In this document: positions 1-26,200 of the stretch, one piece after another | Numbering within the stretch: position 1 is the stretch's first letter | Layout of the letters: each line of letters opens with the position of its first letter | IMG/VR virus record: IMGVR_UViG_3300045978_000235 | Span: 1 to 26,200 of that record | DNA length: 26,200 nt | Strand: one strand, 5' to 3' | Source of the DNA: a virus | Taxonomy: Duplodnaviria; Caudoviricetes | The notes under the pieces: model-generated | Database searches by the model: none | Seen by the model: the letters and a program-made list of their open reading frames with translations, nothing else | What the model was told of the DNA's origin: nothing | Made by a program: the position numbers and the translations under genes

Positions 1-47
1 CCCCAACTCCTCCCCTGTCAACTTTTTGGCATACCCTAGGGGTTGCA

Positions 48-1838
48 ATGGCGAGTCCGTATCGTCTGCCCGACGCTGAACGTCAGGCTCGCGGTACATG
101 GCGGGCTGACCGGTCAACGATGGTCGCGCCCAGACCGGACCCTGATCCGACTCCCAGCCCTCCCCGGCATTACAGCGCCATAGCAGCCCGCTATACGGCC
201 GATGTCCTGGCGGGAACCATTCCCGCCGGGAAATGGCTCCGCCTGGCCTGCGCCCGTCAACAGCGCGACATGGATCGGGACTGGACCGACTCGAGCTGGC
301 CTTACACGTACCGCCCGGATGCGGTCGCACACGTCTGTACGTTCATCGAGAAGTTGCCGCATGTCGAAGGCCGCTGGAAAACGCCCACGCTGACCCTCGA
401 GCCCTCGCAGATCTTCCTGCTCGCGTGTCTATTCGGCTGGCGGCTGAAAGCGGATCTGACGCGGCGCCGGTTTACCACGCTGTACTGGGAAATGGGCCGG
501 AAGGGCGCGAAGTCGACGCTGATGGCGGCCATCGCGCTCTACCATCTGCTCGAGGAGGGTGAAGTCGGGCCGCAAGTGATCTGCGGGGCAACCACAGGTT
601 CCCAGGCGCGGATTGTGTTCAACATCGCGGCGCTGATGGTCAAACGCGCGGCATGGCTGCGCGGCGCCGGCCTCACGCCGTATGCGTCGGCCATTCGCAG
701 CTTAGATGGCACGATGAAACCCATCAACGCGAAATCCTCGACGCAGGATGGGTTGAATCCCTCCTGTATCGTCCTGGACGAATCACACGCGCAGGCCTTC
801 GAGCTGCATGACGTGTTGAAGAGCGCGCAGGGCGCGCGCCTCAATCCCTTGCTGCTGTGTCCGACGACGGCTGGTTACGATCTGCTCTCCGTCGGGTATG
901 CGCTGCGACTCACGCTGATGAAAGTGCTCGAGCAGGTTCAGGTGGCCGAGCATTTTTTCGGCGTCATCTATGCGCTGGACGAGGGCGATGATTGGCGGGA
1001 CGAACGGGTCTGGGTCAAGGCGAATCCGATGCTGGGCACGGGCACCCCGCTGCTCGAGCAGGTGCGCCGGCATTGCCTCGATGCCCAGAACACGCCAGGC
1101 CTAGAGGGCGAGTTCCGGGTGAAAGTCTGCTCGCTCTGGGCGAATGCGTCCTCCGTCTGGCTGTCGATGGCTGCCTGGGATCGCTGTGCCGATCCGACGA
1201 TCCGCCTTGAAGCCTTTGAGGGTGAACCCTGTTGGATCGGCGCCGACCTGGCGCAGCGTGACGACCTAGCAGCGGTCGCGCTCGTCTTTGAACGAGACGG
1301 CATCCTGTATGGTTTCATCCGCTGTTATCTGCCGGCGGATGTCGTGGTGGAACGAGCACGTACGGTCCCAGAGTATCGTCTCTGGGCTGAACGCGGCGAG
1401 CTCGTGATGACGGTGGGGCCGCTGATCGACTACAACCGCATTGAACAGGATCTCCGCGGCTGGTGCGCTCGCTTCCCTGTGCGAGATATTTGTTTTGACG
1501 AATTCGGATCGACGCAGATCAGTGGCACCCTTGCGACCGCTGGATTCCCGGCCCGCATGATGCCCAAGCGACTGAGTACCTGTACGGCGCCGGCGCGGGA
1601 GCTCGAGACGCGCGTTACGCATGGTCGGTTCCGGCACGATGGCAATAGCTGTCTGCGCTGGCAGGCCTCGAATGCCGTGGTGCAGCGCGGCCTCGCCAAC
1701 GATTCGCTCATGCCGCACAAAGAGACGAAGATGTCGCCGAACAAGATCGACGCGATTGATGCGCTGGTCTCAGCGATTGACGGGTATCAGCGTACCCGCA
1801 CCGCCATGCCCGATTATGCGATGCAGGTTGTCGGATGA
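48..1838 (+). CDS. terL: Terminase large subunit (HK97/Terminase_1 type) with a short TerS-like N-terminal extension
   Basis: LEPSQIF adenine-binding motif, Walker A variant MGRKGAKST, Walker B CIVLDESH, coupling motif TTAG, nuclease acidic motifs IGADLA and KIDAIDA. Confidence 0.95.
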   Translation: MASPYRLPDAERQARGTWRADRSTMVAPRPDPDPTPSPPRHYSAIAARYTADVLAGTIPAGKWLRLACARQQRDMDRDWTDSSWPYTYRPDAVAHVCTFIEKLPHVEGRWKTPTLTLEPSQIFLLACLFGWRLKADLTRRRFTTLYWEMGRKGAKSTLMAAIALYHLLEEGEVGPQVICGATTGSQARIVFNIAALMVKRAAWLRGAGLTPYASAIRSLDGTMKPINAKSSTQDGLNPSCIVLDESHAQAFELHDVLKSAQGARLNPLLLCPTTAGYDLLSVGYALRLTLMKVLEQVQVAEHFFGVIYALDEGDDWRDERVWVKANPMLGTGTPLLEQVRRHCLDAQNTPGLEGEFRVKVCSLWANASSVWLSMAAWDRCADPTIRLEAFEGEPCWIGADLAQRDDLAAVALVFERDGILYGFIRCYLPADVVVERARTVPEYRLWAERGELVMTVGPLIDYNRIEQDLRGWCARFPVRDICFDEFGSTQISGTLATAGFPARMMPKRLSTCTAPARELETRVTHGRFRHDGNSCLRWQASNAVVQRGLANDSLMPHKETKMSPNKIDAIDALVSAIDGYQRTRTAMPDYAMQVVG

Positions 1839-2017
1839 ACGATCCCAGGAAACGGCCGCGGGGCCGGCCCAAAGTGGAACCGAGTGGGACGGTGTCTGTC
1901 TGGTTACGCGCGGGTGAACATGATCGCCTGATTGCCTTGGCGAAACGCGAAGAAAAAACCATCAGCTGCCTGGTGCGCGAGCTGGTGCGGCTGCGAATTT
2001 CCCTACAAGACAAATAA
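1835..2017 (+). CDS. Small ribbon-helix-helix (Arc/CopG-like) DNA-binding protein with N-terminal RPRGRPK motif
   Basis: ATGA overlap with the terL stop. Beta strand VSVWL followed by helices HDRLIALAKREE and TISCLVRELV. Confidence 0.7.
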   Translation: MNDPRKRPRGRPKVEPSGTVSVWLRAGEHDRLIALAKREEKTISCLVRELVRLRISLQDK

Positions 2018-2027
2018 CGGCCAGGCC

Positions 2028-2050
2028 AGTGTGACCTACCCTGTCACACT
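2028..2050. promoter_or_regulatory. Inverted repeat AGTGTGAC-N7-GTCACACT just upstream of the capsid gene; candidate operator
   Basis: Perfect 8-bp arms at 2028-2035 and 2043-2050, ending 3 nt before ATG 2054. The core TGTGAC-N7-GTCACA recurs at 16279-16297. Confidence 0.5.
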
Positions 2051-2053
2051 CGT

Positions 2054-3883
2054 ATGCTGGACCGCGCCTACGCGATCCTCGAAGTGAAGGCCTTTGACCT
2101 CGAGACCCGTACGATTACGGGCATCGCGGCCACCCCGACGCCAGACCGCCAGGGCGACATCTTCGAGCCGACCGGCGCCACCTTCGCGCGCGAGATTCCG
2201 CTGCTGCTGCACCACGACAAACAGCGTCCCGTCGGGGTGGCGCGCCTGTCCACCAGTCCAGGCGCAATTCTCTTTGAGGCCACCCTCGCGACGATTGAGA
2301 CCCCGGGACCCTTGCGCGAGCGGCTCGAGGAGACCTGGCAAAGTGTCAGAGCTGGTCTCCTGAAGGGGGTCTCGATTGGCTTCCGCGGGTTGTCGCAGGG
2401 CGTCAAGACGCTCAAGGCTGGCGGCCTGCATTTCCTGAAAACCGAAATCTGCGAGCTCTCGCTGGTCACCGTACCCGCGAACGTGGACGCCACCATTCTC
2501 ACCGTGAAATCGGCGGATGCGCCGTACTGCCAGGAGAAACGGATCATGACGACTGCTGAACAGATCACCGATTGCGAGAACCGGCGAGCGACCTGTGTCG
2601 CGCGGATGACCGCCATCCTGGACGATGAGAACCAGATGGACGAAGGGCGCCAGAAGGACTACGACGCGCTGCAAGTCGAGGTGGCTGATCTCGACGCGCG
2701 GCTGCCGCGCCTGCGCGCCTTCGAGAAAACCATGGCGGCGAGTGCGACACCGGTCGACATGGTGCTGTCGCCGGTGCGAACCACGACGGTGCCGACGCCC
2801 ATCATCCGCGTCAAGTCGAACGTGCAGCCGGGAACCGCGTTCGTGCGGTATTGCAAGGCCATGTTGGCCGCGAAGGGCAATCGGTTCGAGGCCATCGAAA
2901 TCGCCAAAGAATGGCGCGATACGCCGGAAGTCGAGCTGATTCTGCGTGCGGCCTCGGCGCCGGCCACGACGACGAATGTGCCCTGGGCCGGCGCACTCGT
3001 TCCGGGCCTGACGCATCTGGGCAGTGAGTTCATCGACATGCTGCGGCCGTCGACACTGCTCGGCCGCATCCCTGGCCTGAACGCGGTCCCGTTCAACGTG
3101 AAAGTCCCGCGACAGACCGCCGATGGCCTGGTCGCGTGGGTGGGCCAGGGCGCGCCCAAGCCGGTCTCGATGCTCGCCTTCGACAGCGTGTCGCTGGCCG
3201 AATACAAGATGGCCCAGATCCTGACGTTCACGCAGGAACTGGCGCGCAACAGCTCGCCGCGCGCCGAGGAAACCTTCCGCCGCGCCATGGTCGCGAAGAT
3301 GCAGCTGTTCATGGATCAGCAATTCATCGATCCGGCAGTGGCCGCGGTGGCCGGCGTGAATCCGGCGTCGATTACGAATGGCGTCACCGGCATTCCGGCT
3401 ACGGCCAATCCCCTGGTCGACATCGCCACCCTGCTGAACTCGTTTGTCACGGCCAATATTCCGCTGGACGGCGTGATGTTGCTGATGAGTCCGAGCAATG
3501 CGTTTGTGCTCAGCAATCGCCGCTCGGCCATGGGCGCGCCAGACTTCCCGTCCATCTCAATCAATGGCGGCTCGGTCGCTGGCGTCCCTGTCATCACATC
3601 GTCGGTGTGCGGCACTAACATCATCGGGCTGGTACCGAGTTACATCCTGTACGCCGATGACGGGGGCGTTCGCATCGATGTGTCGATAGAAGCATCGGTG
3701 CAGATGGTCGACAATCCCGGCACACCGGATGCGACCACGGTCTTTCGCTCGTTCTTTCAGGACAACCTGATCGGCCTGCGCGCCGAGCGATTCGTGGCTT
3801 GGGTCAAGGCGCACGCGAACGCCGTGAACATGATCACCAGCACCGCCTACGTACCCAACTTGGCGGAAGGGCCAGCCGTATAA
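2054..3883 (+). CDS. Fused prohead protease (HK97 family) and major capsid protein
   Basis: N-terminal ~150 aa has the protease motifs DRQGDI, PLLLHHD, GVSIGF and ELSLVTVPAN. A coiled-coil delta-like segment follows, then capsid motifs (AWVGQG..KP, FQDNLIGLRAERF). Confidence 0.92.
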   Translation: MLDRAYAILEVKAFDLETRTITGIAATPTPDRQGDIFEPTGATFAREIPLLLHHDKQRPVGVARLSTSPGAILFEATLATIETPGPLRERLEETWQSVRAGLLKGVSIGFRGLSQGVKTLKAGGLHFLKTEICELSLVTVPANVDATILTVKSADAPYCQEKRIMTTAEQITDCENRRATCVARMTAILDDENQMDEGRQKDYDALQVEVADLDARLPRLRAFEKTMAASATPVDMVLSPVRTTTVPTPIIRVKSNVQPGTAFVRYCKAMLAAKGNRFEAIEIAKEWRDTPEVELILRAASAPATTTNVPWAGALVPGLTHLGSEFIDMLRPSTLLGRIPGLNAVPFNVKVPRQTADGLVAWVGQGAPKPVSMLAFDSVSLAEYKMAQILTFTQELARNSSPRAEETFRRAMVAKMQLFMDQQFIDPAVAAVAGVNPASITNGVTGIPATANPLVDIATLLNSFVTANIPLDGVMLLMSPSNAFVLSNRRSAMGAPDFPSISINGGSVAGVPVITSSVCGTNIIGLVPSYILYADDGGVRIDVSIEASVQMVDNPGTPDATTVFRSFFQDNLIGLRAERFVAWVKAHANAVNMITSTAYVPNLAEGPAV

Positions 3884-3887
3884 GGTC

Positions 3888-5186
3888 ATGGCCTTCTTCT
3901 CGGCCCTGCGCTCGCGGATCGGTTCCGCCATCGCAGGGCGCCCTGTCTCCTCGTCTGGAGGGTGGTATCCGGTCGTCCGGGAATCGTTCACCGGCGCCTG
4001 GCAGCAGAACGTCGAGTTGCGTGTCGAAACCGCGCTCTCGAATCCCACGGTCTTCCGCTGCGTCTCGCTGATCGCCGGCGACATTGCCAAGACACCGCTG
4101 CGACTGGTGCGCTTGACGGATGACGGCATCTGGATCGAGACCGCCAGTCCCGCCTTCTCGCCGGTCTTGCGGAAACCGAACCACTACCAGACCATCAGTC
4201 AGTTTCTCGAGCAATGGGTGTTCTCGCGCCTGCTGTACGGGAATACCTACGTGCTCAAGGGACGGGATGACCGCGGGGTGGTCGTGGCGCTCTACGTGCT
4301 CGATCCCACAGGGGTCACGCCATTGGTCGCGCCTGACGGGAGCATCTATTACGAGATCAAGCGCAGCGACCTGGTCGGGCTGCCGGAAGGCGAGCTCGCG
4401 GTGCCGGCGCGCGACATCATCCATGACCGGTGGAACTGTGCCTTCCATCCGCTGATCGGGCTGAGTCCGCTCTATGCCTGTGGCGGGGCCGCGCTCGAGG
4501 CCAACACGATTCAGTCGCAGAGTACCGAGTTCTTCGCGAAGGGTGGACGCCCATCAGGGCTGCTGATTGCGCCGACGGAAATCGATCCGAAGACCGCCCA
4601 ACGCTTGAGCGAGACCTGGCACAGCCTGGGCCCTGGGAAGACTGCCGTGGTCGGCTTCGGGATGAAGTACCAGGACATCGGGACCACGGCGGTTGACAGT
4701 CAGCTCGCCGAACAGCGAGACGGGACCGTGGCGACCATTGCCGGCTGCTTCGGGGTGCCCGTGTCGTATGTCGACTCGAGCAAGCAGCCGCCGTATGCGA
4801 ACAGCGAAGCCACCCAGCTCCAGTTCCAGGCCCAGTGTCTCCAGGTCCATATGACGGCGATTGAAGCCGCACTCGATGAAGGGTTGGCACTCCCCATGCC
4901 CTATGGAACCGAATTCGACATCGATGCGTTGATCTGGATGGACACCGCGACGAAGACGGCGGCGGCGCGCGACGGCATCAATGCCGGCGCGCTGGCGCCG
5001 AATGAGGCGCGGTTCAAGTACTTCAACCTCGAGCCCGTCAAGGGTGGCGAAACGCCATTCCTGCAACAGCAGTACTGGCCGCTCTCGCAACTGGCCGAGC
5101 GGGATATTCCGGTGCCGGTGGGTCCTGCCTCGCCGGCGCCGAACCAGAACCAGCAGACGGTCGATGAGGACGTGACGGTGAACTAA
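3888..5186 (+). CDS. Portal protein, HK97 family
   Basis: VFRCVSLIAGDIAKTPL, PNHYQT, LLYGNTYV, GLSPL, FFAKGGRPSG, IAGCFGVP and APNEAR motifs. Confidence 0.95.
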   Translation: MAFFSALRSRIGSAIAGRPVSSSGGWYPVVRESFTGAWQQNVELRVETALSNPTVFRCVSLIAGDIAKTPLRLVRLTDDGIWIETASPAFSPVLRKPNHYQTISQFLEQWVFSRLLYGNTYVLKGRDDRGVVVALYVLDPTGVTPLVAPDGSIYYEIKRSDLVGLPEGELAVPARDIIHDRWNCAFHPLIGLSPLYACGGAALEANTIQSQSTEFFAKGGRPSGLLIAPTEIDPKTAQRLSETWHSLGPGKTAVVGFGMKYQDIGTTAVDSQLAEQRDGTVATIAGCFGVPVSYVDSSKQPPYANSEATQLQFQAQCLQVHMTAIEAALDEGLALPMPYGTEFDIDALIWMDTATKTAAARDGINAGALAPNEARFKYFNLEPVKGGETPFLQQQYWPLSQLAERDIPVPVGPASPAPNQNQQTVDEDVTVN

Positions 5187-5188
5187 CC

Positions 5189-5524
5189 ATGCCGCTCGAA
5201 TTCTCCAACGAAGTCCTGGGCGTGCAGCTCGTGTCACTGACGGTGGCGAAGAACCATCTGCATATCACCGACAGCGATCACGATGCGGACATCACCCAGA
5301 AGCTCGAGGCCGCGCAGGATCTCATCCTCGCCAAGCTGGGGCCGGCTGCCGATACGACCTGGACGGAAACGACGGTGCCGAAGCCTATCTACCACACCAT
5401 CTTGCTCGCCCTGGATGCGTTTGATCAGAACCGCGGAGGGGATGAAGCAAACGACAAACTGCAGAAAGCCTTGGCCTCGATCGATTTACTGCTCGCGAAG
5501 TACCGCGACCCCACGCTGGCATGA
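5189..5524 (+). CDS. Head-tail connector (HK97 gp6/SPP1 gp15-like)
   Basis: LVSLTVAKNHLHI..DHDADI..LEAA and C-terminal LLAKYR; located after the portal. Confidence 0.85.
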   Translation: MPLEFSNEVLGVQLVSLTVAKNHLHITDSDHDADITQKLEAAQDLILAKLGPAADTTWTETTVPKPIYHTILLALDAFDQNRGGDEANDKLQKALASIDLLLAKYRDPTLA

Positions 5525-5790
5525 ATACAGGCGCCACCTCGAACCTCGTGCAGTTGGATGTCCCTGACGGCGGAAATGGCTACCTGCCACTCGAGCCGCC
5601 GACCTGGTGGTGTGCTGCGCCAGAGGATCGCACCGGCACCGCGACATTCATCGGGCGATTCCATTCCGGCGTCACCACGGCGACGCGCGTCCACTACAAG
5701 GGCCGCGTGTATCACGTCGACGGGATCACCAATCGCAGCAATGGGCGTGATGTGGAGATGGAGCTGACGTGCCATGAGGTGTTCGACTGA
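5521..5790 (+). CDS. Head closure/stopper protein (SPP1 gp16-like)
   Basis: RVHYKGRVYHVDGI...ELTC motif, small size and synteny. Confidence 0.75.
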   Translation: MNTGATSNLVQLDVPDGGNGYLPLEPPTWWCAAPEDRTGTATFIGRFHSGVTTATRVHYKGRVYHVDGITNRSNGRDVEMELTCHEVFD

Positions 5791-6218
5791 TGCCGAAGAT
5801 GCTGGCGGGCGTCACGTTCACGGGGCTCGAGGAGTTCAAGCAGGAGCTGCAACTGCTCACCGAGAACCTGGTCGATGAAGCGAACACGATCATGCATGAC
5901 TTCGCTTCCGACGCCTTGGTGACGATTCAAGGCGCGTATCCGCGGCGGTCGGGCAACTTGCGCCGTGGACTCCGCTTGCGACCAGAGCGTGGACGGGTCA
6001 TCACCGGCGTCACGCTGGTGCAGACGGCACCCCACGGCTGGATCTATGAACACGGCACGAGGGACCGCGAAACGACGGCGGGAGCGAACCGCGGCCACAT
6101 GGAGCCCACCCCGACGTTTGAACCGATTGCAAACGACTATCACCACGCGGCCATCGATGCCGTGATCACGCGACTGTATGCCCACGGCGCCACGAGCGTC
6201 AGTGGCGAAGCTGCATAA
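5790..6218 (+). CDS. HK97 gp10-like tail completion/neck protein
   Basis: FTGLEEF, PRRSGNLRRG, IYEHGT and PTPTFEP motifs; synteny. Confidence 0.75.
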   Translation: MPKMLAGVTFTGLEEFKQELQLLTENLVDEANTIMHDFASDALVTIQGAYPRRSGNLRRGLRLRPERGRVITGVTLVQTAPHGWIYEHGTRDRETTAGANRGHMEPTPTFEPIANDYHHAAIDAVITRLYAHGATSVSGEAA

Positions 6219-6229
6219 GGAGTTTCATC

Positions 6230-6826
6230 ATGGCGATTAAAACGGGGCGGTACGGGAAAGTCTCGTGGGATCCGGCCGGCGGGACCGCATTGGTCGAGAT
6301 CGTGTCGCTCAATGCGTGGACGTTAAACATGGAAACAGAGCTGGAAAACGTAAGTTGTTTTTCTGACACGAACGCTGTGTATGTTCCGGGTTTACGGGAT
6401 TGTAAAGGGACCGTGGGTGGCTACCACAATTCTGCCGATCTCGCGCTCTGGAAAGCCGCCGATAGCGGTACGCCTGGAACGCTGAGCCTGATGCCGAACT
6501 CGCAGGAACCTGGCGTCAAGTATCAGGGTCTCGCGTACCTCAATGCGTCCATCGATTGCTCGCTCGCGGCGCCGAAGGTGACCGGCACCTGGGCTGCCGC
6601 GGGAAACTGGACGGTGCCTGGTGTGGTCACGGCCACGGGCGCGACAGCCGGTCTCCCTGGTTCATTCACGCCAGCCGGCGCCACTCCACCGTATGCGCTC
6701 TCGAACCTGACGGGCATCACGGCGTCGCCAGCCACGAATTGGACCATCGGCCAGCATGTGGAACTCGGCAACGGCACCGACGCGAACTGGAACGGCACCG
6801 CCTGGGTAGCGGGGGTCCATCAATAG
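6230..6826 (+). CDS. Major tail tube protein with C-terminal decoration segment
   Basis: Strong RBS TAAGGAG upstream. Beta-rich tube pattern (WTLNME..NVSCFSD..YVPGLRD). Lies between neck and chaperone genes. Confidence 0.8.
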   Translation: MAIKTGRYGKVSWDPAGGTALVEIVSLNAWTLNMETELENVSCFSDTNAVYVPGLRDCKGTVGGYHNSADLALWKAADSGTPGTLSLMPNSQEPGVKYQGLAYLNASIDCSLAAPKVTGTWAAAGNWTVPGVVTATGATAGLPGSFTPAGATPPYALSNLTGITASPATNWTIGQHVELGNGTDANWNGTAWVAGVHQ

Positions 6827-6829
6827 ACC

Positions 6830-7132
6830 GTGTTTCGCGAGACGGAAGATAACCCGAATTTTGCGCTCGAACTCTACGGCCCGCGCGCCACGTTGGTGTG
6901 GGGGTATCGGCCAGTCGCCACGTTGACGCATTGGCGCATCATCAAAGCTCGGAACTGGGTCCTGATGGCGACGTTCGATGCGGCGGATCGCTGGCAATGC
7001 TTGCAAGCCGCAAAGTATCGGGAACTGCACTTGACATACCCGCGCAAGGGCTACCGCTCGTGTTGGGAAGTGCGCGACATTTCGCTCGCTGGGTCTGAAC
7101 TGAGGGCAGTGCTGGGGCCACCGTTGCAATAG
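6830..7132 (+). CDS. Hypothetical protein in tail module
   Basis: Fills the gap between tail tube and chaperone; GTG start; no motif recognised. Confidence 0.6.
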   Translation: MFRETEDNPNFALELYGPRATLVWGYRPVATLTHWRIIKARNWVLMATFDAADRWQCLQAAKYRELHLTYPRKGYRSCWEVRDISLAGSELRAVLGPPLQ

Positions 7133-7146
7133 GAGCCGAGCTCATC

Positions 7147-7590
7147 ATGGGGAATCGATTCGTGCGGCCATCGACCACCACCCTTCAACTGTCAGACGGC
7201 GACACCATCACGGTCAAGACCAGGCTCACGCATGGCGAGCGTAGCGACAGTTACGCGCGCCAGTACCAGACCAACGACGAAGGGAAGCTCGAGCTCATTC
7301 CCGGTCAGATCAAGCTCTCGATGGTCACCGCCTACCTGGTCGATTGGTCGCTGACTGATGAGGCCGGCGAGCGGGTTGCCATCTTTGGCGAACCCGTCGA
7401 AACCGTGGAGCGGATTGTCAGGAATCTGTTTCCAGAAGACTTTGACGAAATCCTCTCTGCCATCGAGAAGCACGAGCTCGCACAGAAGCGGGCACGAGCG
7501 CAGGAAAAAAAACTGAAGCCAGCCGCCGACGCAGCGATCTCATCATCGCCCTCCGTTGTCGTTGGCGCGTCGACTGGGTCCGTGAGCTAG
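7147..7590 (+). CDS. Tail assembly chaperone (gpG-like)
   Basis: RBS AGGAG, LVDWSLTD motif, position before the tape measure gene, and an A8 slippery run near its 3' end. Confidence 0.8.
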   Translation: MGNRFVRPSTTTLQLSDGDTITVKTRLTHGERSDSYARQYQTNDEGKLELIPGQIKLSMVTAYLVDWSLTDEAGERVAIFGEPVETVERIVRNLFPEDFDEILSAIEKHELAQKRARAQEKKLKPAADAAISSSPSVVVGASTGSVS

Positions 7591-7655
7591 ATGAAGACGA
7601 CTACGACACGTTAGTCGAGCTCCTGACGGAACAAGACCATGCCGATCACGGCTAA
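7505..7655 (+). other. Programmed -1 frameshift site and gpGT-like extension
   Basis: CAG GAA AAA AAA CTG (A8 at 7505-7512). The -1 frame from 7512 reads TEASRRRSDLIIALRCRWRVDWVRELDEDDYDTLVELLTEQDHADHG to TAA at 7653-7655. Confidence 0.75.
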
Positions 7656-9072
7656 ATTCGTTGCTGATTTCGACGATTTCGATAAAGGCGTGAAGGACGC
7701 CGAGAAGAATCTCATCTCGTTCGAGACGGCGGCTGAACGCGCAGGTGGTCGGCTGATGGACCTTCAGGGCTATACCGATCCGACTGCCTCCGGGTTCGGC
7801 AGCATGACCGGCCAGTTGCGCGCCTTCGATAGTGCCTTGAGTGCCGCGGGCATCAAGATCACCCCAGCGGTTCGGGCGCTGGAGGAGCTGCAACGGGCAT
7901 CCTCCGCGACTGACCAATCCTTAGGCCTTCTCGGGAAATCAGCAGCGGCCGTGGCCGTCGGGTTCGCCACGTTCAATGTCACGAGTTGGATCCTCGGGCT
8001 CACGGGGCTCGACAAGGTCATCGGGGATCTCGGGGCGAAGCTCAATAGTGCTGCGCTCAATCAGGAAACCGCCGCGGCGAAGGCCGATGTCTTGGCCCGC
8101 GCTTCCCAGAATGCGGGCCGCGAAGTCACCAACTTCGCCGAGGCCGTTCGCATCAATGCGGAGGCGGCCGCGAAACTGCAACTCAACATGGGGCAGGCGG
8201 TCAATCCCGTGCGGGAGACCGCGCACGCGATCTCGAACTGGCAACGCGAAATCCGCGAAGTCCGGCGCGAAGGCAACATCGAGGCCCTGAACGCGGACCT
8301 CCAACTGCAAGCCTTTTCCCTCCAGGACCTCAGCACGAAATACGGCATCACCGTGGATGCCCTGGAGTATTACAAGCGCAAGAATGCCGAAGTGACGGCC
8401 TCCGAACTTGCGAATCGGAAGGCGATCGAGGCCCAGCGCATCAAGGACGATGCGGATCTCCGAAAGTTCTATAACGATATGGGCGTGCTCGAAATCGAAG
8501 CGGCGACCCGGGCTCAGGCCGCGCGTACCCAAGAGGCCGCCAACATCCGTGAGTTCTATAACTGGGTGGGCGAGCGCCGCATGGAAGATGAGGCCAAGGC
8601 GCTCGAAGCTGCCAAGCGGAAAGAAGAGGCCGCGGCCCGGGCTGGCGCCGAAGCGATGGAAGCGGCCATCAAGGAAGAACAAGCCCGCTGGGCCGCCCAA
8701 GGGCTCAATACCGAATTAGCGGCGACTCCCGCGGCTGCCGAACCCGCGGCCTCCAGCCTTCTCAACGTGGGGTATGCCGCGCAGCAGGCGACGAGTTTTC
8801 TGGCCGGCATGAGTGCTGAACTCCATACCGCGATTCGATCCGCGCAGCTCGTGGACGAGATCTCAGGGCGGGGGCAAACGGGGATCATCATCGGGGGCCC
8901 CGGCCTCCCCGTACAGTCACCCTCGCTCGCCTGGGGGCGGGCCTCGACCGCTCGGGCTGTCAACATCACGATCAACGGGTCGGTGCTCGGCAACAAGGAT
9001 GAAATCGCTCGGGTGGTCGGGGATTCCGTCATGGGGTCCTACCGTTCGGGTGGTTCCCGGGTGCCGGTCTGA
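7639..9072 (+). CDS. Tape measure protein (short, 477 aa)
   Basis: Starts ITAKFVADFDDFDKGV, Ala-rich helical body, C-terminal VNITING; follows the chaperone. Confidence 0.85.
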   Translation: MPITAKFVADFDDFDKGVKDAEKNLISFETAAERAGGRLMDLQGYTDPTASGFGSMTGQLRAFDSALSAAGIKITPAVRALEELQRASSATDQSLGLLGKSAAAVAVGFATFNVTSWILGLTGLDKVIGDLGAKLNSAALNQETAAAKADVLARASQNAGREVTNFAEAVRINAEAAAKLQLNMGQAVNPVRETAHAISNWQREIREVRREGNIEALNADLQLQAFSLQDLSTKYGITVDALEYYKRKNAEVTASELANRKAIEAQRIKDDADLRKFYNDMGVLEIEAATRAQAARTQEAANIREFYNWVGERRMEDEAKALEAAKRKEEAAARAGAEAMEAAIKEEQARWAAQGLNTELAATPAAAEPAASSLLNVGYAAQQATSFLAGMSAELHTAIRSAQLVDEISGRGQTGIIIGGPGLPVQSPSLAWGRASTARAVNITINGSVLGNKDEIARVVGDSVMGSYRSGGSRVPV

Positions 9073-11489
9073 TGGCGATCAGCGGCAGCGACAAGGCCTT
9101 GATGTACGCGCTCGGGGGCGTCATGCGCGGAGGCGCGTCACGGGGCGGGTATATCAACGGGTGTGTGTTCATCAATCTTAACGGGTTGCATGTCGGATGG
9201 GGGGCGTCGGACAACCGCTACCGGGTGCTTCTGGACTCGCTGACCATCACCGATGAACTGGACGAGGTCGCGAACCGCTGCACGTTCCGCGTGAAGGCGC
9301 CCATCGGCGGGACGCCCTTCACGACCGGCCGCGAAGTGATCATCACGCAAGGGTCGAAGAACAATCTGCAACGCCTGTTTGCCGGGTTTACGGTCGACGT
9401 CCGGCAATTCTATTTCGCGGACAATCCCGCGTTTCCGGGCGCCGAGCTCTCGGCGGTCGACTACACGTGGCAACTCAATTTCTCCAAGGTCACGAAACAG
9501 TACGTGAACAGTTCCGCGACGACGATCGCGAAAAACCTGATCGCGACCTACGCCGCCTCGAGCGGGTTCACGACCAACAACGTGGAGGATGACCTCCCAG
9601 TCCTCGATGAAATCACGTACACCGAAGAAGACCTCGGCACCGCTCTCACGCGCCTGGCCCGGCGCATCGGCGCGTACTGGTACGTCGACTATCTCCGCGA
9701 CATTCACCTGTTTTTTTCGGAAGTCCTGAACGGGTCGCCGGTCGACCTGACGCCCACGCATAAGAGCTTGGCGCATCTCACTTCGCAGCTCGATCATTCC
9801 CAATGCCTGACGCGCGTCTCCGTGGAAGGGCGGGGCAGTCGCCTCCTCAGCAACGTGCTGAAAGGCGACACGATGATCCCGCTCGAAGCGGTCGATATGT
9901 TCAAGGTTGCGCCGGATGTGTTCGTCAAGGCCGCGTTTCAAGGGAGCGTCGGCGGCGCGCAATATCTCAACTTCTCAGGCGTCGTGACCGGCGGGACCGG
10001 GACGCTTGTGGGTCCTGGCGTCACGCCGGCCAGTGCGCCGACGGTCGAACTGACGGCCGGGACCGGCATTGAGGCCGGCCGGCACGACTACGCCTACACC
10101 TGGGTCACAGCATCCGGCGAAACCAAACCATCCGCGATCGGGACCGTCACACATGGCGGGCCGATCACGACGCCAACGGTTGCGACGACCGCTCGAAATA
10201 ATCCTGATTCGACGCGAGCGGTCAACGAACTGCTCCCGGGCGCCTGGAAACCGGGTGATACCGTCGACTGGGCCTATACGTGGTCCCCGGAAGCGAACCC
10301 GGCCAGTAGCACACCGCTCAGCCCGATCGTGTCGCTCGTGGCTGTCGTCGCGAGTACGTACTGGAATTCGCCGGGACAATCGGCCCGGACGATGCTCGTC
10401 AAGGTGCAGTACACGGCTGACGCCAGAGCGAAAGAAGTCTATCTCTGGCACCGCGTGAACGGCGGCTCGTGGCGCTGCTGGAATTTTGGAGAACCCGTCG
10501 GCGGAGGCTATGACAACTACCCGAACCTCCCGCCTCCATTCGAGGCCGAGATGGCGTCACCGGAGTATTCCGACGTGATGACGCCGCCGGCGACCGGGAC
10601 CGCGTATCAACGCACGAATCTCAGCGGCATCGCTGTTGGTCCGACCGGGACCACTCAACGGAAGGTGTATCGCACGGCCGCGAATCTCTCACAACTGAAA
10701 CTCCTGCAAACGATCGCCAACAATACGGCGACGACCGCGACCGACAGCGCCGCGGATGCGACACTCGGCGCCAATGCGCCGACGGGCGACACGTCCACGC
10801 TGCCGCAACCGACCGGCCAGGCGAACCCCGGCGATAGCGAAATCCGCGTGGCGTCGACGGCGCCATTCAATGCGGCCGGCGGCTGGGCCATCATCGGCAA
10901 CGGCGAACAGGTGATTCGGTATACGGCGGTCGAAGTCCTGGGCACCCTCGCCGGCATTCCCCAAACAGGCATCGGCGCGATTACCGCAGCCGTGAACTAC
11001 GGAACCACGATTTCAGCGGCCCCGATGCTCACCGGCATCCCCTCAACCGGCGCGCGAGGTATTACGACACGCGAGCTCACGGCCGGCGATGAAATGTATG
11101 TCGTCGTCCAATCGGACGACACCGCGCGACAAGCAACCCTGGCCGCGGAAATGAAAACCGGCCCCGGCATCCGTGAAGAATGGGTGCAGGATCGGCGCCT
11201 GTCGATTCCTGAAGCGCGAGCTCGCGGGAAGGCGACGTTGGCCGCTCGGCCGCTCAATCAACAGACGATCGCGTATACCTGCCGCGACCTGCGAACCGCC
11301 GCGGGGAAAACGATTACGGTGAACCTGCCTGGGACGCCCACCAACCTGACCGGCACGTTCAAGATCCAAACGGTGACGATCGACAACTTCCGGCCGTACC
11401 CGAATCAGTTGCCGACCTTCACCGTGCAGGCGTCGAGCGCGCGGTTCAGCTTTGAAGATTTGCTCAGGGTCATGCGCCACAAGGAATAG
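9072..11489 (+). CDS. Tail tip/hub protein with inserted beta-sandwich domains
   Basis: Follows the tape measure. Hub-like motifs (LTITDELDE, LFAGF, WYVDYLRDIHLF) and a Thr/Gly-rich beta region with two YTW-containing modules. Confidence 0.7.
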   Translation: MAISGSDKALMYALGGVMRGGASRGGYINGCVFINLNGLHVGWGASDNRYRVLLDSLTITDELDEVANRCTFRVKAPIGGTPFTTGREVIITQGSKNNLQRLFAGFTVDVRQFYFADNPAFPGAELSAVDYTWQLNFSKVTKQYVNSSATTIAKNLIATYAASSGFTTNNVEDDLPVLDEITYTEEDLGTALTRLARRIGAYWYVDYLRDIHLFFSEVLNGSPVDLTPTHKSLAHLTSQLDHSQCLTRVSVEGRGSRLLSNVLKGDTMIPLEAVDMFKVAPDVFVKAAFQGSVGGAQYLNFSGVVTGGTGTLVGPGVTPASAPTVELTAGTGIEAGRHDYAYTWVTASGETKPSAIGTVTHGGPITTPTVATTARNNPDSTRAVNELLPGAWKPGDTVDWAYTWSPEANPASSTPLSPIVSLVAVVASTYWNSPGQSARTMLVKVQYTADARAKEVYLWHRVNGGSWRCWNFGEPVGGGYDNYPNLPPPFEAEMASPEYSDVMTPPATGTAYQRTNLSGIAVGPTGTTQRKVYRTAANLSQLKLLQTIANNTATTATDSAADATLGANAPTGDTSTLPQPTGQANPGDSEIRVASTAPFNAAGGWAIIGNGEQVIRYTAVEVLGTLAGIPQTGIGAITAAVNYGTTISAAPMLTGIPSTGARGITTRELTAGDEMYVVVQSDDTARQATLAAEMKTGPGIREEWVQDRRLSIPEARARGKATLAARPLNQQTIAYTCRDLRTAAGKTITVNLPGTPTNLTGTFKIQTVTIDNFRPYPNQLPTFTVQASSARFSFEDLLRVMRHKE

Positions 11490-11495
11490 ACGCCG

Positions 11496-12020
11496 ATGCC
11501 GATCACGCGCACGCCGATTATTGATGACTCAGGGTCAGGTACTGATGGGACCGTCATTAATAATGCGTGGAAGCAAGAATTTTATAACCAGATCGATGCG
11601 GTCCTCGTCGCGCAAACGGGGCCGCCGTGGGCTGACATTGCGTACAGCGCGGCAAACTTCAGCGCGACCGGAGGCGGGACGTGGACCGTCGCGGCCGGCA
11701 ATCAAACAACCTTTATCGCGGCCTTTGATGCCGCGCACAAGATCGTCACCGTGCAAGGGAATTTTGGGAATACATCGGTCGCCGGAACCGTCACGGCCCT
11801 TCGCGTGACGTTGCCGACGTCCATTGGCGGGCAAGCGGTCGGGCTGCCGGTGCGAGCGACTATTACGCCGCTGCTCTATCATTCGGGGACGACCAAGTTC
11901 GGCCTTGCCGCGTGTGACGTTTCTGGTCCGACAGCGCGCTTGCTGGTCGATTTCGCCGGCAGCGCCTTCGCGACCGGGACCACGCATGTTTTTTTCAATC
12001 TCGTCTATCCCGTCGCCTAA
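11496..12020 (+). CDS. Putative tail fibre/receptor-binding protein
   Basis: N-terminal DDSGSGTDGTVINNAW anchor-like segment, beta-rich C-terminus, located at end of the tail module. Confidence 0.6.
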   Translation: MPITRTPIIDDSGSGTDGTVINNAWKQEFYNQIDAVLVAQTGPPWADIAYSAANFSATGGGTWTVAAGNQTTFIAAFDAAHKIVTVQGNFGNTSVAGTVTALRVTLPTSIGGQAVGLPVRATITPLLYHSGTTKFGLAACDVSGPTARLLVDFAGSAFATGTTHVFFNLVYPVA

Positions 12021-12035
12021 CGAAAGGATCACCCT

Positions 12036-12329
12036 ATGAGCGTTGGTCTCGCGGTCACAAAAGGCGAAATAGACGCACGCGCCGGCGACATCTCGCGCGC
12101 CTTCCAACAAGGGTTTGAAAATGTCGGCACGCTGCAAAGTTACCTGGTGCAAACGCAAGAAGCAGACCTGGTGGCGCTCGGGTACACGAATCAAGAAGTG
12201 GCGATTCTCAAGAGCGCCTTTGCGGACCTGACGCAGCTCGCGAAAATCTGGGCCGGCACCGAAGCCCTGGCGGCGCCCAAAGACTTCAGGACATTCGTGC
12301 GCCAGCTGTGGGGAGTCGGAGCCTTTTGA
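12036..12329 (+). CDS. Hypothetical protein (97 aa)
   Basis: RBS AAAGGA and clean ORF in the late operon. Confidence 0.7.
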   Translation: MSVGLAVTKGEIDARAGDISRAFQQGFENVGTLQSYLVQTQEADLVALGYTNQEVAILKSAFADLTQLAKIWAGTEALAAPKDFRTFVRQLWGVGAF

Positions 12330-12511
12330 TCGGCGTGGTCCTGTTGACCCTGACGAGCTGCGGCACGCTGGATGCCTGGCGCCGGCGCCCACCGGTTCGC
12401 TGCCCCGATGGACTGCCGCCGATGATTTTCCAGGATCAAGCCTGCCCGCCGAACGGGTATTGCGGCTACACCTGTCAACCCTCACGCTGGACGAAAGGAG
12501 CGGAGCCCTGA
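12308..12511 (+). CDS. Small lipoprotein (possible o-spanin-like)
   Basis: Hydrophobic signal LLIGVVLLTLTS-C (lipobox LTSC) followed by a Pro/Cys-rich mature part. Confidence 0.55.
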   Translation: MGSRSLLIGVVLLTLTSCGTLDAWRRRPPVRCPDGLPPMIFQDQACPPNGYCGYTCQPSRWTKGAEP

Positions 12512-13170
12512 TGGCCAATGAGCTGTACCGATTTACCGATCCTGGCGATGCCAGCATCAGCATTGAGTTTGATTCCGGCGAAGTCATCGACGGGGTGCCG
12601 ACCATCGTCCAGACTGACCAGGGACCGCGCGACGGCTTCGTGCTGGCGGTGCCTCTGGGTCTGACCGGAGGCGTGGTGCTCACGGTGGAGCGTGAGGGGT
12701 ACGTCACCTTTTCCAACCGCGCCATCTTCTGGCCGAACCCGGACGGTCCTGCTGGCCTGGACATCGATGACATCCGGCTGGTAGAGCTCCCAGAACCTGA
12801 GCAGCCACCCCAGCCGGCGCCTGGACCGCCGAGCAACAAGCCGCTCGACATCATCAACTGGGTGTATGCCGGGGGCACTGGGCAGACGTTCAACCTCTAC
12901 ATGAAACAGGGGTGCGGCGAGTTTACGGAAGCCTGCTGCCGGGAGCTGCACCAGCGGAACAATGCCCACTTCGGCCATATCAAGAAACGGCCAGAGCAGA
13001 ACCAGTGGAACGGCCACGCGGTCGACGCCATCAGTTGCCTAAGTGGGGAAGAATACGGGGTTTGGGACATCATCTACTCGAGCGAGAGCAGCCAGGCCAA
13101 GCCGGTCTATAACCACGCAGGCGATCCTGTCCCGGAGGAGTGGTATTACGTGGAGCCCAATGGCGTCTGA
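12511..13170 (+). CDS. Two-domain protein, candidate Cys-His-Asp cell-wall hydrolase/endolysin
   Basis: Start reassigned to ATG 12511 (RBS AAAGGAG, TGA/ATG overlap). Ig-like N-domain, Pro-rich linker, C-domain with GCGEFTE..GHAVDAI..WDII. Last late gene. Function is inferred. Confidence 0.45.
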   Translation: MANELYRFTDPGDASISIEFDSGEVIDGVPTIVQTDQGPRDGFVLAVPLGLTGGVVLTVEREGYVTFSNRAIFWPNPDGPAGLDIDDIRLVELPEPEQPPQPAPGPPSNKPLDIINWVYAGGTGQTFNLYMKQGCGEFTEACCRELHQRNNAHFGHIKKRPEQNQWNGHAVDAISCLSGEEYGVWDIIYSSESSQAKPVYNHAGDPVPEEWYYVEPNGV

Positions 13171-13195
13171 AATGACGGCCTTGTTCAGCCCTGAA

Positions 13196-13216
13196 CATTG
13201 TCGGTAGATTGTCGGT
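13196..13216 (+). repeat. attP arm-type repeat, left copy (CATTGTCGGTAGATTGTCGGT)
   Basis: Identical 21-mer at 13438-13458; each copy contains two ATTGTCGGT units. Confidence 0.8.
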
Positions 13217-13343
13217 ACAAAATGGCGAAAGGTGCCTCAAACCGACGTTTGGCGACGTTTGGACCCTCCTCGGCTCGAGGAGGGCAAATGGCCTGAAATC
13301 GCCTGAATCGTTAGGGATTCTACGAATTCCGAAGGATTGTGGG

Positions 13344-13391
13344 TGGTGGACGGCGGGGGGATCGAACCCCCGACCTCGGCATTGCGAACGC
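13344..13391 (-). other. attP core: 3' half of tRNA-Ala (anticodon CGC)
   Basis: Reverse complement reads GCG-TTCGCAA-TGCCG-AGGTC-GGGGG-TTCGATC-CCCCC-GCCGTCC-A-CCA: anticodon loop, T-arm, U70, discriminator A and CCA. The 5' half is absent. Lies downstream of the integrase. Confidence 0.9.
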
Positions 13392-13429
13392 TGAGGTATT
13401 TTCAGAATTCCTCAACAAATTCGCAATTT

Positions 13430-13458
13430 CCGACAATCATTGTCGGTAGATTGTCGGT
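13430..13458 (+). repeat. attP arm-type repeat, right copy, plus an inverted unit CCGACAAT
   Basis: CCGACAAT (13430-13437, inverse of ATTGTCGG) directly followed by the 21-mer at 13438-13458. Confidence 0.8.
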
Positions 13459-13462
13459 GGAT

Positions 13463-13696
13463 TTAGCGAAGCTCATCGAGCTGCTCTAGGAGCTCTCGGA
13501 TCTGCTGACCCTGTTCTCGCAGTTGCTGTCCCTGTTCGAGAATCAATCGCTTCAGCTCGGCATCGTTTTCCTCGAGCGTGCGCAGCAACGTATTGAATAC
13601 CTGCACACTCTGGTCAATGGCGCGCAGCTGGTCTTGGATCGCGTGACCGAATTGGTCGCGGTACGCATCGAGATTCATTCCTGACCTTCCCTTCAC
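13463..13696 (-). CDS. Small coiled-coil hypothetical protein
   Basis: Heptad-like Q/L/E-rich sequence; overlaps the stop of the upstream gene; true start may be the downstream ATG (MNLDAY). Confidence 0.65.
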   Translation of the reverse strand: MKGRSGMNLDAYRDQFGHAIQDQLRAIDQSVQVFNTLLRTLEENDAELKRLILEQGQQLREQGQQIRELLEQLDELR

Positions 13697-13950
13697 TCAA
13701 CTGGGGATCGTCGTTCCTGGGGCATCCTGGCGCGTTCTACGGCCATCACAGGTTCTGGTACGACATAGCACCGTTGGGATTTGTCGTACTGGATCGAGGG
13801 CATCTTGCTGCGTTGAAACAGCAGCAGGTCCTTTGAGGCCTGAGCCGTCGAGATACCAAACTTGCGGCGCAGATGGTCCCGGTTGATGAACTGGTAGACC
13901 TGCAGCATCTCCGCAATCCACCGTTGGCGTTCTGCTTCGAACCAGCGCAT
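13693..13950 (-). CDS. Stand-alone winged-HTH protein resembling the N-terminal domain of CapW/BrxR-type WYL regulators
   Basis: INRDHLRRKFGISTAQASKDL..F and IQYDKSQRCYV match the pattern I recall for that domain; no WYL domain follows. Confidence 0.65.
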   Translation of the reverse strand: MRWFEAERQRWIAEMLQVYQFINRDHLRRKFGISTAQASKDLLLFQRSKMPSIQYDKSQRCYVVPEPVMAVERARMPQERRSPVE

Positions 13951-13954
13951 AGGT

Positions 13955-15052
13955 CTACCTGGCGACCTTCCGACCTTTGCCGGCCTTCCAGCCGACGGCT
14001 GCCAGCAGGTCCTTCTGCCTGACCTCGGTGTAAACCTTCAGCAGGACATCCGGTGTTTTCCAGTTGCCCAGATCCTGCACCACGGCCACCGGCACCTGGC
14101 GATCCAGCAGCAGCCGCGTGGCGCCGGTTTTCCTGGTGGCCGAGTGGAACACGATCCCACCCTCGAGCTGCCCGTACGGCACCTTCGCATCCGCGCACAG
14201 TTGCATCAGACGCTTACGGACAGCGCTCGGCCAGTCGCGTGGATTCATCGCGCGGCGGAATTTCTCGAAGTAGTACGGCGCGTCATGCCCGATGCGGTCC
14301 AGGGCAACAGCCGCGCGCGGCGAGAGCGGCACGCTGTGCGGCTCGCCATTCTTCGGATCCTTGATCCACAGCCACCGGCCATCACGGTCGGTGCGCTGCA
14401 GGTCCAGCAGGTCATTCAAGCGCACCAGCGTATCGATGCCCAGGATAAGCACCGCACGCTCCTGTGGATCGGTGGTGACCTTCAGCAGGCGCGACTCCTC
14501 ATCCGGCGTGAGCACACGCCGACGCAGCGGTACCGTCTTGAGCCGTTTCATGCCGGCCAGGGGATTGTTCTCGAGATAGCGCGGCACGGCATCGCGGAGC
14601 ATCGCCTTCAAAAAATCAACCTCACGATTGACCGTGGCATGCGACACGAACCGCTCGGTGCGCGGGATGCGTTGCTTGCGCCGGAAACTCCAGTACTGCC
14701 GTACGCGCGCCTGGTCAATCGTGGTCAGCCGATCATCAGCAAAGAACGTCAGCAGGCGCTGAACCAGGTCCCGTTCCCGGATGGCACCCTTGTGCGCGCT
14801 GATCGCATCCTCATATTCGACAGCGTACGCACTGAAGCGGATGGCTGGCCGCTCGAGGGCGATCTGATGGACCTGTTTGCCGCACTCGACCATGCGCCTG
14901 TGATAGAGCAGCTCGGCGAGTCGCTTGGAATCGTGGCGCTGCGACACCGTCGTGCCGATCAGGATTTTTGTGGATTCCTGCTGCGACCCTTTTCTGGCTG
15001 TGCCCAGCCACAGTTGCCAGTATGGCGATCCCTTTCGTTGAAACACTCCCAC
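13955..15052 (-). CDS. int: Tyrosine integrase
   Basis: N-terminal arm-binding segment, ATVNREVDFLKAML, catalytic R (TLVRLNDL), K (DPKNG), H..R (FHSATRKT), LGNW and Y (LKVY); close to the tRNA-derived attP. Confidence 0.95.
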   Translation of the reverse strand: MGVFQRKGSPYWQLWLGTARKGSQQESTKILIGTTVSQRHDSKRLAELLYHRRMVECGKQVHQIALERPAIRFSAYAVEYEDAISAHKGAIRERDLVQRLLTFFADDRLTTIDQARVRQYWSFRRKQRIPRTERFVSHATVNREVDFLKAMLRDAVPRYLENNPLAGMKRLKTVPLRRRVLTPDEESRLLKVTTDPQERAVLILGIDTLVRLNDLLDLQRTDRDGRWLWIKDPKNGEPHSVPLSPRAAVALDRIGHDAPYYFEKFRRAMNPRDWPSAVRKRLMQLCADAKVPYGQLEGGIVFHSATRKTGATRLLLDRQVPVAVVQDLGNWKTPDVLLKVYTEVRQKDLLAAVGWKAGKGRKVAR

Positions 15053-15204
15053 GTCAACTCATCCTTTCCCTGTCAGACATCCTCTTACAGACGTCATTAT
15101 TCGTTTGCATAGAAGTTACGTCGCGTCTAGGCTCTCTTTCTTTGCCGTCGTTCCGTAGTTGTCGCAAGCGGATAAAGGAGGCGTCGGCGTCATGGCTCAC
15201 CTGC

Positions 15205-15669
15205 CTAACCTCGCGCACGTTTGTTCCTGCCTGAGTCGTTTGGACCTCGCGTTCTATTCTCCAATCGCGTACCTGATTGTGCGGTGCGCGCGGCTTTCGC
15301 AGCCTTCTCGACCTTCCACACCTGCCGCAAAAACTGGATCGCGGCACGCTCGCCACCTGGCGAGAGCTCGCCGAGCATCCGCAAAAACCGGCCCTGCTTC
15401 CGCGTAAGCCCCGGCGCCGGCGGATAGAACATCTCGTGGGCGATCCGCAGGAGATCGTCAATCGTGGCGTGCATCCGCCCATTGAGGTACTGATTCAGCC
15501 AGCCCTGGCTGCGACCGATGCGGCCGGCCAGGGCCAGTTGATTGATGCGGTCCTGCTGCTTCTCGAGCAGGTACTGGAGATACGCGCGGAAGGCGCGATC
15601 TATGGGGTACTGCTGATTCATGCCCGGATCGTAACTGCTCCGTCGGCGTCGTGGGCGGTGTTTATTCAC
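15205..15669 (-). CDS. CI-like HTH repressor
   Basis: HTH INQLALAGRIGRSQGWLNQYLNGR; divergent from a Cro-like gene. Start is GTG 15669 or ATG 15621. No S24 peptidase domain is evident. Confidence 0.75.
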   Translation of the reverse strand: MNKHRPRRRRSSYDPGMNQQYPIDRAFRAYLQYLLEKQQDRINQLALAGRIGRSQGWLNQYLNGRMHATIDDLLRIAHEMFYPPAPGLTRKQGRFLRMLGELSPGGERAAIQFLRQVWKVEKAAKAARTAQSGTRLENRTRGPNDSGRNKRARG

Positions 15670-15675
15670 CAGAAT

Positions 15676-15704
15676 ATTTTATGCGAGACTTGACGTACGC
15701 GCAA
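15676..15704 (-). promoter_or_regulatory. Sigma70-type promoter for the repressor (TTGCGC-N17-TAAAAT)
   Basis: -35 at 15704-15699 and -10 at 15681-15676 on the minus strand; predicted start site falls at about GTG 15669. Confidence 0.6.
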
Positions 15705-15718
15705 CGGGAATATAAAAG
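15690..15718 (+). promoter_or_regulatory. Sigma70-type early promoter (TTGACG-N17-TAAAAG)
   Basis: -35 at 15690-15695 and -10 at 15713-15718; predicted start site falls at about ATG 15724. Confidence 0.55.
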
Positions 15719-15723
15719 AGGCC

Positions 15724-16023
15724 ATGCCCAAGAGGCCTCCAGACCCTAAGCTCATCTATACGATTCGCGTCCTTCGCGCCGCCTGTGGCTTGACCCAAAA
15801 GTCCTTGGCCGACAAGGCCGGCATGACCCAGACCCGCATCAGCCACATCGAACACGGCACGGTCGTCGCTCGGCGCACCGAGCGGCTGTGCATCGCCAAG
15901 GCGCTGGACGTGGCGCCGGAATCCATCGTCTGGCCGAAAGTCAAACTGACCGACCGGCAGCGCCTGCGCGAAGCCGCGCGCGAACGACGCCAGCAGGCCA
16001 GGATCGAGGCGCTCAGCTCATGA
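15724..16023 (+). CDS. Cro-like XRE-family HTH regulator
   Basis: IRVLRAACGLTQKSLADKAGMTQTRISHIEHG..IAKALDV. Confidence 0.9.
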   Translation: MPKRPPDPKLIYTIRVLRAACGLTQKSLADKAGMTQTRISHIEHGTVVARRTERLCIAKALDVAPESIVWPKVKLTDRQRLREAARERRQQARIEALSS

Positions 16024-16229
16024 CCAGCCCGTACCTCACCGCACGCGAGACCCTGGCGTACCTGAAGCTCGGTTCGCTCTCAGGCCTCTATCGGCTGGTG
16101 CGGGAGCATGACCTGCCGCACCTTCGGCGTGGCCGGCTGCTGCTGTTCGATGTGCGCGAGCTGGATGCCTGGCTGCATGGGCACGGCTCGAGCGTGGAGT
16201 GGGCGCGCGCGAAACGGCGCTCGGCGTGA
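16020..16229 (+). CDS. Excisionase-like HTH protein (69 aa)
   Basis: Start reassigned to ATG 16020 (ATGA overlap). YLTARETLAYLKL..LYRLVRE..LP..RRGRLLLFDVRELDAWL. Confidence 0.85.
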   Translation: MTSPYLTARETLAYLKLGSLSGLYRLVREHDLPHLRRGRLLLFDVRELDAWLHGHGSSVEWARAKRRSA

Positions 16230-16235
16230 AAGTCA

Positions 16236-16298
16236 GAGCGGTTCCAGGCAGTGATCCGGGAACCGCTCATCGAACGTCTGTGACGGATCAGGTCACAG
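16236..16298 (+). promoter_or_regulatory. Two inverted repeats in the leader of the RAMP-like gene
   Basis: GAGCGGTTCC/GGAACCGCTC (16236-16245/16259-16268) and CTGTGAC/GTCACAG (16278-16284/16292-16298). Confidence 0.55.
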
Positions 16299-16322
16299 CC
16301 TTAACCGGAAGGAGTGTTCAGT

Positions 16323-16961
16323 ATGGCACCAAGCGTGGCACGAAGCGAACCCATTGCGATTGGACCCGCGCCCACCAATGGCGGTAAAGCCGCGATTGAA
16401 TACGCGATTCCCTATGTCGCGGATGTCACCATCCAAGGCACGGCTGATCTCCTGTTCCATCGGTGGAACGTCGAAGGCGTCGAAACCAAAGCCCGCGCCG
16501 CGAAAGGATCCAAGGCCAAAAAATCCGACGACCTTGAAAGCTATGTCTACCGCAATCCAGCCGGCGAGCTCGCCGTGCCAGGTGAGTACCTGCGTCAAGC
16601 GGTGATTCATGCCGCGAAGTTTCGACAGGACCCACGCTCTCCGCGCAAGAGTGCGATGGATCTCTTTAAGGCCGGTGTCGTGTGTCTGACTCCGCTCGCG
16701 TCGCTGGGTGTACGTGATTGGGATTATGAGGATCGGCGTCGCGTGATGATTCAACGCAATGGCGTCACGCGCGTGCGTCCCGCCTTGCGCGCCGGTTGGT
16801 CTGTGGTCGTGCAGCTCATGGTGAATCTGCCTGAATACATCCCGCCTGATGCCTTGCAGGACGTGATCATGAATGCAGGCCGATTGATCGGGCTGGCAGA
16901 TTTTCGACCGACGTATGGTCGCTTCACGATTCAGCATTTCGAGATCGTATTGCCCGAATAA
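16323..16961 (+). CDS. Stand-alone RAMP/Cas7-like protein (212 aa), candidate VIPR-type effector
   Basis: RBS AAGGAG 8 nt before ATG 16323. First strand VTIQGTADLLFH, RAMP-like LAVPGEYLRQAVIHAA, thumb-like RVMIQRNGVTRVRP, C-terminal Gly-rich loop AGRLIGLADFRPTYGRF. No other cas genes in the window. Confidence 0.7.
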   Translation: MAPSVARSEPIAIGPAPTNGGKAAIEYAIPYVADVTIQGTADLLFHRWNVEGVETKARAAKGSKAKKSDDLESYVYRNPAGELAVPGEYLRQAVIHAAKFRQDPRSPRKSAMDLFKAGVVCLTPLASLGVRDWDYEDRRRVMIQRNGVTRVRPALRAGWSVVVQLMVNLPEYIPPDALQDVIMNAGRLIGLADFRPTYGRFTIQHFEIVLPE

Positions 16962-16962
16962 A

Positions 16963-17650
16963 GCCGTGGTGAGGTGAGTCCGGCCATGGTCTGCTTCGGT
17001 ATTGGTACGCAGAGCTCTGGTCTGGCGAGCTCGGGAATGGTCCGCCTATGGTGAGTTGCGCTGCGGTAAGCCTTGGTGCGGTCCGGTGGGCTGGGGTATG
17101 GGCGGGGCGTGGTAGTAGTCCGCCTTGGTAGGGTATGGCCCGCTGCAGGTGGAGCCTGGTCTGGTCAGGTCGGTTATGCCGTTGCTGCGGTCAGGTCAGC
17201 TGTGGTGGTGGTCCGGTCAGCCTTGGTTCGCTATGGCTAGGTGGGGCGTGCACCGGCGTGGCTAGTTCTGGTTTAGTTCGCTCTGGTTTGGTTCGCTCTG
17301 GCGCGGCCAGTTGGAGCTCGGTGGGGTATGGTCCGCACAGGTTTGGCAAGGCTGGGCGCTGGTTTGGTCCGCTTCGGCAAGTATTGGTCTGCATTGGTAG
17401 GCCAAGGTCGGTACGGGTGCGGTTCGGTTCGGCGGGGTGTGCTCAGGAATGCTTCGGTGGGCTAGGTTTCGGCTCGGAATGGCCGAGCACGGTGGGGTGT
17501 GGTCCGCTTAGGTACGGCACGCGGTGGTTGGGTCGGTCATGGCGTGGTCGGGCGAGTCGGGGTCGGGTTTGCTCCGGTGCTCTCCGCTATGGTCAGGTCT
17601 GGTTCGCTAAGGTCAGGTGCGGTGTGCAGGGGTTTGCTGTGGTGAGGTCC
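16963..17650 (+). ncRNA. Phased pentamer array (GGY-NN/GCT-NN), about 136 units; candidate guide RNA
   Basis: Manual parse gives 5-nt periodicity across the whole intergenic gap with 8 single-nt slips. In 17421-17650, 44 of 46 units start with G, 29 with GGY and 8 with GCT; positions 4-5 vary freely. The repeat is directly seen; the RNA role is inferred. Confidence 0.8.
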
Positions 17651-17651
17651 C

Positions 17652-18386
17652 ATGAATCGCTCTGAGAGTCTCGCCGCCCTCAGTCTCGCCCTCGCGAAAG
17701 CGCAATTACAAATAGAGTTTGCGGCGAAAGACAGCTCGAATCCCCACTACGGCAGCCACTATGCCGATCTCAGTTCCATCTGGAGTGCCTGCCGCGGACC
17801 CCTCGCCGCCAACGAGCTCGCCATCATCCAGCTGCCCTCCGCCGACGGCAACCTGGTCCGCATGACCACGCTGCTGCTGCACTCGAGCGGCGAATGGCTC
17901 GAATCCGATGTCCTCCAGGTGCAGGCGCGCGACGCGAACCCCCAGGCCATCGGCAGCTGCCTCACGTACCTGCGTCGGTACCAGCTCGCCGCCATTGTCG
18001 GCGTGGCGCCGACCGACAGTGACGATGATGCCGAAGCCGCGGAAGGGAAGCCGCGCGTCGTGCCGGCGAATATCGATCCGAAAACCGGCGAGGAGGTGGG
18101 CGAGCTCAGTACCCTCCCAACCGGCTGGCACTACCTCTCCGACTACCAGCAGCATGGGCCCTGGCACGAATGGCGCGTCTTGAAATGGGACGGCCAAGGC
18201 GGCTCGCTGAAAGTGTCCACCAAGCTGTCGAAGATTGCCGACGATGCCAGGCGCGCCTACGACGCCCATCTGCCGGTGAAACTCGAGGTCAAGCTGAAAC
18301 CGAACAATCCCGGCGAAGCGTACCTGAACGGCGTGCGCGTGATGACCCCGGATGATGTGGTGCCCAGTGACAATATTCCATTCTGA
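17652..18386 (+). CDS. ERF-family single-strand annealing protein
   Basis: ALAKAQ..AAKDSSNPHYGSHYADL, TLLLHSSGEWLES and QAIGSCLTYLRRYQLAAIVGV..DDDAE; C-terminal DNIPF. Confidence 0.92.
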   Translation: MNRSESLAALSLALAKAQLQIEFAAKDSSNPHYGSHYADLSSIWSACRGPLAANELAIIQLPSADGNLVRMTTLLLHSSGEWLESDVLQVQARDANPQAIGSCLTYLRRYQLAAIVGVAPTDSDDDAEAAEGKPRVVPANIDPKTGEEVGELSTLPTGWHYLSDYQQHGPWHEWRVLKWDGQGGSLKVSTKLSKIADDARRAYDAHLPVKLEVKLKPNNPGEAYLNGVRVMTPDDVVPSDNIPF

Positions 18387-18388
18387 CC

Positions 18389-18643
18389 ATGCCAACCCAC
18401 TCGAACGTGCTCTGTGGCTGTGGACGGTTCATGCGCGTGGTACGCAACAGCGTCACCGTCGAAGAACTGACCGATACCGGCGAGCCGTACAAGCTCTGGG
18501 ATGCCGACATGTACCAGTGTGAGGATTGTGGGGCAGTCGTCATCACCGGCTTTGGTCAGCGTCCGATGGCTGAACATTACCAGCCGACGTATGCCAGACA
18601 ACGTACGCGCCTGAGTCCGGTGTTTCCTGGCCGCTGTCGATGA
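18389..18643 (+). CDS. Small zinc-ribbon protein
   Basis: CGCG...CEDC motifs; in operon with ERF. Confidence 0.7.
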   Translation: MPTHSNVLCGCGRFMRVVRNSVTVEELTDTGEPYKLWDADMYQCEDCGAVVITGFGQRPMAEHYQPTYARQRTRLSPVFPGRCR

Positions 18644-18766
18644 CCAGGTTCTGGCGCGTGCTCCTCGGCTTGCTGCTGGATCGCTGGCCGGCACGGCGCC
18701 AGGACCAAACCAGGCTCGAGGTGCTGAAAGCGCTATTGAAACCCTAAACCGATCTGCGAGGTATCC

Positions 18767-19126
18767 ATGTGGGCGAAGCTGGACGATGCCATGTTTGACC
18801 ATCCGAAACTGGTGAAGGCGGGACGCTATATCGGTCGTCAAGGGTTCCCGATTGCCGTCGGCACTTACACCCTCGGATTGCTCTACGCGGCCAAGCATCT
18901 GACCGACGGAAGGATTCCCTTAGACGTCGTAAGAGACTCCTTTAGGTTAGGTAAGGGATACCTAAGCGTCGCTCAAGCGATGACTAAAGCGCACCTATGG
19001 GAGTCCTATGAGCACGGTTACGTCATCCACGACTACCAGGAATGGAACGGCTCAGCTGCTGACATTAAAGCCCAGCGAGTCAAGGAGAAGGCGCGAAAAC
19101 ATCAGGCGCGGTGGAGGAAGAAATGA
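18767..19126 (+). CDS. Replication initiator-like protein (N-terminal domain)
   Basis: MWAKLDDAMFDHPKL, LTDGRIP and GYVIHDYQEWN resemble phage replisome-organiser N-termini. Confidence 0.65.
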   Translation: MWAKLDDAMFDHPKLVKAGRYIGRQGFPIAVGTYTLGLLYAAKHLTDGRIPLDVVRDSFRLGKGYLSVAQAMTKAHLWESYEHGYVIHDYQEWNGSAADIKAQRVKEKARKHQARWRKK

Positions 19127-19293
19127 CCCCCCCTGCGCGCGAAATGCGCGAGCGGAATCCGCGCGCGCTGCGCGAAGGTGCGCGAATACCCCGTCCCGTC
19201 CCGTCCGTACGTACGTACGTACGTACTCTCTCGATCTGTACCTTACGTTGGAGAGATCAGGTCCTGGCCACCCCACAGGTGCGGCACCCATGA
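19123..19293 (+). CDS. Possible 56-aa ORF spanning the repeat region between replication genes
   Basis: ATGA overlaps at both ends (19123-19126 and 19290-19293), but low-complexity sequence. Confidence 0.35.
   Translation: MTPPAREMRERNPRALREGARIPRPVPSVRTYVRTLSICTLRWRDQVLATPQVRHP
19190..19226. repeat. (CCCGT)3 and (GTAC)5 microsatellites; candidate replication origin region
   Basis: CCCGT at 19190, 19195 and 19200; GTAC x5 at 19207-19226. Confidence 0.6.
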
Positions 19294-19736
19294 CACCCAC
19301 TGAATTTCAAAAACTCTTTCGCGACATGGTCGTCGCCTTTCAACCCAGACCCCTGGGACCAACCGCGTTGGGGACGTACTACGACGCCCTCAAGGCCTAT
19401 CCGCTCGATGTGGTCGCCCACACCGCGCGACTCATCGTGCGAACCCATCGCTTTTTTCCGAGTGTCTCGGAATGGGTGATTCCGACGAAGGAATTGGCGG
19501 CTCGGCGCCAACATGCCAAGCATCAACTCGTCTGTCCTTCATGCCGTGGACGCGGCTTGATCAAGATCACCTATCGCTCAGGCGAACCGTTCGACGTGGC
19601 GATCTGTGGCTGTCTCGGCGGTCTGGCGTATCGGCAGGCCGATCCCAACCTGATTCGATGGCAGTTGAAGCTCAGCGAGGATGCGCGCATTGCGTATCTC
19701 GAAGATTTTGAGGATTCTGAAAAACTCGAAAGCTAA
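19290..19736 (+). CDS. Helicase loader/inhibitor-like replication protein with zinc finger (148 aa)
   Basis: Start reassigned to ATG 19290. YYDALKAYPLDVV..FFPSVSE pattern, then CPSCRGRG..CGC. Confidence 0.6.
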   Translation: MTPTEFQKLFRDMVVAFQPRPLGPTALGTYYDALKAYPLDVVAHTARLIVRTHRFFPSVSEWVIPTKELAARRQHAKHQLVCPSCRGRGLIKITYRSGEPFDVAICGCLGGLAYRQADPNLIRWQLKLSEDARIAYLEDFEDSEKLES

Positions 19737-19750
19737 AAGGGGAGAACCAC

Positions 19751-19894
19751 ATGCCAACCTGGCTGACTATCGCCGCATTCCTGACCCTGCTGGCCTTCCT
19801 GCTGACTCTGGCGGCGGCCATGGGGCGCGTACCGCTCTGGGCGGCCGTGCTCCTTCTGTCGCTGGTGGAGCTGCTGCGGACCTGGCCGCGATGA
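19751..19894 (+). CDS. 47-aa two-helix membrane protein (not in the ORF track)
   Basis: GGGGAG RBS upstream. MPTWLTIAAFLTLLAFLLTLAAAMGRVPLWAAVLLLSLVELLRTWPR; ATGA overlap with the next gene. Confidence 0.7.
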   Translation: MPTWLTIAAFLTLLAFLLTLAAAMGRVPLWAAVLLLSLVELLRTWPR

Positions 19895-20175
19895 TCAATG
19901 GCAAGCGTAAAGGCTCACGCGCCGAGCGTCGTGCCATCCGCATCCTCGAAGCCGCGGGCTACGTCTGCACCAAGGCTGGTGGCAGCCTGGGCATGTTCGA
20001 CGTCATCGGCATCGGTCCGCGCGACATCCGCTGCCTGCAAGTCAAAGCCGGCGCCCAGTACTGCTCGGCCATTGAACGCGAACAGATGACCGAGCTCACC
20101 GTGCCGGCGAATGTCAGCAAGGAAATCTGGCGATTCCCGGATCGCTGCAAGGAACCGAGTCGCGAAACACTGTGA
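19891..20175 (+). CDS. Hjc-type PD-(D/E)xK Holliday junction resolvase (94 aa)
   Basis: Start reassigned to ATG 19891. KRKGSRAERRA..LEAAGY..GSLGMFDVIGI..LQVK. Confidence 0.8.
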   Translation: MINGKRKGSRAERRAIRILEAAGYVCTKAGGSLGMFDVIGIGPRDIRCLQVKAGAQYCSAIEREQMTELTVPANVSKEIWRFPDRCKEPSRETL

Positions 20176-20182
20176 GGCTGTG

Positions 20183-20371
20183 ATGGAACCGTGGATCGCT
20201 GCCGTGGAACAGGCCTTTCGCCAGCACACCAAGCCGCGCATTTTCCTGCTGGTCAGTTGGGACCAGGCCAAGGCGCTCAGCCGCGGCACCCTCCCGCCCA
20301 AGGTTCAGGAGCAAGCCGCGCACATGATCAGCTACGAACCACCCAAGGCGAAAAAGAAGGCGCGCCGATGA
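20183..20371 (+). CDS. Hypothetical protein (62 aa)
   Basis: ATG 20183; first in a chain of ATGA-coupled ORFs. Confidence 0.55.
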   Translation: MEPWIAAVEQAFRQHTKPRIFLLVSWDQAKALSRGTLPPKVQEQAAHMISYEPPKAKKKARR

Positions 20372-20559
20372 AAGAACCAGACGTCAACAAAATCGTGGTC
20401 AGGCTTCCTTTGACGCATGGGGAAACAAAGACCTTGCTCGATGTGCTGGATCGGATCCACACCCAGGCGATTCGTACGCCGGAGCTCTCCGATCAGCACC
20501 GGAACGACATCCAGTGGATGCTTGATCTGCTGCAGTGGCATCTCCAGAAGGCCCAATGA
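20368..20559 (+). CDS. Hypothetical protein (63 aa)
   Basis: ATGA overlaps at both ends. Confidence 0.6.
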   Translation: MKEPDVNKIVVRLPLTHGETKTLLDVLDRIHTQAIRTPELSDQHRNDIQWMLDLLQWHLQKAQ

Positions 20560-20798
20560 TCACCGACGCGGAATGGCTCGCCGGCCTCCGGCTCGCGCAA
20601 CAGGTGGACCACACCTGTCATCAGCAGCCGTCCATCGTGGTCTGGCTGGCCTGCTGCTGGATCCTTGCGCGCCTGATTCTCCACTGGGAACAACGTGATG
20701 TCACCGTGCGCGAGGATGTCCTGCACGGCATCGTGCGCCAGGTGCGGCTCTGTCTCGATGAGCTCGAGAAGGAACGTCCCCGTACGACCGCTCATTGA
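20556..20798 (+). CDS. Hypothetical protein (80 aa)
   Basis: ATGA overlap with the upstream ORF. Confidence 0.6.
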   Translation: MITDAEWLAGLRLAQQVDHTCHQQPSIVVWLACCWILARLILHWEQRDVTVREDVLHGIVRQVRLCLDELEKERPRTTAH

Positions 20799-20804
20799 AC
20801 GCAC

Positions 20805-21305
20805 ATGGTAATTGCCTATGCTGATCCACCGTATTTGGGTCAGGCGGCGAAACACTACCAGCGAGCCGAAGTCAATCATCGGCTCCTCATCGCGCATCTC
20901 TGTGACGAATTCCCTGATGGATGGGCTTTGTCCTGTTCAACAAGCTCCTTACAAGACCTCCTGTCGATGTGTCCATTACCTGTCAGGGTCGCCGCCTGGG
21001 TGAAACCGTACGTGCCCTTCAAAGTCGGCATCAATCCTGCCTATGCGTGGGAACCCGTCATTTTTCGTGGCGGGCGCCGTCGAGAACGAACAGAACCAAC
21101 CGTCCGCGATTGGTGTCTGGCCCATATCACCATGCAGCGAGGGTTAGTAGGAGCCAAGCCGGAAGCCTTTAGCTTTTGGCTGTTTGCATTACTGGGTTTG
21201 CAACCCACGGACACCTTTGTTGACCTATTCCCAGGAACGGGAGGCGTCAGTCAGGCTTGGGAATCCTACCGGCGACAACAAACATTGAAACTCGTATTTA
21301 GATAA
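20805..21305 (+). CDS. Compact amino (N6A/N4C) DNA methyltransferase, beta motif order
   Basis: Catalytic YADPPY at the N-terminus and SAM-binding VDLFPGTG at the C-terminus. Confidence 0.8.
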   Translation: MVIAYADPPYLGQAAKHYQRAEVNHRLLIAHLCDEFPDGWALSCSTSSLQDLLSMCPLPVRVAAWVKPYVPFKVGINPAYAWEPVIFRGGRRRERTEPTVRDWCLAHITMQRGLVGAKPEAFSFWLFALLGLQPTDTFVDLFPGTGGVSQAWESYRRQQTLKLVFR

Positions 21306-21325
21306 TCGCCCCACAGGAGCTGCCT

Positions 21326-22906
21326 ATGTCTCTTCCGATTGTTCCCGGCGGCGAAGGCTACGCAATGTCCATGCGCGCCGCCTACGGTCAAGCCGGTGTC
21401 GCACCAGCCATCCTGCGCGTGACCACCCTGGCTGACCGTGGCGCCGGCTCGCTCCGCGAAGCCCTCGAGACCACCACGCCGCGCGTGATCATCTTCGAGA
21501 TCAGCGGAACCATTGCCCTCGAGAGCGACATCCGCTTGGTCTCGCCGTTTGTCACCGTGGCCGGCCAGACCGCGCCATCGCCAGGGATCCTGATCCGCAA
21601 CTTCGGCATCAGCATCACGACGCACGATGTGTTCTTACAACATCTCCGCATTCGCGCCGGTGATGGTCCGCCCTTTTTGACGCCGACAGCGGACCATGAT
21701 GGGCTGAGCCTGTACTACGACGGCGTCTTCAACGTCGTCGTGGACCATTGCTCGATCAGCTGGGCGGCAGGCAAGTCATCCAGCGTCTACAACATCGCTG
21801 ACGAGGGCGAGGTCTGTTACTGGCAGAACATCCTGAGTGAAGCCCTGCTCTACGCGAAAAACTGCGATTGGGGCGCGCCCGATGCCGCCGGTGTCGGTCC
21901 CTCGAGTCTCGCCCTGCTGCTGAAGCAGAGCGAAGCCGGTGTGCCGAGCTACGTATCCCTGCTCGGCAATCTGTTCGCACACTGCGCCGCGCGCAATCCT
22001 GAAATTCAGGGGCCGGTGCATCTGCAGATGGTGAACAACGTCGTGTATGACTGGGGGAAAGATGACCGGGACAGCTATCAGTGGGCGACGCTCACGTACG
22101 GCATCAGTGGGGAGGCGCCGCCCAAGCTCGCCATCGTCGGCAATGTCTACAAGGCTGGCCCTGGTCCGCATCCCTTCACGCCGTTGTACGCGGTGGGCGA
22201 GTGGAGTGCCGTGGATGGCTCCGAGCTCTACCTCCACGACAACCGCTGTGATGGTGCTGAGCCATACTTCACGAACCATGTGGATCATCGAGTGACCGCA
22301 CCGCCGGTGCCTATTCAGGATCTGAGTATCCTGCCCTCGAGCGAGGTGGAAGCGAGTGTGCTGGCGCGTGCCGGTTGTCGTCCTGCTGATCGTGATAGCG
22401 TGGATCGCCGAATCATCCAGGAAGTCCAGGCACGGACTGGGACCGTCATCAGCAGCCAGGATCAAGTCGGCGGCTGGCCGGCTCTGGCGTCGGCGACGCG
22501 CGCCCTGACCGTCCCTGCCGATCCCCACACCCTGCAACCGAGCGGTTATACCGCCTTGGAAGAATGGCTGCACACCTATGCACGCGAAGTTGAAGGCGCT
22601 ACCCCAGTCGTGCGAGCGGAAGTCGCCTTCGACTATCGCGAGGAGGATCTGATGCGCTACAAGGTCACGCACTTCGAGGGCTCTTGGAATGAGGCACCCT
22701 TCGAGCTGCTGCACGCCAAAGAAGTCACGCTGCCCGACACACCAGCCGGCAGCAAGTCCTACACCGTGACGCCACCACCAGGCGCCCGAACATTCGCCGT
22801 CCGCGCGGCGAATGTGAAGGGTGGTGGTGTGGCGTCCAGCTTTTCCGTGATGACGGTTCCGCTGGTCCCGCCGCAACAGGTGCGGATCATCTCGAGCGTG
22901 CGATGA
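21326..22906 (+). CDS. Pectate lyase-like (PL1-type beta-helix) protein with C-terminal FN3-like domain
   Basis: RBS AGGAG. PGGEGYA, VTTLADRGAGSLREAL, PRVIIFEISGTIAL, TVAGQTAPSPGI, VVVDHCSISW and ARNP motifs. Confidence 0.85.
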   Translation: MSLPIVPGGEGYAMSMRAAYGQAGVAPAILRVTTLADRGAGSLREALETTTPRVIIFEISGTIALESDIRLVSPFVTVAGQTAPSPGILIRNFGISITTHDVFLQHLRIRAGDGPPFLTPTADHDGLSLYYDGVFNVVVDHCSISWAAGKSSSVYNIADEGEVCYWQNILSEALLYAKNCDWGAPDAAGVGPSSLALLLKQSEAGVPSYVSLLGNLFAHCAARNPEIQGPVHLQMVNNVVYDWGKDDRDSYQWATLTYGISGEAPPKLAIVGNVYKAGPGPHPFTPLYAVGEWSAVDGSELYLHDNRCDGAEPYFTNHVDHRVTAPPVPIQDLSILPSSEVEASVLARAGCRPADRDSVDRRIIQEVQARTGTVISSQDQVGGWPALASATRALTVPADPHTLQPSGYTALEEWLHTYAREVEGATPVVRAEVAFDYREEDLMRYKVTHFEGSWNEAPFELLHAKEVTLPDTPAGSKSYTVTPPPGARTFAVRAANVKGGGVASSFSVMTVPLVPPQQVRIISSVR

Positions 22907-23160
22907 AAACCACTATTGATCCGGCGCGCGTGGATGAACTGGGCTTCCTGTTCGCACAGAAGATGAAACAGACCCTGGCCGGCGAGGATTGGGCCGTCGT
23001 GGTCTGTGCCTGCAACTGGATCCTGGCGGAAAGCGTGGTACAGATCGCCGCCACTGGTCGCAGCTCGGCGGAACATACCATCGGCGTCTTGAGCGGGCAG
23101 TTGATGCTGTTCGTGGATCGGCTCTCGGAAACTGGGGATCCGCCAGCGACGCTGCACTGA
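22903..23160 (+). CDS. Hypothetical protein (85 aa)
   Basis: ATGA overlap with the lyase; abuts the next gene. Confidence 0.6.
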   Translation: MKTTIDPARVDELGFLFAQKMKQTLAGEDWAVVVCACNWILAESVVQIAATGRSSAEHTIGVLSGQLMLFVDRLSETGDPPATLH

Positions 23161-23691
23161 ATGCTCATCTTGGATTTATGCGGCGGTTCAGGGAGTTGGT
23201 CCAAACCGTATCGTGATGCCGGCTATGATGTCGAAATCATCGATCCGATTGCGAGCACGGGAGATGTTCGGTTGTTGACCTGGCGCCGGTTCCCGGTCTA
23301 CGGCGTACTGGCGGCTCCACCCTGTACGGTCTGGAGTTATGCCAGGAATCGCTATCCCGCTACGAACGATGAAATTCTCGGATCCTTGAGCGTGGTGGAT
23401 GCCTGTTTACGGATCGTGGCAGTCCAACGTCCCAGATTTTGGGCGTTAGAAAATCCGCGGAATCATCTGCGGCGCTATCTGGGACCGGCCAGGCTCGAAT
23501 TCTATCAATGGGAATATGGCGATGCGGGACACAAACCGACGTGCATCTGGGGCGATTTCGTACCGCCATTCAAGGCGCCTCGAGCCCGGTTGAAACCGAG
23601 TACGTATCACACTCGGTTCGCGAACGCGGTCCCAGCTGATGCCATCACGCCAGCGCATTTCGCTCAAGCGTTTTTCGCCGCGAATCCCTGA
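23161..23691 (+). CDS. Compact C5-cytosine DNA methyltransferase-like protein
   Basis: Motif I LDLCGGSG, motif IV AAPPCT, motif VI ALENP. Confidence 0.8.
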   Translation: MLILDLCGGSGSWSKPYRDAGYDVEIIDPIASTGDVRLLTWRRFPVYGVLAAPPCTVWSYARNRYPATNDEILGSLSVVDACLRIVAVQRPRFWALENPRNHLRRYLGPARLEFYQWEYGDAGHKPTCIWGDFVPPFKAPRARLKPSTYHTRFANAVPADAITPAHFAQAFFAANP

Positions 23692-23692
23692 A

Positions 23693-24001
23693 ATGCAGTA
23701 CTGCACCCAGCCTGGCTGTTCCATCCTCGTCCCTCGTGGACGCTGTCGTGTGCATGCATCCATCGGACGTGAACTCTCAGGTCGGCGTACGTGGTACTAC
23801 ACCGCACGCTGGGCTAGACTCCGTCAGCGCATCTGTGTGGAACAGGTCTATGCCTGTGCCTCCTGTGGTCAGGTCACCACCGAGCTCGAGATCGATCACA
23901 TCCGCAAGCATGAGGGTGACCCTGGTCTGTTCTGGAATAGGGCCAATCTCCAAGGGCTCTGTTCCCTGTGTCATACGCGCAAAACCAGGCGAGGTGAATA
24001 G
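23693..24001 (+). CDS. HNH endonuclease (HK97 gp74-like, 102 aa)
   Basis: Start reassigned to ATG 23693. CTQPGC..C..H, CASC, EIDHI, NLQGLCSLCHTRKT. Confidence 0.92.
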   Translation: MQYCTQPGCSILVPRGRCRVHASIGRELSGRRTWYYTARWARLRQRICVEQVYACASCGQVTTELEIDHIRKHEGDPGLFWNRANLQGLCSLCHTRKTRRGE

Positions 24002-24012
24002 GGGAGAATGCT

Positions 24013-24246
24013 ATGGAACGCCGTGAATTAATGAAACTCGCGAGTGCCTTTGCGCTATTGGGTGTCCAAGGCAAGTTATCCACCCTCGAGGCGAGTACGC
24101 GCCCAGTGCTCGCTATTCTTGAAGTGGATTCGCCTGTGCCTAGCGAGATCGCGCAGCAGATGCATACGCAGATGCAGTCTCGTCAGTCACGGCTCGCTCC
24201 CACTATAGCAGCGAGAGCACCGAGGAGGAAAGAGCGAGCACCATGA
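24013..24246 (+). CDS. Hypothetical protein with twin-arginine-like N-terminus
   Basis: RBS GGGGAG; MERRELMKLASAFALLG. Confidence 0.55.
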   Translation: MERRELMKLASAFALLGVQGKLSTLEASTRPVLAILEVDSPVPSEIAQQMHTQMQSRQSRLAPTIAARAPRRKERAP

Positions 24247-24437
24247 CGACCAACCGCCAGTACGCCGACGACGAAGGCACGTTCGGCACCGATCGCCCGA
24301 CGCTCACCAAGTGCCGACGCTGTTCCGGCCGCGTCGTCTACCGCGCGTGGGAGTCGTTCGACGGCGGCTATGAGGATTATCAGTACCGTTGTACCGAATG
24401 CGGGTACGTGTGGTGGGTCGACGGGGTCGACAGCTGA
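24243..24437 (+). CDS. Small zinc-ribbon protein
   Basis: CRRC...CTEC; ATGA overlap. Confidence 0.7.
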   Translation: MTTNRQYADDEGTFGTDRPTLTKCRRCSGRVVYRAWESFDGGYEDYQYRCTECGYVWWVDGVDS

Positions 24438-24477
24438 TGCAGTGGTTTGGGCCATATTGTCGAAAGGGTCGTGAAGG

Positions 24478-24765
24478 ATGCCCGACTGTACATGTCTCGG
24501 TACTTGCAAAGGGAAGGAAGGACTTAGTCCAGGATGGCGGTGCGCATTGGAGGCTCAAGACGAAAGAGCCATTGAGCGTGTTCGCGACATCCTCACGAAC
24601 GTCTATGAACCACCACGCACGCTTCCTCGACGACTGGGCCTGATGGCCGAAGCAATAGTGAGCGCGAAGGTGGGGCCGCAAGCCAGATTCTTTACGCGTG
24701 AACGCGTTGACGAAATCGTGGTGCTCCTCCGAGAGGCGGAGAAAATTATTCTGGAGGGGCGATGA
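24478..24765 (+). CDS. Hypothetical protein (95 aa)
   Basis: Cys-rich N-terminus and helical C-terminus; ends just before the first dual-repeat array. Confidence 0.5.
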   Translation: MPDCTCLGTCKGKEGLSPGWRCALEAQDERAIERVRDILTNVYEPPRTLPRRLGLMAEAIVSAKVGPQARFFTRERVDEIVVLLREAEKIILEGR

Positions 24766-24787
24766 AGGGATGGCGTCCCTGAACGAG

Positions 24788-24905
24788 GAGCGAGCCGATC
24801 CAGTTGACCGACACGACAAGTGCGAGCGAGCCGAGTTCGACGTGAGGACCGTTGCAGCCGAGCGAGCCGGACTCAGGGAGAGGACCGAACGAAACAGAGC
24901 GATTG
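24788..24905 (+). repeat. TIGR-like dual-repeat mini-array (3 units, 36-nt period)
   Basis: GAGCGAGCCG at 24788, 24824 and 24860, degenerate at 24897. Second repeat GACCGACACG/GTGAGGACCG/GAGAGGACCG at 24806, 24842 and 24878. Variable segments are 8-9 nt. Confidence 0.75.
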
Positions 24906-24916
24906 AAATAGGAGGG

Positions 24917-25156
24917 ATGATGCAAGTCCAGCTTGAGAGTACCGACAAAATCGTTGAACTTCAGACCCCCAGCGGCATCGTGCCCGCGCGGATCTGGGAA
25001 GGCACGACGGCCAACGGCATCAAGTGCCACGCCTTCATCACCCGGATCGCTGTTCACAAGGACGATGATGCGGCGGAATTCGAACGTGAGTTGCAGGAAC
25101 ATCGGAGGCCCTCGGCCGCGCTCGCTGGCGTCTATGAAGCGCGCCTGGTGCTGTGA
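24917..25156 (+). CDS. Hypothetical protein (79 aa) between the two arrays
   Basis: RBS GGAGG at 24911-24915; ATG 24917 or 24920; ARIWEGTT motif. Confidence 0.7.
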   Translation: MMQVQLESTDKIVELQTPSGIVPARIWEGTTANGIKCHAFITRIAVHKDDDAAEFERELQEHRRPSAALAGVYEARLVL

Positions 25157-25283
25157 TGGGCATCCTCGATCCGCCGCAATGACCCTGGAGTTCACGGTGC
25201 ACGGCGTGGCGCAGCAGTGATGGTGAATCTATGAAACCGAAGCCGAGACGCTTGCCGTTCGATACAGGCCGCGAGGTCAAGGC

Positions 25284-25623
25284 AAGCGAGCCGTGGTACT
25301 TGAGAGCACCTGGTAGGTGGAGCGAGCCGTGGCGTTGGAGAGCACCGCCCGATAAGAGCGAGCCGTCAAGATGGAGAACACCGTCACCCCTAGAGCGAGT
25401 CGAGTTGGACGAGGGCACCGGAGTCGAAGAGCGAGCCGGCGAACCGGAGAGCACCGAGTATCGTGATCGAGTTGAGTATTGGGAGGGGGACCAATTGCGT
25501 GGAGCGAGCCGTGGTATTGGAAAGCGCACCGATGGCGGGCGAGCGCAAGCCGCGTACGTAGAGAGCACCGAGCGGTTGGAGCGAGCCGTGTATGCCGAGA
25601 GCACCGCAGGAAGTGGAGCGCCA
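25284..25623 (+). repeat. TIGR-like dual-repeat array (9 units, ~36-nt period)
   Basis: Repeat A GAGCGAGCCG (some copies degenerate) at 25284, 25320, 25356, 25393, 25429, 25465, 25502, 25541, 25579 and partial 25616. Repeat B GAGAGCACCG at 25302, 25338, 25374, 25411, 25447, 25483, ~25521, 25561 and 25597. Variable segments are mostly 8 nt. Confidence 0.85.
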
Positions 25624-25630
25624 AAACAAC

Positions 25631-25951
25631 ATGAGACCACGCGGTCCGTATTTCATCCTCGTCGACCGTGAACCGGTGGCCGTCGATGACATGCGGACGT
25701 GGTCAGACTGGCACCACAAGATCGCGAACCGCCGGGTGGCCGAGACCACGTTGTCGAGCGGCACGTACGTGTCGACGGTGTGCCTCGGCCTCGACCATCA
25801 GTTCTCCCTCACCGGCCCGCCGCTCCTGTTCGAGACGTTGGTCTTCGGCGGGCCGCTCGATGGCGAGACGGATCGCTACAGCACCTGGTCAGAGGCGGAA
25901 GTCGGCCATCACGTCATGGTCGGGCGGGTCAAGCAGGCTGAGGGCCTCTGA
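25631..25951 (+). CDS. Phage hypothetical protein (106 aa)
   Basis: Start reassigned to ATG 25631. VSTVCLGLDH..FETLVFGG..RYSTWSEAEVGH is a pattern I recognise from phage hypotheticals. Confidence 0.75.
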   Translation: MRPRGPYFILVDREPVAVDDMRTWSDWHHKIANRRVAETTLSSGTYVSTVCLGLDHQFSLTGPPLLFETLVFGGPLDGETDRYSTWSEAEVGHHVMVGRVKQAEGL

Positions 25952-25954
25952 CAA

Positions 25955-26110
25955 TCACCGCGTCCCGCGCGTCAGGCGAAACACGACCTCGTCGTCGTCG
26001 CACTGGTGGTCGTAGACCAGGGTGTCGCCGATGTTCAGCACCAGCATCCCGCGACTGTTGCACGAGCGCCTGCAGTCTGCACAAGAGACATCGTGCGCGA
26101 ATTCGCCCAT
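25955..26110 (-). CDS. Possible 51-aa Cys/His-containing protein
   Basis: ATG 26110; CADC..C and HQC; converges on the previous gene. Confidence 0.4.
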   Translation of the reverse strand: MGEFAHDVSCADCRRSCNSRGMLVLNIGDTLVYDHQCDDDEVVFRLTRGTR

Positions 26111-26200
26111 GCCTACAGCGTCACTTCCTGATTTTTCAGGGGGGTGGCAAAATGTTAAGGATTTTGAGCGTCCCAAACCCTCACGGCCTGGTCGCGTGGG

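Follow-up and report, generated by a model that had tools for sequence, protein, structure and literature searches.

What does a phage carry in a single small gene whose stop codon is followed by 688 nt of DNA repeating every five letters, and what do these letters spell? The original prediction, made from the letters of the DNA, described this locus as a candidate RNA-guided system laid out like the VIPR systems of phages, in which a lone Cas7/RAMP-like protein would bind an array of GGY-NN pentamers and the NN positions would encode a gapped DNA target in rival phages or host genes. The window, i.e., the whole stretch of 26,200 nt that we analyzed, corresponds to positions 1-26,200 of the IMG/VR record IMGVR_UViG_3300045978_000235, an 85% complete virus record. 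Domain and profile searches identified a terminase, a protease-capsid gene, a portal, a tyrosine integrase, two HTH regulators, and an HTH_17 excisionase; the window belongs to a temperate HK97-type phage, from soil. The locus and its neighbors are organized as follows:

13955 to 16023, mixed strands: integrase module, with a tyrosine integrase (-), a repressor-like HTH gene (-), and a Cro-like HTH gene (+)
16020 to 16229, + strand: the phage's own excisionase gene (xis, HTH_17), which the array does not match
16230 to 16322, + strand: leader between xis and vipr, with two hairpins
16323 to 16961, + strand: vipr gene, 212 aa from its ATG, a stand-alone RAMP with a predicted Cas7/Csm3-like fold
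16963 to 17650, + strand: vrRNA-type array of 688 nt and 136 units, unbroken, without tail, spacer, or ribozyme
17644 to 17648, + strand: Shine-Dalgarno-like GAGGT of the ERF gene, made by the final two array units
17652 to 18386, + strand: ERF single-strand annealing gene, the next gene in the operon

The array begins 1 nt past the vipr stop codon and stops 1 nt short of the ERF ATG (17652), so that the coordinates and our parse bear out what had been predicted, i.e., a 212-aa frame and about 136 units lying 1 nt off each gene. Parsed by dynamic programming, it is made of 136 units, of which 128 have 5 nt and eight have 6 nt, none being shorter; the eight 6-nt units all lie within 16998-17360, and the final 58 units share one register. 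The original prediction mentioned neither these register shifts nor the separate 18/36-nt-period array described below. The triplets are GGT (63), GGC (20), GCT (20), GCC (8), GCA (5), GTT (5), and others (15), which gives 83 GGY and 53 non-GGY triplets among the 136, and all 16 NN dinucleotides are present. GCT, GCC, and GCA together account for 33/136 triplets in the window vs 208/3542 in the arrays of homologues. The identity at period 5 reaches 0.438, vs 0.304 +/- 0.016 in shuffled sequences (maximum 0.358, n = 1000), and the claim that such a period argues against coding stands. When the period-5 scan was repeated over the window, no second pentamer tract was found, and the array showed no unusual folding (z 0.02, with 20 shuffles only). 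We also observed that triplets starting with GC follow an NN ending in CC in 7 of 11 cases in the window array, vs 9 of 156 in homologues, which possibly reflects an avoidance of CCGG sites.

The protein encoded upstream has a single significant sequence match in the PDB, the Vipr of phage SUSP1 (36pp_D), with an E-value of 1.3e-5 from the single sequence and of 7.6e-17 with a profile of 123 sequences (residues 5-190). In SUSP1 Vipr, H17, R138, D177, W178, and R179 are described as holding GGY in the part of the preprint available to us (10.64898/2026.04.26.720927). Our alignments pair them with H46, R152, D193, F194, and R195 of the window protein; hence H46, R152, D193, and R195 are identical to the contact residues, W178 being replaced by F194, and R152, D193, and R195 are kept in at least 90% of the 123 homologues. 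A structure model based on the alignment (pLDDT 94) has Csm3, Cmr, and Cas7 chains as its top fold matches (Foldseek E 8e-8, TM about 0.5), and its superposition on RAMP chains gives a Z of 11.6 and an rmsd of 3.7 over 157 aligned residues; a fold from the single sequence was dropped (pLDDT 38). Both the Cas7/RAMP-like nature of the protein and the resemblance to phage VIPR thus held up. No Pfam or PADLOC match was obtained for the protein, and PHROGs returned one unnamed family only. From these matches and the model, we take the 212-aa protein to be a Vipr homologue with a predicted RAMP fold (RRM core, thumb, and G-loop). The family is large, with 6891 matches among 7311 candidates and 1076 representatives at 50% clustering. 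One member, 64% identical to the window protein, is encoded at 2465-3082 of phage DSL-LC04 (OR003939.1; L185), possibly a relative in culture; it is annotated there as a helix-turn-helix regulator, an annotation that is probably wrong.

As had been predicted of homologues, similar arrays lie beside their genes: a pentamer array was found no more than 3 kb from vipr in 53 of 54 homologous IMG/VR viral loci, the exception being L050, without a detectable GGY array. The deduplicated set contains 73 arrays, that of the window included, with a median of 46 units, and 55 of them have at least 30 units. Register-shifted units across the 73 arrays amount to 121 of six nt vs 24 of four nt. We considered that the extra base of the 6-nt units could be a retained wobble base; this was unsupported (T 48, C 33, G 26, A 14), the side of the extra base being ambiguous. 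The nearest relatives mostly carry two arrays, an upstream one ending in a hairpin and a downstream one; the window keeps the downstream array only, which is among the longest of the set. Its leader (16230-16322) stands where the closest homologues carry the upstream array plus hairpin, and folds with a z of -2.4, 4/200 shuffles being equally good. A conserved GC-rich hairpin is located between the upstream array and the vipr ribosome site in L001, L002, L004, L005, L006, L010, L011, and L013, and could be a tail, a terminator, or a translation control. GAGG terminates 18 of 38 downstream arrays, the window's counted. In two other loci, arrays are opposite in strand to vipr or 1.7 kb off (L037, 3302-3386, - strand; L032, 2956-3251, + strand). 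The genes flanking vipr vary among homologues and are often recombination genes; recombination genes aside, no shared accessory gene was found among 32 flanking ORFs of the first 29 loci. Judged by gene order, ERF is not a conserved Vipr partner, the neighbors of the homologues being different.

The NN pairs of the array were decoded by the published rule, i.e., with one base skipped between successive pairs (10.64898/2026.04.26.720920). The array then divides as follows:

16968 to 17043, + strand: guide stretch 1, with 15 units, extended to at most 17 in the profile match; reads as the 5' portion of alpA, in sense
17055 to 17480, + strand: about 86 of the 136 units, for which no target was found
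17481 to 17645, + strand: guide stretch 2, with 33 units in a row; reads as the central portion of alpA, in sense

When IMG/VR was searched with a 10-unit pattern taken from the 3' end of the array, the one exact match fell within an AlpA gene (PF05930, E 2.5e-9). A profile of 36 relatives of the encoded protein then flagged stretch 1, at the other end of the array, as an independent second match, with 40 bits vs 22.6 for the best of 1000 shuffles. A broad profile, built from 55 other AlpA sequences, gave 57.6 bits for stretch 2 (maximum of 21.9 in 1000 shuffles) and just 19.2 bits for stretch 1, with 5/1000 shuffles higher. Both stretches align in frame with alpA, the skipped base being the wobble base, and the match of stretch 1 continues across the 6-nt unit at 16998. 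Against a separate alpA locus (L107), stretch 1 matches at 27/30 NN bases with a skip of 1 nt, vs 20, 20, and 20 with skips of 0, 2, and 3 nt. At six other alpA loci, the 1-nt skip gave 24, 22, 23, 21, 20, and 21 bases vs 19-21 for other skips; thus, it is clearly the best at two of the seven loci (L106 and L107), weakly so at L109, and not at the other four. When we scanned 1.19 Mb from 162 records, a set enriched for alpA loci by design, in which L056/L077 had been chosen by one of the patterns and from which 14 loci coming from excisionase-like pattern matches were left out, all eight diagonals with at least 21/24 bases fell on in-frame alpA genes, and four shuffles gave none. The best self match of the array is 19/24, the background level, the phage's own xis included: the array spares the phage's own genome. 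No perfect full-length target was found, the best matches being 27/30 and 32/34 bases, and an exact 9-unit search of IMG/VR with stretch 1 returned no match. The NN code is matched to real DNA for about 50 of the 136 units.

Judged from these sequence matches, the array reads, with two bases taken and one skipped, as alpA genes that belong to other phages or integrated elements. The prediction of a gapped DNA target encoded by the NN positions was thus supported, the alpA matches at a 1-nt gap exceeding those of shuffles; in the proposed search of phage and self genomes with the NN pairs, alpA was matched and the phage's own genome was not. The predicted choice of victims stood in part, since alpA of other phages and integrated elements was found, but no host-gene target for the decoded array. 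Because both stretches have the same sense as the alpA message, they do not pair with it, and it is the DNA that must be read.

Some other candidate targets were tried and abandoned. By eye, the units near 17390-17480 could be read as the beginning of an HTH_17 excisionase gene, in antisense. This reading is unsupported: a first search gave no match, and of 12 later matches in metagenomes, 11 lie in one recurring, unrelated enzyme gene and none extends into the flanks. This enzyme is presumably DusC-like. Two viral matches of the same pattern did not extend either, and xis profiles gave no signal at all. An XRE-like gene in L050 matched at 9/12, near background.

The choice of alpA is not particular to the window. 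The AlpA profile applied to 146 array strands identified nine segments of at least 25 bits in eight arrays, each above 500/500 shuffles. Seven of the 72 homologue arrays have an AlpA match, four in sense (L001, L005, L009, and L010), as is the case twice in the window, and three in antisense (L011, L021, and L022). That alpA is matched on either strand speaks for a DNA target. The phage of L011 has an alpA gene of its own, which is absent from the matches of its guide; these matches, at 30/44 bases or more, are all alpA genes, in three other phages. The matches extend over 33 units in the window and 41 in L021, the others covering just 12-23 units. Among the 12 units of 6 nt that lie inside AlpA matches, 10 are flanked on each side by more than 7 bits of match, and the 41-unit match of L021 contains three of these ten. 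Since the matches continue through 10 of 12 shifts, register shifts do not mark target changes.

In L107, the gene order is integrase, repressor-like gene, small cro-like ORF, alpA, and replication initiator, and its alpA holds the same place as the window's own, unmatched HTH_17 gene. L056 had been considered as a capsid-forming satellite, an idea that we dropped since the record also holds tail genes: it is a tailed-phage fragment. In L077 (G001), alpA (9328-9606) lies head to head in a tailed-phage packaging module, between the terminase small subunit and the portal, far from any integrase. AlpA is described, in the accessible part of PMC6092414, as required for induction and transfer of an E. 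coli PICI. A literature search combining VIPR and AlpA returned no paper naming alpA as a target; AlpA as a VIPR target is absent from the text and supplement legends of 10.64898/2026.04.26.720920, whose target tables may hold it, and AlpA and excisionase have no mention in the accessible portion of the main text of 10.64898/2026.10.15.759431. Temperate soil phages appear to use alpA targeting to keep rivals locked in the chromosome. This targeting recurs independently and on both strands, which singles out alpA as the gene class concerned.

The remainder of the window was examined for other elements. No cas model of PADLOC matched any of the 24 window proteins, Rfam gave no match in the window, hammerhead included, and no CRISPR array was detected in the window of this 85% complete record; the original prediction had likewise seen neither a CRISPR array nor another cas gene. 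No sigma-70 promoter was found near the array. The region is intact, on single contigs and with no difference, in two DNA runs that may be the source of the window DNA, and no array variant was observed across four DNA runs. In four metatranscriptome runs, the contigs are evenly covered; these runs may contain DNA and are no evidence of transcription. Near the integrase, the 3' half of a tRNA-Ala(CGC) is located at 13344-13391 (- strand), between two 21-nt direct repeats (13196 and 13438), and is a probable attP core; its identity to tRNA-Ala(CGC) genes is at most 96% in a search that covered a sample of one phylum. A pectate-lyase-like gene of 526 aa (21326-22906, + strand, PHROG E 1.7e-27) is likely a moron. 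A second array (25284-25625, + strand), not related to the pentamer array, has an 18/36-nt period and about 14 repeats, the register slipping in places, with two short repeats alternating with variable 7-9-nt spacers; stray copies of these repeats are found at 24213-24240 and 24788-24885. Its layout is similar to that of a dual-repeat TIGR array, its flanking motifs being unlike the box C/D sets of TIGR as given in the accessible part of 10.64898/2026.09.09.750476. No Tas gene was recognized in the window, and this second array was unmatched among 50,697 phage records.

We consider it probable that the locus is a phage VIPR silencing the alpA genes of rivals, in which Vipr-coated array RNA would bind alpA DNA and block its transcription, so that rivals could not excise. 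The array would be transcribed within an early cro-xis-vipr-erf message, from which tail-less pieces of guide size would be trimmed, the 6-nt units being tolerated as bulges. By analogy with the work on SUSP1, one Vipr protomer would bind each pentamer, GGY being held by the protein and NN paired to one DNA strand, and alpA would be repressed without cutting. Once alpA is blocked, rival prophages or satellites would be kept from excising, and the block would also shut the replication genes located downstream of alpA.

Other readings of the same array have to be weighed against alpA silencing by trimmed guides. The array might stay uncut, a stretch of 33-41 units forming one long filament over 100-120 bp of alpA. 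The contiguous matches of the window and of L021 would fit it, as would the absence of any tail, ribozyme, or repeat to cut at and the length of at least 30 units in 55 of the 73 arrays. We find it unlikely, because the characterized vrRNAs have 9-16 repeats and their filaments up to 12 subunits in the sources as far as accessible, because one array holds several targets, because the RNA must leave the vipr and erf message, and because the remaining AlpA matches cover 12-23 units only. One can also ask whether the array is decaying, its formerly working guides being now mostly inactive through non-GGY triplets. The excess of GCT, GCC, and GCA over homologues, the loss of the upstream array that close relatives possess, and the observation that GGY perturbation abolished silencing in SUSP1 (10.64898/2026.04.26.720920) speak for such a decay. 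But the NN code has kept its sharpness, no deletion disturbs the register, and vipr is intact with its key residues; moreover, the departures are mainly G to C at position 2, which is not among the changes tested for SUSP1, and the accessible part of 760802 reports non-canonical repeats next to Vipr proteins. Decay thus seems quite improbable.

A role in cis would have Vipr bind the array in its own message, mask the ribosome site that serves the following gene, and tune the recombination genes. It could draw on the Shine-Dalgarno-like site of erf built by the final units, on the GAGG that ends 18 of the 38 downstream arrays, and on the recombination gene that is often next; however, it does not account for the alpA sequences encoded, on both strands, by the NN pairs of several phages, and the overlap may just reflect a compact genome, which makes this role very improbable. 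Finally, there is practically no chance that the tract is a low-complexity protein gene or a chance repeat: a 176-aa open frame does overlap it (17135-17665), but it has no PHROG or PADLOC match, the period of 5 comes with +1 shifts, and the NN are hypervariable among homologues, with decodable targets.

The tail-less arrays raise the further question of how guides are written. In the accessible parts of the main VIPR preprints, vrRNA guide acquisition and the excision of guides from continuous arrays are not addressed. The window array probably has the same architecture as the staggered vrRNA arrays of fig. S18 in 10.64898/2026.04.26.720920, which, as far as that figure's legend goes, are like it continuous with 1-nt register offsets. 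This legend places the vrRNA boundaries at the 1-nt offsets, unlike what we observed, since the alpA matches cross 10 of 12 offsets and the last 58 window units are offset-free yet reach beyond the alpA match. Read-through and boundaries at offsets both hold only if neighboring guides tile one gene gaplessly, and such a gapless tiling would imply that a single piece of target served as the source of these guides. Matches of 33-41 codons that ignore the shifts point to long filaments or to adjacent guides copied from one target stretch. We tentatively raise the possibility, which we regard as doubtful, that a single event produces a tail-less array by recoding a long segment of a rival's gene, giving very long or self-tiling alpA guides of 33-41 units; each third base would be converted to GGY, with occasional one-base slips. 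If this is true, the arrays would be direct records of the VIPR acquisition step and would offer a ready multiplex silencer from one 212-aa protein. The locus and its relatives make guide acquisition and processing testable, and a system of one gene, with no tail and no accessory protein, would be the simplest form to engineer.

The locus is a VIPR, a system already published, and it presents all the VIPR features that could be tested. VIPR has been described in 2026 preprints (10.64898/2026.04.26.720920, 10.64898/2026.04.26.720927, and 10.64898/2026.10.15.759431), here taken from their accessible parts. Like type II VIPR (SUSP1 and a Pseudomonas fulva prophage), it has the same Vipr contact residues, GGY/NN pentamers, a phage-borne location, a 1-nt skip on the wobble base, and no cas genes, and it targets competing elements without self-match. 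Unlike type II VIPR, it has no vap gene, the neighbors of vipr being xis and erf, whereas SUSP1 VIPR needs vap1 against its satellite, according to the accessible portion of the source. Moreover, the window array has no 3' tail or pseudoknot, consists of one array of 136 units instead of separate tailed RNAs of 9-16 units, contains many GCY triplets, and gives matches of up to 33 units. With the Cas7/Csm3 backbones of Class 1 CRISPR, type IV and type VII included, the protein shares a predicted RAMP fold, thumb, and G-loop; it differs from them by the lack of a CRISPR array or further cas gene, by a pairing that is gapped and not contiguous, and by an identity of 9-16%. The closest likeness in purpose is with SUSP1 VIPR acting on F5 satellites, where, in the available text of 10.64898/2026.10.15.759431, the step at which a rival leaves the chromosome is targeted as well, through the excision recombinase in that case and through the AlpA regulator/excisionase gene here.

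Follow-up and report, generated by a model that had tools for sequence, protein, structure and literature searches.

A VIPR locus with a predicted capsid-gene target and tas-less TIGR arrays in an apparently complete 26-kb soil phage genome

The founding VIPR system, that of Escherichia phage SUSP1, comprises a ~200-aa RAMP protein (Vipr) and a tract of pentamers, each with a fixed trinucleotide and two variable bases, NN (bioRxiv 10.64898/2026.04.26.720920). The dual-repeat arrays of TIGR-TasA are built of 36-nt edge-spacer-loop-spacer units with a truncated final edge, and a solo-Nop TasA gene lies nearby (Faure et al. 2025, PMC12045711; bioRxiv 10.64898/2026.09.09.750476). Processing of tigRNAs to 36 nt requires Tas (PMC12045711). 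TIGRFinder searches only around tas loci, so orphan TIGR arrays fall outside the published counts. No publication joining tigRNAs and vrRNAs was found, nor the term cf-PICI in the VIPR papers covered or 'orphan' in the TIGR papers covered, in a search whose scope excluded subscription journals and preprint supplements.

The window, which is the whole 26,200-nt stretch analysed (IMG/VR record IMGVR_UViG_3300045978_000235), contains arrays of both types (Table 1). Neither array type is new, and both belong to published systems. A sequence-only reading had listed a 5-nt-period array beside a RAMP-like gene and 36-nt dual-repeat arrays lacking an effector, about 1.8 kb in all; each of these descriptions is borne out below, the gene and arrays totalling ~1.78 kb. 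Its placing of everything on the plus strand is right for the gene and the listed arrays, but a further TIGR unit that it missed lies partly on the minus strand.

Table 1. Features of the window; positions are counted from its first base
Feature	Position	Strand	Description
attP core	13344..13391	-	3' half of tRNA-Ala(CGC); adjoins integrase
vipr gene	16323..16961	+	212 aa, RAMP-fold protein, G-loop motif
vrRNA tract	16968..17652	+	135 pentamers G(G/C)Y-NN; 8 phase shifts, all +1; one continuous 685-nt tract
Guide stretch	17225..17324	+	20 pentamers; major capsid gene of satellite-like elements (~10 kb, tail-less) as predicted target
Single TIGR unit	24178..24242	both	broken by a putative 31-bp inversion between 4-bp inverted repeats
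TIGR dual-repeat array 1	24788..24902	+	degenerate first loop; 3 units and truncated final edge
Conserved hypothetical gene between arrays	24917..25156	+	78-79 aa; 224 homologues of like length
TIGR dual-repeat array 2	25284..25624	+	9 units and truncated final edge; units 25465, 25502 and 25541 irregular

The VIPR locus and its predicted target

The vipr product matches SUSP1 Vipr (PDB 36pp) with E 1.3e-5 as a single sequence and E 5.3e-11 by profile, and also matches phrog_4652 (E 6.5e-16). Its AlphaFold model (pLDDT 87.9) has a single RAMP fold, with Csm and type VII Cas7-like chains as the top Foldseek matches (E 3e-7). There are 6,891 homologues, the closest being 90% identical. The Gly-to-Ala change in its G-loop is ruled out as a sign of decay, the variant being the norm of the clade (80 of 105 scored homologues).

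The adjoining non-coding tract has G at the first pentamer position in 129 of 135 cases, G (91) or C (34) at the second, and a pyrimidine (124) at the third; positions 4 and 5 are near-even. Identity at lags of 5, 10 and 15 is 0.41-0.47, as against 0.19-0.35 in bins outside. Pentamers starting with GC make up 24% of the tract, compared with 0-11% in the tracts of 14 relatives, and an upstream tract present in the 10 relatives listed is missing here. Neither cas genes nor CRISPR repeats were found by a Pfam scan of 28 ORFs and an Rfam scan of the window. Judged by sequence, 16323-17652 is an intact VIPR locus of the already published system, because of the match to SUSP1 Vipr (E 5e-11) and the 135 in-phase pentamers after the gene. 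Unlike the SUSP1 locus, it has no vap gene between vipr and the tract, no structured tails are seen in the tract, and the second base is often C. The unbroken tract with its +1 shifts resembles the staggered arrays described in a figure legend of the SUSP1 preprint (bioRxiv 10.64898/2026.04.26.720920).

The guide stretch matches the capsid gene of locus L437 (record G150; site at L437 4478-4537) at 34 of 40 NN bases, in codon phase and with the 1-nt skip code; this best capsid match thus has 6 mismatches. Outside the seed used for finding the target, 18 of 24 hold-out NN bases match. A 1-nt skip scores 25; skips of 0 and 2 score 11.5 and 12, and none of 40 shuffles exceeds 14. For this one stretch, the match appears from computation to follow the 1-nt skip and not the others. 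The first target scan was marginal (20.5, versus shuffle maxima of up to 18.5 for the same segment and 19 for another), and a target was found for only 20 of the 135 pentamers; the remaining segments have no target exceeding shuffles. Conservation across targets is 0.85, 0.88 and 0.81 at codon positions 1, 2 and 3, so that the first two are barely above the third. The phage has no comparable self match: the best in its own genome is 22 of 40, and its own capsid motif gives 16 of 40. The array of a related phage, G086, matches the portal gene (23 of 24) and the capsid gene of the same satellite-like family. The VIPR of this phage is therefore predicted to silence the capsid gene of satellite-like elements. 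It is similar to SUSP1 VIPR in having a predicted target in a competing mobile element, read in codon phase with a 1-nt skip, and no self match. In contrast, SUSP1 VIPR is directed at F5 satellites, which have no capsid genes (bioRxiv 10.64898/2026.10.15.759431), and the target here is the capsid gene of capsid-encoding elements.

If the published mechanism applies, transcription of the tract would accompany that of the early genes, and Vipr would coat the vrRNAs into which the transcript is cleaved. Through their NN pairs, these would read two of every three target DNA bases and block transcription, and a satellite borrowing the tails of this phage could then not make its own heads. In RNA run X13, all 30 bins have a flat depth of ~5, indistinguishable from DNA carry-over, and three other RNA runs have scattered short contigs.

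Satellite-like elements and host

G150 has 10,221 bp and direct terminal repeats, and encodes TerL, capsid, portal, protease, a head-tail adaptor and a replication initiator; a PHROG scan of its 12 ORFs detected no tail genes. Of 35 family records, 15 span 9-11.1 kb and none matches the tail genes of this phage, many of the records being fragments. These elements share with cf-PICIs (PMC10085698) a size of ~10 kb, their own TerL and head genes (capsid, portal, protease and head-tail adaptor), HNH and a replication gene, and the lack of detected tail or holin genes. The likeness is one of size and gene content. In contrast to cf-PICIs, a tyrosine integrase (PF00589) was found in only 2 of 5 satellite-like records and not in G150, and the hosts appear to be Acidobacteriota (7 of 9 bacterial-genome matches of the family). 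The phage's own TerL shares 50-57% identity with those encoded by the best-matched records. These elements likely parasitise phages of this type.

The attP core of the phage, searched with one wildcard, has 67 genome matches, 66 of them labelled Acidobacteriota; the exact form has none. By its sequence, the core points to an Acidobacteriota host.

TIGR arrays without tas

The two arrays contain units of 36 nt, in which edge and loop repeats alternate and each is followed by a ~9-nt spacer. A three-repeat pattern has 8 matches in them; among 100 dinucleotide shuffles, 99 have none and one has a single match. Top PWM scores are reached by 8 of the 12 edge repeats. In a profile of 787 units, edge and loop repeats start with GAG and end with CC and a purine, the register being uncertain by one base. 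This is a box C/box D-like motif that varies on the UG...CCA described for TasR (PMC12045711). Among 53 other viral loci with this repeat type, 48 have a Nop-like TasA gene no more than 1.5 kb away and in the same orientation, and the Nop-like protein of those loci matches TasR (PDB 9mty, E 1.1e-10) and TasH (E 7.5e-8). Tandem Repeats Finder detected neither the 5-nt nor the 36-nt arrays as such, and scans of the window with Rfam and ARAGORN were empty. The long ORFs that cross the arrays are ruled out as genes, being repeat read-through; that at 25231-25671 belongs to no family.

In the single unit, the edge repeat and first spacer are read from the minus strand, and the plus strand has the loop repeat, the second spacer and part of an edge; the PWM score is maximal at 24199(-) and at 24213(+). 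This arrangement suggests that an inversion broke the unit; four DNA runs list no difference there. Together with three irregular units among the nine of array 2 and the degenerate first loop of array 1, it is a sign of decay. By an automatic rule, 4 of 10 units here are canonical, and 47 Tas-linked loci have a median of 0.71 (quartiles 0.36-0.88); by this measure, decay is not clearly further advanced here than in Tas-linked arrays.

A six-frame search of the genome with two clade profiles, PF02371 and PF01798 has no Tas or Nop match at E<10, and a tas nucleotide profile finds no credible match or remnant. The locus thus has TIGR arrays but not a TIGR-Tas system. The gene between the arrays is ruled out as a Tas fragment (best nucleotide-profile score -3.1 bits, E 1.6), and it has no Pfam or PHROG family. 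The arrays differ further from TIGR-TasA in that the 12 units lie in two pieces, beside one inverted unit, and neither terminator nor target was found.

The target search compared the 12 units with ~5 Mb of tas loci, Vipr loci, relatives and satellites, and no match is above shuffles. The same scans show no cross-targeting, either of vrRNAs on TIGR-Tas loci or of tigRNAs on Vipr loci. Target geometry across 991 family units gives no excess in the 9 of 14 settings covered. An exact IMG/VR scan with the unit at 24824-24868 has one match without a gap and 39 with gaps of 1-2 bases. A capsid target for this unit was dropped because its matches are scattered, only 3 of the 39 falling in one capsid family, and because of a codon-phase test: across 807 family units, a 1-base gap is disfavoured (z -2.2) and gaps of 0 or 2 are weakly favoured (z 1.5-1.7). 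A 14/16 match of unit 24788 in the terL of relatives is at chance level.

Relation of the two systems and its meaning

The two systems are, on balance, probably independent add-on modules: an intact VIPR predicted to silence the head genes of satellite-like elements, and tas-less TIGR arrays that are likely inactive leftovers. The TIGR pieces would have entered by recombination from TasA-bearing phages, into an accessory region beside the packaging end, and could not be processed by this phage alone without Tas. Loss of tas is likely somewhere in the history of the arrays. Of the inter-phage competition and heavy investment proposed by the sequence-only reading, the VIPR half is supported, having a predicted target in satellite-like elements of a family that the array of a relative also hits; the TIGR half is not, since its arrays lack an effector in this genome and no target exceeded chance.

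It is possible, though doubtful, that the TIGR arrays are kept as solo guides, which would load the TasA of a co-infecting phage or prophage and redirect it or soak it up. The unit at 24824-24868 is identical at 45 of 46 nt to a unit of the TasA-bearing phage G115, and among 955 spacer pairs no other comes closer than 6 mismatches. It persists in L420 among units that are otherwise different, and in L421, a tas-less contig of 1.76 kb whose array is short. The high-scoring edge repeats and the TasA relatives in bacterial genomes, of which 8 of 26 are in Acidobacteriota, are consistent with such a role. A precedent exists in the solo vrRNAs for Vipr of F5 satellites and VIPR-null phages, where guides are likewise kept without an effector on a mobile element; those guides belong to VIPR and their targets have been tested or predicted (bioRxiv 10.64898/2026.10.15.759431), unlike the orphan TIGR guides here. 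Against this role stand the failed target search, the broken unit, and the plus strand beside the arrays, where no promoter or terminator consensus was found in a scan at chance level. The near-identity of the shared unit may merely mean recent transfer. A search for the strict repeat pattern in 401 genomes from the class that includes a Vicinamibacterales genome, with no positive-control genome, has no match; metagenome-assembled genomes often lose prophages. Unlikely, and more so than solo guides as such, is a three-way RNA-guided conflict among Acidobacteriota viruses, in which VIPR would act against the head genes of tail-stealing cf-PICI-like satellites, and tigRNAs kept without an effector, among them the unit shared with the large phage G115, would borrow TasA from co-infecting phages or divert it, as a TIGR counterpart to solo vrRNAs.

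The sequence-only reading had proposed that one system was replacing the other, and replacement of an older TIGR-Tas system by an arriving VIPR, with later loss of tas, is improbable. Arrays of this type normally flank tas (the 48 of 53 loci above), and here two flank an unrelated small gene; VIPR is also patchy, occurring in 2 of 17 long terminase relatives. However, tas is absent from all 49 terminase-related records (including 8 near-complete ones) and all 7 Vipr-bearing relatives, and no TIGR array is present in the 17 long relatives read whole. Nine records related through head or tail genes have Vipr in their early region, and phages G115 and G026 have both Vipr and TIGR-TasA intact. Four short contigs of the 54 Vipr loci were left out of the comparison that yielded these two phages, and duplicate loci were left out of the counts. 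In this genome the two loci are 7 kb apart, share no targets, and have no tas remnant. Co-occurrence among relatives is sporadic, which the reading itself had named as refuting its proposal. The terminase set omits 31 of 80 loci with under 40% identity, and 7 of the 49 kept are satellite-like elements, not phages; its members are distant (TerL <=73%), so the test of replacement is weak for the recent past. A whole-record search found Vipr in 0 of the 49 and missed two divergent Viprs, found locally, so the resulting 1/50 is a lower bound, that is, at least 1/50.

That tas lies outside the assembled sequence is very improbable. CheckV rates the record as 85% complete, and it is classed as linear with no exact terminal repeat. 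Even so, contigs of four DNA runs, three of which may be the source of the window, end at 26178-26188, a second record (L108) begins at the identical base, the attP is internal and whole, and the longest contig carrying this Vipr, at 26,313 bp, exceeds the window by only 113 bp. Most terminase relatives that have terminal repeats span 23-32 kb, and the 26-kb soil phage genome is apparently complete. Equally remote is the reading of 36-nt guides by an unrecognised phage protein, such as Vipr or the product of the gene at 24917..25156. Several small genes close to the arrays belong to no family, and gene 25631 has homologues in two TIGR loci and G115. But that gene also occurs in relatives without arrays, the neighbours are much shorter (64-106 aa) than the Nop protein (~270 aa), the repeats closely fit the TasA-linked profile, and none of 54 Vipr loci has an array in its flanks.

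The predicted targets, drawn from the guides of two related phages, would extend the natural target classes of VIPR beyond the enterobacterial and Pseudomonas examples to the head genes of capsid-forming tail-less elements. This allows a direct test of whether VIPR is used by helper phages against cf-PICI-like satellites. The tas-less TIGR arrays lie in an apparently complete genome and have one guide in common with several elements, and the shared unit offers a handle on the spread of TIGR guides and on their targets.

VIPR locus and phage genome

The 5-nt and 36-nt periodicities proposed in the sequence-only reading are both present, far above chance, and the coordinates and total length agree with it. 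VIPR (a Vipr RAMP protein with a vrRNA tract of pentamers) and TIGR-Tas (36-nt dual-repeat arrays with a tas gene) are both already published. The RAMP-like gene said to adjoin the 5-nt array is Vipr: it matches SUSP1 Vipr in PDB (E 1.3e-5; profile E 5.3e-11, the sole match), and its predicted fold resembles Cas7-group RAMPs (pLDDT 87.9; Foldseek E 3e-7). ORF and array form a VIPR locus. The tract has 8 phase shifts, every one +1, with 58 pentamers in phase in one run. Base 1 is G in 129/135 pentamers, and at base 2 the counts are 91 for G and 34 for C, which suggests directional bias and not random decay. The tract scan covered 54 viral loci found with the window's Vipr protein; 10 listed loci have tracts on both sides of vipr, and the window has the downstream tract only.

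The gene order is terminase, protease-capsid, portal, connector and tail genes, then attP and a tyrosine integrase, followed by repressor-like and excisionase-like genes, an Erf recombinase, replication genes, accessory genes, and an HNH nuclease. The window is an entire record of 26,200 bp, classed as linear, 85% complete. Contig ends fall at 26178-26188 in four DNA runs, three of which may be its source, record L108 begins at the same base, and the longest contig bearing this Vipr is 26,313 bp. The window is probably a complete temperate phage, opened at the packaging end. With one wildcard, the attP core has 67 genome matches, 66 labelled Acidobacteriota; the exact core has none, and it differs at one base from all 67.

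Features of the window and observations attached to them
Feature	Position	Observation
TerL	48-1838	N-terminal extension; no separate small terminase seen
Protease-capsid	2054-3883	fused in one 609-aa ORF
Direct repeats	13197-13218, 13439-13460	two 11-bp pairs flanking attP; look like integrase arm sites
attP core	13344-13391	3' half of tRNA-Ala(CGC)
vipr ORF	16323-16961	PDB match to SUSP1 Vipr, predicted RAMP fold
vrRNA pentamer tract	16968-17652	135 pentamers
CCCGT and CGTA short tandem runs	19190-19226	between both replication genes; possible origin
Pectate-lyase-like gene	21347-22906	519 aa, accessory region (phrog_27797, E 2e-27)
Broken TIGR unit	24178-24242	first half on minus strand; between 4-bp inverted repeats; within 3' end of ORF 24013-24246
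Second spacer of broken unit	24221-24242	GGAGG 17-21 bases before small zinc-ribbon gene start at 24243
Unit shared with G115	24824-24868	
Stretch in gene between arrays	24979-25050	72 bases, 8 differences, common with a 34-38 kb contig more abundant in the same DNA runs
13-codon ORF	25179-25220	just before array 2; presumably resembles a RusA-type resolvase gene start; possible junction left by deletion or recombination

TIGR arrays and the absence of tas

A search with an exact two-repeat pattern gave 53 viral TIGR loci in 50 records. In 48/53, one common gene of 270-350 aa lies no more than 1.5 kb away, on the same strand. It matches solved TasR and TasH, and PF02371 weakly, with no evident nuclease domain, and is judged TasA-like from sequence. 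Of the five other loci, four are fragments and one carries its tas at another place on the contig. A profile built from 787 units shows two repeats of 9-10 bases and two variable spacers, the layout given for TIGR arrays in PMC12045711.

The window's 36-nt arrays are of the TIGR kind and lack Tas. The missing effector claimed for them is borne out, as six-frame protein profiles, Pfam, and a nucleotide profile found no tas in the window. The arrays contain 3 + 9 units, four irregular. Decay is suggested and not proven, since by an automatic rule the arrays fall within the range of Tas-linked arrays. The unit shared with G115, a phage of 122 kb whose TasA is intact, is identical at 45/46 bases; a relative of G115 also carries it, as does a 1.76-kb contig that has a short array but lacks tas. 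These units plainly share an ancestor. No targets were found for the window units in the DNA searched, and none in nature are given in the available text of bioRxiv 10.64898/2026.08.11.744272. The word 'orphan' was absent from the TIGR literature searched.

Among bacterial genomes, 8/26 matches to TasA relatives are Acidobacteriota. The repeat pattern occurs in 0/401 genomes of a class sampled around a Vicinamibacterales genome, a search with no positive control. The genome of an Acidobacteriota isolate (G158, locus L303) encodes a TasA relative, with a 5-unit array; in a whole-genome search, the matched stretch contains one TAG.

TasA is described as an RNA-guided repressor in bioRxiv 10.64898/2026.09.09.750476. 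From published work it would be needed for tigRNA maturation, and the window's tigRNAs therefore could not work alone. The main rival to reading them as leftovers is that solo tigRNAs are used in trans, by analogy with the solo vrRNAs of bioRxiv 10.64898/2026.10.15.759431; this seems rather unlikely.

Both systems among relatives

Vipr occurs in at least 1/50 TIGR records (phage G026), and TasA in 1/50 Vipr records and 1/15 near-complete ones (G115), counted over 50 of the 54 Vipr loci. There is no tas in 49 terminase relatives. The 17 long relatives read whole contain no TIGR arrays and two Vipr, and seven further Vipr-found relatives have head or tail genes in common with the window and no TIGR array. 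From these counts and from G026 and G115, VIPR recurs in the window's phage group, TIGR does not, and both systems can coexist intact. There is no sign that they belong together. Replacement of one by the other after Tas loss, as had been proposed, is not the straightforward interpretation: the relatives surveyed for co-occurrence have TIGR in none and Vipr in some, a test limited by their distance (TerL at most 73%).

G026 (L189 13013-17487, 2786-6166) combines a TIGR-TasA locus with two Vipr-like genes and three pentamer tracts. The terminase relatives G086 (L216 16872-18586) and G055 (L230 10623-12499) carry Vipr of a divergent clade, after which come a common 176-190 aa gene (candidate vap) and a tract.

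Both array types are also recovered in bioRxiv 10.64898/2026.10.21.760802. The literature searched had no single paper on both guide types.

Predicted VIPR target and satellite-like elements

The skip rule of bioRxiv 10.64898/2026.04.26.720920, applied to 4.4 Mb of DNA, gave a single lead, a capsid gene in codon phase (score 20.5 vs 13-18.5 in six shuffles, marginal alone). An exact IMG/VR scan with its 16-base seed gave 9 records. Five belong to the lead's capsid family, and among these are the discovery record and a relative at 92%. The best match, the satellite-like L437 from outside the discovery set, agrees at 34/40 bases and at 18/24 beyond the seed (with binomial p 4e-7 to 7e-6, uncorrected for the 9 matches). 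On 35 family records, a set picked after the lead, the segment scores 25 with a 1-base skip, 11.5 with skip 0, and 12 with skip 2, and 40 shuffles reach at most 14. The window's own DNA matches it at 22/40 at best, and the remaining 115 pentamers have no target in the DNA scanned.

In an independent check, 143 segments taken from the tracts of other Vipr loci were scanned on 31 satellite-like records; 6 real segments score at least 16 vs 3/143 shuffles. The top four score 18-21.5 vs a shuffle maximum of 17; two come from G086, and lie on portal (23/24) and capsid genes. The vrRNA segments of two other phages, on L062 (from 3851) and L055 (from 9718), also exceed shuffles on satellite-like records, one match in an integrase-like frame and the other on a tRNA-like site.

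The satellite-like G150 has terminal repeats and a length of 10,221 bp, and encodes TerL, capsid, portal, protease, head-tail adaptor, and replication initiator. The window's tail genes have no match in any of the 35 family records, 15 of which are 9-11.1 kb and one on a 24-kb contig. These elements fit the cf-PICI satellites of PMC10085698, though only 2/5 target records yielded an integrase. Their bacterial-genome matches are Acidobacteriota in 7/9. In a family of elements about 10 kb long (L437-L460, L148, L149, L151-L154, L416-L419, L500-L508), mostly tied to Acidobacteriota, TerL carries a fused N-terminal extension, and capsid, portal, and protease genes are present without tail genes; no description of this family was found in the literature searched.

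The capsid gene of satellite-like elements may be a new VIPR target class. 'cf-PICI' is absent from the VIPR literature searched, which covers texts outside the preprint supplements, whose VIPR type and target tables may bear on type assignment and on this novelty.

A working anti-satellite VIPR with TIGR leftovers is the probable reading. Beyond the genes, arrays, matches, and absences observed, published work suggests a mechanism in which Vipr filaments loaded with vrRNA would bind the satellite capsid gene and keep it from being transcribed. The satellites, in turn, would take tails from phages of the window's group.
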